A stretch of 63,503 nucleotides of DNA, from positions 1 through 63,503 of IMG/VR virus record IMGVR_UViG_3300034965_000044; one strand, written 5' to 3'. Numbering within the stretch: the stretch's first letter is position 1; the number at the start of each line of letters is the position of its first letter. Made by a program: the position numbers and the translations under genes. This stretch comes from a virus. Taxonomy: Duplodnaviria > Caudoviricetes. Below are positions 1 through 63,503 of the stretch, in pieces. The notes under the pieces were generated by a model. The model was not told where the DNA came from. It was given only the letters and a program-made list of their open reading frames with translations, and ran no database searches.

Positions 1-126
1 AATGCACCGCAGGGCGAGCGCAATGGCTGCCTGCATTGGGCGGCTATGCGTGCCGGCAATGCCGTCAAGCGCGGCGAGATCACCCAGCCGCAGGCGTTCG
101 CCGACATGGTGGCGGCCGGGATGCAG
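1..126. repeat. Terminal direct repeat (copy 1), circular assembly overlap
   Basis: 1-126 is identical to 63371-63496; the prim-pol ORF reads in frame across the junction. Confidence 0.95.
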
Positions 127-195
127 GTGGGGCTAGATGAGGCTGAGGCGCGCAAGACGGCCCGCAGCGGGGTGGAGCGGGGGATGCGAGAATGA
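1..195 (+). CDS. C-terminal part of bifunctional primase/polymerase (continues from 62771 across the circular junction)
   Basis: Frame NAPQGERNGCLHWAAMRAG...GMRE*; G-x-RN..L motif typical of primase C-terminal helical domains. Confidence 0.8.
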   Translation, partial: NAPQGERNGCLHWAAMRAGNAVKRGEITQPQAFADMVAAGMQVGLDEAEARKTARSGVERGMRE

Positions 196-306
196 CCAGC
201 CGCTGGGATTGCTCTGGCAAGCCCTGTCCGCGCTGCCAGAAGCGCCCGCAGCGCCGCAAGCAATATTACTGCGGATGCTGCATCAGCGATAAGCGGAGGT
301 TGCGAA

Positions 307-813
307 TTGCAAAAATACACGGTGGAGCTGATCGAGGCGCGGTGCGAGGGCCGGAGCTGGCTCATGCGGACGCCGGGAGCATCGCCGTTCACGCTGACAA
401 CCAAGCGGATCATCTTCCTGAAGGACCCCAGACCGGGCCGGACGGTGGAGATCATGCTGGCCGACTGGTACGCGCTGGGCTTCCGGGGTCTGGTTGGCGA
501 TGCGGCCTACGAGGCCAACAGGAAGCGCCTGAGGGCGAAGAGAGCCGCCGGCAACCCACCGACAGCGGACAGACGCTTCCGCCAGTCACGGGGCAACCTG
601 GGGCTCCTGGAGCTGGTCGAGAAAAAGTTCACGGTGCCGAACGATCCTGAGCGGGAGGCGTTGTTGGCGAAGGTGGTCAGCGCTCGGCATATGCGCGGCA
701 TCTGGTGGGGCCGCGATTGGCATGGGCGGGTGGTGACGCGGCTGACCGACGATGAGACGGAGATGGTCGTAGCTGGAAAATGGCGGGACTGTGGCCCAAC
801 CGCCTCTGAGTGA
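307..813 (+). CDS. Hypothetical protein
   Basis: GGAGGT SD at 295-300 before TTG; 168 aa ORF. Confidence 0.6.
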   Translation: MQKYTVELIEARCEGRSWLMRTPGASPFTLTTKRIIFLKDPRPGRTVEIMLADWYALGFRGLVGDAAYEANRKRLRAKRAAGNPPTADRRFRQSRGNLGLLELVEKKFTVPNDPEREALLAKVVSARHMRGIWWGRDWHGRVVTRLTDDETEMVVAGKWRDCGPTASE

Positions 814-1591
814 GAATTTCTGCTGTGTGGTCTGGCGTGCCGGCCTCCCGATCGCCTACAGTGCTCGTCCAGGTCAAAGGGTGGCATCATTGACGCAATT
901 GGTCGCGCCTCCAGCATTGCTGCGCCGCTTCAAGGCGATGCGGCGAACAGAGGGAATTCACGCCTTCATCAAGGCGGCTGAGAAGCAGGTCCGCATCCAG
1001 CAGCGTCTGCCGGCGCGGCCGGTGAAAACTCAAGCTCCGGCACCGCCGCCGCCTGAGCGCATGGGCGATCCGACACCGGAGCGCGCCATTCGTGCCGAAG
1101 CGGTGATGCCGACCAAGGTGCCGCCGTTCAACAGCCAGATCCTGGGGCCGGTGCAGCGTTTTGCTAAGCAGCTCGGGCCGGAGACCATGATGGTGCTGGA
1201 GCGGCTGTGCGAGGTGGGCATCCAGGGCGGCAACTCGCGCGGCCTGACAGCCGGCTATGACGGCATCAAGGTGGACTCGTCCAGAACGGGCTATCAGCAT
1301 CTGTCCGACGCCGAGAGCGCTGCCTATGAGCAGTTCCGCGTGGCGATGGGCAACATGCCGCCGGAGTTGCAGCTCTACGCCAAGGAGCTGGTGCTGGAGA
1401 ATATTGGCGAGGAGATCAATTCTGCCCGCGGCGCCCCGCCGCGCCGGTCTCGCTCGGTGGCTGAGATCGGTGGCGAGATCACGGGGTACACCTCGGACAG
1501 CCGCTACACAACGGGCGCGGTCGTCGCGACTCTGAAGATCATCGCTTGGTGTGTGCAACGAGAATTGGGCGTCAAACGGAGAAAACCATGA
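791..1591 (+). CDS. Hypothetical protein, possible late-gene regulator/antiterminator-like (start uncertain)
   Basis: C-terminal helical region (SVAEIG...GAVVATLK) resembles alphaproteobacterial phage DUF6456-type proteins; ends the replication region. Confidence 0.45.
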   Translation: MAQPPLSENFCCVVWRAGLPIAYSARPGQRVASLTQLVAPPALLRRFKAMRRTEGIHAFIKAAEKQVRIQQRLPARPVKTQAPAPPPPERMGDPTPERAIRAEAVMPTKVPPFNSQILGPVQRFAKQLGPETMMVLERLCEVGIQGGNSRGLTAGYDGIKVDSSRTGYQHLSDAESAAYEQFRVAMGNMPPELQLYAKELVLENIGEEINSARGAPPRRSRSVAEIGGEITGYTSDSRYTTGAVVATLKIIAWCVQRELGVKRRKP

Positions 1592-1836
1592 CCCACCTCG
1601 CTATGACGATCTTCATCCCGCTTGAGGACGGGGAGAGTGCCGATATCGTCAACTCGATCGAAACGGCCTGTCCGCATGGATCGATTTTCGCATCGGAGCC
1701 GATTGGCGATGATGCGGACCCTTATGAGGTCGAGGGGCTGTTCCAGCAATTGGCCCTGCGCCAGCGCAAGGCGTTGCAGGAGTCGGCCGGCGTGCAGGAG
1801 GTTATGAATGCCAAAGCCGAGGACGCTGATCTGTGA
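1588..1836 (+). CDS. Hypothetical protein
   Basis: ATGA overlap with the previous stop; GGAGA SD. Confidence 0.55.
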   Translation: MTHLAMTIFIPLEDGESADIVNSIETACPHGSIFASEPIGDDADPYEVEGLFQQLALRQRKALQESAGVQEVMNAKAEDADL

Positions 1837-2014
1837 GGAGGAGGGTTGCATGAAAAAGTTCTCTACAACTTCGGCGCTCAACATGCACAAGAGCGCCATG
1901 CACCGGACGCCGCCTGACTTCGGCCCCAAGCCGCCCAAGTCAACGCTGTCCTTGCCGGAGAAGAAGCCGTCCTGGATCGTGCGGGTGCTCAAAAAGATTT
2001 TTGGCAAGGGCTGA
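1808..2014 (+). CDS. Small C2H2 zinc-finger-like protein
   Basis: CEEEGCMKKF...LNMHKSAMH. Confidence 0.55.
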   Translation: MPKPRTLICEEEGCMKKFSTTSALNMHKSAMHRTPPDFGPKPPKSTLSLPEKKPSWIVRVLKKIFGKG

Positions 2015-2157
2015 AATTTCCTGTTGACGAGCCAACATGGAAAGTTGTAACGTGATTATGTTAGGTGGCCCATGGTGGGTCACTAGCACGCTTCAGAAGG
2101 TTGATCCGTTTCCGATCACGAAACATCGCCAACTTCACTGAAATGTCTCTGAATGCC

Positions 2158-2198
2158 AGCCCTCCCCTCGGCGTAAACTACTGGGGGAGGGCTTTTTG
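2158..2198 (+). terminator. Intrinsic terminator-like hairpin
   Basis: AGCCCTCCCCTCGG...CTGGGGGAGGGGCT followed by a T run. Confidence 0.6.
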
Positions 2199-2521
2199 AT
2201 TCGTCCATCGCCTCGCCTTCGCGCCACTCGCCCGCCCGTGCTTACGGGCTATGAACTGTGGCCGGAGCGCACTAGACGGACGGACGGATTTCCGGTTTGT
2301 GAGTGTCGGGCAGCATCCTCCCCCACTGTGCGCTGCCTCACTGCAGGCCGGCTGACGTGATGCAAGGCGACCCCGAATCTCCATGTTATCATCAGCCGGC
2401 CTTTTTGTGTCCTAAGGGTGACAGTTGCACGATGTAACCGCAGTGATTTTGCGGCCTTTGCTTGCACTGTGCGCCGCCTACCCGCTAAATCGGATGGTTC
2501 TCAACAAAGGAGACTATCCCG

Positions 2522-3151
2522 GTGAACAGAATTCTAATTGCCCTCGCGATGGGCACCGCGCTCGTAACCAGCGCATCGGCGGCCGATCTCGGTGGCAACA
2601 GGAGTTTTAAGGATGACTCGCCCTCGTCGTTTGATGGGGGTGGTAGCGCAAGCTGGACTGGCCCATGGATCGGGGCTTCAGTCGGATATGGCGTCGGCAC
2701 GTTGCGGCCTGACGGCTATGATTTTGGCTACAGCGCTGAGGGGATAATCGCCAAGATCGATGCTGGCATCGATGTTCAGTTTGGGCATTTCGTTGCCGGC
2801 CTTTCGTTGTGCGCTGAATATGTGGACGTTGACGACGCACAGGAGGCGTTGTGCGCTGGCGGACGGCTCGGTCTTTTGATCACCCCTGACAGCTTGATCT
2901 ACGTGCCGGCCGGCTATCGTTGGCAGGGTATCGACACGGGCGGTGATACCGAATATCTCTCAGGTCCCTATGTCGGCCTTGGGCTGGAATCTCGCTTTAC
3001 GCCGAGCACTTCGTTCAAGCTCGAATATCAGCACACCTTCTATTGGGATGAGGGTGGCCACGAGATTCCTGATGGTCTTGCGATCGAAGACAATCGCATT
3101 ATGGGCGGCATCAATATTCGTTTCGGTGGCGATCCCCGGAAGCTGTTCTAA
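2522..3151 (+). CDS. Outer-membrane beta-barrel protein (Omp25/Omp31/RopB-like)
   Basis: Signal peptide ending ASA-ADL, SWTGPWIGASVGYG motif, alternating beta strands, C-terminal Phe; AGGAGA SD. Confidence 0.85.
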   Translation: MNRILIALAMGTALVTSASAADLGGNRSFKDDSPSSFDGGGSASWTGPWIGASVGYGVGTLRPDGYDFGYSAEGIIAKIDAGIDVQFGHFVAGLSLCAEYVDVDDAQEALCAGGRLGLLITPDSLIYVPAGYRWQGIDTGGDTEYLSGPYVGLGLESRFTPSTSFKLEYQHTFYWDEGGHEIPDGLAIEDNRIMGGINIRFGGDPRKLF

Positions 3152-3279
3152 TGGAACAGCGCCACATCATCATGCTTGTGGCGGCGATATTGGCGGCGAT
3201 CGGCATTACGGTGCTCGCCGTCAACTACCCCATCAGCAAGGGCGGCGAGACCGCCATCACGGCGCCGGTGCGGAAATAA
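3151..3279 (+). CDS. Small membrane protein (42 aa)
   Basis: MEQRHIIMLVAAILAAIGITVLAVN...; TAATG coupling on both sides. Confidence 0.55.
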   Translation: MEQRHIIMLVAAILAAIGITVLAVNYPISKGGETAITAPVRK

Positions 3280-3542
3280 TGGCCAGCTTCGGCTCGATCC
3301 TGGAAGAATTGAAACGCGGCGGGGCAGCGGCAAGAGTGAGCTGGCCCGCTCAGCTCAACATGATGATCCAGCTGCATGTGCCGGACGGCAGGGGCGCCAT
3401 GACCATGCCCTACCTCTACATGTCGGTCGGCGACAATCGTTTCCCATGGATGCCGTCCATGGATGAGCTGCTGGCGGATGACTGGAATCCGATCAAGAAG
3501 TCCAAGCTGATTATCCCGCATAAGGCGGGTATTGTGAATTGA
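3279..3542 (+). CDS. DUF2829 / Tad2-like (Thoeris anti-defence) protein
   Basis: FGSILEELKRG..AARVSW...MTMPYLYM...PWMPSMDELLADDW matches the family pattern. Confidence 0.75.
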   Translation: MASFGSILEELKRGGAAARVSWPAQLNMMIQLHVPDGRGAMTMPYLYMSVGDNRFPWMPSMDELLADDWNPIKKSKLIIPHKAGIVN

Positions 3543-3650
3543 CCGGGGGGTCACGATGGCCAGATTGTGCGGTTGGATAGCGTCTCTGTCGGTTCCATGC
3601 GGACTGGTGGTGACGCTGCTGACCCACAATCCGGCTTTCTTCGCACTCAG

Positions 3651-3965
3651 CTACGCCTCGATGGGCGTGTTTGTGGTCGCATCACTCGCGATGCTCGACC
3701 CGTATAATTGAAGCTCCAGCCATCGCAGTGTCGAGGCTGAATCCGCTTCCACTTTCAATTGTAATTCAGAGTTCAGTTTGGGGGGTGTGTAGGGCTCAAG
3801 GCCAGCACGCAGGGCTGCGGCTGCGAGTGACAGAGTGAGGGGAACCTTGGCCTTGGTCAGGGTATTGTAGATCGTCTTTTCGCTGACGCCCAAGAGCTGG
3901 GCCAGCTTTGCATTGGACTGAATGCCAATCTCGGCCTTCAGGATCAGTAGGTCGGTGCCTTTCAT
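3651..3965 (-). CDS. HTH DNA-binding protein
   Basis: SNAKLAQLLGVSEKTIYN helix-turn-helix. Confidence 0.7.
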   Translation of the reverse strand: MKGTDLLILKAEIGIQSNAKLAQLLGVSEKTIYNTLTKAKVPLTLSLAAAALRAGLEPYTPPKLNSELQLKVEADSASTLRWLELQLYGSSIASDATTNTPIEA

Positions 3966-4021
3966 CTAAGGTACTCCAATTCCTCATTCGTGACTCAACT
4001 CTCCAGAGAGGAGAATATCCC

Positions 4022-4684
4022 ATGTCTAGTCTTACGATTTCGAGCCCGACGACTCAGTTCGCCGTCGATATCTCTGCCGATGCAGAGGCGCAGGCCGGCG
4101 TTGCCAACAATCCTTCGGGCCGCCAGTCGGTGCTGCGCCTGAAGCTGATTGCTGCTGCGTTCCTCACCGAATGTGCCAAGGCGCCTCAGGGTGCTCCTGG
4201 TGGTAGCCGTTCTGGCCAGCCGGGTGCCCCTGGACTCGTTGTTTCCGGTGCTATCCCTGTCAATCCGGCCACGGGTCAGCCTTGGGCTGCCCCATTTCCG
4301 GTTAACCCAGCCACGGGGCGCGAATGGAGTGCTGCTGAAGTGAATCCGAGCACCAATTCACCCTACCCTTTCCCGGACTCGACCGGTCGGGGTCCTTCGT
4401 CTTACCCCGGTCAGTCAAATCAGACCGGTCAGTCCGGCTATCCGAACCAGGATCAGGGTCGGGACCAGGGTCGGGGCTATCCCGGCCAGCCGGGCCAGGG
4501 CCAGTATTCGGACCAGGGCCAGGGCCGGCAGGGCCAGGGCCAGTACGGCGACCGGGGCCAGTGGGGCGGACACGGCCACGGCCATCACCAGAACCAGGGG
4601 CAGAACCAGAGCGCCGCGGAAGCGATGTTGGCCGCCCTGGCAGTGGCAGTCGCCGCAGCGGAAGCAGCGCCCAGCGACTACTAA
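4022..4684 (+). CDS. Gly/Gln/Pro-rich low-complexity protein
   Basis: GAGGAG SD; (P)VNPATG-like x3 and GQGQY/DQG repeats. Confidence 0.7.
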   Translation: MSSLTISSPTTQFAVDISADAEAQAGVANNPSGRQSVLRLKLIAAAFLTECAKAPQGAPGGSRSGQPGAPGLVVSGAIPVNPATGQPWAAPFPVNPATGREWSAAEVNPSTNSPYPFPDSTGRGPSSYPGQSNQTGQSGYPNQDQGRDQGRGYPGQPGQGQYSDQGQGRQGQGQYGDRGQWGGHGHGHHQNQGQNQSAAEAMLAALAVAVAAAEAAPSDY

Positions 4685-4699
4685 GCCGCAAATAGGCAC

Positions 4700-4733
4700 A
4701 AAAAAACGGGAGGGCCATAAACCCTCCCGCGTT
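4700..4733. terminator. Terminator between convergent genes (U-tract on the minus strand)
   Basis: AAAAAAA-CGGGAGGG-ccataaa-CCCTCCCG. Confidence 0.7.
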
Positions 4734-4746
4734 CTGCCCCCTCAAC

Positions 4747-5097
4747 TTACGGCAATAGATATACTGCCAGAGGCGTTCCTGCAATGATCATCGTCCAGAT
4801 GCCGAGAATCATGGCACCATGGAATGGATCTTTGTTGCGCCGGTCCCAGATCACATAGCCCACGGCGGACCCCAGCGCGAACGCTGAGATGGTGCCGCAG
4901 AAGAAGAAGAACCCCAGCCACTGCCCATTGAGCGCACACAGCGCCAGCAGGATGATGACCGGCACGCCCATATAGACGAAGGACGCGGCCAGCATGGCGA
5001 GGTGCCGGACCTTGAAACCCGGATGTCCCGCAAAGTGATAGGTGAACAGGAAAACCCCTATTGCAGTCAGGGCACTGAGAATTTTAAGCGTGATCAT
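4747..5097 (-). CDS. Multi-TM membrane protein
   Basis: Four hydrophobic segments; coupled by ATGA to an upstream 23-aa ORF. Confidence 0.7.
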   Translation of the reverse strand: MITLKILSALTAIGVFLFTYHFAGHPGFKVRHLAMLAASFVYMGVPVIILLALCALNGQWLGFFFFCGTISAFALGSAVGYVIWDRRNKDPFHGAMILGIWTMIIAGTPLAVYLLP

Positions 5098-5165
5098 AGG
5101 CCACACTTATCGGCATGGTAGCAAAGCGCGATGACGCCGATCAGCAGAATGATGTTGATAATCAT
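5094..5165 (-). CDS. 23-aa hydrophobic peptide
   Basis: MIINIILLIGVIALCYHADKCGL; GGAGGT SD with the conserved hairpin element upstream. Confidence 0.5.
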   Translation of the reverse strand: MIINIILLIGVIALCYHADKCGL

Positions 5166-5228
5166 AATTTACCTCCATTGGCTCTGAAATGAGCAAAGAC
5201 GGCGAGCCCGAAGGCCCGCCGCTGACAA

Positions 5229-5714
5229 TTAGTGCCGCTTGGGCTTGCGCACATAGCGGTAGTTCTTCTTCATCAGGTCCGCGCCGTGGTAATGCAGACG
5301 GCTCAGAGCCTCGATCACCAGCAGAACGAAGCCGATGGTGACGAGGATGGCGATGCCCTTGGCAGTCTCCGGCCCGGTAACGAGGCCGGCAAGCTTGGTG
5401 ACGCCCTCAGGGGCCGCGTAGGCCGATGAAGCGTGGAAGGTAGCCTCCGCTCCGATCCAGAAGCAGAAGGCCAGCAGAGCCCATTTGGTATGGGCCACAG
5501 GGGCAATTTCATTGATATGGTCCTCGATCCAGGGCAGCACGATATAGCTGAGCGCTGCCGCAATATAGACCATCAGGAAGGCGCCGCCGAACGCCGCCAG
5601 TGTGTAGCTGGCATTGTCGAACAAGATGACGCCTTGCATGATTGCTGTGACTGCGGTTATCACCGCCCCGAGCCAGAATTGGACTCGGGCATCCCATTGA
5701 TGGGGTCGCGGCAT
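5229..5714 (-). CDS. Multi-TM membrane protein
   Basis: GGAGGTG SD; four TM-like segments; basic tail. Confidence 0.75.
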   Translation of the reverse strand: MPRPHQWDARVQFWLGAVITAVTAIMQGVILFDNASYTLAAFGGAFLMVYIAAALSYIVLPWIEDHINEIAPVAHTKWALLAFCFWIGAEATFHASSAYAAPEGVTKLAGLVTGPETAKGIAILVTIGFVLLVIEALSRLHYHGADLMKKNYRYVRKPKRH

Positions 5715-5780
5715 GGTTTCACCTCCATTGTATGCTCGAAATGAGCTAAGACGGCAGAGCCGGAGCCCTGCCGCTGACAA

Positions 5781-6149
5781 TCACTTGAATTTCTGGACAA
5801 ATTCCTCGAACGTATAGTTCGGAAGTTTGGCTTTGGTGTTTTCCCAGGTGATAGTCTGGGTATCGCAATTGAGACATGGTACGGGATAGGATGTATCGCC
5901 GTGCAGTGCCGTATCGATGCCAAAGCCGGTTTCTCGGAGAATATTGTCCTTGATCATCTCGGAGAAGATGATTCGGTTGAGGTAGCTGCTATCGTTCCAG
6001 CGTGGTCTGCCACGATCCAACGCCCTTGCAAGAGTTTGATTGATTTCGTCGCCACCCCAATGAGAATAGAGATAGACGTAGATATCCTCTGCAAAGTCAT
6101 TGAATTTGACAGTTCTATCGTAGATAGCGATCTGTGCTCTCGAACCCAT
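5781..6149 (-). CDS. Phage hypothetical protein
   Basis: GGAGGT SD; VYLYSHWGG motif. Confidence 0.75.
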   Translation of the reverse strand: MGSRAQIAIYDRTVKFNDFAEDIYVYLYSHWGGDEINQTLARALDRGRPRWNDSSYLNRIIFSEMIKDNILRETGFGIDTALHGDTSYPVPCLNCDTQTITWENTKAKLPNYTFEEFVQKFK

Positions 6150-6194
6150 AGTCGTAACCTCCAGTGCTCGGAAATGAGCTAACAGGAAATCAAA

Positions 6195-6290
6195 ATGGCA
6201 AAAACTCCGATGAAGAAAATCGCCCCGACGAAAAAGACCAAGGGCCAGCCCAAGCCGTCAGCTAAGCCGACGAAAGCCGCCTATAAATAA
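6195..6290 (+). CDS. Small Lys/Pro-rich peptide, antisense to the operon
   Basis: MAKTPMKKIAPTKKTKGQPKPSAKPTKAAYK; AGGA SD. Confidence 0.4.
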   Translation: MAKTPMKKIAPTKKTKGQPKPSAKPTKAAYK

Positions 6291-6333
6291 ACCAAACGGG
6301 CGAGCCGAAGCCCGCCCGCCCAGTTGGAGGTAA

Positions 6334-6687
6334 CTATTTGCCCCAGTCCGCATTGCTGAAGAACGCCTCAGGGTCGGCCAGCGCCGCTTGATAATAGCGG
6401 GAGTGCCGGATATCCATGGGCATCACAGTGACGCGCGAGAGAGGCTTGGAAGCGCCGCTGCGTCGATCCTGGATCAGCATCCCTTCATGGGGGATGATGA
6501 AGATCGGATGCAGAATTATCCGGCTAGGATCGCTAGCCGGCGCGGCCTTGATGCAGAAGGCGATCGTCTCCAAGCCGTCGATGCGCACCGGGATAGGGAT
6601 AAGCCCCGCCCGTGTCGAGCCCGACAGCAATCCGGCGACGAAGGCAGCGTCTGCAATGACTTCCTCCGATATTTGTGTATATGACAT
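6334..6687 (-). CDS. Hypothetical protein
   Basis: GGAGGTG SD with upstream hairpin. Confidence 0.7.
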   Translation of the reverse strand: MSYTQISEEVIADAAFVAGLLSGSTRAGLIPIPVRIDGLETIAFCIKAAPASDPSRIILHPIFIIPHEGMLIQDRRSGASKPLSRVTVMPMDIRHSRYYQAALADPEAFFSNADWGK

Positions 6688-6778
6688 TTCACCTCCGTTT
6701 CGGGCGTAAGCCGCCCGCCGGAGCGCCCCATCGAGGCGTTCTGGAAGGCGGCTGGGTTTCCCCAGCCGTTGTAGTTGA

Positions 6779-7243
6779 TCAATCGTTGTCGTCGTCGGCA
6801 TAGTCATTGCCGGTAGGATCATCAACGAAATCGTCCCAAGTGACGCGGCCGGTTTCTTTCAGGTTTTCCAGCACCTTGACGGCGATGTCGGCGCGCTCCT
6901 CATTCGGCAGCTTGTCGAACTTCATACGCTGCTCTTCGCTGTTCATGAGGAAAAGCTCGCCGGCTGTGTAAGGGTCCAAGCCGAGAAAGTCCGCGCCCTT
7001 GTCCCTGTATCCGTAAAAATTATTACCGAATTTCAGGGTCTCATCGGTGGCGCCGTCCTCTCTCTGCAAATGCTGGTCGATCCAGCCGGCAATGCAGAAG
7101 GCTGTGTTGCAATATTCGAAATGCTCGACTCCCCGTCCCGGATGGGCAAGGTTGTTTTGCCAACCACGCATCTTGAAATGCTTGGCTTGGTCCGCCTTGA
7201 TCCACTCGATGATTTTGTCGATATTCTCGATATTTACTGTCAT
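6779..7243 (-). CDS. Paralog family member 5 (NIENI...C..G...L.ETG.V.W)
   Basis: MTVNIENIDKII, CNTAFCIAGW, LENLKETGRVTW; GGAGGT SD. Confidence 0.8.
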   Translation of the reverse strand: MTVNIENIDKIIEWIKADQAKHFKMRGWQNNLAHPGRGVEHFEYCNTAFCIAGWIDQHLQREDGATDETLKFGNNFYGYRDKGADFLGLDPYTAGELFLMNSEEQRMKFDKLPNEERADIAVKVLENLKETGRVTWDDFVDDPTGNDYADDDND

Positions 7244-7314
7244 TCTAACCTCCATTACGGACGAGTAGCCGTCCGGCACATGCGCCCCCTCGCGAGAGCG
7301 CATGGACGAGATGG

Positions 7315-7509
7315 CTAGTACTGACGCTCCATCATTCTGGACAGTTGATTGACGAAATCACGGATTTCATCGTTGACGCTGTCATAATGGCGCGACCACT
7401 GCTCGCTGCCGCATTGGGTGCAAGTGTGAGCCTTGGTATCACCGGCGCAGTGTTCACCGTGCTCCCAAACGTGAGCGCAACGGTCGCATTTGTGCTTATG
7501 GGTATGCAT
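7315..7509 (-). CDS. Small zinc-ribbon protein
   Basis: CDRC...CTQCG; GGAGGTG SD. Confidence 0.7.
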   Translation of the reverse strand: MHTHKHKCDRCAHVWEHGEHCAGDTKAHTCTQCGSEQWSRHYDSVNDEIRDFVNQLSRMMERQY

Positions 7510-7675
7510 GGGTTTCACCTCCAAATCGGGCTGTAGCTGCCCGGCACAAGCGCCTATCAGCGCCTCTGCGAGAGAGCCTTGCAATCGTGAATGGTGTGCA
7601 TTATCTTAGGGATGTCGGACTTACCAAATTCTGCCCTGTCTGGTTTCACCTCCATGAAATTGACGTTTAGGCAGT

Positions 7676-7716
7676 TAAAGACCCCTGGGGCTGGTAATGC
7701 GTCCCCAGGGGTTTTT
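7676..7716. terminator. Strong hairpin/terminator inside the early operon
   Basis: AAAGACCCCTGGGG...CCCCAGGGGTTTTT. Confidence 0.6.
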
Positions 7717-7718
7717 AG

Positions 7719-8093
7719 TTACTGCGGCTCTACGCCGTTCCAGATAACAAGGCCGGTGTCGCGCAGGCAGGTGAGGACATGCACAAGAATCTGATCCTGA
7801 TCATGCCTGGAGCGCTCAGTGAAGCTGCTCCATCTGCTATTGCGGTACTCTAGGCCGTTCCAGCTCTTCATGCCGTACAGGGCATGAGTTTGGGCTGAAT
7901 CCGTTTCGAGATGGGCTTCGATAGCCCTGATGTCGTAGCTGCCGCTATCGCCGAACAGGTCGCGGACGATGCCTTCAAAGCATTGGCTGGTGTCCATCCA
8001 TCTTGAGATGCTTGGCTTGTCTCCGCCATAGCATGAATGGATTCGACGGGTCGGGATATAGGCAATCAGGCGATTGATGTTCTCGATATTCAT
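7719..8093 (-). CDS. Paralog family member 4
   Basis: MNIENINRLI...CFEG...LTCLRDTGLVIW. Confidence 0.8.
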   Translation of the reverse strand: MNIENINRLIAYIPTRRIHSCYGGDKPSISRWMDTSQCFEGIVRDLFGDSGSYDIRAIEAHLETDSAQTHALYGMKSWNGLEYRNSRWSSFTERSRHDQDQILVHVLTCLRDTGLVIWNGVEPQ

Positions 8094-8155
8094 ATTCACC
8101 TCCATATGCTCGTAAATGAGCTAACACCCGACGCCGAAGCGCCGGGCTTGCAATA

Positions 8156-8473
8156 TTAGGCTATCCACTCGACTTTGCCGGTATCGCGCAGCGAAGTGAG
8201 GGCGTGCGTAATGGCGCGCTTTTGGACATCGAGAGGCAGGTTGCCGATATCGTGCATATCGAACCGCATGTGGCTGCGCCGATATATCAGGTCATCCGAA
8301 CGTTCTGGGCTGATGCCTAGAAATTCACTTAATGACTGGGCCTGATCTTCGAATTCAAAGCCCTGAATTTCCGTCGCCATGCCGGAAAGGCAGTACGATG
8401 GGGACCAATCAGGGAGCGGGCTATCAAGCTGATCGACATGGGCAAGCAGTTTGTTCAGGTTCTCGATATTCAT
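8156..8473 (-). CDS. Paralog family member 3
   Basis: MNIENLNKLL...YCLSG...LTSLRDTGKVEW. Confidence 0.8.
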   Translation of the reverse strand: MNIENLNKLLAHVDQLDSPLPDWSPSYCLSGMATEIQGFEFEDQAQSLSEFLGISPERSDDLIYRRSHMRFDMHDIGNLPLDVQKRAITHALTSLRDTGKVEWIA

Positions 8474-16313: not shown

Positions 16314-16838
16314 ATGGTTCTGAGTGACCTGCCGCCCAAGATCGGTCGGCGAGAGAAACGGCTATTGACCGCGGAGCGTTATGCCAGGACTTCGAGGGCT
16401 TACAGCGAGGCCGACAAGCAGCTCCTGATCAAGCTCCTGGCCTACGGGCTTAGCAGCAATGAGATTGTCGAGCGCACCTCTTTCATCAACCGGGTGGCGG
16501 TCTATGCTTTCTGCCGCCTGAATGGTCTTCCGCTGCCGCATGACTTTCGGGCGGCAAAAATCAGCGATGACGATATCGAGAAGGTCCGGCACCTGCTCAA
16601 TCATGAGCGGCTGACATACAAGATGATTGGTGAGCGGCTGAGCTGGACCACCAGCAAGGTCGCCGGCATCGTCTGGCGCTACGGGCTGAATGGCATGAAG
16701 GAGCGGCCGGAGATCTTTGAGCTTCGCTATGGGCAGGAGGTGTCGCATAAACACCGCTGCATCAAGAAGCCGAAGCGACAGCACGCATGGAAATCTCGTC
16801 AGGCTAATGCCCCCTTTGACCTGACGGATGCAGGGTAG
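16314..16838 (+). CDS. Tandem HTH protein, GcrA N-terminal-like
   Basis: GLSSNEIVE...NRVAV and LTYKMIGERLSWTTSKVAGIVWRYGL. Confidence 0.55.
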   Translation: MVLSDLPPKIGRREKRLLTAERYARTSRAYSEADKQLLIKLLAYGLSSNEIVERTSFINRVAVYAFCRLNGLPLPHDFRAAKISDDDIEKVRHLLNHERLTYKMIGERLSWTTSKVAGIVWRYGLNGMKERPEIFELRYGQEVSHKHRCIKKPKRQHAWKSRQANAPFDLTDAG

Positions 16839-16883
16839 GGCTGCCCAGGGGAAGTGCCCCTCATGACTCCTGGGCGGCTCTGC

Positions 16884-17222
16884 TTACACGCGCACGGGGC
16901 GAGGCCGGCGCAGAGCCGGCAGGGTGCCGCAGACGCGCACCAGCAGCTCATAGGCGTCCTTGAATTCATGGGAGGTGTCGGCCAGCCAGTTGCGGCGCTT
17001 GTCGTCATACTCGCGCGGCTCGCCCACCCAGAGCCCTTCGCAGGTCAGCCGGAAGCCAATGGAGTCCTCGACATACCAGAGCCAATTGTCTCGGGCCTCC
17101 ACATTCTGATCATTGCGTCTGAGCATCCGATAGCCGCCGGGAAAATCATAGCCGATCGAGTGCATGTGGATGAACTGGTAGAATTCATGCTCCTCATCGG
17201 GGCTAACTGGAAACTGCATCAT
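16884..17222 (-). CDS. Hypothetical protein
   Basis: 112 aa ORF in a short leftward cluster. Confidence 0.55.
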   Translation of the reverse strand: MMQFPVSPDEEHEFYQFIHMHSIGYDFPGGYRMLRRNDQNVEARDNWLWYVEDSIGFRLTCEGLWVGEPREYDDKRRNWLADTSHEFKDAYELLVRVCGTLPALRRPRPVRV

Positions 17223-17487
17223 CTATGGGTTCCTTGGCAATAACGTGAGCTAAAACGGTCCACTCGCTCATTGACATCAGGCCGCGCTCTGAAATCCTTG
17301 TCAGGAGATCTCGGAGAACTTCGGCTGCTTCGAAGGATAAACGGAATCTGGTTTCCGTTTCTCCATTTTGTAACTTGATGTAAACTATGTTATCTCCGGG
17401 TATCTGCCCGACAAATACTGACCGGCCTCCATCAAGATCTTGGATCAATCCTTTTATACGATATTGTTCTTCCGGTTCGTCATTCAT
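17203..17487 (-). CDS. Hypothetical protein
   Basis: ATGA-coupled to the upstream gene. Confidence 0.55.
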   Translation of the reverse strand: MNDEPEEQYRIKGLIQDLDGGRSVFVGQIPGDNIVYIKLQNGETETRFRLSFEAAEVLRDLLTRISERGLMSMSEWTVLAHVIAKEPIDDAVSS

Positions 17488-17708
17488 CTGGGTTCCCGTG
17501 GTTCTGTGTTATTTCCGTGCTCGACCCAGTGGGCGAGGGCGTCTTCGAGGCAGCGCGCCGCTTCCGAAAAAGTCGGTCCAACGCCGAAGACGCCCGCAAG
17601 AGCTGGAGCGGTAGCGATATAGGTTTGGTATTCCCGGCTCCACCAGATCTGTACAGCCGGTATGGGAATTGCTTTTGTCGCATCGATAAGCTCTAGAGGC
17701 GAGGCCAT
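17484..17708 (-). CDS. HicB-like antitoxin N-terminal domain
   Basis: IWWSREYQTYIATAPALAGVFGVGPTFSEAARCLEDAL. Confidence 0.7.
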   Translation of the reverse strand: MASPLELIDATKAIPIPAVQIWWSREYQTYIATAPALAGVFGVGPTFSEAARCLEDALAHWVEHGNNTEPREPR

Positions 17709-18418
17709 CTGCCGCTCACTCTGATTGTCGGGGGCATCCGCTGTTCATCGTACCAAGCTTGCTCTCGCTGTCTTCTGATCCGATCGCGCTCGCCCTCTTC
17801 ATTCGCTTGGGCGATCATTCTGTACTCAGCTTCGGCACGCCGCTGGTGCTCGGCCATTTCCTGCATCTGATGCCACTGCCGATTGCTGATCGGGGCAGTC
17901 TCATCGATCCACAGGCCATCATGCTCCATGCCACGGATATAGGGAGCCGCATCGACCGCATGGCGAAACCGTTCTGCTTGCTCTGCGGTCAGATGACGGC
18001 TCGGCACATCATCTGGCCGTCCCTGATCATGGGCAATGCGCATGGTCTCTTGCTCATCGGCCTCCAGGCATAGCTTCTGCATCAGCATCCGGTCGGCGAG
18101 CGGCAGATTATCCTGAGGGATGAAGCACCATTTCCGCCGCGGCATCTTGGAGTTGTACAGCTCAAGGATATTGACGGAGCTCTTGGGCAGGATGCGGTAG
18201 AGGGTGCCGGTATAGTTGCCGGTGACGATGAAGCTCTGATCGGTTTTATAGTTGGTAAGCTGCTCAGGGCTCAGATAGCGCTTCAGCGTCTCGACCGCCC
18301 GCTCATTGGCCTTTGCATCATCCGGCGAAGGGGCCTCCGGCGCCCTGACATAGGGCGGCCGGATATGATCGTAGACCTGCTGATAGTGAGCGCGGATCGC
18401 GCGCTCCATTTCCATCAT
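17693..18418 (-). CDS. Phage hypothetical protein (start uncertain)
   Basis: L..EQ...Y....F.VTG..GT.YRI...D.MLMQKL.LEADE pattern. Confidence 0.6.
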   Translation of the reverse strand: MMEMERAIRAHYQQVYDHIRPPYVRAPEAPSPDDAKANERAVETLKRYLSPEQLTNYKTDQSFIVTGNYTGTLYRILPKSSVNILELYNSKMPRRKWCFIPQDNLPLADRMLMQKLCLEADEQETMRIAHDQGRPDDVPSRHLTAEQAERFRHAVDAAPYIRGMEHDGLWIDETAPISNRQWHQMQEMAEHQRRAEAEYRMIAQANEEGERDRIRRQREQAWYDEQRMPPTIRVSGRWPRL

Positions 18419-18446
18419 CTCCGCGTGTCTGGGGGTGGCCAAGGGC

Positions 18447-18665
18447 TCAACCACCTGCCCGTTGCGGGGTGAAGACGGTCTCATCGACGTTTGGATCGAA
18501 GGCGCGGAGCATAGTGCTCTGTCCGGGTTTGGCGTCGAAGGCGAGGAAACCACGGCCGGTGATCTCCTTGAAGCGCTTCTCTGCTTCCACAACCGCCAAG
18601 GCGTCTGCCGGGTCGAACTCATGCCGGGTATCTCCAGTGCGATCTAGTATTCTCTGAATAGCCAT
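18447..18665 (-). CDS. Phage hypothetical protein
   Basis: LDRTGDT..FD...FDPN...P..AGG. Confidence 0.65.
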   Translation of the reverse strand: MAIQRILDRTGDTRHEFDPADALAVVEAEKRFKEITGRGFLAFDAKPGQSTMLRAFDPNVDETVFTPQRAGG

Positions 18666-18704
18666 TGTTATATAAATCTCCATTTTGGAGAAGGGACTAT
18701 AACA

Positions 18705-18995
18705 ATGAATGGAGTCGCTGACAAGACCCTCGCTGTCGGTTCAATGGACCGCGAGGTCATGCGCATCATTTGCAAATGCGGGTTTATTGCCCGCGAATCG
18801 AATGGACAGTCCTGGGTCACGACCGGGGAGGCCATTTCGGTGGAGCGGTTCAATCGGCTTCTGGCATTGGAGCTGATCGAGCCGAAAGGGGATTCGCTGT
18901 TTGGCGGCCCGTCACAAACCTACGTCCCAACCCAAAAAGGAACTGCTCATGCTAAACGTTGTAAATCCCTTGCGTATTCCGACCAAGCCGATTGA
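18705..18995 (+). CDS. Hypothetical protein (possible winged helix)
   Basis: 96 aa ORF; DSLFGGPSQTY. Confidence 0.5.
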   Translation: MNGVADKTLAVGSMDREVMRIICKCGFIARESNGQSWVTTGEAISVERFNRLLALELIEPKGDSLFGGPSQTYVPTQKGTAHAKRCKSLAYSDQAD

Positions 18996-19311
18996 TGGAT
19001 TCTCCGTCGAGCAGGCCAGCTTCGGCGGCGGCTACATCCTGCGGATGGTCATCGGCGCCACCATCGAGACCGCGGTGTTCACCGATCATGCGGCCTTGAC
19101 AAGCTACCTCCAGTTCGTTCTATCTGGGCTTGCCGTCAATCCGGCGTCTGATCCTAAGCCGGCACCCAAGCCTGAGCTGGTCGTCAAGCGCGCCCGCGGC
19201 GGACGCCCCAAGGGCTCCAAGAATAAGTCGAAGCTGAACGGCTCGACCCCCGATCTCGAAGTGACTGCGAACCCCGATGAAGCGGCCCCGCCGATCACCC
19301 AAGCCGCGTAG
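18949..19311 (+). CDS. Hypothetical protein with AT-hook-like motif
   Basis: GGRPKGSKNK; AAGGA SD. Confidence 0.55.
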   Translation: MLNVVNPLRIPTKPIDGFSVEQASFGGGYILRMVIGATIETAVFTDHAALTSYLQFVLSGLAVNPASDPKPAPKPELVVKRARGGRPKGSKNKSKLNGSTPDLEVTANPDEAAPPITQAA

Positions 19312-19630
19312 CCCTTACCCGCACCGCGGCTCGCCCGCCGGTGATGCGGTCATCGGCACCTGCGATGGTGCCGGCTGCGAGCGCACCCTGCACCGCGGCG
19401 ACATCTTCTTCACCATGCTGGACAGCCACCTCTATTGCATCGACTGCTATGAGCAGATGCCCTGCATCAGCATCGCTGAGGATCGTGCCACGCCTGCGCA
19501 AGAGCAGGCCGTCATCGAGGCGAACGCGCTGGTCTGGGATGGTGACTTTCCCGAATAGGGGCAATTTCTGAATATCGAATATCGCCCTTCGGGGAAGACG
19601 CTGGATAAGTTTCATGCTGATCCAGCGTTT

Positions 19631-21040
19631 ATGCGTGTGCTTTTGGGGCCGCTCGGTTCGGGTAAAACCACCGCCTGCTGCTTTGAAATCCTCAGTCGGG
19701 CCATCGAGCAGGCTCCCGATGATCGCGGCGTCCGGCCAACACGATGGCTGGTCTGCCGCAACACGCTGCCGGAATTAGAAACGACCACCCTCCCAAGCTG
19801 GCGACAGCACTTTGGCACCGAGCTGGGGAGCTGGCGGATGACGACGCCGGTGACGCATCTATGGCGCTTCGACGTGGGCGACGGCACCCGCGTCGAGGCG
19901 GACATCTACTTCCTCGGGCTCGACAGCGAGGAGGACGCCAAGAAGATCCGCGGCATGGAGCTGACCGGCGCCTGGATCAACGAGGCGAAAGACATCTCAC
20001 GCGGCGTGGTGGACATGATCACCGGCCGCGTTGATCGCTTCCCGGCCAAGAAGATCCGCACCTGGGCCGGCGTTATCGCCGACACCAATATGCCGGACGA
20101 TGACCACTGGCTCTACAATCTGGCCGAAAGGGTGCGGCCGGACAACTGGTCCTTCTACCGGCAGCCGGGCGGCGTCATCCGCATCGGCGAAAACTGGGTG
20201 ATCAACCCGGCGCGCGAGAACATCGAGCATCTGTCCGAGCGCTATTACCCCAACCAGCTCACCGGCAAATCGGACGAGTGGATCAGGGTTTACCTCGCCG
20301 CCGAATATGGCTATGTCGCCGATGGGCGGCCGGTCTACCCGGAATATTCCGACACCCACCATGTGGTCGAGCGCGAGCCCTATGATGGCCGCGGGCTGCT
20401 GATCGGTGCCGACCTTGGGCTCACCCCGGCCGCGGTCTTCCTCCAGCAGGACACCTGGGGCCGCTATGTGGTTCTCGATGAGCTGGTGACGGACGATGTG
20501 GGCGCCAAGGACTTCGCTCTCGCCATCAAGAAGTTCATGGCGGTCAAGTTCCCCAATTTCCAGATCGAGGGCGCCTGGGGCGATCCGATCGGCGAGAAGC
20601 GCCTGTCGGGCGACGATGACATCCGCACCACCTTCCAGATCATGGCGGCGAACGGCATCAAGATGCGCCCCGCCCCTGGCAACAACCAGCTCATCAAGCG
20701 CCGCGAGGCGGTCGCCGGGCCGCTCACCCGCATGGTGGACGGCAAGCCTGGGCTGATGATCAACCGCTGTTGCACCAAGCTCAGAGCTGGCATGAGTGGC
20801 AAGTATTGTTTCAAGCGTGTCGCCATACGATCAGATGTCTATGCCGACGCTCCGAACAAGAATGAATACAGTCATGTTTGCGAAGCTTTGCAATATGCCA
20901 TGCTTGGCTTAGGCGAAGGTCAGGTTGCAATAACAAATAAGGCAGAAGACAGAATATCCAAACCGACTGTTGTCACAGGAACGAAGTTTCGTCACCACGT
21001 TGCTCGCCGTCGCGGCACAGATAATAGGAGATACACATGA
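19631..21040 (+). CDS. terL: Terminase large subunit
   Basis: Walker A GPLGSGKT, Walker B WINEA, DTN coupling motif, nuclease GADLG and SHVCEALQY. Confidence 0.95.
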   Translation: MRVLLGPLGSGKTTACCFEILSRAIEQAPDDRGVRPTRWLVCRNTLPELETTTLPSWRQHFGTELGSWRMTTPVTHLWRFDVGDGTRVEADIYFLGLDSEEDAKKIRGMELTGAWINEAKDISRGVVDMITGRVDRFPAKKIRTWAGVIADTNMPDDDHWLYNLAERVRPDNWSFYRQPGGVIRIGENWVINPARENIEHLSERYYPNQLTGKSDEWIRVYLAAEYGYVADGRPVYPEYSDTHHVVEREPYDGRGLLIGADLGLTPAAVFLQQDTWGRYVVLDELVTDDVGAKDFALAIKKFMAVKFPNFQIEGAWGDPIGEKRLSGDDDIRTTFQIMAANGIKMRPAPGNNQLIKRREAVAGPLTRMVDGKPGLMINRCCTKLRAGMSGKYCFKRVAIRSDVYADAPNKNEYSHVCEALQYAMLGLGEGQVAITNKAEDRISKPTVVTGTKFRHHVARRRGTDNRRYT

Positions 21041-21252
21041 AGTCCAAGACCCCCAAGGCGCCAGAAGTGGCGGCGCCCGTCCCCGTGCCGCAAACCGATG
21101 ATCCGGCCCTGATCGATGTGAAGCGCCGGGTTCGCACCAGCGCGCAGGACCGTGAGGGCGCCAGAGCCTCGCTGCTCACTCCAGGCGGCGCATCCGGCGT
21201 TGGCAGCAGCGGCGGCACCAAGCGCAAGACGCTCGGCTACGGCGGCATGTAA
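21037..21252 (+). CDS. Small virion assembly protein
   Basis: Position before the portal; GARASLLT...KTLG motif. Confidence 0.65.
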   Translation: MKSKTPKAPEVAAPVPVPQTDDPALIDVKRRVRTSAQDREGARASLLTPGGASGVGSSGGTKRKTLGYGGM

Positions 21253-21257
21253 GGGCA

Positions 21258-22976
21258 ATGAGCATGGCTGGTTACGCGAGCGGGCTGCCGGCCAAGACCG
21301 GAGACTATCAGGACAAGCTGGGCGTCTTGTGCAAGCGGGCGCGTAAGTGCAAGGACGATATGCGGCCCTGGTATCTCCTCTGGGAGGAGCTGGCGCACTA
21401 TTTCCACAATACGCGCAAGGGCTTCATCACCGAGCAGACGGCGGGCCAGGAGTCCAACCAGGACATCTGGAACTCCTCGCCCGAGCAGTACCGGCGCAAA
21501 GAGACCGAGATGATGGTCGGCGCCATGATCCCCAAGGATCGGATGTGGGTCGGCCTGCGTCCGGCGAAGACAGAGCTGTTCGCTATCAAAGAAGTGCGTC
21601 AGTGGCTTGAGATTGCGGCTCTGTATATCCATACGGTTCTATATGATCCGATATGCAATTTCACCGAGCGCTTCCTTGAGCTTGCAGAAGATGTCAAGTC
21701 TTTCGGAACAGGCGTGATCTATGTCGATCACGATAGGGTCAAGAAAGCCTTGACCTTTATGGTTCCGCATCTGAAGAACTTCGCCTTCGAAGCGGATGCG
21801 AGCGGAGTTGTTACTCGCGAATACTGCTTCTGGCAATTCTCAGTCGGCGATCTGGTCGATCAGTTCGGCATCGATGCGCTGCCCGATGAGATGACGCGGG
21901 AATATCGCGAAGGCAATTGCAGCACTGAGAAAAAGCACTGCGTCGTCCACGCCATCATTCCCAATGATGATTATGGGCGCTTCGGGCTCGCGCCGGGGCG
22001 GATGCCGTTCAAATCGCTGTGGATTTTGGAGAAGGGCTGCCACCTGCTCGATGAGGGCGGCTTTTACGATCTGCCCTATCTGGTGCCGCGGTGGTTCCAG
22101 AAGTCCGGCGAGGTGCCGGGCCGGGCTGAGACCATGGAGATCCTGCCTGACGCCCGGCTGCTGCAATCGGTATCGGCCGCACTCTTGGAGATCACCGAGA
22201 AGCAGGGCAACCCGCCGATGCAAGGTCCGATCGACATCCTGCGCGGCGAGGTCGAGCTGTTCCCCGGCGGCTTCACGGCATTCGATGCGTCCGGCTTCCA
22301 GTTCCAGGGCGATCCCTTAAGGCCGGTGCAGATCGGCGCCAACCCGGCGATGACGGCGGACTTCCTCTCGGCGCTCGAAAACAAGATCGGCCGGGCCTTT
22401 CACATGGACCTGCTGATGGCGCCGCCGCCGGAGTCCGGCAACAACAAGCCCGAGGACGCCGCCGGCCGCCAGATGATGGTCGCCGCAATTCTGGGGCCGA
22501 TCTGGTCGCGCGGCGAGAATGAGCTGCTGCCGCCGATCTTGGACCGGGTGTTCAACATCCTGATCCGCACCCGGACGTTGCCGCCGGCACCCGATGCGCT
22601 GTCCGGCGAGCGGCTGATCTACCGCTTCGACAACCACGTCTCCGACATGCGCGAGGCCGCCGAAGCCCAGCGCATCGTCCAGGCGCTCGGTGTCACCGCC
22701 CAGTTCGCCCAGATCCCGCAAGCGGCCGAAGCGCTGGACAATATCGATTTCGACGTGGCGTTCATCGACCTGTGGCAGCGGATGAAGGTGCCGGAATTCT
22801 ATGTGCGCGACCCGCGCGAGGTTGCGGCAGAACGGCAACAGAAAGCACAAATGCAGCAGATGGCCCAGATGGCGGAGATGGCTAAGGCCGGTGGCCCTGG
22901 GGTAAAGTCGGCCATCGAGGGAGCTGTCACCGCACGCGATCAGGGGATAGTTCCTCCGCAACCAGGGGAACAATAA
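21258..22976 (+). CDS. Portal / head-to-tail connector (T7 gp8-like)
   Basis: 572 aa; FGTG, EGGFYDLPYLVPRW..SGEV.GR, Q-rich C-terminus. Confidence 0.92.
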   Translation: MSMAGYASGLPAKTGDYQDKLGVLCKRARKCKDDMRPWYLLWEELAHYFHNTRKGFITEQTAGQESNQDIWNSSPEQYRRKETEMMVGAMIPKDRMWVGLRPAKTELFAIKEVRQWLEIAALYIHTVLYDPICNFTERFLELAEDVKSFGTGVIYVDHDRVKKALTFMVPHLKNFAFEADASGVVTREYCFWQFSVGDLVDQFGIDALPDEMTREYREGNCSTEKKHCVVHAIIPNDDYGRFGLAPGRMPFKSLWILEKGCHLLDEGGFYDLPYLVPRWFQKSGEVPGRAETMEILPDARLLQSVSAALLEITEKQGNPPMQGPIDILRGEVELFPGGFTAFDASGFQFQGDPLRPVQIGANPAMTADFLSALENKIGRAFHMDLLMAPPPESGNNKPEDAAGRQMMVAAILGPIWSRGENELLPPILDRVFNILIRTRTLPPAPDALSGERLIYRFDNHVSDMREAAEAQRIVQALGVTAQFAQIPQAAEALDNIDFDVAFIDLWQRMKVPEFYVRDPREVAAERQQKAQMQQMAQMAEMAKAGGPGVKSAIEGAVTARDQGIVPPQPGEQ

Positions 22977-23306
22977 ATGACCGTTGACGCTATCAGGCCG
23001 GACGCGCTGAGCGAGGCCGATGAAGCCCGCCGCGCTATCGCCATGGACTTCCAGGAAGTCTTCTCGACACCCGAAGGTGAGCGAGTGCTCCAGCATCTGC
23101 TCGGCAGCATCCTCTACACCGATAAGACGCTGCCGCGGCCCAGCCCCGGCATCGCCTTCAGCGGCGACGATGCGCTCTACATGCTCGCGCGCAATGACGC
23201 GGCCAAGGAGATCAGGGCGATCCTCAATATCGAGTTCCGTGACAGCCCCAAGCCGGTTGTGCGGCGCGGCAAGGGGCCGATTTCGCGTTTTACGTCTCAC
23301 AGTTGA
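22977..23306 (+). CDS. Conserved podophage protein (Bbp19-like)
   Basis: VFSTPEGERVLQHL motif, located after the portal. Confidence 0.7.
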   Translation: MTVDAIRPDALSEADEARRAIAMDFQEVFSTPEGERVLQHLLGSILYTDKTLPRPSPGIAFSGDDALYMLARNDAAKEIRAILNIEFRDSPKPVVRRGKGPISRFTSHS

Positions 23307-23318
23307 GGGGAATAATCT

Positions 23319-24287
23319 ATGAAAAACAGATGGATGTACCCATTCTGGGCGCCTGAGGGTGAGGGCGACCCCGGCGGTGGCGCTGGTGGCGGTGGCGTCA
23401 CGCCACCCGGCACCGGGTCTGGTGGCGGCGGCGGTAGCGAGCAAGCTTTATCGCTGCGCGCCCAGATGGCAAGCCAGCTCGGCGAGGAGGAGCGGGGCGG
23501 CTTCTCCAAATGGGCGGACGGTTACACCACCGACAAGGAGTTCGTGCTCGGCGCCATGAACATGCGCCAGCAGTTCGATGCGCGAGTGCCGGTGCCGGGC
23601 GAGAATGCCAAGCCGGAGGAGTGGGACAAATATTTCCAGCGTGTCGGCAAGCCGCCTGAGGCCAAGGCATACGCCTATGATTTCGGCAAGGATGAGAAGG
23701 GCGCCCCGCGCGAGCTGCCCGATGGCGACCGCGCCCGCTTCGAGGCGTTCAAAGAACACGCCCACGCTCACCATTATACTCAGAAGCAGTTCGAAGCCGG
23801 CGTCAAATTCTTAGAAGCCGACATTGCCAAGCAGGAGTCCGAATTCGTCACCCAGCTTGAGCGCGCTCAGGATGATTCGATCAAGCATCTGAAGCAGGAA
23901 TGGGGGCCGGATTACGACAGCAATCTGGCAGCGGCAACCGATGGGGGCGTGGCCTTTGCGCCGGATGAAGCCTCCTGGGTTGAGTTCGTCAATCTGCCGC
24001 TGACCGGCCCCAACGGCACCCAGATCAAGGTCGGCGACCACCCGACATTTCTGAAGGCGTGGGCTAAGGTCGGCCGCTCTGTATCGGAGGATCAGCGCGT
24101 GCGTGACCTCAGGCAGTCCGGCGAGGCCGACAACATCCAGACGCAGATCCTTGCTATCGAGGACGAGGCCATCAAGGCCAACAAGTCTACCGCTAGCGAG
24201 CCTTATGCTTCGCGCCTGCGGACGCTGTACAAGAAATTGACGCCCAACACCCCCATGAACGGCTCTGGCCGCGGCGGGTACGGCTGA
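23319..24287 (+). CDS. Capsid scaffolding protein
   Basis: PG....EEWDKY..VGKP, LKQEWG.DYD.N, GDHP.F; located before the MCP. Confidence 0.8.
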   Translation: MKNRWMYPFWAPEGEGDPGGGAGGGGVTPPGTGSGGGGGSEQALSLRAQMASQLGEEERGGFSKWADGYTTDKEFVLGAMNMRQQFDARVPVPGENAKPEEWDKYFQRVGKPPEAKAYAYDFGKDEKGAPRELPDGDRARFEAFKEHAHAHHYTQKQFEAGVKFLEADIAKQESEFVTQLERAQDDSIKHLKQEWGPDYDSNLAAATDGGVAFAPDEASWVEFVNLPLTGPNGTQIKVGDHPTFLKAWAKVGRSVSEDQRVRDLRQSGEADNIQTQILAIEDEAIKANKSTASEPYASRLRTLYKKLTPNTPMNGSGRGGYG

Positions 24288-24515
24288 CGCGCCCTTGATA
24301 GCGCACTAACCGACTTAATGCGCTCTTCATAGCGCAAATCGAATTCAGCCGGGCACACCCATAGCGGACCCGGCTGCAATACCCCGACCACCTAGCGATC
24401 CTCAGATCCAGCATCATCAGCCACGGGAACCCGAAAGGGCACCTCCTTCAGTGGCCGATACCGCATGGGCACGCCTGATCATTGCGCCGCCGAAATCTCC
24501 TAAGAGGAGATCGAA

Positions 24516-25358
24516 ATGCCCGGTCCTACTATCGACCAAGCATTTATCACCCAGTTCAACCGAGACGTGTATCTCGCCTACCAGATTACGGAATCCAAGT
24601 TCCGCAATATGGTCAGGACGGATGCTGAAGTCCTCGGCGACCGGGTGCGCTTCCAGAAGCTCGGGACTCTGACCGTTACCAGCAAGGCGCGGAACGGCAA
24701 CATCCCAATCCAGAATCCGGCCCACTCCTTCGTGGACCTGATCATGCTCGACCGCTACGCCGCGGTCCTGATCGACCAGCTCGACCTGACCAAGCTCAAT
24801 ATCGCCGTCAGGGAAGGCTACATCTACAACATGGCCGCCGCGTTCGCCCGTGAGAGCGATCAGGAAATCATTGCAGCCATGCTGGCCGGTGCCACCCAGA
24901 CCGTCACGCCGACCAACCTGATCACTCGTAACGCCACCCTGTCGGCGCGCGAGCTGCTCGATGTGGCCAAGGTGCCCAGCGACGGGCGGGTCTATTGCGC
25001 TGTCACGCCTCATGCGTGGGCAACGCTGATGACCATCTCGGAGTTCGCCAACGAGCAGTTCGTCGGCTACGAGGGCCAGCCCTGGAAAATGCAGGGTCCG
25101 CCGATGAAGTATTGGAACCGCTGTTTCTGGTTCCAGTATCCTGAACTGCCCGGCACCGGCACCGCCACGGCGTCGTGCTTCATGTGGCATTATCGCTGCA
25201 TTGGCCATGGCACGGGTCAGGAAATGTCCATCACCTGGGACTGGGAAAACCTGATGAAGGGTTGGTCCGGTGCCGGCTCGATGAGCATGAACGCAATCGT
25301 TATCGACGCAACGGGCATCGTCAAGATCGTTGTGAACGATACGACCGCAATCCCATGA
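24516..25358 (+). CDS. Major capsid protein
   Basis: IDQAFITQF...AYQ...SK, D.LD..K.NI..R; AGGAGA SD. Confidence 0.9.
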   Translation: MPGPTIDQAFITQFNRDVYLAYQITESKFRNMVRTDAEVLGDRVRFQKLGTLTVTSKARNGNIPIQNPAHSFVDLIMLDRYAAVLIDQLDLTKLNIAVREGYIYNMAAAFARESDQEIIAAMLAGATQTVTPTNLITRNATLSARELLDVAKVPSDGRVYCAVTPHAWATLMTISEFANEQFVGYEGQPWKMQGPPMKYWNRCFWFQYPELPGTGTATASCFMWHYRCIGHGTGQEMSITWDWENLMKGWSGAGSMSMNAIVIDATGIVKIVVNDTTAIP

Positions 25359-25376
25359 TGATAGGAGAAATGACCA

Positions 25377-25658
25377 ATGGCTTATGATCCTACTTATCTG
25401 GGCGTGATCCCGTATGCCGGATCAAAGGGCGCGTGCCAGACATATGTCCTTGATACGGTCGATGTCGCCGCGACAATTACGGCGGCCGGCTACATCTCGG
25501 ACGGCATTTTGCGCGGTATGCAGCTCGGCGATCCGGTGCTGGTGCGCAAATATAATGCTTTGCCGGCGAAGGCAACTTTGTCAGGTACGGCATGGTGGAC
25601 TGTGACTTCGGTCGCTTCCGGTGTGGTAACGATTGCGGTTCAGCCAGCAGTTACGTAA
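25377..25658 (+). CDS. Probable head decoration/virion protein
   Basis: Directly after the MCP, followed by a terminator; AAGYISD motif. Confidence 0.6.
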   Translation: MAYDPTYLGVIPYAGSKGACQTYVLDTVDVAATITAAGYISDGILRGMQLGDPVLVRKYNALPAKATLSGTAWWTVTSVASGVVTIAVQPAVT

Positions 25659-25662
25659 ATCT

Positions 25663-25688
25663 TACGGGGGCTTCGGCCCCCGTTTTTC
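25663..25688 (+). terminator. Intrinsic terminator after the capsid genes
   Basis: ACGGGGGC-TTCG-GCCCCCGT-TTTT. Confidence 0.85.
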
Positions 25689-25713
25689 ATTTCAATTTGA
25701 GGGGAATTAAATC

Positions 25714-26229
25714 ATGGCTGTACAAGCTAAAGAATCCGATCTGCAACTCTGGGGGCAGGGTGGTAATTGTGCTCGTTACGATTACAACTCAGAGCATTAT
25801 CTGATGTCGGATATGCTTACCAATGACTTCTTCTGCAATTGCACATATTTGCTGCGCAAGGGCGATTTCATCTACATCACCGATGCTGAAGACCAGATTA
25901 TTGTGGTCCGCGTCGATGAGGTGGACCAGGGCTCGCGCCGCGTCGTCCTCTCCAAGGTCGAGCGACTGTACGCGCTGCCGGTCGTGACCATCAATGAGGA
26001 TCTGCCGGATGATCCGGGGCTGACCTATCGCTGGCGCCCGACACGCGCCGGTGGGCATTCGATCATCACTGCTGCTGCTGAGGTGTTCGCGGTCAACTTC
26101 CCCAATCGTCAGGAAGCCGAGCGCGCCATCGCCAACATTTATGAATCAAAGGTGTTCGAGGCGCCGCACGGCCATGAGCCGACCGCGGCCACTGTTTCGG
26201 CGAACACCAAGACTTACAAGAGGGCATAG
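25714..26229 (+). CDS. Hypothetical virion-associated protein
   Basis: GAGGGG SD; position in the structural module. Confidence 0.6.
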   Translation: MAVQAKESDLQLWGQGGNCARYDYNSEHYLMSDMLTNDFFCNCTYLLRKGDFIYITDAEDQIIVVRVDEVDQGSRRVVLSKVERLYALPVVTINEDLPDDPGLTYRWRPTRAGGHSIITAAAEVFAVNFPNRQEAERAIANIYESKVFEAPHGHEPTAATVSANTKTYKRA

Positions 26230-26232
26230 GCT

Positions 26233-26859
26233 ATGGGATACACGCGGACCCTTGTGGCAAAGCTTGCGTGCGGCCACTTGGGCCAGCGTGATATCGGCGA
26301 CATCGATGACCAATTCGATCAGGACGCTCAGATCCTGAAGGCTCGATACGAACACGCGAGAGACAGCGTGTATGCAACCCACGATTGGCACTGGGCCAGA
26401 CGTTCAGCCCAGCTCCAGCAGCGCGTCACGCCGCCCGCGGTGCGCTTCACTTACGCCTATGCGCTGCCCGCCAGCTATGTGCGCATCTCCAACGTCTCGC
26501 AATTCGAGAACATGGACCCGCCGCTCGATGAGGACGGCTGGGACATCACCGATGGCGATCTTACCACCGACGCCGGCTACGTCTTCATCGATTTCGTCGC
26601 CAATGACTGGTCTGAGGCGAAATGGCCGTCCTACTTCGCCGATTGCGTGGCGATGAAGCTGGCCGAGGTCGCCTGCATGAAGATCACCAATTCGGAAAGC
26701 CTGAAGCAGACGCTGGTGAAGGGCTACCAGCAATCGACGCTGCCCCAGGCGCGCTCGATTGATTCGACCTCGCAGCCGGCCCGCCGCACCATCATCCGCT
26801 CGCCGTGGCAGCGCGCCCGCCTGGGCAGCTTCTCATTCAGCAATCTGCGCCGGACCTAA
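26233..26859 (+). CDS. Tail tubular protein A (T7 gp11-like adaptor)
   Basis: YEHARD.V...HDW.WA, YAYALP, WPSYF..LA.....IT, ARSIDS. Confidence 0.85.
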   Translation: MGYTRTLVAKLACGHLGQRDIGDIDDQFDQDAQILKARYEHARDSVYATHDWHWARRSAQLQQRVTPPAVRFTYAYALPASYVRISNVSQFENMDPPLDEDGWDITDGDLTTDAGYVFIDFVANDWSEAKWPSYFADCVAMKLAEVACMKITNSESLKQTLVKGYQQSTLPQARSIDSTSQPARRTIIRSPWQRARLGSFSFSNLRRT

Positions 26860-26862
26860 TTC

Positions 26863-29800
26863 ATGAGCAACATCAACGCCTATATCCAGACCTTTGCCGG
26901 AGGCGAGTTCGGCAAGGCGATGTCGGCGCGTGTCAACATCGACAGCTATCAAGCATCGTGCGAGATATCAGAGAATTGGTTCAACAAGGCGCAAGGTCCG
27001 CTCGATCGTCGCCCGCCATTGCAATATATTGATTCGTTCATAGACTCAACCAAGCGTGGCATCCTTAAAGGTTTCGAATTCGATGTTGGTCAGAACTATC
27101 CCCTGATCATCACCGAAGGCACGATGTACTTCTACTTGAATGACGGAATACTTGACATTCCGACCGTCACGGCGACAATTCCGAACGGAACCTTCACGGG
27201 AGCCAGCTTTGCAAGCTGGACGGACGCCTCGGACTCTGGCGCTTCGGCCAATGCGACCAGCAGCCTGCTGACGTTGCTCTCCAACGGGATCGCCATTGCC
27301 AGGGCGCGCACCACCTTCACCGTCAACGAGGCCAATGTCGAACACATCCTGATTTTTGACGTGCCGCATGGTTCGGTGAACATCAAGATCGGCACCTCGG
27401 CAGGCGATGATAGTCTGCTCTCCTATAAGGAATTACGGCGCGGCCATCATCGCCTGGGCTTTACGCCCACGGCGACCGGCACCCATCATCTGGAATTTTC
27501 GTTCAGCGATAATGATGGTTTCAGATATGTCGATAGCATTTCCTTCCTGACCGGAAGTGTATTCACTCTGCCGACCCCTTGGCTGGAGGAAGATCTGCGC
27601 GGCGTGCAGACCTCTCAGGATGGCGATCGCCTCTACATGTTCCATCGCGACTATGCTTCTCTTGTGCTGGAGCGTCGCGGACACCGATCCTGGTCACTGA
27701 TTTATTTCGAGCCCAATGACGGGCCATTTGAGCCGGGTGATCCAAGCATTTCGATGTCTTGTAATTCCCGAAGTGGCAGCTTCGTCACCATTACGGCAGA
27801 TGCCAATTATTTTAAGCCGACCGATCAAAGGCGGCTGCTGCGCATGACCCAGCCTGGGCAATATGTGAAGCAATCCTTCAATACCGCCGGGTTGATCTCC
27901 AAGTCCATCAAGGTGTCAGGCATCGGTGCCGACCGGGCTTTTGGCATCACAATCACTGGCACTTTCACCGGAACGCTCACCCTGGAGCGGTCGGTCGGTA
28001 ATGAGAATGCGTTTTCTAAGGTTATCACCTTTACCGGCACGTCCAGCTCGCTCTATAATGACAGCTATGTGGTCGCCGATGGTGCGCCAGCGGGTGGCTC
28101 CGGCAGTGACGCTGTTTACAGCGCCACCAACACCGGCAGCGCCAAGGGCCGGATGGACAATCAGACCACTTTCTACCGGGTTGCCGTCTATGCTGGCGCC
28201 TGGACATCCGGTACTGCCGCCGTTGAGCTGAGTGTCAATTCCGGCTCACAGACCGGAATCATTCGCTTGACGGAATATCTCAGCGCTACGCAGGCTGGCG
28301 GTGAGGTGTTGCAACAATTCTCCCGCATTGGCGCTTCGGATATCTGGGATATCAGCTCCTGGAATGATGTCGATGAGTGGCCCAATGTGACGGCCTTCGC
28401 GCATGGGCGGCTGTGGGCCTTCCGGCGCCGGCAGATCTGGTCCTCCAACTCAGACGATTATTTCTCCTTCGCCGATGGGGTCAATGCTGACCAGTCGGTG
28501 CAGCTCACGCTGCGCTCGCGCTCGGCTGAAGGCGTGCGCTGGGCCAGAGAGCTTGACTTCCTCTGCATCGGCACCCGCAACGAGGAGTACGTGATTCGTT
28601 CTACCTCCGCGGCAGAGCCGGTCGGGCCGACCACGGCCGAGCCGACGCTGCAAGGCGAAGAGGGCGGCTCGCTGATCGAGGCCGCAGTTGGCGGCGATTC
28701 TATCGTCTATGTTCACCGCAACGGCCACCGGCTGATGCAGTTCACCCATAACCCCCGCGCGCTCAGCGAGAGCAGCTTCCTCTCCGTCGATCTGACCCGC
28801 CTCAACCCCGAGAGCTGCGAGGACGGTATCGTCAACACCGTCATTCAGCAGGAGCCCGAGCGGCGCATTTACACCGTGCTCACCAATGGCACGGTCAAGC
28901 CCGCGCTGTTCCGCCGCGAAGAGGAGATCATGGGCTGGTCCACCATGACCACCCAGGGCATCATTGAAGACGCCATGGTGCTGCGCGAGGGCAATGAGGA
29001 TGCCGTCTATTTCATCGTGCGGCGGCTGATCGGTACCACCTGGACCCGGATGCTGGAGCGGATGCGCTCCGAGGTGGTGCTGAACGATGAGGATCTGGTG
29101 CATCTGGACGCCATGCTGGAGACCCCGATCGACCGGCCCAATATCGGCATGACGCCATCCTCCATCGAGATGGGTGCCGTCACGGTCGAGGTCACGGACG
29201 ATGCGTTTCTGGTTGGTGATGTGGGCCGCGTCATTTGGGTCGGCGGCGGGCGCATTCTGATCAACAGCTACGTCAACACCAAAAAAGTCACCGGCAACGT
29301 CATCTACCCCTTGCGCGGCAAGCTCAATTTCGTCAAGAGCCAAATTAATGGGCTGCCGGTTTATGAGCCGACCTATGTGCCGCCCGGCCGCTGGGGCATT
29401 GCCACGCTGACATCGAGCGTGAATGGCCTGGGCCATCTGGAGGGCATGACGGTCGATGTGTGGGCGGATATGGCCTACAGAGGCTCTGCCGTGGTCACAG
29501 GCGGCTCCGTGAGCCTCACCAGCCCCGCCAGCCGCATCTTTGTGGGTCTGGGCTATACCTCGATCTGGAAGTCCCTCAAGATCGCCTACGGGGCCACCAA
29601 GGGCACCGCGATCAACGCGCCCAAGAAAGTGACGCATATGGGGTTGCTGCTCGACCGGGCGTCGGACACGCTGCTGCTCGGCGACACGCCCGGCAAGCTG
29701 AAGAAGCTGGTGAAGCTGTCGCAGCCCGCCGCGCTCGGGGGTGCCGCGCGCTTTTTCAGTGGTGAAGCCCATGAGACGTTCGACGGCACGTACGACATCG

Positions 29801-29889
29801 ACTCCCGCATTATCATCGCCACGCAGAACCCAGGCCCAGCCACCATCCACGCCATCATCCCCAACGTCCAGCTCAACGAACGCGCCTAG
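26863..29889 (+). CDS. Tail tubular protein B / nozzle (T7 gp12-like)
   Basis: F.GGE, Q..D.LYMFH, WPN..AF..GRL, IWSS...Y..F, L.HLEG.TV, VGL.Y; 1008 aa. Confidence 0.88.
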   Translation: MSNINAYIQTFAGGEFGKAMSARVNIDSYQASCEISENWFNKAQGPLDRRPPLQYIDSFIDSTKRGILKGFEFDVGQNYPLIITEGTMYFYLNDGILDIPTVTATIPNGTFTGASFASWTDASDSGASANATSSLLTLLSNGIAIARARTTFTVNEANVEHILIFDVPHGSVNIKIGTSAGDDSLLSYKELRRGHHRLGFTPTATGTHHLEFSFSDNDGFRYVDSISFLTGSVFTLPTPWLEEDLRGVQTSQDGDRLYMFHRDYASLVLERRGHRSWSLIYFEPNDGPFEPGDPSISMSCNSRSGSFVTITADANYFKPTDQRRLLRMTQPGQYVKQSFNTAGLISKSIKVSGIGADRAFGITITGTFTGTLTLERSVGNENAFSKVITFTGTSSSLYNDSYVVADGAPAGGSGSDAVYSATNTGSAKGRMDNQTTFYRVAVYAGAWTSGTAAVELSVNSGSQTGIIRLTEYLSATQAGGEVLQQFSRIGASDIWDISSWNDVDEWPNVTAFAHGRLWAFRRRQIWSSNSDDYFSFADGVNADQSVQLTLRSRSAEGVRWARELDFLCIGTRNEEYVIRSTSAAEPVGPTTAEPTLQGEEGGSLIEAAVGGDSIVYVHRNGHRLMQFTHNPRALSESSFLSVDLTRLNPESCEDGIVNTVIQQEPERRIYTVLTNGTVKPALFRREEEIMGWSTMTTQGIIEDAMVLREGNEDAVYFIVRRLIGTTWTRMLERMRSEVVLNDEDLVHLDAMLETPIDRPNIGMTPSSIEMGAVTVEVTDDAFLVGDVGRVIWVGGGRILINSYVNTKKVTGNVIYPLRGKLNFVKSQINGLPVYEPTYVPPGRWGIATLTSSVNGLGHLEGMTVDVWADMAYRGSAVVTGGSVSLTSPASRIFVGLGYTSIWKSLKIAYGATKGTAINAPKKVTHMGLLLDRASDTLLLGDTPGKLKKLVKLSQPAALGGAARFFSGEAHETFDGTYDIDSRIIIATQNPGPATIHAIIPNVQLNERA

Positions 29890-29929
29890 CCGGCTGGTGG
29901 AGCTGGAGCCTTGGCATCTGGACTATTTC

Positions 29930-30340
29930 ATGCCCGATGAGGCGGCCGATATCTCCTTCCGCGCCATGGGGCGCACGCTGATCGCCAGCGACGGCACGCC
30001 GCTCGGTTTCAGTGCGGTGTATTTCAAGGAAAACGGCAAGGGCGAAGCGGTGGCCATCGTGGTGTTTTACGGCGGCCCCAACCAATATTTTATGCGGAAA
30101 TACCTGCCAATGATTTTGCGCGGCATGACCGAATGCGTCCACATCCTCAAGCGCATTGGCGTCACCCATGTCTATGCGGTGTGCGACAGGCGGGTGCCGG
30201 ATGCTGAGAAATTCGTGCGCTGGATGGGCGGCGAAATATTGCCGGACGCCGAAGATCCAAACGGGCCGGTTGCAATACTGCATCTCGATAAATATCGCCT
30301 GATTGGAAAGGAAATTCCATGTCCCTCGGAACAGTCCTGA
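29930..30340 (+). CDS. Acetyltransferase-like internal virion protein (T7 gp13-like position)
   Basis: Position after the nozzle; AEKFVRWMG motif. Confidence 0.5.
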   Translation: MPDEAADISFRAMGRTLIASDGTPLGFSAVYFKENGKGEAVAIVVFYGGPNQYFMRKYLPMILRGMTECVHILKRIGVTHVYAVCDRRVPDAEKFVRWMGGEILPDAEDPNGPVAILHLDKYRLIGKEIPCPSEQS

Positions 30341-30489
30341 TTATCGTCCTGCTTTTCCTCCTGCTCGGCGGCGGTTTCACCACCGTCAATGGCGGCCCCT
30401 GGTTTGGCACCGGCCCCTATGGCGGTAGCGCGCTCGGCATCATCTTCCTGGTGGTGCTGATCCTGCTGCTGACAGGCCACCTCTCATGA
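30319..30489 (+). CDS. DUF3309-like small membrane protein
   Basis: MSLGTVLIIVLLFLLLGG...GGSALGIIFLVVLILLLTGHL. Confidence 0.75.
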   Translation: MSLGTVLIIVLLFLLLGGGFTTVNGGPWFGTGPYGGSALGIIFLVVLILLLTGHLS

Positions 30490-30914
30490 GCGGCAATGAC
30501 GGGACGCAGCCGCAGGGTACGCCTCCCGTCGATCCGACCAAAAACGTCCTCGATCTGGTTGCGGCCGAGGCGCATTATCGCGATGAGCTGCGCAAGTCGG
30601 ATGAAAGATATTTCAATGCCATGCGCGAGGCGGAAACGCGGCGGCTGAACGATCTCAATTCGCAGAAGGCCGAGTTTGACCGCTCTCAGGCCGACCTTCT
30701 GCGCCTACAGGTTTCCAGCAATGCCAAGCTGGTATCGGACCAGCTCGACCGCATGACGACCGTCCTATCCGACCGCATCTCCAAGCTGGAGCAGTTCCGC
30801 TACGAGAGCAGCGGCAAGGGCACCGGCGTCACCACGGTTATCGGCTATGTGCTCGCCTTCGTCACCATTGCGATCACGGTGGCCTTCGGGCTGATCAAGG
30901 TGACGGCGCATTGA
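30486..30914 (+). CDS. Coiled-coil protein with C-terminal TM (holin candidate)
   Basis: DPTKNVLDLV, coiled coil, C-terminal hydrophobic helix. Confidence 0.55.
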   Translation: MSGNDGTQPQGTPPVDPTKNVLDLVAAEAHYRDELRKSDERYFNAMREAETRRLNDLNSQKAEFDRSQADLLRLQVSSNAKLVSDQLDRMTTVLSDRISKLEQFRYESSGKGTGVTTVIGYVLAFVTIAITVAFGLIKVTAH

Positions 30915-31124
30915 GGGGATGGGTGGAGCCGCCTTGCTGCGGCTCCTGGGGAGCTTTTTAACTGCTACGGACCTGTATCCCTACGCGCGCCCGGTAGCCT
31001 CGGCAGTCTCAAGGGCTAGGGTAAGGTGGTTCCCCTTCGCATTTCCCACAACGAGACATGTCCGAAGACATGTCATGGCTGGCCACCCGAAACAACATTT
31101 TCTCAGTATCACAGGATTTCCCCC

Positions 31125-31604
31125 ATGGCAATGGCGGCAATGCTGATCTCGACCGTTGTTGGTCTGGTCGGCTCGATGGCGCAGGCTTCGGCTTTGAACG
31201 CTCAGGCGAAAGCCCAGGAGCAGATCGCCGAATTTAACGCCAAGCAGAAAGAGATCGAAGCCTCCAGGCGTCAGGCCGAAGGCGTGTTGCGGGGCGAGCT
31301 GGAGAAGAAGGACGCCCAGAATCTGGCCGGACGGGCTCGCGCATCGTTTGCTCAGATGGGCGTCGATACCTCCACCGGCTCGCCGCTGCTCTTGGAGCAG
31401 GATCTGATTTCGGAAGGCTCCTTCCGGCAGAACCTGGAGATCGCCTCGGCGCAGAACGAGCAGCGCTCGCTGCAAGAAAACGCCAAGGCCGATCGGTTCC
31501 AGGGGCAGATCGCGGCTATGTCCTCACGCGCTCAGGCGCGAGCGTCACTGCTCGGCGGTATCGGGTCCGCCTTTGGTGGCCTCGCCAAAATGTCATTCGG
31601 GTAA
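31125..31604 (+). CDS. Internal virion protein (T7 gp14-like)
   Basis: Hydrophobic N-terminus, Q/A-rich helices, GVD.STGSPL motif. Confidence 0.75.
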   Translation: MAMAAMLISTVVGLVGSMAQASALNAQAKAQEQIAEFNAKQKEIEASRRQAEGVLRGELEKKDAQNLAGRARASFAQMGVDTSTGSPLLLEQDLISEGSFRQNLEIASAQNEQRSLQENAKADRFQGQIAAMSSRAQARASLLGGIGSAFGGLAKMSFG

Positions 31605-31613
31605 TCCAAGCAC

Positions 31614-34600
31614 ATGCCTCAAGTCCCCACCCGGCGCGATCTCGGCCAGCTCCGCATCAATGGCCGCGCCAATCCGGCTGACATCAATCCCAATGTCGCG
31701 CTCGATATCGGCCGCGCCGGTGCCGCCTATAAGCACGCCTTCGACCAGATCGGCGCAGCGTTCGCGGGTCTGGGCGAAAAGCAGCAGGCGATGGAGGATG
31801 CCAATTGGCTCGCCGACGCCAAGATCCAGTCGCTGACCGCCGATGATCAGATCCGGCGCGACACCGAGCTGAATGCGGGCGAGGACGGCACCGGCTTTGA
31901 GCAGGCGCCTCTGCGTCTCGATCAGGCGACCAAGGAGATCGAGGCCAAACCCGGCGGCTCGGGCGAAGCGCGGGCGAAGTTCAAGCTGTGGTCGGCCGAG
32001 CGGCATTTCGAGACCGGGCGCTGGGCGGCGAACACGGCGCAGAAGCGGCTGCAAGATTCAACCGGCAGCGCGCTGGACAAGCGGCTGGACGAAATGACCA
32101 ATCTGTCGTCCGCCAACCCCGATCAGGCCAACGACTATTTCAAAGCCTATGAGGATGAGGTCAATTCCCGCGTCGGCTCAGCCATCACGGCGCAGGACGG
32201 CGCCCAGCGTATCGAACAGGCGCGCACCAACATCCTGAAGTCGGCAACCATTTCCAAGGCCATCAAGAACCCGGCCGATTTCGGCAAGGCGGTGCAGGCC
32301 ATCGAGAGCGGGCGGTCGGCAATGCAGGAGGCCGAGCCACCATCTGGCGGAAACAGCAGTCTGGTTGATGCGGTTATTCAGGCCGAGAGCAGTGGGCGTG
32401 CCGGGATTGTGTCTCCAAAGGGTGCGGTCGGACTGATGCAGGTCATGCCGGATACGGCGCGTGAGCTTGCCCCAAAAGTCGATCCCGATGCTGTTGGGCT
32501 GAATGACAATGAGCTGAAAGCCTACCTGAAAAATCCAGATGTCAATCGAAAATTCGGCGAAGCCTATTTGAACCAGATGCTGGAGCGCTATAGGGGCGAT
32601 AAGGAAGCGGCGCTGATTGCCTATAATGGCGGACCCTCTCGCGCTGATGCATGGCTGAAAGCCGGTCGCGACGACAAGGCTATTCCACAGGAAACTGCCA
32701 ATTATTACAAAAATGTGCTGGGCCAGATGGGTGGCGAAAGCGGCGTAGGGCCGCAAGCGCAGACAAAGAGCTTCACCGGCGCCCCTACCGGCGCCTCCGA
32801 AGCGGCGCGAGCCGGCATCACGCCGCGCTATAATCAGGCGAGCCGTCTTGGTCTCTCCTCAGAAGATCTCACCACTGTCCAGACCAGCTCTGGAGCGAAG
32901 TTCACCGTCGCTTCGCCCGCGGCCAAGCAGTATCAGGGGTTCCTCAATGAGTTGGAGGGCATGGGCTACCACATTGACGCAAAGCAATCGGGTGGCTTTG
33001 CCGATCGCAATATCGCCGGCACCAACCGGCCTTCACAGCACGCGAGCGGCGCCGCGATAGACATCAACTGGAATCGCAACAAGAACGACCAGAAGGGCAC
33101 CAACGACCTTCCGCCCAATATCGGCGAGATCGCCAATCGCTGGGGCTTATCCTGGGGCGGTTATTTTTCCGGCAGAAATAAAGATACAATGCACTTCGAG
33201 GTGGCCCGAGTGCTCTCCGGCAACGAGGTCAGCTCCGTTCAGCCCTCGCGCGCCCCGGTTGCGTCTGCCCCGCAGCAGCAGGGGCGCACCGAAGCTGAAC
33301 GCTCGCGCTTTGATATCTCCAAGATCCCCGCCATCGAGGGCAGCTCCATCCAGCCGCAGGAGCTGCTGTCCCTCTCCCCCAAAGACTATCACGCCGTTGT
33401 TTCCGAAATGCGCCCCTATCTGATTGCGGATACCACCTCCCGCATGGAGAAGGCGCTGTCCTCGCTGTCCGCCAAGGGCACGCAATCGATCATCAAGCCG
33501 GAAGAGATCGACAATATGACGCCGTTCGTCGGCGCCAAGACAGCTCAAGCCTGGAAAGACCAGCTCAGCGAGGGCGCTCAGACCTATTCGGCCGCCCAGG
33601 AAGTCAAGGCCATGACGCCCGAGCAGCGCTATCAGCGGCTGACCGAGCTGGTGCCGACCGGCCGCGTCGAGGATCTGTCCGAGCAGGAAGCCAAGCGCTT
33701 TGAAATCTATTCCAAGGCGGTACAGGGCGTCAATTCGGCCATCAAAAAAGACCCCTACGGCTATTTCACCATCGAGAATGAGAGCGGCCGACAGGCGGCC
33801 AAGCTGCTGGCGGGCGCCCAACAAGGTCCCGAGGGTACGCCAGCGCGCGAACAGGCGTTCGACACGCTGATCCGGCTGCAAAAGCAGGAAGGCATCGCCC
33901 CCAGCGACATCAAGATTCTCTCGCCGACCCAGGCGCAGGGCATCACCACCATGCTGAAAGACGCCAAGACCGGCCCGGCCGCCATGGTGATCATCAACGG
34001 ACTGCGGCAGACCTACGGCAAGCACTTCAACCAGCTCTGGGGCGAGATGGTCGATAATGGGGCGCCGCAGAGCTACCTCGCGTTGAAGACCGCCACGCGC
34101 GCCGGCCAGGATGCGCTGGTGGAGAGCTACGCCCTGGAAAAGGCCATGGACGAAGGCGGTGCCAAGGGCGGACGTAAGGGGCTGCTGCTGGAGCGCGCCG
34201 GCATCAAGCCGACCGAACTGAGCGCCGCGGTCTCCAACGAGATCAGCGACTTCACCCAGGCGATCCAGCACAAATCGGGCTCGGCGCGGGCGATCGAGAG
34301 CTATCGCTCGGCGACCGAGCGGGTGGCCGCCTATTACGTCATTTCGCAGGGCAAGTCGGTCAGCGATGCCGCCAGCCAAGCCGCCAAAGAGCTGTTCGGC
34401 AACAATCTGAAAGTCGTGCAGGGCGCACTGGTGCCGACCGAGGTCTATGACCGCATGGGCGGCGAGATCAACCGCACTCTGGCCAATGATATCCCCAAGC
34501 TTCTGGAAAACAAAGAAGAGATGATCGTGGCTCCTGTCAGATCAGGCAGTGGTATTTACACGCCAGATCATGAGCGACAGAGATATATTGACAGTATCAG

Positions 34601-34778
34601 GACAAATCCAAAGTTTGTCACCAATGAGGATGCGAGCGGCGTTTACTTGCTCGACAAGAACGGTGACTATGTTCTGGAAGATACCGCTAATGGTCCGGCA
34701 CCGATAAGCTGGACCTGGGAAGAACTCGCCAAGGCGCCGCGTCCAGCCGGCTACAGCCAATCATTGATGTTCCGCTAA
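31614..34778 (+). CDS. Internal virion protein with lytic transglycosylase and M15 peptidase domains
   Basis: SLT: QAESSG...GAVGLMQVMP...AYNGGP; M15: SQHASGAAIDIN...WGG...DTMHFE. Confidence 0.88.
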   Translation: MPQVPTRRDLGQLRINGRANPADINPNVALDIGRAGAAYKHAFDQIGAAFAGLGEKQQAMEDANWLADAKIQSLTADDQIRRDTELNAGEDGTGFEQAPLRLDQATKEIEAKPGGSGEARAKFKLWSAERHFETGRWAANTAQKRLQDSTGSALDKRLDEMTNLSSANPDQANDYFKAYEDEVNSRVGSAITAQDGAQRIEQARTNILKSATISKAIKNPADFGKAVQAIESGRSAMQEAEPPSGGNSSLVDAVIQAESSGRAGIVSPKGAVGLMQVMPDTARELAPKVDPDAVGLNDNELKAYLKNPDVNRKFGEAYLNQMLERYRGDKEAALIAYNGGPSRADAWLKAGRDDKAIPQETANYYKNVLGQMGGESGVGPQAQTKSFTGAPTGASEAARAGITPRYNQASRLGLSSEDLTTVQTSSGAKFTVASPAAKQYQGFLNELEGMGYHIDAKQSGGFADRNIAGTNRPSQHASGAAIDINWNRNKNDQKGTNDLPPNIGEIANRWGLSWGGYFSGRNKDTMHFEVARVLSGNEVSSVQPSRAPVASAPQQQGRTEAERSRFDISKIPAIEGSSIQPQELLSLSPKDYHAVVSEMRPYLIADTTSRMEKALSSLSAKGTQSIIKPEEIDNMTPFVGAKTAQAWKDQLSEGAQTYSAAQEVKAMTPEQRYQRLTELVPTGRVEDLSEQEAKRFEIYSKAVQGVNSAIKKDPYGYFTIENESGRQAAKLLAGAQQGPEGTPAREQAFDTLIRLQKQEGIAPSDIKILSPTQAQGITTMLKDAKTGPAAMVIINGLRQTYGKHFNQLWGEMVDNGAPQSYLALKTATRAGQDALVESYALEKAMDEGGAKGGRKGLLLERAGIKPTELSAAVSNEISDFTQAIQHKSGSARAIESYRSATERVAAYYVISQGKSVSDAASQAAKELFGNNLKVVQGALVPTEVYDRMGGEINRTLANDIPKLLENKEEMIVAPVRSGSGIYTPDHERQRYIDSIRTNPKFVTNEDASGVYLLDKNGDYVLEDTANGPAPISWTWEELAKAPRPAGYSQSLMFR

Positions 34779-37700
34779 TGCTCGAACTCCTCGGCTCCCC
34801 CACCATCAATCGCGAGGACTACAACCTCCGCGATCTGAGTGAATATGACCCCTCGATGCGGGAAAGCGCGCGGGCGTCCGCAGGCTCGAACTATGCCCTT
34901 AATGCAATGCTGGGCTTGGGTCTTGACCGGGCCAAACTCGCCGAGTTGGGCTCGACCGAGGACATCTATCAGACCAATGCGATGGGGCAGCAGGAACTGG
35001 TCAGCAAGGGGCTCGACCCGCAAGATCCGCGCGCCCGCCGTTTGCAGCTCGATGAGGCCAACCAGCAGGGCGAGTCGCTGGGCCTTCGCTTTTCCGAGCC
35101 GCCAACCCAAGCGCAATTCGATTATTTGAAAGAGCAGAAGCAGGCCGAGAACAGCCGCGATGAAACGCTGTCGCGGGTGCCGACGCTCAGCCTGCGCGGC
35201 GGTATGGACTTCATTGCCGGTTTCGCCGCCTCTGCCATCGATCCCGTCAACATTGCCACCGCCTTCATTCCGGTGATCGGCGAGGCGCGCTATGGCCGTA
35301 TGGTGACGCGGCTGGGCACCGGCGGCGCACGCCTCGCCAAGGGTGCGGCCGAAGGCGGCGTCGGCACCGCATTAACGGTTCCGTTCGTCTACGCCCAGGC
35401 TCAGACGCTGCAACGAAATTATGACATAAGCAGCGCCTTTCAGGATGTGGTGTTCGGCGCCACGCTGGGCGCCGGGCTGCACTGGGGCGGCGGGGCGATC
35501 GGTGATGCCATCCGCTGGCGGGCGCAGTCCAACATGGACCGACTGGTCCGCGACATCACGCGCGATGCTGAAAAGCGTTTTACTGGTGAAGTCCTCGACC
35601 GCCGCAAGGTGCGCGTCCAGGAGGGCGAGAATTCCTCAATTGTTGAGTCCATGGACCGCAACACGCGGGCCGAGACCATGCGCGCCGCGGTCAGGGCGGT
35701 TGAGACCGATCAGGTCCCCAAGATCGACACGCTGCTCAAGACCTCGCCGGAGCTGGGCGAGCTGGCGGTGCCGGACAAGCGCTTCCCCGCCACCATGCGG
35801 CTGCGCAATGATGTGACGGCCTCAGATTTCGCCACCGGCACCCGCGGAGCCGAAGTGCTGAACCATGTCGCTGAGCGCATCGCCAAGACGCCGCAGGGGC
35901 TCTATGACACCTTCGCCGCGCGGTATAAGAAGCTCCAGGACTTCAGCTTCAAGCACATGCCGCGCGAGCAGTTCGAAGCCGAAGCGCGCGGGCTGGTTGA
36001 GCATCCTGACCAGATGGCGGCGGTCGATACCGGCTCCAAGACCATCCTGGTGGCTGAGGGCGCGCCGCTCGGCGCCGTGCGCCATGAGATCGAGCGCGCT
36101 GTCGATACGGCGTATGGTGAGACCGGCGACAAGGCCGGCGGCTACCGCTACCGCGCCAAGGATGCCGATGGGCAGGTCGGACACCGCGCCGCGCTGAAGC
36201 AGCATTACGAGGAGTTTCCAGACCGCGCCCCGCGCACCATGCAGCCCAAGGAGGCTGTGGACCTATTCTCCAGGCGCGATGAGCCGATCCTGGGCCATCA
36301 GGGGCCAGCCGATGCCGACCGGGCCTGGGATGTGGTCCAGGACGGCAAGGACAAGGATCTGGAGCGCATGATTGCCGATGAGGAGATCGGCGTCATTGAG
36401 GACATCGCCAACAACATCACCGGCGCGGCGCGCGACCTCGGCATCATGGACAAGGTGATCCCGATGGAGGAGCGCCAGATCCTCCTCCAGGCCGCTGCCA
36501 ACCAGGGCAAGCAGGCCGCGGTCAAGGACCTGTTCTCCGCCGTTGACGCCGCGGTCGAGCGCAAGGTAAAGACCGAAGCGCTCGAAGACGCTGAGATCCT
36601 GATGCGCGGCGGTGCCGACGCTCTGAAGCGGGTGATCATCGAGGGTGAGTCCGTCGATAAGGTGATCGCCGATGTTCGTACCGAAAAGCCGGAGCTTGTC
36701 ACGCGCGCCCAAGCGCTTCGCTCGATTAACCTATTCCAGAAATCTTCGGATGCGCCACTTACAGGCGCTGCCCTGGATCGGGCGGTGGCTCGTATCCAAT
36801 CGGGTGAAGACATTGACGTGGCGGTCCAGGGAGCTGGGCTTCTTGCGCGAGCTGACGAAGCAGCTCAAACCGCGACCGGGCCGGCGGCTGAGCTTAAAGC
36901 TCCCGGCGAAGACAAAGCCGACCAGAGCATCGAGGATATGTTCGGCGACCTGGGCGATGAGGCGGCGGAGCTATTAAAGGGCATCATCGCCAAGCGCGAG
37001 CTGGCGGAAGCCGAGGCGCGTCTGGTGACAGAGGAGCACGACCTCCTCGCCGCCAACCCCAAGACGGCCGATCTGTCGTCCAGCATGGAGAGGACCGAAT
37101 TCGATGAGGCGCAGCGCGACCGAGCATTTCGAGAGGGCTCAGGAACTCTTGTCAGCAGCGAAAGAGGAGGAGCGGGGGGCGGACGCCCAGGGGACACTAT
37201 TGAGGACGGGCTATTTGCGACTCGCACTCGCCGAGATGGCGAGGCAGTTGGAGGACAAAGCCCTGCCATCGAGCGCGAAGCTCGCACAGCAGGAGGTGAG
37301 CGATCAGCTCCAGAAACGGCTATCTCCTACGGAGCCGGGAGCGTTCCCAGACGGATCATCACCCCCGACAGCTCTATCGAAGTTTCCGTTGAACCGAAAT
37401 TCGTTGAACTCGAAGATCTCATCCACGCCACAGGCGACCTCCAAGTAAGGGATCGCAGCCGGGCCGAATCACAGATCGAGGCGTTTGAACGGGCAATTAA
37501 GCTCGACCCAGAGCAATTGATGCCGAACCGCGTTGCCGATGCTGGCGCGCCAATCGTCATTGCCAATCCGGCTGGCGGCTACACTATTGTCTCTGGCAAT
37601 GGGCGCGTGCTCTCCCTCCGACAGGTCTATGGCGACGAGACCCTGACCTGGAAAGCGAACCAATATCGTGATCGTCTTGGCCCGGCGGCTGACGGCTACC

Positions 37701-40700
37701 GGCGGCCCGTACTGGTAAGCGTCATCACCGATAATCTCAGCGAAGCGGAACTGGTCAAGTTCGCCGAGCGGGCCAATCGCAGCCGTACAGCCCACATGTC
37801 CGTCACTGAGAAAGCTCAGCGTGACGCACAGGCGGCCGGCATCGATCTTATGATGCTGTATCAGGGCGGCGACTTCATGAACAAGGAGAACCAGCCGTTC
37901 TTCCGGGCTTTCATGCGAAAGGTCGCGACCCCGCAGGAAATGGGCGAGATGAGCAAAAATGGCGTCCTGACCAAAACCGGTCTCGATCGCCTCAATGCCG
38001 CCGTCCTCGATTCGGCTTATGACGATACCGGCGTGCTCTCCCTCATGCTGGAATCGACGGATAACAACATAAAATCCATTTCCAGTGCTTATCGAGACGC
38101 TGCTCCCGTCTTCATGAAGCTCCGAGCGGAAATCGCAAATGGCTTGGTGCGGGAGGAGATGGATATCACCCCGTTTATGATGGAGGCCGCTCGCTTCGTA
38201 AATGACGCGCGAGACCGCGGAATCAAGATATCCAACGCTCTCGCTCAGGTCGATGCCTTCAACCCTATGGACCCCGTTGTCGATCGGCTCATTCGTCAAT
38301 TTTATAATCCTGAGCTGACGCGCGCCAATTCGGCCTTGCGCATTTCCGAAAACCTACGACTTTATGCTGAAGCCGCCCGCGAGAAGAAGCTGGGCGGTTT
38401 TTTTGAGGACAATACCACGCCGCTCGATGTCATGTCAGCGGCAGAAAGGCAGCTCGCCCGTGGCGCAGATGAAACCCTCCTCGCCGCTGATGAAGCGAAC
38501 GCTGGCCCGAGCCCTGATGGCACAGGGCGAGAAGTACCGCAACCAGCACCTCCAGAATCTAGGCAAGTCGCTGGACTCAGAGGCCAAGATGCAAGCCAGG
38601 CAGAGGCAGCTCGACCGGCTGCTGAAGCAGTCACAGGGCTAGATCGTCAAATTCATGACGCCTATGGATCGTTGGCTAAAATGCCCAGCGATTGGGTCAG
38701 CCTAACAGAACTGCGCAAAAAACTCGGCGGCTCCAGGGCTGAGCAGGACGCTGCCTTGAAGCGCATGTTCTTGGAAAGAGCGATCAATCTATCGACAGAT
38801 GATGACAGCGGATCGCTAACCAAAGCGGACAGGGCTGCTTCCTTGCGTATCGGGATGTCCGATATGCACTTGGTCAGCATCCAGTCTCTCGCCCAGCCGG
38901 CTCCGGCTGCGCCCAGGGCGGCAGCTTCTGGACTGCGCTCACTCTCCGAAGCCGATCTGCGCGCCAAACTCGACGCGATGAAGGTGCCGGAAATTCGGGC
39001 GCTGCTGAAAGCTGAAGGCATCGAGGCGAAGGGCCGCTCGAAAGAGCAGATCATCAATGCAGCGGTCGAGGCCGTAAAGAAGCCGGCGAAAGCTGCCGTC
39101 ACGCCTGCGGCAGAGCCAGCCCGCAAGCCTGTCGAGCCCGGCCAGAACAAAGAATATCGCGATCTGCTCACGTTCAACGCCTGGGAGAACGTGATCAATG
39201 ACAAGGACGGGCTTTTCCGCCTCATCCGAGAAGATGGCGAATCGGTCTTGAAACGCCTTCCTGATGGCCGCGACCGTGTGATCGTTGAGCGGCTGATCAA
39301 GAAATCTCATGAGACTGAGGCGCTTGTCCGCGATCACAAGTTCGACGACGCCAACGAGATGCTGAGCGATATGCTCGATGACGCCGAGCGGCTGACTGAT
39401 AAGGCCACGGTGATCCGACAGTGGGTGCGCGCCGCAGCGCGCGAGCGCAATATCACCAAGATCGGCGATGAGCCAGCAGCGAGCGGAGCGCAACGGCAAG
39501 AGCTAGCCGTATCGCCACATCGTGAGGCTTTTTACGATTACCTGGAGAGCAAAGAGCCGGTTAAGAGCGCGGCGAACATCTCCAAACGGATGGGCATCAG
39601 TCAGGAGGCCGCCTACACACTGCTCGATGAGGCGGTGGAGCGCGGTTGGCTGAAGATCAACGCCGTGGACCTCTACATCCGGGTGCCGGAGAGGGATCGT
39701 CCGCCACGGCCGGGACCGCTGGATGAGGTTCCAAGTGCCATGGGTGATGTGATTGACTGGCGTAAGAATGACAACGCTATCAGAGCTGCACTTGTATCCT
39801 GGGACAAAAGTCCGGTTGCAAAAGACTTAGTTTCTAAACTCGCAGATCTTGAGCAGCGTCTATCAGATATTGAGGGGGACATTTCTGATTTAGAAGGATC
39901 TGAAGAATTTGTAAATAGAAGAAAAATTCAGATACTCCAGCGTGAACATTCTGATATCGAGGACCAACACAGAAATATAGATAAACAATACGAAGCCGAA
40001 AAGCTAAAATTTATGAGCGATCTTGGCTTCAGTAATCCTAGTCATGCCGATGCGCCCAAGGGCTGGGACGTTGTTGAGCCAGAAATAACCAAGATGGAGC
40101 GCGACCTCCAGGCTACCCTCGCCATCACGCGCGCCGTCAGCAATGCGCTGCACCGGGTGCCGGACGTGATCAAGTTCGAAATCATGGACCGGCTCCAAAT
40201 GGGCAGCAGTGGCGAGGCGGCTGGCGTTTATCTGTCCAACCAGCACCTGATCGCGCTCGCCCGCAATATGCGCCGCGATACGGTTGAAACCGTCAATCAC
40301 GAAATCTTCCACGCTCTGCGCAATCTCAAGCTGTTCACCGATTACGAGTGGACCATCATCAAAAATACCTATGAGGCAGCGAACGGTATTGAGCCTGCAC
40401 GCCAGTCCCTTTATCGCGCCTATTGGGAAGAGGCAACTCGGCAGCGCAATCTTGATCCAGAAAGCCTGAAGATGAAGCTTCTGATCGATGACAAGCTGGC
40501 CGAGGAGTGGGCGGCGACCGATTTCGGCGAGTGGTCGAAGAAGCGCTCAGCCGAGCGCGAGACCGCCATCGGGCGGCTCTGGGGCCGGGCGAAGGACTTC
40601 ATGCAGGATCTGACGCGCTCCTTCGACAATTTTGCCTCGCGCTCGATGGGGATGCCTGAGCGGATCTCGGCTCAGGACATCTTCCGCTCCATCGAGGACG

Positions 40701-40909
40701 GCACCGTCGCCAGCCGCTGGCAGGAGTGGGGCATGAACCGCGGCGATGCCACCAACCCGATGAGCGTCAAGTCGATGGCGATCGATGACCACACCAAGAT
40801 GCTCAACGATGCCATGCGCGCTATTGCTCAGGATGAACACAGCAAGCTCGGTCGGCTTCAGGAGGAGGTGCTAAAGAACCTCGCTCCCTGTGCGGCCTAC
40901 AACCTCTGA
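34778..40909 (+). CDS. Large polyvalent internal virion/ejection protein with ParB-like and zincin-like domains
   Basis: 2043 aa; LQVRDR...GAPIV...IVSGNGRV (ParB superfamily); HEIFH; HeH/SAP-like MKVPEIRALLK. Confidence 0.75.
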   Translation: MLELLGSPTINREDYNLRDLSEYDPSMRESARASAGSNYALNAMLGLGLDRAKLAELGSTEDIYQTNAMGQQELVSKGLDPQDPRARRLQLDEANQQGESLGLRFSEPPTQAQFDYLKEQKQAENSRDETLSRVPTLSLRGGMDFIAGFAASAIDPVNIATAFIPVIGEARYGRMVTRLGTGGARLAKGAAEGGVGTALTVPFVYAQAQTLQRNYDISSAFQDVVFGATLGAGLHWGGGAIGDAIRWRAQSNMDRLVRDITRDAEKRFTGEVLDRRKVRVQEGENSSIVESMDRNTRAETMRAAVRAVETDQVPKIDTLLKTSPELGELAVPDKRFPATMRLRNDVTASDFATGTRGAEVLNHVAERIAKTPQGLYDTFAARYKKLQDFSFKHMPREQFEAEARGLVEHPDQMAAVDTGSKTILVAEGAPLGAVRHEIERAVDTAYGETGDKAGGYRYRAKDADGQVGHRAALKQHYEEFPDRAPRTMQPKEAVDLFSRRDEPILGHQGPADADRAWDVVQDGKDKDLERMIADEEIGVIEDIANNITGAARDLGIMDKVIPMEERQILLQAAANQGKQAAVKDLFSAVDAAVERKVKTEALEDAEILMRGGADALKRVIIEGESVDKVIADVRTEKPELVTRAQALRSINLFQKSSDAPLTGAALDRAVARIQSGEDIDVAVQGAGLLARADEAAQTATGPAAELKAPGEDKADQSIEDMFGDLGDEAAELLKGIIAKRELAEAEARLVTEEHDLLAANPKTADLSSSMERTEFDEAQRDRAFREGSGTLVSSERGGAGGGRPGDTIEDGLFATRTRRDGEAVGGQSPAIEREARTAGGERSAPETAISYGAGSVPRRIITPDSSIEVSVEPKFVELEDLIHATGDLQVRDRSRAESQIEAFERAIKLDPEQLMPNRVADAGAPIVIANPAGGYTIVSGNGRVLSLRQVYGDETLTWKANQYRDRLGPAADGYRRPVLVSVITDNLSEAELVKFAERANRSRTAHMSVTEKAQRDAQAAGIDLMMLYQGGDFMNKENQPFFRAFMRKVATPQEMGEMSKNGVLTKTGLDRLNAAVLDSAYDDTGVLSLMLESTDNNIKSISSAYRDAAPVFMKLRAEIANGLVREEMDITPFMMEAARFVNDARDRGIKISNALAQVDAFNPMDPVVDRLIRQFYNPELTRANSALRISENLRLYAEAAREKKLGGFFEDNTTPLDVMSAAERQLARGADETLLAADEANAGPSPDGTGREVPQPAPPESRQVAGLRGQDASQAEAARPAAEAVTGLDRQIHDAYGSLAKMPSDWVSLTELRKKLGGSRAEQDAALKRMFLERAINLSTDDDSGSLTKADRAASLRIGMSDMHLVSIQSLAQPAPAAPRAAASGLRSLSEADLRAKLDAMKVPEIRALLKAEGIEAKGRSKEQIINAAVEAVKKPAKAAVTPAAEPARKPVEPGQNKEYRDLLTFNAWENVINDKDGLFRLIREDGESVLKRLPDGRDRVIVERLIKKSHETEALVRDHKFDDANEMLSDMLDDAERLTDKATVIRQWVRAAARERNITKIGDEPAASGAQRQELAVSPHREAFYDYLESKEPVKSAANISKRMGISQEAAYTLLDEAVERGWLKINAVDLYIRVPERDRPPRPGPLDEVPSAMGDVIDWRKNDNAIRAALVSWDKSPVAKDLVSKLADLEQRLSDIEGDISDLEGSEEFVNRRKIQILQREHSDIEDQHRNIDKQYEAEKLKFMSDLGFSNPSHADAPKGWDVVEPEITKMERDLQATLAITRAVSNALHRVPDVIKFEIMDRLQMGSSGEAAGVYLSNQHLIALARNMRRDTVETVNHEIFHALRNLKLFTDYEWTIIKNTYEAANGIEPARQSLYRAYWEEATRQRNLDPESLKMKLLIDDKLAEEWAATDFGEWSKKRSAERETAIGRLWGRAKDFMQDLTRSFDNFASRSMGMPERISAQDIFRSIEDGTVASRWQEWGMNRGDATNPMSVKSMAIDDHTKMLNDAMRAIAQDEHSKLGRLQEEVLKNLAPCAAYNL

Positions 40910-41227
40910 CATAATTTTTGCCTCGGTGTTGTAGGCTTCCCTCTCATATGGATTTTCCCAATATCCATAGCGGAAATGGAACCATATGTATTTGATCGTA
41001 AACAGAAATGCCCCATCACGCGCGATCTGTGTGATGTGGGCAGCCTCATGGACGATCAGCCCGTAATCGCCAATCGCTTCTTCCAGAATATAGATGCTGC
41101 ACCAGGGCATGGTGATGGCCATGGCGTCCTGACGGATCAGCAGCCAACGCCAAAAGCCTCGGGCAACAACTATTCTGGCTCCCTCGATCATCCCCAATTC
41201 ATAGCAGACATCGCATGGCAAGATCAC
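40871..41227 (-). CDS. Small zincin-like metallopeptidase (DUF4157-like), antisense to the structural operon
   Basis: AMAITMPW..I...LIVHEAAHITQ...YWENPYEREA. Confidence 0.7.
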   Translation of the reverse strand: MILPCDVCYELGMIEGARIVVARGFWRWLLIRQDAMAITMPWCSIYILEEAIGDYGLIVHEAAHITQIARDGAFLFTIKYIWFHFRYGYWENPYEREAYNTEAKIMSEVVGRTGSEVL

Positions 41228-43917
41228 CGAAATCTGCGCAATATTGGCGCTGCATGGCCGGCGTGCGCAAGATCGCGGGCGAGAATCTGTCCGACAGCGA
41301 ATTGGAGGAGATGGCCAATAAGCTGATGAAGCGGGCGCGCTCGATCCGCGCTGAGCGCTATGGCATGTCGGCCGATCAGGCCGTAGACGCAGCGATCAAA
41401 GCCATGAGCGAGGAGGCGGTCACCCAAGGGCAGTTGCGCACCCGCGGCGTCTACCTCAACAACCAAGCCTTCGTCCGCGAGCTGGGCAAGATCCAGACCG
41501 CCTGGGGCGACAATCCGCGCGATGGGCTGGTGGCCAACTATGTCGGCTCTAACATCCTGCGCCAGGGCGCCCAGCGCTCCATCCATGCCGATCAGCGCGG
41601 CCTTGCCGATAAGTGGGTGAACGGCTTTGCCTCCGACATGGAGCGCACCGGCAAGATGGATATGTGGGCCAAGGGCGACCTCGATGAGGATGTCTACAAG
41701 GCTCTGGGCGAGGAGTACAAGGACAACCCGAACTACACCGGCATCGATCGCGATGCGCGCGACCTGTCGGCCATCATCTTCAAATATCAGGAGCTGTTCC
41801 GGGTGTCGGCGAACAATGCCGGCGCGATGATCGGCAAGCTGGCCGACTATATCACCCACCAGTCGCACGATCAGTTCAAGGTGCGCACGGCGAGCGGCGT
41901 CATCGAGGGCACCCGCGGCAAGATCCGCGAGGCGCTGCGCTACAACGAGGATCTGAACTTCAAAGCATGGCGCGATTTCGTCATGCCCAAGCTCGACGGC
42001 GAGCGCACCTTCATGGGTCTGGAAGACCCCGATAAGTGGCTGCGCCATGTCTGGCAGTCGATTGCATCCGGCGAACATCTGAACGGCGCCAGCTCCAATA
42101 GCGGCTTCATTGCGCAGTCCTCGATGGCCGGCAAGATGTCCGAGCCGAGGCTCCTGCACTTCAAGGACGCCCAGGCGCGCTATGATTATGACAGCAAGTT
42201 CGGCCGCGGCGGCTCGCTGGTCGAGCGCGTCATCCTCCAGCTCAATCAGGGCGCCCACAATGTCGCGCTGATGACGCGCATGGGGCCGAACCCAGAGCAA
42301 ACGCACAACCGTCTCAAGACCGCCGCCCGGCTGCTGACCGAGCAGAGCGTGTCGGCCCGGCTCGCCTCGAAGTGGAGTACGGACGAGCGCTATATCGATG
42401 CGATGTGGCGGCAGGTCACGGGCGAAGCCAACACACCCGGCACCGATCCGTTCTCGACCGCCCTGCGCACGGTGCGCTCCATCCAGGTGCTATCCAAGCT
42501 CGGGGGTGCCGTCATCTCCTCGATCTCAGACACCGCGGTTGCAGCGTCCGAGCTGAACTATCAGGGCTTCTCGCCGCTCGAAGCCTGGGGCGCCCAGCTC
42601 GATGGGGTGCTTCAGGGCTATGGTAAGCGCGGCCAGCAGCACGCCGAGCGCTTGCGGATGGCCTCCGAGCTGGGTGTCGCCGTCGATTACCTCCGGGCCT
42701 CCACATGGTCGCGCTTCTCCGCCGATGACGGAATGCCCGGCTGGCAGGCCAAGATGCAGCATTTGTTCTACAAGATCAACGGCTTGCAGTGGTGGACCGA
42801 CACGCTGCGCATGGCCAACGCCCAGGCCATGTCGCACCGCATCGCGCTGAACGCCGATCGAACGCTGGTGGAGCTGGATAGCGGCCTCCAGCGCATGTTC
42901 AAGCTGTTCGACATCCGCTCCGATGAGTGGGAGCTGATGCGCGGCCGGGCGGTGGATGTGAGCGAGGGCAAGGAGTTCTTCTCGCCCAACGGAGCCTCTC
43001 GCATTACCGATGTGGAGATTGCCCACCTGCTCCAGAAGGAGAACACCCGCCCCACGCAGCGCCGGGTGGCCGAGCGCCGCAATGAGATCGAGACCAAGTT
43101 CCGCAGCTTCTTCGCCGCCCGCGCCGATTACGCCGTGATCGTGCCAGGGCCGAGAACGTCCGGCATCATGTCCGGCGACACCGCAGGCGCGCGGCCGGGC
43201 TCGATCACCTCGGAGCTGTTCCGCTCGGTGTTCCAGTTCAAGGGCTTCCCGATGGCGATTGTCGAGAAGGTCTTCGGCCGGGAGTTCTTCGGCTATGGCG
43301 AGAGCGGCAAATATGGCGATGCGACCGGCAAGGGCATGTCCAAGCTCGCTGGCTTCATGGTCTATTCCACCCTGCTCGGGGCAACCGCGCTCTATCTGAA
43401 AGCCTATCTGGGCGGCCGGCGTCTGGATGTCCCGCAGACGCCCAAGGACGCCGCCTCGCTGTTCCTGGCGTCCTTCGTCCAAGGCGGCGGCGCCGGGCTC
43501 TATGGCGACTTCCTCTTCGGGCAGGCGCGCGACCGCTACGGTCACTCCGCTCTCGAAGCCCTCGCCGGGCCGACAGTCGGGCTTGCCGCCGACGCCTATA
43601 GCGGTCTGCGCAGCGCCGAAGCCTCGCCGTTCGATGCGATGTGGGGCAAGGCCAAGCAGGGCGACAAGAACGCCGGGGCTGCCTTCTTCGCTGTGAAGAA
43701 CAACTTGCCGTTTATCAATCTGTTCTACACAAGAATGGCGCTGGACTACCTGTTCCTGTACAGAATTCAGGAATATATGTCACCCGGATCGCTGGCGCGC
43801 ACCGAGAAGAATTACAAAGAAAATCTGCATCAGACCTTCAAACTGCCGCCAAAGAGCAATTACAGAATTGAAGAACGCTCAGCCGAAGACATTGGCAAGC
43901 TTCTAAATCCCTTGTGA
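41215..43917 (+). CDS. Internal virion protein (ejectosome component)
   Basis: 900 aa; YITHQSHD, R.LHFKD, FQFKGFP, GGGAGLYGDFL, LAGP motifs. Confidence 0.8.
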   Translation: MARSPKSAQYWRCMAGVRKIAGENLSDSELEEMANKLMKRARSIRAERYGMSADQAVDAAIKAMSEEAVTQGQLRTRGVYLNNQAFVRELGKIQTAWGDNPRDGLVANYVGSNILRQGAQRSIHADQRGLADKWVNGFASDMERTGKMDMWAKGDLDEDVYKALGEEYKDNPNYTGIDRDARDLSAIIFKYQELFRVSANNAGAMIGKLADYITHQSHDQFKVRTASGVIEGTRGKIREALRYNEDLNFKAWRDFVMPKLDGERTFMGLEDPDKWLRHVWQSIASGEHLNGASSNSGFIAQSSMAGKMSEPRLLHFKDAQARYDYDSKFGRGGSLVERVILQLNQGAHNVALMTRMGPNPEQTHNRLKTAARLLTEQSVSARLASKWSTDERYIDAMWRQVTGEANTPGTDPFSTALRTVRSIQVLSKLGGAVISSISDTAVAASELNYQGFSPLEAWGAQLDGVLQGYGKRGQQHAERLRMASELGVAVDYLRASTWSRFSADDGMPGWQAKMQHLFYKINGLQWWTDTLRMANAQAMSHRIALNADRTLVELDSGLQRMFKLFDIRSDEWELMRGRAVDVSEGKEFFSPNGASRITDVEIAHLLQKENTRPTQRRVAERRNEIETKFRSFFAARADYAVIVPGPRTSGIMSGDTAGARPGSITSELFRSVFQFKGFPMAIVEKVFGREFFGYGESGKYGDATGKGMSKLAGFMVYSTLLGATALYLKAYLGGRRLDVPQTPKDAASLFLASFVQGGGAGLYGDFLFGQARDRYGHSALEALAGPTVGLAADAYSGLRSAEASPFDAMWGKAKQGDKNAGAAFFAVKNNLPFINLFYTRMALDYLFLYRIQEYMSPGSLARTEKNYKENLHQTFKLPPKSNYRIEERSAEDIGKLLNPL

Positions 43918-43921
43918 TCCC

Positions 43922-45973
43922 ATGACAATAGCTGCTCTTGGCGTAACCGCTGTCTATTACGGGCTGGGGAGTGCCGGCCCATTTCCGCTCGCCGATGATG
44001 ACAGCAATCCGATCCTGTTCGCCAACGACTCAGAGATCGTTGTCAAGGTGTTCTCAGATCCGGCGGGCGAGTACACCGCCGGCACGCTGCTGGTCCTCAA
44101 CGTCGATTACACCATCACCGGCGCGGGCTCGCCGACGCCCGGCGCCATCCTGCTCACCGCGCCGCTGCCGCTCGCCTATCTGCTGGTCGCGCGCCGCACC
44201 ACGCCGCCGACGCAGACGCTTGACCTGCTCTACGGTGGCGACCTCAGCCTGGAAGATCTGGAAGCCACACTCGATAAAATCACCCGGCTGATCCAGGAGC
44301 AGAAAGAGCAGACCGACCGCTCGCTGATGTTCTCGGCCACCGAAACGACGCTCGACGGTTCGATCTCGCGCATGGTGCCGGCACCTGTTCCCAATACGGG
44401 GCTGGTGTGGAACACCAATAATCAGCTCGAAAACCGCGCTCTGTCCGCATTTGGCGGCACTGGACCCGCGGGGCCGAAGGGTCCGGCCGGTAAGACGCCG
44501 GGGCCGCAGGGCGATGAGGGCGAGCAAGGTCCCGTTGGTCCGCCCGGCCGGCGCGGCGCTGCTGGCGTCGGCACGCCTGGGGCACGCGGCAAGCAGGGCG
44601 TTCCGGGACTGCTTGGGGACGATGGCGACCAGGGCGACCGCGGTCCTCCGGGGCGACGGGGCGGAACGGGCGCCACCGGCAGCGTGGGGCCACGCGGCCA
44701 ACGTGGCACTCCAGGCGCAGACGGCGACGATGGCGATATCGGCATTCCAGGGCGGCGCGGTCTTGCGGGCGCTTCTGGCAACGCAGGCCCGGCCGGTCCC
44801 AAGGGCAAGAGCCTGTTCGGCGCCGAGGGTGAGCAGGGCGACCAGGGTGATGCGGGGCCTCCCGGCAAACGCGGCCCGCAGGGTCTCCAAGGCATTCCAG
44901 GCATTACCGGCGCCGCCGGCTCACGCCGCGCCTTTATCATTGAGGGCTCAGACGGCGACGATGGACAGCTCGGGGTGCCGGGCAAGCGTGGCGTAGCGGG
45001 GCCGCAAGGTATCCAAGGTCCAGCAGGCGGGCGACGAGCCTTCATCATTGAAGGTTCCGATGGCGACGATGGGCCGATCGGAGTGCGCGGCGCACGCGGG
45101 CCGGCTGGTCTCCCCGGCATCCAGGGCCTGTCCGGCCTACGCCGCACCATCATCATCCAGAGTGGCGACGGCGAGGATGGCGATCGCGGGCCGCCGGGTC
45201 GCAAGGGCTCCGGGAGCGGTGGTGGCATTGGCGGCTCAACCGGCGCCACTGACAATGCCATCCTGCGGGCTGACGGCACCGGCGGTGCAACGCTACAAAA
45301 TTCCACCGTCACCATCACCGATGGTGGGCAAATCAATCTTGTCGCCGGAACAACAACGGTCGCACCAGAGCAACACACAGCGGGAACGTTGCTGACCACG
45401 CCAGCGGCCGGAGCAGTCGAGTTCGACGGCAAGGCGTTTTACGCCACGGCGGTGGCATCATCTCGGCAGGTGCTCAGTACCGAGCAGCTTGTTGTTGTTC
45501 AATCGAATGTCTCTTTGTCCAGTGTAACGACAGCCCAGAATATATTCGGTTCGGCGAACGACGTTCTCTCACTTGCGGGGGCAACGACTTATCAGTTCGA
45601 GGCATTGCTATATATCCAAACCGGAACAGTCTCGCACACGACAGCGATAGGTCTTATCGCAGGCTCCGCCTTTACCAGCATAAGATATCTGGCACAGCTG
45701 TGGAGTAAAACGTCAGGCACAATAACGACGACTGCTGCGTCAGTGAACGATATTGCGGTTTCGACAGCATCTGTCCTGAATGCAGCTTCGGCGTTAGCCC
45801 TTACGGTCATCAGACTTCGCGGCATCATTAGAACGAACGCGGCTTCAACGCTGACGCCACAGATAACGTTCGGCGTTGCCCCCGCGGGCACGAACCTCAC
45901 CCTTACTGAGTCTTTCTTCAGAATATGGCCGGTCGGCTCCAATACCGTCGCGGCAGTTGGCAATTGGGCATAG
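43922..45973 (+). CDS. Tail fibre with collagen-like repeats
   Basis: T7 gp17-like N-terminal adaptor (DYTITG...R.TP.TQ...E..LDK); long G-X-Y tracts. Confidence 0.85.
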   Translation: MTIAALGVTAVYYGLGSAGPFPLADDDSNPILFANDSEIVVKVFSDPAGEYTAGTLLVLNVDYTITGAGSPTPGAILLTAPLPLAYLLVARRTTPPTQTLDLLYGGDLSLEDLEATLDKITRLIQEQKEQTDRSLMFSATETTLDGSISRMVPAPVPNTGLVWNTNNQLENRALSAFGGTGPAGPKGPAGKTPGPQGDEGEQGPVGPPGRRGAAGVGTPGARGKQGVPGLLGDDGDQGDRGPPGRRGGTGATGSVGPRGQRGTPGADGDDGDIGIPGRRGLAGASGNAGPAGPKGKSLFGAEGEQGDQGDAGPPGKRGPQGLQGIPGITGAAGSRRAFIIEGSDGDDGQLGVPGKRGVAGPQGIQGPAGGRRAFIIEGSDGDDGPIGVRGARGPAGLPGIQGLSGLRRTIIIQSGDGEDGDRGPPGRKGSGSGGGIGGSTGATDNAILRADGTGGATLQNSTVTITDGGQINLVAGTTTVAPEQHTAGTLLTTPAAGAVEFDGKAFYATAVASSRQVLSTEQLVVVQSNVSLSSVTTAQNIFGSANDVLSLAGATTYQFEALLYIQTGTVSHTTAIGLIAGSAFTSIRYLAQLWSKTSGTITTTAASVNDIAVSTASVLNAASALALTVIRLRGIIRTNAASTLTPQITFGVAPAGTNLTLTESFFRIWPVGSNTVAAVGNWA

Positions 45974-45983
45974 GAGGCACCAG

Positions 45984-46238
45984 ATGGCAGACCCAGTAAA
46001 GTTCATGAACGAATTTCGCAACGAATGCACCGCCCTTATCGATCAGGTGGCCAAGCTCGAATCCATGTCACGGCGAGCCACCGACATGGGCTGGGGTGCA
46101 AGCACCTGGACAGCGGTGCTCACCGCCACTCCCAACGATATCGTCACGACCGAATTCACCGCTGCTATGACCTCGGTCAACAATATCGTCACCGCCTTCA
46201 TCCCGGCGCGTGCCGTACTCGAACATCTTCGCCAATAA
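45984..46238 (+). CDS. Small tail-associated protein
   Basis: AGGAGG SD; located in the fibre region. Confidence 0.6.
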   Translation: MADPVKFMNEFRNECTALIDQVAKLESMSRRATDMGWGASTWTAVLTATPNDIVTTEFTAAMTSVNNIVTAFIPARAVLEHLRQ

Positions 46239-46254
46239 ATTATAGGAGACATCA

Positions 46255-46593
46255 ATGGCCGGAACTATCAAGCGTACATTCGGGCCGTTGGCCCTCACCA
46301 CCACACTGACCACCAACATTTACAATCAGGGCTCGGCGCTGATTTATGACGTGATCAAGCACATTCACATCGCCAACAAGACCGGCGTGGCCGCGACCTT
46401 CTCGCTGTGGCTCGGCGCTACCGGCGGCAACGTTGCCGGTACAGAGCTATTCACCGCCGTCTCGATTGCCGCCAACGACTACTTCGATTGGTACGGCAAT
46501 CTGCGCATGGGCTCGACCGACTTCCTGGTTGGCGGCGCCGGCACGACTACCGCGCTCACTATCTTGGGCGAGGGAGAACAATTCGTCGTTTAA
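46255..46593 (+). CDS. Small beta-rich virion protein
   Basis: IKHIHIAN...; AGGAGA SD. Confidence 0.7.
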   Translation: MAGTIKRTFGPLALTTTLTTNIYNQGSALIYDVIKHIHIANKTGVAATFSLWLGATGGNVAGTELFTAVSIAANDYFDWYGNLRMGSTDFLVGGAGTTTALTILGEGEQFVV

Positions 46594-46613
46594 TATCAAT
46601 AGGATAGACAGCC

Positions 46614-47753
46614 ATGACTTTATCAGCACTCGGAGTCGTGGCTGTCTATGCCGGCTCCGGCTCGACCGGGCCATTCCCGCTTACCGACGCCCTCTCCAAT
46701 CCGATTTTGTTCAATGCCGACAGCGAGATCGTCGTCTCGACCTTTGTCAACCCGGATGACACGCATCCAACCGTCCTGACGATTGCCACCAACTACACGC
46801 TGACGGGTGCCGGGTCAGCCACTCCCGGCGCCGTCACGCTGCTCGCCGCGCTCCCCGCCGGCAGCAAGATCATGATCAAGCGGGTGACACCGCCCACCCA
46901 GACGCTCGATCTGCTCTACGGCAGCGACCTCAGTCTGGAAAACCTGGAGGCGATCCTCGACAAAATCGTCCGTCTCACCCAGGAGCAGAAGGAGCAGAAT
47001 GAACGCTCGCTGGTGTTCTCCTCGCTCCAGACCACGCTGGCCGGCTCACAAACGCGCGTGGTGCCGGTGCCGGTCGCGGGTAAGGTGCTCGGCTGGAACG
47101 CTACAGCCGACCGGATGGTCAATCTCACCGGCAGCCTGCTCTACAGCGGCTCCGGCGTCCCATCGCCCTCTCTCGGTGTCGATGGCGACTTCTACATCGA
47201 TACGGCTGCCTCGCGCCTCTATGGCCCCAAAGCGGGCGGTATCTGGGCCGTCTCGATTTCCATCATTGGCCCGCAGGGCATCCAGGGCATCCAGGGCATC
47301 CAGGGTGTCGCCGGTCCCACCGGTTCGGGTTCCGGCGATGTGCTTGGCCCGGCGGTGTCAGCGGACGGCGATGTGCCGCTGTGGAACGGCACTAACTCCA
47401 AGACGCTGAAAACCGCCGGCTGGGCGCCCGAGCGCGTCGGTGTCATGCGCGCCATCAACACCCAGACCGGCGCCAACTATACCGCGGTGCTGACCGATGC
47501 GGGTCAGACCATCGAGATGAATAATGCGGGCGCCAACACCTTCACCATCCCGCTCAATGCGACCGTCGCCTTCGCCATCGGCACCTACATCAATCTGGTG
47601 CAGCTAGGTGCCGGCCAGACCACCATCACGCCCACCGGCGGCGTCACGCTGCGCAATCGCAATGGCCTGAAGACGGCCGGGCAATATGCGCTCTGCACCC
47701 TGTACAAGCGCGCCACCGATGAATGGGCCGTTGGAGGAGACACAGCGCCATGA
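46614..47753 (+). CDS. Second tail fibre (paralogous N-terminal adaptor)
   Basis: N-terminal ~175 aa similar to the 43922 gene; G.DGDFYID, short collagen tract, C-terminal YT.V.TDAG...W.V.GD domain. Confidence 0.85.
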   Translation: MTLSALGVVAVYAGSGSTGPFPLTDALSNPILFNADSEIVVSTFVNPDDTHPTVLTIATNYTLTGAGSATPGAVTLLAALPAGSKIMIKRVTPPTQTLDLLYGSDLSLENLEAILDKIVRLTQEQKEQNERSLVFSSLQTTLAGSQTRVVPVPVAGKVLGWNATADRMVNLTGSLLYSGSGVPSPSLGVDGDFYIDTAASRLYGPKAGGIWAVSISIIGPQGIQGIQGIQGVAGPTGSGSGDVLGPAVSADGDVPLWNGTNSKTLKTAGWAPERVGVMRAINTQTGANYTAVLTDAGQTIEMNNAGANTFTIPLNATVAFAIGTYINLVQLGAGQTTITPTGGVTLRNRNGLKTAGQYALCTLYKRATDEWAVGGDTAP

Positions 47754-47893
47754 TCCTTACCGACTTCATTGTCCGGCATTGGGCCGACCTTGCCTTCATC
47801 GCCATGCCGTTTGCTCCTGGCTTTCGCAAGAGACAGGGCGGCGGCGCCTCCGGCTCGCCGATCGGCTTGCTGCTCACCCTAACCTATCCATAA
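47750..47893 (+). CDS. Small hypothetical protein
   Basis: ATGA coupling; ends GSPIGLLLTLTYP. Confidence 0.45.
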   Translation: MILTDFIVRHWADLAFIAMPFAPGFRKRQGGGASGSPIGLLLTLTYP

Positions 47894-47905
47894 GGAAATA
47901 CGCAG

Positions 47906-48718
47906 ATGGCCGATAATGTCGTTGTAACCGCCGGAGCGGGCACCACAGTTGCTGCTGACGAAGTTGTGGACGGCACCCTTGGCACGGTGAAGGTTCAATT
48001 CGTCAAGATCATGGACGGCACGCTCGACGGCACAACCAAGGCCGCCGTTGGCGCAACCGGCCTCGCCGTCAACATGCCCGGCGGCGCGGCGACACCGGCG
48101 AAGGCCGAAGACGTGGCCTATGCCGAGAGCGACACCGGTATTGCCAACATGTATGTGCGCCGAGCGGTGCCGGCCACCACTTCGGGATCGGATGGCGACT
48201 ATGAGATGGCGCAGGGCCACCAGGGCGCTGTCTGGACCATATCGCCTTTCGCCACAGTCTCAAACGACATCACGCGGCCGGCCGACACCACCGGCTACGC
48301 CATCAATGACAATTTGTCGGATTCGACCACTTCGCCGACATCGGGTGGCTTTACGCTGACCGGCGTGGTGCGTAAATCCGGCGGCTCCGGCATTATCACC
48401 GATATGCTGATAATGTCATCCAATCCGAGCGGTGGCTTGCAGGGCGAAATTTGGCTGTTCGATTCAGCCGTGACCAATATCAACGACAATGCGGCCTTCG
48501 CCATCTCTGACGCCGAAATAAAGACTGTGGTCGCAAAAATCCCCTTTGTCACATCGGCCGATGTGAACAATTCTATTGCGCATGTGCAGAATTTGAACAT
48601 TGGCTTCACCACAGTCGGCAGCGCCAATTTGCGCTATCTCGTTAAGGTGAAAGCCGCCTACACCCCTATCGCATCGGAAGTCATTACGGTTCGCGCTAAG
48701 GTTATGGGAGTTGACTAA
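47906..48718 (+). CDS. Tail/virion beta-rich protein
   Basis: MADNV..TAG.G...A.D; ITRPADTTGYA.ND. Confidence 0.7.
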   Translation: MADNVVVTAGAGTTVAADEVVDGTLGTVKVQFVKIMDGTLDGTTKAAVGATGLAVNMPGGAATPAKAEDVAYAESDTGIANMYVRRAVPATTSGSDGDYEMAQGHQGAVWTISPFATVSNDITRPADTTGYAINDNLSDSTTSPTSGGFTLTGVVRKSGGSGIITDMLIMSSNPSGGLQGEIWLFDSAVTNINDNAAFAISDAEIKTVVAKIPFVTSADVNNSIAHVQNLNIGFTTVGSANLRYLVKVKAAYTPIASEVITVRAKVMGVD

Positions 48719-49479
48719 TGAGGGCTCCATTAAGATTGGCAACGGCTTCTCCAAAGCCTAAATCAATAGTCTTCAACGGAATTAATGGATATATAAATTT
48801 ACCTATTGTAACAAGCGGCGGAAGTACAACAATTTTCACATATTCTATTTGGTTTAAATCTCTTATTGTAATTACAGATTCACTGCAAATGCTACAAGTT
48901 ATAAACGCTCCAACGAATACTCAGTTTTTGTTCCTTGAAACCACTCTCGCTGGTGACAGATTCGGTGTTGGGCAGGATTTTGGAACTGTGGATTGGCAAG
49001 AATTCGTCAGTCCATTGACACCTGATGTATTAAAGGATGTATGGGAACATTGGGTTGTTCAATTCGACAGCACTCAGGGTGTAGCAGATAACAGAATGAA
49101 GTTCTATCGCAATGGGGTTTTCCTTGCGGATACTGATGCGACCTCACTTGCTCCAGGACCAAGTGAAGCACACATTTTGTTCCAAAATGGATTTTCACAT
49201 CAAATAGGCGGATATACTGACACTGGATACTATGGTAAATATAAGGCCGCCTTTATTGAAGTCCTAGATGGTGTATCCGCTGACGCAAATTCATTTGGAT
49301 TCACATCTGGCGGTGTGTGGATTAGAAAGCCATACACCGGATCTTATGGGAAATACGGATTCAGATTGGACGGGACGCGCGGCTTCTCCGATGCGTCAGG
49401 AAATGGCCAGAACTTCACTGGCGTCAACATGAGTGAGAGCGACCTGGATAGCTCTGATCTCCCGCCATATGTGTCGTAG
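48718..49479 (+). CDS. LamG/concanavalin-like receptor-binding domain protein
   Basis: FTYSIWFK, WEHWVVQFDSTQ...RMKFYRNG, YG.YGF.L, D.SGNG.NFT; visibly AT-rich. Confidence 0.75.
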   Translation: MRAPLRLATASPKPKSIVFNGINGYINLPIVTSGGSTTIFTYSIWFKSLIVITDSLQMLQVINAPTNTQFLFLETTLAGDRFGVGQDFGTVDWQEFVSPLTPDVLKDVWEHWVVQFDSTQGVADNRMKFYRNGVFLADTDATSLAPGPSEAHILFQNGFSHQIGGYTDTGYYGKYKAAFIEVLDGVSADANSFGFTSGGVWIRKPYTGSYGKYGFRLDGTRGFSDASGNGQNFTGVNMSESDLDSSDLPPYVS

Positions 49480-49545
49480 GGGGCACAGCCCGCCTGTCTT
49501 GGCGGTGCTATCTTGACCGTCAGCCAAAACAATCAGGGGAACCAA

Positions 49546-50718
49546 ATGGCCATCATCGGCAAGGCCGCGCCGCGCTCCGAGGGGATCATCGAGCGCGTGG
49601 CGGAAGTTGTCGGCTGCGAGCCGGCCGTCATCGACGCAATCATCCAGGTCGAGACCAATGCTGACGCCTTCGATCCATCGAGGCGGCTGGTCATCCGGCC
49701 GGAATTTCACAAGGTGGCGACCTGCCCCTATCTGGACCCGGACCAGAAGAAGAAGGCCGCCAGCCTCTCGACTCCCAAGCTCGCTTCATACGAGCTGAAC
49801 CCCGTCCATGCCGGCAGCGTGGCGTGGCAATGGGTCGATAAGATGGCAGCCGAATTCGGCGAGGAAGCAGCCTTTTGGGTTACCTCTTTCGGGTCGCCCC
49901 AGATTATGGGCTTCAATTTCCAGCTCTGCAAATATGAGAGCCCGTCAGCCATGGTGCGCGCCTTCGCCGACAGCGAGGACGAACAGCTCCTGGCCATGGG
50001 CCGCTTCATTGTGGCAACCGGCTTGAAAGAGGCGTGCCGGATGCGCAAGTGGAAGGTGCTGGCGCGCGGCTACAACGGCGCCAACTACGCCGTGAACGCC
50101 TACGACACCAAGCTGGCCTTCGCTTATGAGCACTCCTCGCGCGGCAAGCAGGACGCGATCTTCCACTACCCGGATGATGATGTGCTGGAGTTCGGCGACA
50201 AGGGCCAGGAGGTGAAGGATCTGCAAAACCGCCTCTGCACGCTTGGCTTCCACCTCGATGCAGACGGCGACTTCGGCGTCGAGACGCGGGACGCTGTACG
50301 CGCGCTGCAATTCCGCCTGGGGTTGCCGGTCGATGGCAAGGTCGGGCCGGACACGCGCAAGCTGATGGCGTCCGCGCCGACCAAGGAGCCCAACGCCAAG
50401 CCAGTCGTCGCCATCGTCAAGGACTCAGGCATCGTGCAGTCCGGCATCGGCACTGCCGCGCTCGGTAGTGTTTCGGCGGCAGTCGCGGTCGCCAATGCGG
50501 TGGTGACGCCGGTGGCGCAGGCGCCGCTGCCGCTGCCGGGCCTCTCGGACGTGGACGCCCTGGTGAAGTCCTCCGAGAGCGGCGTCAGCGTCATGTCGAA
50601 GATCCTCGCCATCGGCGTCGATAAGCTGCTCATCGCCCTTGCCATCGGCGCCATGCTGTTTGGCGGCATCACCATCTACCGGCGCATCCAGGCGCAACGG
50701 CTGAGGAAGATCGGATAA
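49546..50718 (+). CDS. Endolysin: N-acetylmuramidase (DUF3380-like) + peptidoglycan-binding domain + C-terminal hydrophobic segments
   Basis: AIIQVET, SFG.PQIMGFN, W..LARGYNG..Y..N.YD.KL; LQ.RL..LG...DGDFG..T..AV..LQ...GL.VDG.VGP.T. Confidence 0.9.
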   Translation: MAIIGKAAPRSEGIIERVAEVVGCEPAVIDAIIQVETNADAFDPSRRLVIRPEFHKVATCPYLDPDQKKKAASLSTPKLASYELNPVHAGSVAWQWVDKMAAEFGEEAAFWVTSFGSPQIMGFNFQLCKYESPSAMVRAFADSEDEQLLAMGRFIVATGLKEACRMRKWKVLARGYNGANYAVNAYDTKLAFAYEHSSRGKQDAIFHYPDDDVLEFGDKGQEVKDLQNRLCTLGFHLDADGDFGVETRDAVRALQFRLGLPVDGKVGPDTRKLMASAPTKEPNAKPVVAIVKDSGIVQSGIGTAALGSVSAAVAVANAVVTPVAQAPLPLPGLSDVDALVKSSESGVSVMSKILAIGVDKLLIALAIGAMLFGGITIYRRIQAQRLRKIG

Positions 50719-51092
50719 TGGGCATCATCACTTCGATCCTCGGCTTTCTGCTGGCCAACCCCATGGTGATCCTGGGGTTTCTTGGCGTTTTCGTCTTCAG
50801 CTCGATCGGCTCAGACATCAAGGGCTGGTATCGCGAGCGCCAAGTCATCAAGCCCTGGATCGCCGCGGTCAAGGAGCGGGACGCTGCCTCCTCGGTCAAA
50901 GAAGCCATCGCCATTCAAGCCATCGAATCACGGGAAAGTTCACTCCATGAAATCTCAGATCTCAGGACGCAGCTCGAAGCCGCGGAGCTGGAGCGCAAAG
51001 CCAAAAATACTACTGAGTGCCCTTGGACTGATGATGATATCCGGGTGCTCAACTCTGGGCGTGGAAGGAAAAAAAGCCCCCCCAGCAATTAG
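50718..51092 (+). CDS. i-spanin (Rz-like)
   Basis: N-terminal TM, coiled coil, Cys near the C-terminus; follows the endolysin. Confidence 0.7.
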   Translation: MGIITSILGFLLANPMVILGFLGVFVFSSIGSDIKGWYRERQVIKPWIAAVKERDAASSVKEAIAIQAIESRESSLHEISDLRTQLEAAELERKAKNTTECPWTDDDIRVLNSGRGRKKSPPSN

Positions 51093-51348
51093 CTTTGCCG
51101 ACTATTGCCCGCCGCCGCAGACCTTCGCCGATCCGCGCACTTTCCGCACTGTGACGAAGGTGAAAAAGGGCGAGACCGCCTTTCAGACGGTCAAGCGCTT
51201 CAGGCTGGCCGAAGCCAAGAAGAACGCCGCGGCCCAGCGGCTATACAACGGCATGAGGTCGTGCCGGTCCAAGCGGGTTGAGATGGAGGATGTGACCGAG
51301 ATCGAGGGCGGCGTCACCTCAGACATCCTGGCCGGTGGCCTGCAATAA
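50947..51348 (+). CDS. o-spanin lipoprotein (Rz1-like, overlapping)
   Basis: Lipobox ILLSALGLMMISGC in an overlapping frame; CPPP. Confidence 0.7.
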   Translation: MKSQISGRSSKPRSWSAKPKILLSALGLMMISGCSTLGVEGKKAPPAISFADYCPPPQTFADPRTFRTVTKVKKGETAFQTVKRFRLAEAKKNAAAQRLYNGMRSCRSKRVEMEDVTEIEGGVTSDILAGGLQ

Positions 51349-51537
51349 TTGCTTCAGCTCCGCGTTCTCAGCGCGGAGCCTTGCAACTTCCTCAACCAGA
51401 TCCTCCCTGATAGCCTTCTGATCCTTCCGCCACTGACGCATATAAGCCTTGTGGCATCCGAGGCACCAGCGCTGACCGGGCTTTCTCGGTTCCTTGTCAC
51501 AATTGCAACACAATGTTCCGTGTGGAACGTCCGTCAT
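51319..51537 (-). CDS. Small zinc-finger/coiled-coil protein
   Basis: CCNC...WCLGCHKAYMRQWR. Confidence 0.65.
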   Translation of the reverse strand: MTDVPHGTLCCNCDKEPRKPGQRWCLGCHKAYMRQWRKDQKAIREDLVEEVARLRAENAELKQLLQATGQDV

Positions 51538-51719
51538 TCAGTCGGACTCCTCCCCACATTCGCCCGTGCCAGCACCTCCCGAGCCTCCAGGATCTGCACC
51601 CGCAGGAGCAGATCTCTGGTTCTGTAGCCCTGTATGATGAGAATTGCGCACATCACCATACAGCAAATCGCAAGGGCAAAAATCGCCCAATCATTCTGCC
51701 TATCGGACTCCGTGGACAC
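51534..51719 (-). CDS. Small membrane protein
   Basis: One TM segment; ATGA coupling. Confidence 0.5.
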   Translation of the reverse strand: MSTESDRQNDWAIFALAICCMVMCAILIIQGYRTRDLLLRVQILEAREVLARANVGRSPTE

Positions 51720-52578
51720 CCTGATACTCCCGGTAGTAGATGTTGGCCAATGACTGGTGCCGGGTCATGCCGCGCTTCATGGCCTCGGTTGAGGCATCGG
51801 CCACCATCAGGTTGTTCTGGAGGCCGCGCAACACCTGACGCAGCCGGTCGGCCGTCACTGCGCCCTTGAATTCGGGCTCGAACAGCATGGTCTCTACCGC
51901 CTGGATGTGCATTTCCCGGATCGGGGCAATGCCGTTGCCGACCAGAACTTTCATGATCTTCTCCAGATCACGGGCCGAGCGCCGCTCCATCAGATTGCGC
52001 ATGGTGGTGATAGCGAGCACAGTGTCCGGCGCCACCTGAACGCTCGGATAGAGCGGAATGTGGAAGCCGATCTGCTTCGACATGGCACGCAGCTCGGTTG
52101 CCCAAGGATGATCGGCCTTCAGAGCCGCCTTGAAGCGCTGGAAGGGCGAAACGCCAATCCGGTGGGTGTTGCGCTCCAGGAAGGCTGCCGCGGCTGCTAC
52201 GGCATCCTCAAGGCTCTCATGCAGGTCGCAGGGCAGGGTGATGATGTCATTGCGCGTGGCGGCACCGATCAGCGTGTGCTGGCCGTCATAGGCCACCTCC
52301 TGGCCGTAGCGCTCATCCCGGTAGATCGCTGGCGGAATAAAGGACGGCCAGTGCCATTCCCGCACCATGTCATGGATCAGCGTCTTGCCGCGGTTGGAGA
52401 TGGTGCGCTGGAAATCGGGGTCGATGCCGATCTCACTCGGATTGCGCAGCACCCTGACTGGCGGCTTGCCGATAGCGTCATACTGCTTTGGCGGATCGGC
52501 CAGCGGCTGGATCATGGTGATCTTGCCCGACTCGCGGACGCCGAACTCGCCCTTAACAACTTTCAATTCACTCTTCAT
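51700..52578 (-). CDS. ParB/Srx-like N-terminal domain protein
   Basis: IDPDFQR...YDGQHTL.GA...AAAAF...N. Confidence 0.75.
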   Translation of the reverse strand: MKSELKVVKGEFGVRESGKITMIQPLADPPKQYDAIGKPPVRVLRNPSEIGIDPDFQRTISNRGKTLIHDMVREWHWPSFIPPAIYRDERYGQEVAYDGQHTLIGAATRNDIITLPCDLHESLEDAVAAAAAFLERNTHRIGVSPFQRFKAALKADHPWATELRAMSKQIGFHIPLYPSVQVAPDTVLAITTMRNLMERRSARDLEKIMKVLVGNGIAPIREMHIQAVETMLFEPEFKGAVTADRLRQVLRGLQNNLMVADASTEAMKRGMTRHQSLANIYYREYQGVHGVR

Positions 52579-52744
52579 TTCTCTCTCCCTTGATGCTCGC
52601 AATAAATCTCTTCAGTTCTTCCGAATAACGCTCCAGCTTTATAAGGTGCTCATTCGGATCAAAATCCTCATTGGCAAGTGCTTTATCGAAGAACTGGATG
52701 ATCTCTTCGATTTTGTCGGTTAACTTCTCTACCATTTCTTCCAT
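52568..52744 (-). CDS. Small acidic helical protein
   Basis: MEEMVEKLTDKIEEII...; coupled on both sides. Confidence 0.5.
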   Translation of the reverse strand: MEEMVEKLTDKIEEIIQFFDKALANEDFDPNEHLIKLERYSEELKRFIASIKGERNEE

Positions 52745-53145
52745 TATCGTTCCTCAACAGTCCCATCCATACGCCGCTTCCACCTGGAATTGCGGCTTCC
52801 AGGCATGGGGTTTTTCGATTTCTTCTTTATTCCTAGATGCTTGTGCCTAACATTGCGGTTCTTGACGATGATTTTCATATCGTCGGCCGTTTTCACATCG
52901 TGGCACTTGATGTGCGCTGGCTTATATTCTTCGAGGAAATCCTTGCCGGATTTGCCTGTCAGCTCATAGGCGATCAGATGATCTGCCTCCCACTCCTCCC
53001 TGACTGTATCGATTAAAAATCCGCATATATGGCAGATGCCATGCTCCCGAAGGAATATCGTCTCGCGCTGCTTAGGCGTGAGACTCTTGCGCTCTGCGGG
53101 TAGGAGCCACTTGTAGGCTTCCGTTTTTACTTTGCCATTCGGCAT
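52744..53145 (-). CDS. HNH endonuclease
   Basis: CHICG...WEADH...H.KCH..KT..D. Confidence 0.85.
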   Translation of the reverse strand: MPNGKVKTEAYKWLLPAERKSLTPKQRETIFLREHGICHICGFLIDTVREEWEADHLIAYELTGKSGKDFLEEYKPAHIKCHDVKTADDMKIIVKNRNVRHKHLGIKKKSKNPMPGSRNSRWKRRMDGTVEER

Positions 53146-53653
53146 AGTGTTCCTCTACGTCCAGACCTGTCTCGGCATAGACTACCGCAAAAACCAGACT
53201 GCTGACGCGTTGAAACTCGGTTTCGTCCATTTTGTCAAAGGCGATCGACTGCGGCCATGCGGCGATAATATGGGTTCCTGATATCTTCACCCAGAATGGT
53301 TTCCCGCCACTGAACTTCTCAACTGCAATTTTCAATAATCCGGCCGCCTGTCTGCGTCCATCATAGCTTTCAACAATCCAGTCATATTCAAGCGTCTCAG
53401 CAAACCCAGCCTTCACCAGTAGCCAGCCGCGCATGTAGTCCGCATCGCGGGGCTGAAACACATGCATTTCGGGCCAATTGGCGAACACCTCATTCAGGAA
53501 GGCGAAGAAGAAGCGGTGATGCGGCGTCGATCGCGGCTGCACCACCTTCACCCGCAAGATCACATTGAGCGGATAGGCAGCCAGCGCCTCTTCACCGGAG
53601 GCGTCGGCCGGGATGAGCGCCTTCCCCGCATTCCTGAAGAACAGCTCTTTCAT
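53072..53653 (-). CDS. DUF1367/NinB-like recombination-associated protein
   Basis: PRS..HHRFFFA; PQSIAFDKMDETEF. Confidence 0.7.
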   Translation of the reverse strand: MKELFFRNAGKALIPADASGEEALAAYPLNVILRVKVVQPRSTPHHRFFFAFLNEVFANWPEMHVFQPRDADYMRGWLLVKAGFAETLEYDWIVESYDGRRQAAGLLKIAVEKFSGGKPFWVKISGTHIIAAWPQSIAFDKMDETEFQRVSSLVFAVVYAETGLDVEEHYAEWQSKNGSLQVAPTRRAQESHA

Positions 53654-54039
53654 TGACCGAATGCCGGAAGGCGCCCCTGGACCTGCTTCAGAATGGCATC
53701 GGTATCGAGTTGGCTGCCCATATCCGAACGCGGCGCCGCAATGGCGCCCTTGACATCACGCGGCGACAGCATCCCAAGTTGAACAGCTCGCATCACAGCG
53801 ATAACCTTAACAATATTCCGTCCACAAATATCCTTGTATAGCACCCAGATGTCGGGTCCATAGATCTCTTCATTATCCAGTCCGAATACGGTGCTCATTT
53901 CAGCAAACATAGAATCTGGATCTACTTTCGCATTATCCTTCATCAACATTCCAAGCACAGAGGCAGCCCCTGGATTTCCCTTGGCAATCTTTAAAACCAG
54001 CTCCATAACTGGCATATCCAGTGATGTATACATTGGCAT
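53650..54039 (-). CDS. Phage hypothetical protein
   Basis: GNPGA..VL...LD..IYG.DIWVLYKD.C. Confidence 0.7.
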   Translation of the reverse strand: MPMYTSLDMPVMELVLKIAKGNPGAASVLGMLMKDNAKVDPDSMFAEMSTVFGLDNEEIYGPDIWVLYKDICGRNIVKVIAVMRAVQLGMLSPRDVKGAIAAPRSDMGSQLDTDAILKQVQGRLPAFGQ

Positions 54040-54296
54040 TAAGCTCTCCTTTTCAGCTTAAACCGCTCGCCATAATGGGCATCCAGGCAGATCGCCTTGA
54101 TCGAGGGCGGCGGTGACGGCAGCTCCACCATCTCCTGATCGACATGGATCACTTCAAGCGGCTGCGGGTGCCGGTAGACCCCATTGACCAGCGTTTCCGC
54201 CCGCCGGGTGATGTCGCGTCTCCAGCAGAACCGATGCCACGTTCCAGAGGCGTGCCAGCCCAGGGCGAAGAACAGAACGGCGATTCCGATGCTCAT
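54039..54296 (-). CDS. Hypothetical protein
   Basis: Hydrophobic N-terminus; coupled. Confidence 0.5.
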   Translation of the reverse strand: MSIGIAVLFFALGWHASGTWHRFCWRRDITRRAETLVNGVYRHPQPLEVIHVDQEMVELPSPPPSIKAICLDAHYGERFKLKRRA

Positions 54297-54455
54297 TTCT
54301 TCTCCCCCAGAATATTCATAGCGTCATAAATCCGCTCAAGCAGTTCCTCGATAGCATCGGCGGCCATCAATCGCTCTTCTAAAACAGTAGAAAATTTTCG
54401 GTGAAGGGTTTCTTCGCGAAGGTTTTTGATCAACTCTGCGTAATGCTCTCTCATT

Positions 54456-54692
54456 TCATTCAATCCATTGAACGCAGTCATCTTTTGAACAGTGCATGTG
54501 GATGTGATCGTTGGGCATGACCATCCAGGTGAAATGCCCAAGCTGACAGATCGGGCAGATGGCCGTGCTCATCCGCACATCGAGGCCGTAGCGCTCTTTC
54601 AGCGCCGCCCGCTCCTCGACCACCCACTCACGCGCCTTCACTCCGATCTCGAAGGCGTGCTTTATGGCATCGGACGGTTTATTGATTGTCAT
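54456..54692 (-). CDS. Small zinc-binding protein
   Basis: CPIC...NDHIHMHCSKDDC. Confidence 0.65.
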   Translation of the reverse strand: MTINKPSDAIKHAFEIGVKAREWVVEERAALKERYGLDVRMSTAICPICQLGHFTWMVMPNDHIHMHCSKDDCVQWIE

Positions 54693-55102
54693 TTATGGTG
54701 TTCCCGTTGATGATGTAGAGCACATAACCATATGACTTCAAATGGCTTAGCATAATCGTTATGATGGGCATGAGATTTCATATCACCACATACCTCACAT
54801 GGTTGTTTAATTAGTCTTCCATCTCTAACGGCGTTATTCACAGCAGTATGAGCCTTGTATTTTTCAGGATTGTCTTTACGGAATTTTAAAGCAGCAGCCC
54901 TGATATGAGCCTTCCTTTTAGGCGTTTTGGCCCGCTCCCGATCATAGGCGCGAACGCTATCGTTTCCGCGCCTATGTTTTCTGACCCTAGACTTAACGCA
55001 GTCTATGCATTTGTTCAGATATCCATCGGCCATCTGAGCATGTTTGTAAAATTGCTCAATCGGCTTTAGTAATTTGCATTCTCGACAGTGCTTCTGTTGC
55101 AT
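54689..55102 (-). CDS. HNH-like zinc-finger protein
   Basis: CREC...FYK...DG..NKCIDC...PCEVCG...HH.DY.KP.EV.WLC..HH. Confidence 0.7.
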   Translation of the reverse strand: MQQKHCRECKLLKPIEQFYKHAQMADGYLNKCIDCVKSRVRKHRRGNDSVRAYDRERAKTPKRKAHIRAAALKFRKDNPEKYKAHTAVNNAVRDGRLIKQPCEVCGDMKSHAHHNDYAKPFEVIWLCALHHQREHHK

Positions 55103-55124
55103 GCCGCCTGACTAGCACAATTTG

Positions 55125-55733
55125 TCAAGCGGCACAATCAAAAGGGATTTCATCGTTCAGATCATCGCTGACCGCCACATCCTGTACCGGCTTGCCGGCC
55201 TTGATCGCTTTGTATTCCGGCGATCCGGCAATGGTCTCTTTCAGCTTGTCGTGCAGCTTGTCATAAACCGCCTGCTTGAAGCCGACATTGCTCAGCTCCA
55301 GCACCAGCGGCTCATTCGTCACCGTCCTGATTGGCGTGCCCTTAGGCAGCTTGGAGATGCCGGTGATGTTGACATAATCGCCGGCCTCGGTCAGCGTCAG
55401 CATGGCCGGCACCCCAATCAGCTTGGTGATGTCGAAGGCGGCGAACTCGTCATCGGTGTAGGCTTTCGCCCGCCAGCTCTCCAGGTGCTTGCGCAGCAAG
55501 GCGTTCTGGAAGCCCGACAGGGTGTAGCGGCTCGACACCGAGAATGGCCGCCCGTCTTCCATCAGCTCGTTGATCAGCTCGAAGGACAGCATCACCTTGC
55601 GCTGCTTCTTCTCACCATACTTCCCCGTCGTTGTCTGCGTCCCCAGATCGATAATCCGGTAGCAGATTCCGATGTGGGTGCCGGGCGGGGCTTTCTGAAA
55701 ATCGCCTTCCGATTTGGGGGCAAAGAGACCCAT
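55125..55733 (-). CDS. Single-stranded DNA-binding protein (phage type)
   Basis: GTHIGICYRIIDLGTQ; acidic tail DDLNDEIPF. Confidence 0.7.
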   Translation of the reverse strand: MGLFAPKSEGDFQKAPPGTHIGICYRIIDLGTQTTTGKYGEKKQRKVMLSFELINELMEDGRPFSVSSRYTLSGFQNALLRKHLESWRAKAYTDDEFAAFDITKLIGVPAMLTLTEAGDYVNITGISKLPKGTPIRTVTNEPLVLELSNVGFKQAVYDKLHDKLKETIAGSPEYKAIKAGKPVQDVAVSDDLNDEIPFDCAA

Positions 55734-56511
55734 CGAGTAGCTTCTCCTTATGGTTGCGTAATATAGTTCTACAATCGCTCAGTAGTTGTGGTTTCCACTG
55801 ATAGAACTCTGGATTGAGCGGGCACATGGCGAGAGCCTGCTCAGGGCTGTCAGCAGCCCCCAGGAAGGCGGTGAGCGCCGAGGCGTCCTCTACAAGCTGC
55901 TGAGCCGCTTCAGTCAGCTCACGTTGGCTGGGGATTAGCCATGCATGCTTCTTCATCGTCACATAGAGGATGCCCGGCTGCACGTCACGCGCTTCCCCAT
56001 CGATCGCCAGCGCCATCATGTCCTTCGGCTGGATCTTCGATGGCAATCTGTGCGTGTATTTGATGTGCAGTTGCACTTGTTCAAAGACGAAGGTCGGCAC
56101 CGACAAAAATGGGGTGCTGAAGTCGCCGATGAACGTGTGGGTTGCAAGTCCGGACGAAATTGGTCTTTCCAGACCCCCTAAATTCTCTTGTAGGGCCTTG
56201 ACTGCCATGTTGAACATGGGTAATATGGCATCCTGTTCGGAACGTGCGCTCGGGTCAGATGGCTTAATCCCGGCGCCTTCGAGACGCCGCTCATAGCTCC
56301 AGAGCGCCGCATCCTCACCTCTCCCGACATCGCCATAATGCAAAGCGGCCTTCATGCCGTCATTCAGCGCGAGCGATCGGGCGAAGGCGGCGCTCCTGAA
56401 ATCGGAGCGGCCGAACAGGTAGCGCATCACCCATAGCGCCGAGTTGTCCCGGAACGCCTGGATGGATGCGGCGGTCAGATAGCGGATGCCTGCTTCTTCG
56501 AATGTGGCCAT
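55612..56511 (-). CDS. PD-(D/E)XK exonuclease-like protein, apparently degenerate active site
   Basis: L.A.SI..F......W...YL.G N-terminus; PFLSVPTF...LHIKYT.RLPS where D...D-x-K is expected; LYVT.KK; P.FY.W. Confidence 0.55.
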   Translation of the reverse strand: MATFEEAGIRYLTAASIQAFRDNSALWVMRYLFGRSDFRSAAFARSLALNDGMKAALHYGDVGRGEDAALWSYERRLEGAGIKPSDPSARSEQDAILPMFNMAVKALQENLGGLERPISSGLATHTFIGDFSTPFLSVPTFVFEQVQLHIKYTHRLPSKIQPKDMMALAIDGEARDVQPGILYVTMKKHAWLIPSQRELTEAAQQLVEDASALTAFLGAADSPEQALAMCPLNPEFYQWKPQLLSDCRTILRNHKEKLLDGSLCPQIGRRFSESPARHPHRNLLPDYRSGDADNDGEVW

Positions 56512-56514
56512 GGT

Positions 56515-56763
56515 CTAACTATAAGCTACACTGGAGTCGGTGTCAACCCCATTGCGCCGCCCCGATAAGACGAACACCAGATCGAAGCCGAGCTTGCTCA
56601 GGCGCTCCAGGGAGGCCGCTGGCGGCTGGTAGCGCCCCACCTCCCAGTTGGAGACGTTCTGCGGGCTTTTGCCGATCGAGGCGGCCAGGACGGCCTGTGT
56701 GAAGCCCAGCCGTTTTCGCTCGATCGCCAGCCGTTCGCCGATTTTTGATTCCATGGGCTCCAT
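56515..56763 (-). CDS. XRE-family HTH transcriptional regulator
   Basis: IGERL..ERKRLGFTQ..LA..IG.S...VSNWE.GR..P. Confidence 0.9.
   Translation of the reverse strand: MEPMESKIGERLAIERKRLGFTQAVLAASIGKSPQNVSNWEVGRYQPPAASLERLSKLGFDLVFVLSGRRNGVDTDSSVAYS
56518..56546 (-). promoter_or_regulatory. sigma70 promoter for the recombination operon
   Basis: TTGACA-17 nt-TATAGT, ending just upstream of the ATG at 56511. Confidence 0.7.
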
Positions 56764-56782
56764 CTTAGCTTATAGTGAACCC

Positions 56783-57331
56783 ATGCTCAAGACATCACAA
56801 CCCCAGCGGCTATGGATGCCAACGCCTCCGTCCGTTAACGAATTGTTCCGCGATGCCGGCTACGGCACAGACAGCAAGACCGGTGGCAGAATACGAAGCC
56901 AGGAATATGGCGCCTGGATCAGCCGAGCCACACAGGAGCTAATGCTCCAGAAGCCGCGCCAGCATGAAGGCAAGGTCACTCTGGACTTCTTCCACGGAAT
57001 GCGCTCCCCATTGGCAGATGCGTCAAATTATCTTAAGGCTAGCGAAGATTTGCTGGTCTCACTTGGTATTTTAGAATCAGACAACGCCAAGGTGGTACAG
57101 CGGGTATCTTCGTGTTGGGTGCCAAATTACATCGGTACTGTTGTTCACATTTTCCCATTTGATGAAAGTGCTCCGCCATATTTGGGTTTCGATTCCGGCG
57201 TTCTTGGACAAGTCGGCGCATCTGCTATTGGCAAATTTATCAAAAGCCCACAAAGCCTCGGCAAAGCCCGCCGGGCGACCACTGGCGCGGCTTGGGCCAG
57301 TGGTGCCGGAGCGAAGAATAAGAAGAAATAG
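56783..57331 (+). CDS. RusA-like Holliday junction resolvase with C-terminal extension
   Basis: PPSVN; D.SNYLKASEDLL..LGILESD...V. Confidence 0.8.
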   Translation: MLKTSQPQRLWMPTPPSVNELFRDAGYGTDSKTGGRIRSQEYGAWISRATQELMLQKPRQHEGKVTLDFFHGMRSPLADASNYLKASEDLLVSLGILESDNAKVVQRVSSCWVPNYIGTVVHIFPFDESAPPYLGFDSGVLGQVGASAIGKFIKSPQSLGKARRATTGAAWASGAGAKNKKK

Positions 57332-57390
57332 AGGTGAGTTGAGACGAGTGAAGCCGAGAGGAAACGAGCCGAATCGAGTCGAGAAGAACC
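57331..57390 (-). repeat. Pentamer array 1 (12 x NN-CTC; GAG-NN on +), candidate guide RNA
   Basis: + strand: gaggt gagtt gagac gagtg aagcc gagag gaaac gagcc gaatc gagtc gagaa gaacc. Confidence 0.9.
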
Positions 57391-57412
57391 GTAAATAAAA
57401 AATAAAATCGCT

Positions 57413-57462
57413 GAGTTGAGCCGAAACGAAGTGAGGTGTGACGAGCTGAGTGGAGCAGAGGC
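57413..57462 (-). repeat. Pentamer array 2 (10 units)
   Basis: + strand: gagtt gagcc gaaac gaagt gaggt gtgac gagct gagtg gagca gaggc. Confidence 0.9.
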
Positions 57463-57464
57463 GT

Positions 57465-58052
57465 TTATTTCCTAGCTATATCAACCAATTCACGATTGTC
57501 TTCCCATTTAATGCTTTCAACAAAAAATCGACCATTTTGACCACCCTTCTCAGGTCTCCAGCGTCCAATGCCGCGAAACTTTCCCGCAACATCCAGATGC
57601 CGGCTAAATACCGGCTCGGTGATCTCTGGATCGAGAATGAGAGCTGAAAACGTCGCAGACCACGGCGCCATGATCGGAAAGCGCCGATAAACTCGCTTAC
57701 CACTGCCGCGAACGCCATCGGCATTCGAATAGATGTCCTCAAAGGTAACATCTGCGGCTTTCACATTGGTTATTCCAGGCTCGATGATGGCCAAGCCGCC
57801 TTCAAAATGCTTTGTCCAAGTCGCCTGACCCTTTTTCTTTTCGCCGAGGTAACGGACGGCGCTGTGCAAGCTCTGCATCAACGCAGTTTCAGGAATGATC
57901 ACTACGCCATCACGAATATGAAGGTGCTCCCTCCAGGTGCGCTTGTCGTAATCCTCTGGGCTTTCGCCACTTTTCTTTGCGGTTTCATGAGCGCGAGACT
58001 GACTGTATACGCCGATGCCGATAATTTTTACGTTTGCGACTGAGGCTTTCAT
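57465..58052 (-). CDS. RAMP/Cas7-like RNA-binding protein associated with the pentamer arrays
   Basis: 195 aa; IP...L...L, YRRFP....W, and a C-terminal Gly-rich loop AG..GIGRWRP.KGG.NGRF.V typical of RAMP proteins; arrays on both sides. Confidence 0.65.
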   Translation of the reverse strand: MKASVANVKIIGIGVYSQSRAHETAKKSGESPEDYDKRTWREHLHIRDGVVIIPETALMQSLHSAVRYLGEKKKGQATWTKHFEGGLAIIEPGITNVKAADVTFEDIYSNADGVRGSGKRVYRRFPIMAPWSATFSALILDPEITEPVFSRHLDVAGKFRGIGRWRPEKGGQNGRFFVESIKWEDNRELVDIARK

Positions 58053-58064
58053 TGTTAATCCATT

Positions 58065-58184
58065 GAGTTGAGTTGAAGAGAGCGGAACCGAGTGGAGTTA
58101 AGGTGAGACGAAGTGAGCGGAGCTGAGTGGAGCGGAGTTAAAGCGAGGCGAGAAAAGCAGAGTCGGGTTGAGATGAGATGAGCG
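58065..58184 (-). repeat. Pentamer array 3 (24 units)
   Basis: Uninterrupted 5-nt period on +: gagtt gagtt gaaga gagcg gaacc gagtg gagtt aaggt gagac gaagt gagcg gagct gagtg gagcg gagtt aaagc gaggc gagaa aagca gagtc gggtt gagat gagat gagcg. Confidence 0.9.
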
Positions 58185-58186
58185 GG

Positions 58187-58585
58187 TTATTCACAAAACT
58201 GTATTGCCAGCCCGAGCTTGTTAAGCTCCTGAGACAACTTGGATCGTTCCTGAGCCGACATATCGCCTTCAAAGGCGCGCACCACACCGACAATCTGTCC
58301 CTGAGCCCTACCAAGACCACGTTGCGCTTTCTGTCGCGCTTTCTGGCCGACGACATCGGCGTCTTTGGGATTGAGCTTTTTCAGGCCGACGCCAATGACA
58401 GTGACAAAAATGCAGCCCTGCTCTTTCTCCACAAGCTTCTTCGCCTGATTGAGTAGGTGAGGCTTGCCCTTCAAGAGGTTGGCCAAGCGCTCCCTTGGAA
58501 TCAATTGCTCAAGTGGCAGCTCGCGCAGGGAATAGGTGAGCGCCCCAAGGATCTTCAGGTTTTCCGGTGTGCTGATGTATGGCAT
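58187..58585 (-). CDS. Basic winged-helix-like protein, first gene of the array operon
   Basis: A.K.VEKE.G.IF.TV.GVGLKKL; AAGG SD. Confidence 0.6.
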   Translation of the reverse strand: MPYISTPENLKILGALTYSLRELPLEQLIPRERLANLLKGKPHLLNQAKKLVEKEQGCIFVTVIGVGLKKLNPKDADVVGQKARQKAQRGLGRAQGQIVGVVRAFEGDMSAQERSKLSQELNKLGLAIQFCE

Positions 58586-58611
58586 TTGACCCTTCCATGT
58601 GGATGTCTGCT

Positions 58612-58640
58612 GATATAAGCGGAACTCACACAATGTCAAG
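58612..58640 (-). promoter_or_regulatory. sigma70-type promoter for the RAMP/array operon
   Basis: CTTGACA-16 nt-TATATC. Confidence 0.6.
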
Positions 58641-58644
58641 TTGG

Positions 58645-59640
58645 TCAGCTCACCAGCCTAACTTTCAACCTAAGGTCGTGATAATGCCAAGCTCCGCTGC
58701 GCTTAACCTTGGTGTATCCCATACCCGTCAAGGTTGTTCCGAACGCAGTTTGGCTTAAAATCGGACGATCGTGCTTTTTTGCCCAGGCGACATAGCTGCG
58801 ATAGAGCATAGACGACTGGGTAAACTGTCCCCGAACCATCTCGCACAACCCGGTCATAAATTCTGTCAAATCATAGGGGTCAGGGATAGTTGGCGGGTTA
58901 CCCGGTATACCCGCCACGGCCTGTTTTAAGGGTTTGGCGGGTTGGACCGATTCAACCCGCCGCAACCCGCCAGACCCGCCACTGAGCAGCGAAAAGATGG
59001 CGATCGGCCCAAGGTCGGCACCCAGTTCCAGGAGGATGGCAAATGCACCGGAAAGCAGGGCTGCCAGGAAGCGTTCATTCAACTTGACGTTGAAGATGGT
59101 TACGGCGAGCGCCGCGATGTTGGCAATGCCAGGATCGACGGCGGAGGGTGCCGGCTCTATACCGGCTCCCCATCCGTCAACCTGCGCTTGCAGTCGCTCG
59201 ATCTGTCTAGCGGTCTCCAGCTTGACCCTCGTCCGGTCCTTCCGATCGCCGCGCGGCATGGCGTCCATCTCGGCCTTCACCACCGCGGCAGACGCCGGGC
59301 CGACCATCTTGCGCAGGTCCGCAACTTGGTCTACGACAGCCTGTCTGTTGTTGGCCTGTCGCTGTTTCTCAGCCCGAATGTCCATGGCCGTATCCCTAAC
59401 CGCCGAGATACCGCTGAGCGAGATGAAGGCGTTCATGGTCATGAAGATCAGCGCCATCGCGCCCCAGCCTATGCGGGCCGTTCCGTGGCTTTCCATGCAG
59501 CGCATGGTGAAGACCGCGGCGAGCGTGGCAAACAACAGTACACCGGCGATCATGTCATTGCCGGCACCCAGGGCAATCTGGGCATTGGCGTTCACCCACG
59601 CAGATGGGATCACGCACAAGATTGCGAGCAGGAATTTCAT
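58645..59640 (-). CDS. Membrane protein with C-terminal winged-helix DNA-binding domain
   Basis: Several TM segments; LYRSY.AW......SQTAFG..L...GY.K, like D5/primase C-terminal wHTH. Confidence 0.65.
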   Translation of the reverse strand: MKFLLAILCVIPSAWVNANAQIALGAGNDMIAGVLLFATLAAVFTMRCMESHGTARIGWGAMALIFMTMNAFISLSGISAVRDTAMDIRAEKQRQANNRQAVVDQVADLRKMVGPASAAVVKAEMDAMPRGDRKDRTRVKLETARQIERLQAQVDGWGAGIEPAPSAVDPGIANIAALAVTIFNVKLNERFLAALLSGAFAILLELGADLGPIAIFSLLSGGSGGLRRVESVQPAKPLKQAVAGIPGNPPTIPDPYDLTEFMTGLCEMVRGQFTQSSMLYRSYVAWAKKHDRPILSQTAFGTTLTGMGYTKVKRSGAWHYHDLRLKVRLVS

Positions 59641-59694
59641 TTTGATGCCCCCGTGCGGCCAGCATACAGCGTTCAGGGGCTAACTTGGTGGCAT

Positions 59695-60327
59695 ATGTGC
59701 CACAGGAGCTGCGCCTTGCAGGTGAAAACGAAAATTGAGGATTTCCTGAAGTCGGCTGCCGGACAGCGATTCCTGAAGCTCGCCGGTATGCTCAGCTCCT
59801 CCTTCGAGGGCGAGCGGGCGAATGCCTCGGCCATGGCCAATGATCTGCTTCGGGAGGCAGGGCTGACCTGGGGGGAGGTGCTGGGTGCAGGCCCGGCACC
59901 CTCGCAGGGTGGCCAGCTTCACCGGATTGTCGATCTGGAAGCGCGACTGAAGATCGCTCGGCGTGATTACGAAGATGCCAGGGCGGCGAACGCTCGGCTC
60001 TACGCCAAGGTCGCCAAGTTGGAGAACGACCTGCTGGAAGCCAAGCGCCGGGAGACCGAGCGGCAGCGCGATTACAGCAGGGGCAACGATCCGGCACCCA
60101 AGGATCGCCCCAATCCCAAGCCCCGGACATACGCCTCAGAGCTTCAGCGCGGCCTCAACCGCGCCGTTGACCAGATCGAGGCGGCGGTGGAGCTGAATGA
60201 GTGGGAGCAGCAGTTCTGCGCCTCGCTGCGCGACCTCAAATACAAGCTGTCACCCAAGCAGGCGGCCCGGCTGAATGCCCTGCTTGAGCAGGCCAATATC
60301 GATGAGGAATTTGAAGCTGTAGGCTGA
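59695..60327 (+). CDS. Hypothetical protein (start uncertain)
   Basis: KLAGMLSSSFEGERANA...GLTW; L.EWE.QF..SL....LSPKQ...L. Confidence 0.6.
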   Translation: MCHRSCALQVKTKIEDFLKSAAGQRFLKLAGMLSSSFEGERANASAMANDLLREAGLTWGEVLGAGPAPSQGGQLHRIVDLEARLKIARRDYEDARAANARLYAKVAKLENDLLEAKRRETERQRDYSRGNDPAPKDRPNPKPRTYASELQRGLNRAVDQIEAAVELNEWEQQFCASLRDLKYKLSPKQAARLNALLEQANIDEEFEAVG

Positions 60328-60550
60328 AACGAAAAACCCCCAGCGCGGGATCAAAGCGCTAGGGGTCGTTGAAGGACGCATGACAGTTCTTGCAACAACC
60401 AGAGATTATCTCAATGCCGGCACCACGTCAAGCCCATCCCGAATGTGGTGGACAAGTGGCCGGATGATCGCCTAGGCTCCCAAACGCAAGCGGGGAGCTG
60501 GCGGCAAACCAACTCCCCTAATTAGGCAACTTAACAATGGAACTTCCGCT

Positions 60551-61504
60551 ATGACTCTAGCCACCACTGCGGCTGACCGCAAGCAAAAAAATCAAAAAAT
60601 TTGGTCATGGCGTCATGCCATTGAAGAGACGGATATGCCGCCGCTCTCAAAGCTGCTGGCCTTCGCCATAGCCAACGATCTCAGCGATATCGGTAAATAC
60701 ACCCAGCGCCCAACCAAGGAATTGGCTCGGGTTTGCGGCATGAGCGTGCGCTCAGTAGAAAATCATTCCAGAAAACTCGTGGATATGAATCTCCTGCATA
60801 TCGAGGTTTTGCGGGACACTTTCGGACGGCCGACAGGCCGCCGCTGGTTCCCCAAATTCCCCGACAATTTCAGGCTCGATGATGGCCCTGCACAGCGTGC
60901 AGACTACTATGAACTAGATGCAGAGCACTCTGAATCTGGTGCATATTGCTATGAACGGGATGACGTGAGGTCTGCACCTCGTGCAGAGCCTATATATAAG
61001 GATTCTACCTTTCCTAAGACTGGTAAAGAAGATTCATGTCGGTCGCAAGCTCCCGACGAGCCCGAAGATCCATTCTCGCCTGAAGCTCCCAGAGCGAAAT
61101 GGAGGGGTGCCGGACCTGAACGGCCTGCGGGTGCCGGACCTTCAAACGAAGTCCCGCCCGAACAGTCGAAGTCAGAAGAAGCAGGCCCCCCAAGTTCCGC
61201 CGCCCCCCCAAAGTTGTACCCAGAAGCCTTTGACAACCTGTGGGCGAAGGTGCCTCAGGCGGCTAAGCGGGGCGGCAAGAAGAAACCGTTCGAGGTCTGG
61301 AAGCGAGCGAGCGCCGCGGTGCGGGTGCAGATCGATCTGGGCGTCGTGTTGTGGGCGAAGCGGGTGAAGGGCACCGATCCGAAATTTATCGAGATGGCGC
61401 AAACGTGGTTCAATCAAGCGCGCTGGGAAACTGAGGCGGATGCGGCAAAGCCAACGGAGGGTGCCGACGATTACAGCCGTGTGATGGACGAGCTGTACGC
61501 ATGA
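60551..61504 (+). CDS. Replication initiator protein (HTH N-terminus)
   Basis: ELARVCGMSVRSV....L...L; YPEAF..LW...P....KK..F..W; TWFN..RWE. Confidence 0.75.
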   Translation: MTLATTAADRKQKNQKIWSWRHAIEETDMPPLSKLLAFAIANDLSDIGKYTQRPTKELARVCGMSVRSVENHSRKLVDMNLLHIEVLRDTFGRPTGRRWFPKFPDNFRLDDGPAQRADYYELDAEHSESGAYCYERDDVRSAPRAEPIYKDSTFPKTGKEDSCRSQAPDEPEDPFSPEAPRAKWRGAGPERPAGAGPSNEVPPEQSKSEEAGPPSSAAPPKLYPEAFDNLWAKVPQAAKRGGKKKPFEVWKRASAAVRVQIDLGVVLWAKRVKGTDPKFIEMAQTWFNQARWETEADAAKPTEGADDYSRVMDELYA

Positions 61505-62571
61505 GCACAATTTTGATCGGTGACGCCGAATGGGACCGCGGCGTAAATCTTTTGGATCTGAAAAACTACGATCGCATCATTTTTGCCGGTGCTAAGGCGA
61601 AAGACCGGATGCGTGACGTGAGGTCTGCCGGGATTGCACCCAAACATCTGTGGTGGCTGGACGGTGCTGGACGGGAGCGCGATTTCGGCTGGGGGCCGCA
61701 TAAGTGGCTCAGCGATATTACTAACCCGCCGGATGAGAAATATCTGACCTGCGGTATAACCAAGCTGGGCGGTATTGTGAATTGGAGGTTGCCGGAGCTT
61801 GTTGTTGTCGCGGGGCCATATGCGGCAGGCAAGTCGCTGTTTTGCCAAATCTTGGCGCAGGATTTTGTTTACCGGAATGACAGCTACGCTTCGCTGACTT
61901 GCTGGGAAGATCAGGCTGACGAGATTCGTGATGGGGCAATTCGATATCGTGATTCAACGATTGTAGATGATGCTCGGCGTAAGGATTTTTTAAATCGGTT
62001 CCGCACCATTGACGTGACCGATGATTCTGAGCGCAAGATGTCGGAGCATTTTCTGCGCATCGAAGAGGAGACTACTCAGCTAGGGATCAGGTTCCATGTG
62101 CTCGATCCGTGGAATGAATTTCTCGATGAGCGCAAGCGTGAGAGCTACCGGCAGACAGACGGTGAGTACGTCATCGACGTGTTGACCAAGGCGGCGAAGC
62201 TCGTCAACAAACTGAAGATCATCCTGATCATCACGACGCATGTTGCGGCCGAATATATTTCGCAGGGCAAAGAGCTGAAGACGTTCCGCATCGCCAATGC
62301 GTTTGGAACTTCGCAATTCGGAAATAAAGCTCACCGGGCTTTCTGCATTACCAGGACTCGTATGTGGGATGAGGTTCGTAGCCACATGATTGTGCGTCAG
62401 GATAAGGTTAAGCTGGAGGACAAGATATATTGTAGAGATGATGGAAGCGTCCATGTGCTGAAGAAGCGAATGGGTATTCAGGACACTTTAGGGTTTAAGT
62501 TCGATCCAAGGGCGAATACATTGGATCATGATTTGTCTGCAACCACAGAAGCAAGGAAGCTTTGGAAATGA
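61501..62571 (+). CDS. SF4 (DnaB/T7 gp4/Twinkle-like) replicative helicase
   Basis: VVAGPYAAGKS Walker A; VLDPWNE Walker B; TTH; GTSQF.NKA. Confidence 0.85.
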   Translation: MSTILIGDAEWDRGVNLLDLKNYDRIIFAGAKAKDRMRDVRSAGIAPKHLWWLDGAGRERDFGWGPHKWLSDITNPPDEKYLTCGITKLGGIVNWRLPELVVVAGPYAAGKSLFCQILAQDFVYRNDSYASLTCWEDQADEIRDGAIRYRDSTIVDDARRKDFLNRFRTIDVTDDSERKMSEHFLRIEEETTQLGIRFHVLDPWNEFLDERKRESYRQTDGEYVIDVLTKAAKLVNKLKIILIITTHVAAEYISQGKELKTFRIANAFGTSQFGNKAHRAFCITRTRMWDEVRSHMIVRQDKVKLEDKIYCRDDGSVHVLKKRMGIQDTLGFKFDPRANTLDHDLSATTEARKLWK

Positions 62572-62774
62572 TCGGCTATAGAACTTACAAATTAAACACT
62601 CCTGGAGATTGTCGTATATCTATTCAGTTGGATGAGGTTATTTCTTTTCATGAGGTTGAAACTCAGGGAGGAAAGGTTATTCTTGTTCATATGTCGGGAG
62701 GGCAATCCCATTGTTTGTCTGGTGTAACGTTTGATGAATTTTTGTCAGGAAATTTTACCTTTCAGCAGCGATGA
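62568..62774 (+). CDS. Small hypothetical protein
   Basis: ATGA-coupled on both sides. Confidence 0.5.
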   Translation: MIGYRTYKLNTPGDCRISIQLDEVISFHEVETQGGKVILVHMSGGQSHCLSGVTFDEFLSGNFTFQQR

Positions 62775-63496
62775 ACTTCTTCGACGCAGCCTTTGAGCTT
62801 ACCTCCTTCGGCTGGTGCGTCTTCCCGGTCGCACCCGGCGAGAAAGTGCCGGCAATTCCCAAGCGTGAAGGTGGCCGGGGTTGCCTTGATGCAACTGACG
62901 ATGAAGAGATGATCGCTGACTGGGCGCGCCGATATCCGGCGGCCAATGTGGGAGTGGCGTGCGGTGAAAAATCTGGGATACTTGTGGTGGACATCGATTC
63001 AAATCACGGCGGAATGGATAGCATCCAGGGTCTTCGACGTGGCGGACTATGCCTACCGCCAACAGTGTCTGTGCGAACGCCGTCTGGGGGTTGGCACCTA
63101 TACTTCGCCTGGGTTGCTGGGCCAACCAACTCTAAAGGCAAGCTCGGCCCTGGCATCGACATCCGAACAACTGGCGGATATGTTGTCGCGCCCCCGAGCG
63201 TATTGGCTGGAGGCCGATCCTATCGATGGCACATCGCCCCTCTCGGCTCGCAGCTTCCAGTTCTCCCAGCATGGGCTGTCGGGAAACTTGCACCGAGACA
63301 AGCAACCCCCTTCTACCGAGAGCCCAGGCGCGAAGCCGGAGACATCGAAGCGCTCGTAAGCTGGATGGGAAATGCACCGCAGGGCGAGCGCAATGGCTGC
63401 CTGCATTGGGCGGCTATGCGTGCCGGCAATGCCGTCAAGCGCGGCGAGATCACCCAGCCGCAGGCGTTCGCCGACATGGTGGCGGCCGGGATGCAG
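62771..63496 (+). CDS. Bifunctional DNA primase/polymerase (Prim-Pol), continues at 127-195
   Basis: GWCVFPV..G.K.P, ANVGVACG..SG..VVDID, VRTPSGGWHLYF, GIDIR..GGYVVAPPS; missed by the ORF track because it crosses the end. Confidence 0.9.
63371..63496. repeat. Terminal direct repeat (copy 2)
   Basis: Identical to 1-126. Confidence 0.95.
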
Positions 63497-63503
63497 AGAT
63501 CGG

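What the first reader, a model, noticed from the sequence alone, without database searches (positions are those of the whole stretch)
57331..58640. RAMP/Cas7-like gene bracketed by pentamer (NN-CUC)n arrays: candidate non-CRISPR RNA-guided system
Seen: a leftward unit of promoter (58612-58640), wHTH-like gene, a 24-unit array, a 195-aa gene, a 10-unit array, a U-rich linker and a 12-unit array. Every unit is exactly 5 nt: a near-constant triplet (CTC on the transcribed strand, with TTC/CTT variants) plus a freely varying dinucleotide, with no indels across 46 units. A simple microsatellite would tend to homogenise the NN. Established: the C-terminal G-x-G-x-W-R...G-G-x-x-G-R-F loop is characteristic of RAMP (Cas7/Cas5-type) proteins, which polymerise along RNA with a fixed nucleotide period. 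Inference: one protomer binds each constant triplet and displays the NN, giving a programmable gapped guide. From memory, and to be verified, this resembles recently reported phage VIPR-type systems described with GGY/NN repeats. The CUC constant here would be a different variant. No cas1, cas2 or CRISPR array is present.
Basis: partly seen in the sequence, partly recalled or inferred. Interest (0 to 1): 0.95.

Follow-up and report, generated by a model that had tools for sequence, protein, structure and literature searches.

The report
Phage VIPR system with CUC guides
This phage carries a VIPR system, a CRISPR-like RNA-guided DNA silencer first described in 2026, whose guide RNAs are built on a C-U-C spacer instead of the published G-G-Y, and a closely related phage carries a guide that spells a gene of this very locus.

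Summary
Window 57331-58639 (minus strand) is a VIPR locus on a near-complete 63.5-kb phage genome. It holds a candidate promoter, a winged-helix-like accessory gene (vap), a 24-unit array, a 195-aa Vipr protein, then 10- and 12-unit arrays.

All 46 units are 5 nt: two variable bases plus Y-U-Y (CTC in 32 of 46).

Period-5 arrays flank the gene, read on the gene strand, in 106 of 107 related loci. The fixed triplet differs by locus: CGC 65, GGC 11, CTC 10, CAC 5, CGA 1 of 92 non-identical members. CUC is therefore one recurrent scaffold in a large clade.

No exact target was found. The nearest relative phage has a guide matching this phage's vap at 19 of 20 bases under the published one-base-skip rule (0 of 400 shuffles). 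This fits warfare between related phages.

VIPR and non-canonical units are already in 2026 preprints, but none names CUC in the text I read. This scan already holds 743 notes with the VIPR search words, on other DNA. It is a variant of a known kind, of moderate interest.

The parts
58612..58639 (-). Candidate sigma-70-type promoter of the operon: TTGACA, 16 nt, TATATC
   Evidence: Read. The block CTTGACATT is the longest conserved run in the otherwise divergent upstream region of the relative L028. The consensus scanner did not list it because the -10 ends in C. This is a candidate only.
58187..58585 (-). vap-like accessory gene, 132 aa, with a winged-helix-like N-terminal half and a long helical hairpin
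   Evidence: The ATG and the N-terminus MPYIS are conserved in L028. It matches phrog_5926 at E 3.8e-6 and has no Pfam or NCBIfam match. tblastn finds relatives next to vipr in 18 of 108 loci: 16 downstream and 2 upstream. The AF2 model has pLDDT 90 and topology H-E-H-H-E-E plus two long helices. The best Foldseek PDB rows are all winged-helix regulators, but they are weak (E >= 0.036).
58065..58184 (-). vrRNA array A1: 24 units of NN + YUY, between vap and vipr
   Evidence: The RNA fold is no more stable than shuffles (z +1.33). It may be one long guide or several; the boundaries are not known.
57465..58052 (-). vipr: a 195-aa minimal RAMP protein. By position in the model, the thumb hairpin is about residues 103-128 and the G-loop about 157-176
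57413..57462 (-). vrRNA array A2: 10 units, starting 2 nt after the vipr stop codon
57391..57412 (-). 22-nt U-rich linker between A2 and A3; a possible processing or termination site
   Evidence: Read. No Rfam family matches it and no terminator-like site was listed. Its function is inferred only.
57331..57390 (-). vrRNA array A3: 12 units, abutting the stop codon of the convergent RusA-like gene
58326..58354 (-). Site in vap spelled by a guide of the nearest relative phage (record G001, which holds L028)
   Evidence: Units 1-10 of that phage's first array match at 19 of 20 bases. The match is in frame and skips the wobble base (codons VVGQKARQKA). None of 400 shuffled arrays reached 19. That phage's own vap copy matches at only 16 of 20.
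57185..57219 (+). Near-self match of guide A3 in the adjacent RusA-like gene
Evidence: Units 1-10 match at 18 of 20 bases and all 12 units at 19 of 24. The match is in frame 0 of the plus-strand ORF 56648-57331 and skips the wobble base. Unit-shuffled guides reach 19 of 24 somewhere in the window in 27 of 2000 trials.

Best explanation
This is a VIPR (Viral Interference Programmable Repeat) system on a tailed-phage genome.

Inferred from the solved SUSP1 system: one operon gives a winged-helix-like accessory protein (Vap), the Vipr protein, and three tracts of guide RNA. Vipr protomers line up along each guide, one per 5-nt unit. They bury the fixed triplet, here Y-U-Y (mostly CUC) rather than GGY, and present the two variable bases. 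The presented dinucleotides pair with double-stranded DNA that reads NN-x-NN-x, with one base skipped per unit. The filament then blocks transcription.

Inferred from one cross-match and from near-self matches: the targets are most likely rival, closely related phages, including their VIPR operons.

Shown here: the anatomy of the locus, the homology and fold of the protein, the constancy of the arrangement across the family, and a skip-1 match between a relative's guide and this phage's vap.

Not shown: transcription, processing, binding and silencing.
For: Homology: the solved SUSP1 Vipr protein is the only PDB hit of a 30-sequence profile (E 4.1e-7, profile positions 78-182 against chain residues 87-188).

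The G-loop residues W178 and R179 of SUSP1 align with W165 and R166.

Anatomy: 46 units with no indels within an array, and this is the only period-5 signal in the genome.

Family: the protein has 1019 relatives at E <= 1e-3 and 976 representative clusters. Period-5 arrays flank the gene in 106 of 107 fetched loci, read as NN plus a fixed triplet on the gene strand.

The 11 GGC-class members carry the canonical unit on that same strand. This sets the transcribed strand for the CUC arrays by continuity.

Guides vary while genes are conserved: L028 has Vipr at 79% and Vap at 66% identity, but its arrays have 15, 11 and 17 units with different dinucleotides.

Skip rule: own-locus near-matches (>= 17 of 20) occur in 8 of 92 loci under skip 1. 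Shuffled arrays give a mean of 0.73 and a maximum of 4 in 60 shuffles. Skips 0, 2 and 3 give none.

Kin targeting: a guide of G001 matches this phage's vap at 19 of 20, with 0 of 400 shuffles as good.

Context: the record is a virus record 96% complete with terminase, adaptor, tail and endolysin genes. It has no Cas1 or Cas2.

Mechanism by homology: paper .720920 Results and paper .720927 sections 5 and 6.
Against: The fixed triplet is not GGY.

Two SUSP1 residues that hold the guanines and are needed for silencing are replaced: D177 by R164 and R138 by F125. The RNA contacts therefore cannot be copied over directly.

The single-sequence hit to SUSP1 Vipr is weak (E 4.7e-4). It is matched by an equally scored hit to a designed repeat protein, 8g8i_A, which is surely spurious.

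No conserved 3' tail or pseudoknot is evident, and there is no Rfam match.

No exact target of this phage's own guides was found. Seven 8-9-unit seeds against IMG/VR gave 25, 15, 3, 9, 13, 18 and 0 hits, and the extensions were at chance level except for one doubtful case.

Window guides have no hit at >= 17 of 20 in the relative phage.

All-against-all cross hits at >= 18 of 20 were at chance: 5 observed against 0-6 in five shuffles.

There is no expression evidence.
Confidence: 0.85

Rival explanations
1. It is the same system, but the job of guide A3 is self-regulation. It would bind this phage's own RusA-like gene (57185-57219), next to the array, and tune or time that gene or the convergent transcription, rather than attack rivals.
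For: A3 units 1-10 match at 18 of 20, in frame and skipping the wobble base, within 200 nt of the array. Only 27 of 2000 shuffles do as well. Near-self matches are enriched family-wide under skip 1: 8 of 92 loci against a shuffled mean of 0.73. One of them lies just before a vipr start and one inside vipr.
Against: The match is imperfect: one whole unit is mismatched and the last two units are off. In L028 the best own match in the RusA-like gene is only 19 of 26 bases and lies at a different place in the gene. Paper .759431 reports that self-match scores are lower than scores against rivals, read as avoidance of autoimmunity (passage). Paper .720920 found no self hit at >= 80% (passage). The near-self sites have no common position across loci.
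Confidence: 0.2
2. The guides are transcribed from the other strand, so the scaffold is GAG-NN and not CUC-NN.
For: No RNA data exist. GAG at least contains guanines, as the published units do. A few relatives have an array that reads in the opposite sense on the gene strand (nnGaG upstream in L101, ncgTG in L081).
Against: In the same protein family the canonical GGC units lie on the gene strand (11 of 92 members). All classes share a C at the third fixed position, which corresponds to the pyrimidine Y3 pocket, and R179 there is conserved as R166. The candidate promoter and both genes point the same way. Arrays start 2 nt after the vipr stop codon.
Confidence: 0.05
3. The tracts work as DNA, not as RNA guides. 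They could be binding sites for the winged-helix protein, or a slippage-prone pyrimidine microsatellite.
For: The accessory protein looks DNA-binding. The arrays are simple in composition.
Against: A microsatellite would homogenise; here there are 14 distinct dinucleotides in 46 units and a strict 5-nt register. The arrays travel with the RAMP gene in 106 of 107 loci, whereas a vap relative is detectable in only 18 of 108. A relative's array spells a coding sequence at 19 of 20 under a skip-1 code, which a binding-site array has no reason to do.
Confidence: 0.03

Closest known systems
Type II VIPR of Escherichia phage SUSP1 and the Pseudomonas fulva prophage (bioRxiv 10.64898/2026.04.26.720920 and .720927; PDB 36pp)
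   Same: A lone minimal RAMP protein of about 200 aa with a thumb and a G-loop. An adjacent DNA-binding-type accessory gene. Guide tracts both upstream and downstream of the genes on the same strand. 5-nt units made of three fixed and two variable bases. Phage-borne, with no cas1, cas2 or CRISPR array. Evidence here for the one-base-skip code, and for a guide aimed at a rival's VIPR operon.
   Different: The fixed triplet is Y-U-Y (CUC), not GGY. SUSP1 D177 and R138 are replaced by R164 and F125. Sequence similarity is detectable only over the C-terminal half (E 4e-7 with a profile). No conserved 3' tail or pseudoknot is seen; across the family the arrays tend to end in units whose variable pair is AA (56% and 50% of 286 arrays for the last two units, against 15% overall). 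Here vap lies upstream of vipr. A1 has 24 units.
Non-canonical VIPR arrays reported from a genomic language model (bioRxiv 10.64898/2026.10.21.760802)
   Same: That preprint's text reports 21 clusters (6,318 sequences) of period-5 arrays next to Vipr-like folds with fixed triplets other than GGY, naming GAC, CAC, WGT and TGH (passages). CAC-type arrays occur in this same protein family here (5 of 92).
   Different: CUC/CTC and CGC are not named in its main text (0 occurrences). Its Fig. S10A, which lists all patterns, could not be seen. It makes no statement on targets or on switching of the triplet within a clade.
Cas7-family RAMP subunits of class 1 CRISPR effectors (Csm3, Cmr4, type VII Cas7)
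   Different: There is no CRISPR repeat-spacer array, no Cas1 or Cas2, and no other cas genes. The period is 5 nt rather than 6. Three guide bases and one target base are flipped out per unit.

Membership tests
VIPR system | A lone minimal RAMP protein (RRM core, thumb, glycine-rich loop) related to Vipr | tested here: met
VIPR system | Tandem 5-nt units of three fixed plus two hypervariable bases, about 9-16 or more per guide, beside vipr on its strand | tested here: met
   24, 10 and 12 units. This is the only period-5 signal in the genome. The same arrangement is seen in 106 of 107 relatives.
VIPR system | The fixed triplet is GGY | tested here: not met
   The triplet is Y-U-Y, with CTC in 32 of 46 units. 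The papers allow 'a related consensus' and list NNNGG, YNNNG and NNNNG, and GAC, CAC, WGT and TGH. None of these is CUC.
VIPR system | Guanine-holding residues of SUSP1 Vipr (D177, R138) and the stacking and pyrimidine-pocket residues (W178, R179) | tested here: not met
   D177 aligns with R164 and R138 with F125. W178 and R179 are kept as W165 and R166 (residue roles). This fits a changed fixed triplet with a pyrimidine kept at position 3.
VIPR system | An adjacent accessory gene (vap) that travels with vipr | tested here: met
   A 132-aa gene lies directly upstream. Relatives lie beside vipr in 18 of 108 loci by tblastn. That is a low-sensitivity search, so it gives a lower bound.
VIPR system | The vap protein is of DNA-binding type (types II, VI, VII) | tested here: inconclusive
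   The model has pLDDT 90 and a winged-helix topology. The best PDB rows are winged-helix regulators, but only at E 0.036 or worse.
VIPR system | No CRISPR array and no cas1 or cas2; carried by a virus | tested here: met
   Cas1 and Cas2 profiles give no match, with positive controls in 7 and 6 of 14 genomes. No CRISPR-like repeat was found. The record is a virus record 96% complete with phage structural genes.
VIPR system | Targets read NN-x (one base skipped per unit) | tested here: met
   In silico only. Own-locus near-matches occur in 8 of 92 loci under skip 1, against a shuffled mean of 0.73; there are none under skip 0, 2 or 3. A relative's guide matches this phage's vap at 19 of 20, and 0 of 400 shuffles do as well.
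VIPR system | Guides are transcribed, processed and co-purify with Vipr; silencing depends on both | not testable with these tools
   No sequencing run was listed for the locus.
VIPR system (type II, SUSP1 clade only) | An invariant 3' tail with a pseudoknot after each repeat tract | tested here: not met
   The sequences after A1, A2 and A3 differ from one another. Rfam gives no match. The folds are no better than shuffles. Which of the seven types this locus belongs to could not be decided, because the type tables are in supplements.
Class 1 CRISPR-Cas effector (Cas7) | A CRISPR repeat-spacer array and adaptation genes with further cas genes | tested here: not met
   Only the Cas7-type fold is shared.

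The most novel reading that the evidence does not exclude
Within one Vipr clade the fixed triplet of the guide has been re-specified again and again: CGC, CUC, CAC and GGC, with CUC arising at least three times. Matching changes appear in the protein: residue 109 is no longer Ala in 9 of 10 CUC members, and residue 164 is Gln in all 5 CAC members. If these switches make a Vipr protein blind to guides built on another scaffold, then scaffold change is an escape from guide theft and decoy guides between competing phages. This G-free CUC system would then be a naturally orthogonal VIPR channel. Here it is caught in conflict with a sister phage that shares its scaffold and carries a guide against its vap gene.
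Probability: 0.25. Interest if true: 0.7.

Novelty: new variant of a known kind. Interest (0 to 1): 0.45.

Why it matters
VIPR is months old in print, and its rules come mostly from GGY systems of enterobacterial and Pseudomonas phages. This locus shows a complete system whose guide scaffold has no guanine at all, in a clade with about a thousand detectable members.

In that clade the middle base of the scaffold changes often while the last base stays C. This gives a natural series for working out how Vipr reads its scaffold. It also points to possible mutually orthogonal Vipr-guide pairs, which would be useful tools.

The cross-match between two sister phages gives a concrete, testable pair for VIPR-against-VIPR conflict outside E. 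coli.

The kind of system, its mechanism and the existence of odd scaffolds are already reported, so the advance is incremental.

Tried and rejected
1. D177-to-R164 as the cause of the G-to-C change at scaffold position 1. Rejected: the 11 GGC-class relatives also have R164 (11 of 11).

2. Covariation of protein columns with the scaffold. Residue 109 is Ala in 60 of 65 CGC members and in 1 of 10 CTC members. Residue 164 is Gln in 5 of 5 CAC members and Arg in 65 of 65 CGC members. The independent-pairs test has only 3 and 1 well-supported pairs and cannot reach significance. This stays a lead only.

3. Targets in IMG/VR. Seven exact gapped seeds gave 25, 15, 3, 9, 13, 18 and 0 hits. The extensions were at chance except at L167 4369-4401, where A1 units 1-11 match exactly. 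I rate that as probably chance, for four reasons. The corrected p is about 0.04 by my own arithmetic. That contig has 46% G+C against 58.5% here. The skipped base falls on codon position 1 of a 109-aa ORF on the other strand. No other guide converges on that contig. The 18-of-20 hits of A2 (L152, L155) are expected by chance in a collection of that size; that collection size is my own estimate.

4. Host-chromosome targets. A3 units 1-10 with up to 1 mismatch gave 2 hits in 401 alphaproteobacterial genomes, against 1 for the reversed control pattern. With up to 2 mismatches there was 1 hit in 5 genomes. None lies in a RusA-like gene. All are at chance level.

5. Window guides against the sister phage G001: none reached 17 of 20.

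6. All-against-all guide search over 92 loci at >= 18 of 20: 5 cross hits against 0-6 in five shuffles. There is no general signal, so only the sister-phage pair, which I tested as a pair by itself, counts.

7. Closer relatives. The metagenome scan returned only 3 distant loci. tblastn against 50,697 deposited phages found no match.

8. Rfam found no family, hence no hammerhead-type spacer elements. No terminator-like site was listed.

9. Sequencing runs: none was listed, and no RNA holder was listed.

10. The type of the system (I to VII) could not be assigned. The type tables, Fig. S17 of .720920 and Fig. S10A of .760802 are figures or supplements I could not see. They may already show a CUC or CGC unit.
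Full report
WHAT IS THERE

Read on the minus strand, the locus runs in this order:
- a candidate promoter, TTGACA-16-TATATC, at 58612-58639;
- a 132-aa gene at 58187-58585;
- array A1 at 58065-58184, 24 units;
- a 195-aa gene at 57465-58052;
- array A2 at 57413-57462, 10 units;
- a 22-nt U-rich linker;
- array A3 at 57331-57390, 12 units, ending at the stop codon of a convergent RusA-like gene.

Every unit is 5 nt. Over the 46 units the third, fourth and fifth positions are C37/T9, T44/C1/A1 and C42/T4. The first two positions use all four bases, with 14 distinct dinucleotides. The exact triplet is CTC in 32 of 46 units.

In 50-nt windows over the whole record, the period-5 self-match averages 0.25 (sd 0.067). 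All 119 windows at 0.55 or more fall in these two intergenic tracts.

THE RECORD

The window is the entire record. It is a linear virus record of 63,503 bases, rated 96% complete. It carries a large terminase, a head-tail adaptor, tail proteins, tail fibres and an endolysin. It has no Cas1 or Cas2; the same searches ring in 7 and 6 of 14 control genomes. There is no CRISPR-like repeat.

THE 195-AA PROTEIN

Pfam and NCBIfam give nothing. PHROGs gives phrog_4652, of unknown function, at E 2.1e-8.

Against the sequences of solved structures, phmmer finds 'SUSP1 Vipr protein' (36pp_D) at E 4.7e-4. It also finds a designed repeat protein at a similar E, which I take to be spurious. A profile of 30 relatives finds the Vipr chain alone, at E 4.1e-7 over chain residues 87-188.

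W178 and R179 are kept as W165 and R166. D177 and R138, which hold the two guanines and are needed for silencing (paper .720927 section 5), are R164 and F125 here.

THE LITERATURE

VIPR was described in 2026 preprints. For 10.64898/2026.04.26.720920 I read the outline, the whole Results, Methods sections 18 and 20, and passages. For .720927 I read the outline, sections 5 and 6, and passages. For 10.64898/2026.10.15.759431 I read the outline and passages. For 10.64898/2026.10.21.760802 I read passages only.

They report:
- a lone ancestral RAMP protein, an accessory vap gene, and guide RNAs of 9-16 YNNGG units;
- one protomer per unit;
- pairing of the NN bases to double-stranded DNA with one base skipped;
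- transcriptional silencing;
- targets in rival phages and satellites, including other VIPR systems.

Other unit forms named in their text are NNNGG, YNNNG and NNNNG, and GAC, CAC, WGT and TGH. The words CUC, CTC and CGC occur nowhere in the main text of the three papers searched for all three. The fourth.759431, was searched for CUC only and does not hold it. The figures that show the logos (S17, S10A) were not visible to me.

THE FAMILY

The protein has 1019 relatives at E <= 1e-3 in the word-indexed search and 976 representative clusters in the exhaustive one. I fetched 27 genome loci, mostly alphaproteobacterial metagenome bins, and 80 viral loci.

A period-5 detector finds arrays beside the gene in 106 of 107 loci. 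The exception is a locus cut off inside the gene. In each case the array reads on the gene strand as NN plus a fixed triplet.

For classification I dropped that locus and one other with fewer than 15 units, and merged identical proteins. That left 92 members, the window among them. Their triplets are CGC in 65, GGC in 11, CTC in 10, CAC in 5 and CGA in 1. Many CGC loci hold a minority of CTC and CAC units.

On a quick maximum-likelihood tree, CTC needs 6 changes, at least 3 of them forced by well-supported branches. The window and L028 form their own clade with 100% support.

Because the canonical GGC members read on the gene strand, the CUC arrays are most simply read on that strand too. All classes keep C at the third fixed position, which fits the conserved pyrimidine pocket.

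Across 286 arrays the median length is 14 units. The variable pair of the last two units is AA in 56% and 50% of arrays, against 15% overall. This points to a short conserved 3' end rather than the SUSP1-type tail.

THE ACCESSORY GENE

The 132-aa protein matches phrog_5926 at E 3.8e-6. It has 9 close relatives. tblastn detects relatives beside vipr in 18 of 108 loci: upstream in the window and L028, and downstream on the same strand in 16.

Its model (pLDDT 90) has a winged-helix topology followed by two long helices. The PDB matches are all winged-helix regulators, but weak (E 0.036 or worse).

WHAT THE GUIDES POINT AT

This phage's own guides have no convincing target in what I could search (details under Tried and rejected). 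Three results bear on function.

First, guide A3 nearly matches the neighbouring RusA-like gene of its own genome. Units 1-10 match at 18 of 20 bases, in frame with the wobble base skipped, at 57185-57213. Shuffled guides do as well over all 12 units in 27 of 2000 trials.

Second, such near-self matches are a family trait and obey the published code. Matches of 17 or more of 20 within the guide's own locus occur in 8 of 92 loci with one skipped base. Shuffled arrays give a mean of 0.73 and a maximum of 4 in 60 shuffles. With 0, 2 or 3 skipped bases there are none.

Third, the sister phage (record G001, 63,852 bases, Vipr 79% identical) has a first array whose units 1-10 match this phage's vap gene. 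The match is 19 of 20 at 58326-58354, on the coding strand, in frame and skipping the wobble base. None of 400 shuffled arrays reached 19. The sister's own vap copy matches at only 16 of 20.

This is the pattern that paper .759431 describes for guides aimed at relatives' VIPR systems with lower self-match (passage).

One caution applies. An all-against-all search of the 92 loci gave cross hits at chance level. The sister-pair result therefore stands alone, as a pair tested by itself.

HOW IT MOST LIKELY WORKS

Shown here:
- a Vipr homologue with a RAMP fold;
- guide-like arrays in the family-typical arrangement;
- in-silico support for the one-base-skip code.

Inferred by homology with SUSP1:
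- the operon is transcribed from the conserved promoter;
- the array tracts are cut out;
- Vipr protomers coat each guide, one per unit, bury Y-U-Y and present NN;
- the filament binds NN-x DNA and blocks transcription.

Inferred from the cross-match and the near-self matches: the targets are close relatives competing for the same host, including their VIPR operons. A block inside vap would also silence vipr and the arrays downstream of it.

COMPARISON AND NOVELTY

It works like a VIPR system and fits every defining feature that I could test, except the letters of the fixed triplet, two guanine-contact residues, and the type II tail. Those exceptions make it a scaffold variant, not a new kind.

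Odd scaffolds are already in print in general terms, and this scan already holds 743 notes with the VIPR search words in at least 492 genomes. One of them describes an A-Y-A scaffold (e1-5709135).

What may be new:
- the G-free CUC unit;
- the finding that one Vipr clade switches the middle base of the scaffold repeatedly;
- the concrete sister-phage conflict.

Interest is moderate.

Noticed in passing
L073 (viral locus), arrays 2645-3001 and 3553-3844: One locus mixes scaffolds. The arrays upstream of vipr read mostly CGC and two of the three downstream arrays read mostly CTC (53 CGC and 40 CTC units in all). Its Vipr has Cys at the position that is Ala in 60 of 65 CGC members. It may be a protein that accepts both middle bases.
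   Followed up: partly
Family alignment, window residues 109 and 164: Residue 164 (SUSP1 D177) is Gln in 5 of 5 CAC-scaffold members and Arg in 65 of 65 CGC members. Residue 109 is Ala in 60 of 65 CGC members but in only 1 of 10 CTC members. These are possible readers of the middle scaffold base. The phylogenetically independent test was underpowered.
   Followed up: partly
L167:4369-4401 (IMG/VR contig, 46% G+C): Units 1-11 of array A1 match exactly (22 specified bases), inside a 109-aa zinc-ribbon-like ORF on the other strand. I name it Lar-like from the look of the sequence only, without a family search. The match is borderline after multiple testing, the skipped base falls on codon position 1, and no other guide converges there. 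It is probably chance.
   Followed up: yes
Family-wide, 286 arrays in 92 loci; in the window the ends of A1, A2 and A3: Arrays tend to end in one or two units whose variable pair is AA (56% and 50%, against 15% overall). This suggests a conserved 3' end signal in place of the SUSP1-type tail. A1 also has internal AA units at positions 4, 10 and 18, which could mark internal guide boundaries.
   Followed up: partly
L101:2758-2850 and L081:2720-2806: In two relatives one upstream array reads as the reverse complement of the locus's usual unit on the gene strand (nnGaG, ncgTG). That is an inverted array, possibly transcribed divergently.
   Followed up: no
window 58645-59640 (-), 56515-56763 (-), 54689-55102 (-): The neighbours of the locus are as follows. 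One is a 331-aa protein whose C-terminus weakly resembles the primase/D5 C-terminal domain (Pfam E 0.0012, below the cut-off; several PHROG primase and helicase families). Another is an 82-aa protein that looks like an XRE-type helix-turn-helix regulator. The third is a 137-aa protein with an HNH-like motif. The last two are judged by eye from the translations. The VIPR locus sits in the replication and recombination region.
   Followed up: partly
window 56648-57331 (+): The convergent gene matches RusA-like Holliday junction resolvase families (phrog_34, E 3.3e-6). Its only homologue among the fetched loci is in the sister phage, at the same position and 43% identical. The listed ORF probably starts too far upstream.
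   Followed up: partly

What the first reader, a model, noticed from the sequence alone, without database searches (positions are those of the whole stretch)
57185..57390. Array 1 dinucleotides spell a gapped (NN-x) match to the adjacent RusA-like gene
Seen: on the minus strand the variable dinucleotides of array 1 read GG TT GA GA GG GT CT GG CA GT AA AC. The + strand at 57185-57220 reads GGt TTc GAt tcc GGc GTt CTt GGa CAa GTc ggc gca. With one base skipped after each dinucleotide, 9 of the first 10 match (9 of 12 overall, six consecutive). The skipped bases are the codon wobble positions of GFDSGVLGQV. A rough equal-base-frequency estimate is 10 x 16^-9 per site, about 2e-5 for both strands of this genome. 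Inference: this exposes the recognition code (2 nt read, 1 nt skipped, so insensitive to synonymous change). It points to autoregulation, to targeting of the homologous gene in a competing relative with the mismatches as self-escape, or to intramolecular pairing in a read-through transcript.
Basis: partly seen in the sequence, partly recalled or inferred. Interest (0 to 1): 0.92.

Follow-up and report, generated by a model that had tools for sequence, protein, structure and literature searches.

The report
VIPR guide RNA matches neighbouring gene
The gapped match is real: array 1 is a guide RNA of a VIPR system (a CRISPR-like phage DNA silencer first described in 2026), and it spells a conserved motif of the neighbouring resolvase-like gene, one codon off from the phage's own copy.

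Summary
Observation confirmed. The minus-strand dinucleotides of array 1 match 57185-57220 with one base skipped: 9 of 12 dinucleotides and 19 of 24 bases. The next best site in this 63.5-kb phage genome has 6.

The locus is a VIPR system. The 195-aa gene between the arrays is a Vipr homologue, the 58187-58585 gene is a vap1 homologue, and three 5-nt arrays flank them.

The last array units (AA, AC) belong to a constant 3' end. The real guide is therefore 10 units, and it matches the phage's own gene at 18 of 20 bases. Read as codons it spells GFD(D/E)GVLGQV, the most conserved motif of the RusA-like protein's tail. Two of ten homologues carry exactly that peptide. The phage's own copy has Ser there.

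The closest relative phage shows the same pattern: two of its guides match the neighbouring gene families.

Best reading: kin-directed silencing with partial self-escape. Self-regulation is not excluded. The chance probability is about 0.2-0.9% per guide, not 2e-5.

The scan has met VIPR before on other DNA (e1-252907, e1-5867817). This is a new member of a known kind.

The parts
57185..57214 (+). Near-target site: ten codons GFDSGVLGQV of the RusA-like gene. Positions 1-2 of nine codons equal the guide; codon 4 (TCC) mismatches on both bases.
   Evidence: invariant G135 F136 D137 L141 G142 in 7 homologues
57329..57393 (-). vrRNA array 1. Thirteen 5-nt units on the minus strand (TAC-GG, TTC-TT, CTC-GA ... 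CTC-AA, CTC-AC, CTC-TA). The first ten NN are the guide; the last three units are the constant 3' end.
57411..57460 (-). vrRNA array 2 (10 units, CUC-NN). No convincing target found.
58063..58182 (-). vrRNA array 3 (24 units, probably two guides: 58143-58182 and 58063-58137), ending 11 nt before the vipr start codon. No target found.
57465..58052 (-). vipr: 195-aa Cas7-like RAMP protein with a G-rich loop, homologous to SUSP1 Vipr.
   Evidence: E 1e-8; E 7.8e-7; hhalign 95.9%; pLDDT 88.7; Cas7/Csm3 folds, E 5e-7
58187..58585 (-). vap1-like accessory gene. The likely start is the internal ATG at 58585; the ORF is open to 58639.
   Evidence: E 2e-7 to SUSP1 vap1
56783..57331 (+). RusA-like gene, convergent with the vipr operon, with a conserved 55-aa C-terminal tail that holds the matched motif.
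   Evidence: (phrog_34, E 6.1e-6)
57266..57304 (.). Two GC-rich inverted repeats (57266-57276; 57278-57286 with 57296-57304) between array 1 and the matched site, inside the RusA-like tail coding region. On the minus strand they may be hairpins that end the vipr operon.
   Evidence: not called a terminator by the consensus scan

Best explanation
The window is a complete 63.5-kb phage genome that carries a VIPR system. The parts are a Vipr protein (57465-58052, minus strand), a vap1-like gene (58187-58585, minus strand), and three arrays of 5-nt units transcribed with them on the minus strand. In each unit a constant triplet (CUC here, CGC in most relatives) alternates with two variable bases.

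By analogy with the solved SUSP1 system, one Vipr protomer holds each triplet and presents the NN pair. The RNP then reads double-stranded DNA two bases on and one base off, and silences transcription there.

Array 1 is such a guide. Its ten guide dinucleotides spell codon positions 1-2 of GFD(D/E)GVLGQV. This is the most conserved motif in the tail of the RusA-like protein encoded next to the locus in this phage lineage. The phage's own gene differs at one codon (Ser, TCC), giving 18 of 20 bases. Alleles with Asp or Glu at that codon exist in relatives.

Most likely the guide silences the RusA-like gene of related co-infecting or resident phages, while the phage's own copy is partly protected by the double mismatch.

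Shown: the match, its rarity, the homologies, the array polarity, and the allele peptides.
Inferred: the RNA strand, RNP formation, binding, and the direction of the conflict.
For: Locus identity:
- Vipr versus SUSP1 Vipr: E 1e-8 pairwise, profile versus PDB 36pp_D E 7.8e-7, hhalign 95.9%.
- AF2 model pLDDT 88.7, with Cas7/Csm3-type folds at E 5e-7.
- vap1 homology E 2e-7.

Code:
- The 1-nt-skip rule and wobble alignment are published.
- Only gap 1 gives the outlier here.

Strand and guide limits:
- In about 100 related loci, 413 arrays lie on the vipr-sense strand and 12 on the antisense strand. 286 period-5 regions have a C scaffold and 7 a G scaffold.
- In SUSP1 the arrays are also vipr-sense.
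- Arrays are polar. The last NN is AA in 67% of arrays, against 10% for interior units, while the 5' end is variable (294 unique arrays).

Rarity:
- 0 of 6000 shuffles reach 9 dinucleotides, and 11 of 6000 reach 18 bases.

Target motif:
- G135 F136 D137 L141 G142 are invariant in 7 homologues.
- Codon-compatibility test against 10 tail-bearing homologues: 20/20 for P0005 (GFDDGVLGQV) and P0007 (GFDEGVLGQV), 18 for the phage's own gene, and 0 of 3000 shuffles reach 20.

Independent parallels in the closest relative, L004 (79% Vipr identity):
- Its last array fits the RusA-like N-terminal motif at 22/26 (0 of 3000 shuffles) but only 19/30 on its own DNA. Three of those mismatches are at Leu and Arg codons of the other synonymous family.
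- Its upstream array fits the vap family at 20/26 (0 of 3000). It matches this window's vap gene at 17/18 in frame, against 15/18 for its own.
- The other 21 guide-by-family combinations are unremarkable, with at least 752 of 3000 shuffles reaching the observed score.

Precedent:
- vrRNAs aimed at rivals' VIPR loci, with lower self-match, are described for SUSP1-type phages.
Against: - The 20/20 figure is a best case from peptides, with the Leu codon family unknown.
- Discrimination between self and rival is small: 18 against 19-20 of 20. Published natural targets average 89.2% of read bases, so the phage's own site may well be bound.
- The only sequenced close relative (L004) fits array 1 worse than self does: 13/20 best case, 6 of 10 dinucleotides by eye.
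- That the guide's GA at unit 4 coincides with some homologue's residue has roughly a 1 in 4 chance.
- Across the clade there is no general signal. In an all-against-all scan of 293 guides over 1.2 Mb, skip 1 gave 26 hits at 16/18 and 4 at 17/18, against 20-26 and 1-2 for shuffled guides.
- Near-self matches within 1.5 kb are not enriched among 238 guides: 3.8% at p<=0.05. With that 9-unit metric, array 1 scores 10 of 20000, which does not survive correction for 238 guides.
- Neither the RNA strand nor expression is shown; no RNA run was listed.
- The match was picked post hoc by a reader.
Confidence: 0.55

Rival explanations
1. Self-regulation. The Vipr-vrRNA1 complex binds the phage's own RusA-like gene at 57185-57214 despite the one-codon mismatch. 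There it blocks RNA polymerase near the 3' end of that gene. This would lower RusA-like expression and stop convergent transcription from running antisense through the vrRNA arrays.
For: - The self-match of the 10-unit guide is 90%. That is above the 80% cut-off used in the preprints and equals the 89.2% average of accepted natural targets.
- The site lies 109 nt from the array, on a gene convergent with the vipr operon.
- Four other loci of the clade have in-frame, imperfect matches of a guide to a gene of its own locus: two in L004, L032 to its own vipr at 16/18, and L090 to the first nine codons of the downstream gene at 16/18.
Against: - A guide kept for self-regulation should match perfectly. 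Here a whole unit is mismatched in the middle. In L004 the equivalent self-match is only 19/30.
- The two phages hit different sites of the RusA-like gene, which fits an arms race better than a conserved operator.
- The preprint found no self-hits at >=80% in its sets.
- Near-self matches are not enriched over 238 guides.
Confidence: 0.27
2. Coincidence. Array 1 is a VIPR guide with an unknown target elsewhere, and the match to the neighbouring gene is a chance hit picked out by a reader who tried many patterns.
For: - The per-guide probability is only 0.2-0.9% at base level, about 0.7-3.5% for four guides.
- 16/18 windows are common in 1.2 Mb of related loci, for real and shuffled guides alike.
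- The clade-wide near-self test is flat.
- A 20-of-20 hit of array 2 in an unrelated AT-rich virus shows that chance hits occur in large collections.
Against: - The hit is in frame, on the most conserved motif of the tail.
- The single mismatched unit is repaired by alleles that exist.
- Two further guides of the closest relative independently fit the gene families they sit next to, each at 0 of 3000 shuffles, while 21 control combinations do not.
Confidence: 0.13
3. RNA-RNA pairing. In a read-through RusA-like transcript, or in the minus-strand RNA, the array pairs with the 57185-57220 stretch and forms a regulatory structure.
For: The minimum-free-energy folds of 57180-57400 do pair parts of the two regions, including a 7-nt complement, on both strands.
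Against: - The folds are no better than shuffles: z -1.39 with 18 of 200 shuffles as good, and z -1.29 with 22 of 200.
- 2-bp steps separated by 1x3 asymmetric loops make no stable helix without protein (established RNA energetics).
- The pattern is explained by the protein-held VIPR geometry.
Confidence: 0.02

Closest known systems
Type II VIPR system of Escherichia phage SUSP1 (vipr, vap1, four vrRNAs; bioRxiv 10.64898/2026.04.26.720920 and 10.64898/2026.04.26.720927; PDB 36pp)
   Same: - A small Cas7-like Vipr protein with a G-rich loop, and a vap1-type accessory gene.
- 5-nt repeat arrays of about 10-15 units on the vipr strand, both upstream and downstream of the genes.
- A 1-nt-skip, wobble-aligned relation between the NN pairs and a coding target.
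   Different: - The constant triplet is CUC (CGC in most of the clade), not GGY.
- The residues that hold G1 and G2 in SUSP1 (D177, R138) are R164 and F125 here. W178 and R179 are kept.
- The gene order is vap-array-vipr-arrays.
- No pseudoknot tail was found; instead there is a constant ...AA-...AA-CG 3' end.
- Nothing here has been tested experimentally.
vipr- and vrRNA-targeting vrRNAs of SUSP1-family phages, and VIPR-targeting vrRNAs of Pseudomonas fulva prophages (bioRxiv 10.64898/2026.10.15.759431, section 8; 10.64898/2026.04.26.720920, Results)
   Same: - Guides aimed at genes of rivals' VIPR loci.
- Wobble-aligned targets.
- A self-match lower than the match to rivals.
   Different: - Here the matched genes are the RusA-like neighbour and vap1, not vipr or the vrRNA-tail junction.
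- The self-match is as high as 90%.
- The better-matching rival allele is known only as protein.
Non-canonical VIPR arrays (GAC/NN, CAC/NN, WGT/NN, TGH/NN; bioRxiv 10.64898/2026.10.21.760802), and the NNNGG, YNNNG, NNNNG repeats named in 10.64898/2026.04.26.720920 Methods
   Same: A period-5 array beside a Vipr-like fold, with a fixed triplet other than GGY. CGC-NN read as C-NN-CG fits YNNNG.
   Different: CUC/NN and CGC/NN are not named in the passages I saw. The supplementary figures that list the motifs could not be opened.
Cas7 backbone of class 1 CRISPR effectors (Csm3, Cmr4, type VII Cas7)
   Same: - The fold (Foldseek E 5e-7, TM 0.5-0.57).
- One protomer per RNA repeat, with periodic base flipping.
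   Different: - No CRISPR array and no other cas genes.
- Period 5 on the RNA against 3 on the DNA, rather than 6 and 6.
- The guide is non-contiguous.

Membership tests
VIPR system | Vipr protein: a minimal RAMP (RRM core, G-rich loop, thumb) homologous to described Viprs | tested here: met
   - phmmer versus PDB 36pp_D, E 4.7e-4
- BLASTP versus SUSP1 Vipr, E 1e-8 over 69 aa
- Profile versus PDB, E 7.8e-7
- hhalign 95.9%
- AF2 pLDDT 88.7 with Cas7-type fold hits
Sequence homology covers only the C-terminal third. The solved Vipr structure was not in the fold library.
VIPR system | vap accessory gene beside vipr | tested here: met
   58187-58585 versus SUSP1 vap1: E 2e-7, 31% identity over 85 aa.
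VIPR system | Tandem 5-nt units (fixed triplet plus variable NN) in the intergenic regions flanking vipr, on its strand | tested here: met
   Three arrays are the only period-5 GAG arrays in the window. The same architecture appears in about 100 related loci, with 413 sense and 12 antisense arrays.
VIPR system | Canonical GGY fixed triplet, and the residues that read it (H17, D177, R138, W178, R179 in SUSP1) | tested here: not met
   The triplet is CUC/CGC on the vipr strand. D177 aligns with R164 and R138 with F125, while W178 and R179 are kept. Non-canonical triplets are reported for other VIPR clades, so this marks a variant rather than exclusion.
VIPR system | Variable repeat tract followed by an invariant, structured 3' tail | tested here: inconclusive
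   There is a constant 3' end (AA units, then CGA/CGT) in 294 unique arrays, and short hairpins follow arrays in L001. No conserved tail or pseudoknot was found in the window. The fold of 57180-57400 is not significant.
VIPR system | Targets obey the 1-nt-skip rule, with skips on wobble positions | tested here: met
   In silico only. Gap 1 alone gives the outlier. Codon phase is 0 in all three significant guide-gene pairs. Family tests give 0 of 3000 shuffles. There is no enrichment of skip 1 in the all-against-all scan of flanks.
VIPR system | vrRNAs are expressed and co-purify with Vipr; the RNP binds DNA and represses | not testable with these tools
   No sequencing run was listed for this DNA.
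RusA Holliday-junction resolvase family | Sequence membership of the 56783-57331 product | tested here: inconclusive
   - phrog_34 'RusA-like', E 6.1e-6, over residues 9-115
- No Pfam family at E<=0.1
- Profile search finds 2296 proteins at E<=0.001, of which only a handful carry the tail
- Catalytic residues were not examined.
TRAP-type (G/U)AG-repeat RNA binding site (considered early) | GAG/UAG triplets spaced by 2-3 nt, bound by an 11-mer TRAP protein encoded in the genome | tested here: not met
   GAG-NN is on the strand opposite to the operon. The adjacent protein is a Vipr/Cas7-like RAMP, not TRAP. The TRAP motif itself is recalled, not taken from a call.

The most novel reading that the evidence does not exclude
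In this lineage of Vipr systems, guides are systematically aimed at the genes of the VIPR locus itself as rivals carry them (RusA-like, vap1, vipr). The locus would then act as a kin-discrimination or superinfection-exclusion module.

The phage would protect its own copies by single-codon changes, including switches between the two synonymous codon families of Leu and Arg. That is the one kind of silent change a wobble-blind code can see.

The change of fixed triplet from GGY to C(G/U)C goes with D177R and R138F swaps. This would show that the scaffold-reading pocket of Vipr is itself re-programmable.
Probability: 0.3. Interest if true: 0.65.

Novelty: new member of a known kind. Interest (0 to 1): 0.42.

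Why it matters
- It shows that a reader working from sequence alone recovered the VIPR recognition code from a single phage genome.
- It extends VIPR to a clade with a pyrimidine-type fixed triplet. About 100 loci were found here, mostly from environmental contigs with alphaproteobacterial MAG relatives.
- It offers a compact natural test case for two open questions in the preprints: how many mismatches a VIPR guide tolerates, and how a phage avoids silencing its own copy of a gene it attacks in relatives. The native site (one double mismatch) and the Asp/Glu allele (none) differ by a single codon.
- It also suggests that escape from a wobble-blind code can use six-fold degenerate codons.

Tried and rejected
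- TRAP-like GAG-repeat RNA site or DNA iterons (my first idea). Dropped once the adjacent protein matched Vipr.
- Rfam scan of 56500-58800. Nothing near threshold.
- Phage collection. No DNA match and no protein match.
- Consensus promoter and terminator scan. 3 promoter-like sites against 1.5 expected, and 0 terminators. Not informative on strand.
- RNA runs. No RNA holder listed.
- Hunt for a 12/12 or 10/10 target.
  - The relaxed guide pattern in IMG/VR gave 1 hit (L107), an unrelated gene and within chance expectation.
  - RusA-like loci in IMG/VR: 6 found, and only L004's contig has the motif.
  - RusA-like protein in 401 genomes of the order of G001: 2 distant hits without the tail.
  - In 401 genomes of the order of G002: none at E<=1e-15.
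- Arrays 2 and 3.
  - No hit with <=3 mismatches in the relative's genome G404.
  - Array 3b has no exact hit in IMG/VR.
  - Array 2 has 2 exact 20-base hits, which are one AT-rich virus (98.7% alike), on the antisense strand of a primase-like gene and not wobble-aligned. Judged chance.
- All-against-all scan and near-self scan. No general enrichment.
- Covariation between the middle base of the triplet and the residue at SUSP1 W178. W occurs in 2 of 4 T-dominant loci and 2 of 47 G-dominant loci. The count is too thin, and the parser mis-registered 34 loci.
- L003 was left out of the alignments because its vipr is frameshifted. L022 was left out because of a stop codon.
- Supplementary files of the preprints were not opened. 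Figs S10, S15 and S17 and data S3 and S4 may already list this clade, its motif or such targets.
Full report
OBSERVATION

The + strand from 57331 to 57390 is twelve 5-nt units of the form GAG-NN (with AAG and GAA variants).

I scanned both strands of the window with these pairs, one free base after each. The site at 57185 (+) has 9 of 12 pairs and 19 of 24 bases. No other site exceeds 6 pairs.

The skipped bases are the third positions of codons GFDSGVLGQVGA of the 56783-57331 ORF, at phase 0.

Gaps of 0, 2 and 4-7 give at most 7 pairs. Gap 3 finds only the array itself.

I permuted the order of the pairs 6000 times:
- For the 12-unit guide, 9 pairs was reached 4 times and 19 bases 52 times.
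- For the first ten units, 9 pairs was reached 0 times and 18 bases 11 times.

WHAT THE LOCUS IS

The window is the whole genome, one contig of 63,503 bases, a virus record.

The three GAG-NN arrays (57331-57390, 57411-57460, 58063-58182) are the only such arrays in it. They fill the gaps around a 195-aa gene on the minus strand.

That protein has no Pfam family, but several lines identify it:
- It matches the PDB chain 'SUSP1 Vipr protein'.
- Pairwise against the SUSP1 gene product it gives E 1e-8.
- A 4-sequence profile gives E 7.8e-7, and a 25-sequence profile gives hhalign probability 95.9%.
- An AlphaFold2 model (pLDDT 88.7) finds Cas7-type RAMPs (type VII Cas7, Csm3, Cmr4) at Foldseek E about 5e-7 and TM 0.5-0.57.

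The upstream 58187-58585 gene is homologous to SUSP1 vap1 (E 2e-7).

WHAT THE LITERATURE SAYS

VIPR systems are described in four 2026 bioRxiv preprints.

- 10.64898/2026.04.26.720920. I read the abstract, all of the Results, Methods sections 20, 26 and 27, and found passages.
- 10.64898/2026.04.26.720927. I read the abstract and all of the Results.
- 10.64898/2026.10.15.759431. I read the abstract, sections 8 and 17, and found passages.
- 10.64898/2026.10.21.760802. I read found passages only.

They report the following:
- Vipr protomers each hold a fixed GGY triplet of a vrRNA and present the next two bases.
- The RNP reads dsDNA two bases on and one off.
- The skipped base usually falls on the wobble position.
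- Binding silences transcription.
- Natural targets are competing mobile elements, including rivals' VIPR loci.

WHICH STRAND IS THE RNA, AND WHAT IS THE GUIDE

In SUSP1 the GGY-NN arrays lie on the vipr strand (from NC_028808.2).

I fetched about 100 loci encoding relatives of this Vipr. The results were:
- 307 period-5 regions in 105 loci (L006 duplicates L004's contig). Of these, 286 have a C-type fixed triplet on the vipr strand, 7 have a G-type, and 14 have neither.
- A stricter caller found 413 arrays on the vipr strand and 12 on the other (SUSP1 and L006 dropped).
- The triplet is C-x-C, with x = G 3381, T 1495, A 481 and C 141 times.

The arrays are polar. In 294 unique arrays the last, second-last and third-last NN are AA in 67%, 62% and 40%, against 10% for interior units. 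The first units are variable. The 3' flank usually starts with CGA or CGT.

A variable tract with a constant 3' end on the gene's strand is the published vrRNA layout. So I take the RNA to be the minus strand here, with units CUC-NN. This is an inference; no RNA data exist.

It follows that the AA, AC (and TA) units at the end of array 1 are the constant end. The guide is the first ten pairs, which match the phage's own gene at 9 of 10 pairs and 18 of 20 bases.

The residues that read G1 and G2 in SUSP1 (D177, R138) align with R164 and F125, which are nearly invariant in this clade. W178 and R179 are kept. This is consistent with a changed triplet.

CGC-NN read as C-NN-CG fits the 'YNNNG' repeats named in the first preprint's Methods. 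Non-canonical triplets such as CAC/NN are reported in the fourth preprint.

WHAT THE GUIDE SPELLS

The RusA-like ORF (phrog_34, E 6.1e-6) has a 55-aa tail beyond the RusA region. I collected homologues with this tail:
- six in a 5.8-billion-protein search, one of them the window's own product;
- four cluster representatives in the 1.8-billion library, one of which (P0004) was already in the first set;
- the L004 copy.

In the 7-sequence alignment G135, F136, D137, L141 and G142 are invariant. The guide therefore sits on the most conserved motif of the tail.

Read as codons, the guide is G-F-D-(D/E)-G-V-L-G-Q-V.

The phage's own gene has Ser (TCC) at the fourth codon. The other homologues have F, D, A, A, D, A, E, A and K there.

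I ran a test that scores each guide against each protein by the best codon-compatible bases:
- 20/20 for P0005 (GFDDGVLGQV) and P0007 (GFDEGVLGQV);
- 19 for three others;
- 18 for the phage's own gene;
- 13 for L004;
- 0 of 3000 shuffled guides reach 20.

PARALLELS IN THE CLOSEST RELATIVE

L004 is a 63.8-kb IMG/VR virus with 79% Vipr identity and the same gene order.

Its last array, next to its RusA-like gene, fits the family's N-terminal motif (NxLFRNxxxGDRR) at 22/26 (0 of 3000 shuffles). On its own DNA it matches only 19 of 30. Three of those mismatches fall at Leu and Arg codons of the other synonymous family.

Its upstream array, next to vap, fits the vap family at 20/26 (0 of 3000). It matches this window's vap gene at 17 of 18 over nine codons, in frame (VGQKARQKA), against 15 of 18 for its own. 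This is one of very few hits at 17/18 or better in the 1.2-Mb all-against-all scan. The rest come from L029, one of whose two arrays is a poly-C tract, and from a 30-unit array in L090.

The other 21 guide-by-family combinations (eight guides against the RusA-like, vap and vipr families) are unremarkable, with at least 752 of 3000 shuffles reaching the observed score.

Two more loci show an in-frame 16/18 match of a guide to a gene of its own locus: L032 to vipr, and L090 to the start of the downstream gene.

WHAT SPEAKS AGAINST

The Leu codon family, and hence 19 versus 20, is unknown.
- The margin between self (18) and rival (19-20) is one codon. Accepted natural targets in the third preprint average 89.2%. 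The phage's own site may therefore be bound, and self-regulation is a live rival.
- The one sequenced close relative is a poorer match than self.
- Across the clade, skip 1 is not enriched over skips 0, 2 and 3 or over shuffled guides in the flanks.
- Near-self matches are not enriched among 238 guides: 3.8% at p<=0.05 and 1.7% at p<=0.01.
- With that scan's 9-unit metric, array 1 scores 10 of 20000. That is not significant after correction for 238 guides.
- Arrays 2 and 3 have no convincing target.

MECHANISM AND ODDS

I put about 85% on the match being a real guide-target relation under the VIPR code.

Within that, the split is as follows:
- About 55% overall: the intended targets are rivals' RusA-like alleles, with the phage's own copy partly protected.
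- About 27% overall: the phage's own site is a functional operator that blocks the convergent RusA-like transcript.

The two are not exclusive. Chance gets about 13%, and RNA-RNA pairing about 2%; the folds of both strands are not better than shuffles.

NOVELTY

The system, the code, non-GGY triplets and kin-directed guides are all in print.

In the main text of the first preprint 'RusA', 'GAG' and 'resolvase' do not occur. My two library searches found only those four papers. Supplements were closed, so the clade may be listed there.

The scan has also met VIPR before, including a guide that spells the end of a neighbouring gene as rival phages carry it (e1-5867817). That is an unchecked note, and I did not test it.

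I file this as a new member of a known kind. It has a useful natural one-codon contrast for testing mismatch tolerance.

Noticed in passing
L004:2083-2177 (minus strand of the locus): The closest relative has a fourth array of 17-19 CTC-NN units in the opposite orientation to vipr. It ends 10 nt before the start codon of a 210-aa gene with no PHROG family. The window has no equivalent array. No target was found.
   Followed up: partly
L032:957-1081 and L032:609-635: A guide directly downstream of vipr matches the locus's own vipr gene at 16 of 18 bases, in frame, on the conserved TAKFTAG motif (10 of 20000 shuffles).
   Followed up: partly
L090:759-888 and L090:912-938: Part of a 26-unit array matches the first nine codons (MTKAFELSK) of the gene immediately downstream at 16 of 18 bases.
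   Followed up: partly
L117:2163-2191 and L118:4405-4433: The ten dinucleotides of window array 2 match exactly (20 of 20) in one AT-rich IMG/VR virus, seen as two contigs 98.7% alike. The site is on the antisense strand of an 829-aa primase/helicase-like gene, with skips on codon position 1. Probably chance.
   Followed up: partly
L003:3419-4560: The vipr homologue of the Methylobrevis pamukkalensis contig is split over two frames, by a frameshift or an assembly error.
   Followed up: no
window 58585-58639: The vap1-like ORF is open for 18 codons upstream of the ATG at 58585. Four homologues of 132-133 aa all begin at the position of that internal Met, so the shorter gene is likelier.
   Followed up: partly
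window 57266-57304: Two GC-rich inverted repeats, one a perfect 9-bp stem, lie inside the conserved coding tail of the RusA-like gene, between array 1 and the matched site. They may end the minus-strand vipr operon.
   Followed up: partly
L021 (arrays around 4870-5698): One locus uses CAC-NN units almost exclusively (A 50 of 55 middle bases). It has Gln instead of Arg at the position aligned with SUSP1 D177.
   Followed up: no
window 56518-56546 (minus strand): A near-consensus promoter, TTGACA-17-TATAGT (11 of 12), sits inside the 3' end of the HTH regulator gene and points into the 55612-56511 gene.
   Followed up: no
L001:4600-5210: In the Hyphomicrobiales MAG locus at least seven CGC-NN arrays follow vipr in one intergenic stretch. 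Most are followed by a short GC hairpin, one with a UUCG loop and a U run, and the stretch ends at the ribosome-binding site of the next gene.
   Followed up: partly
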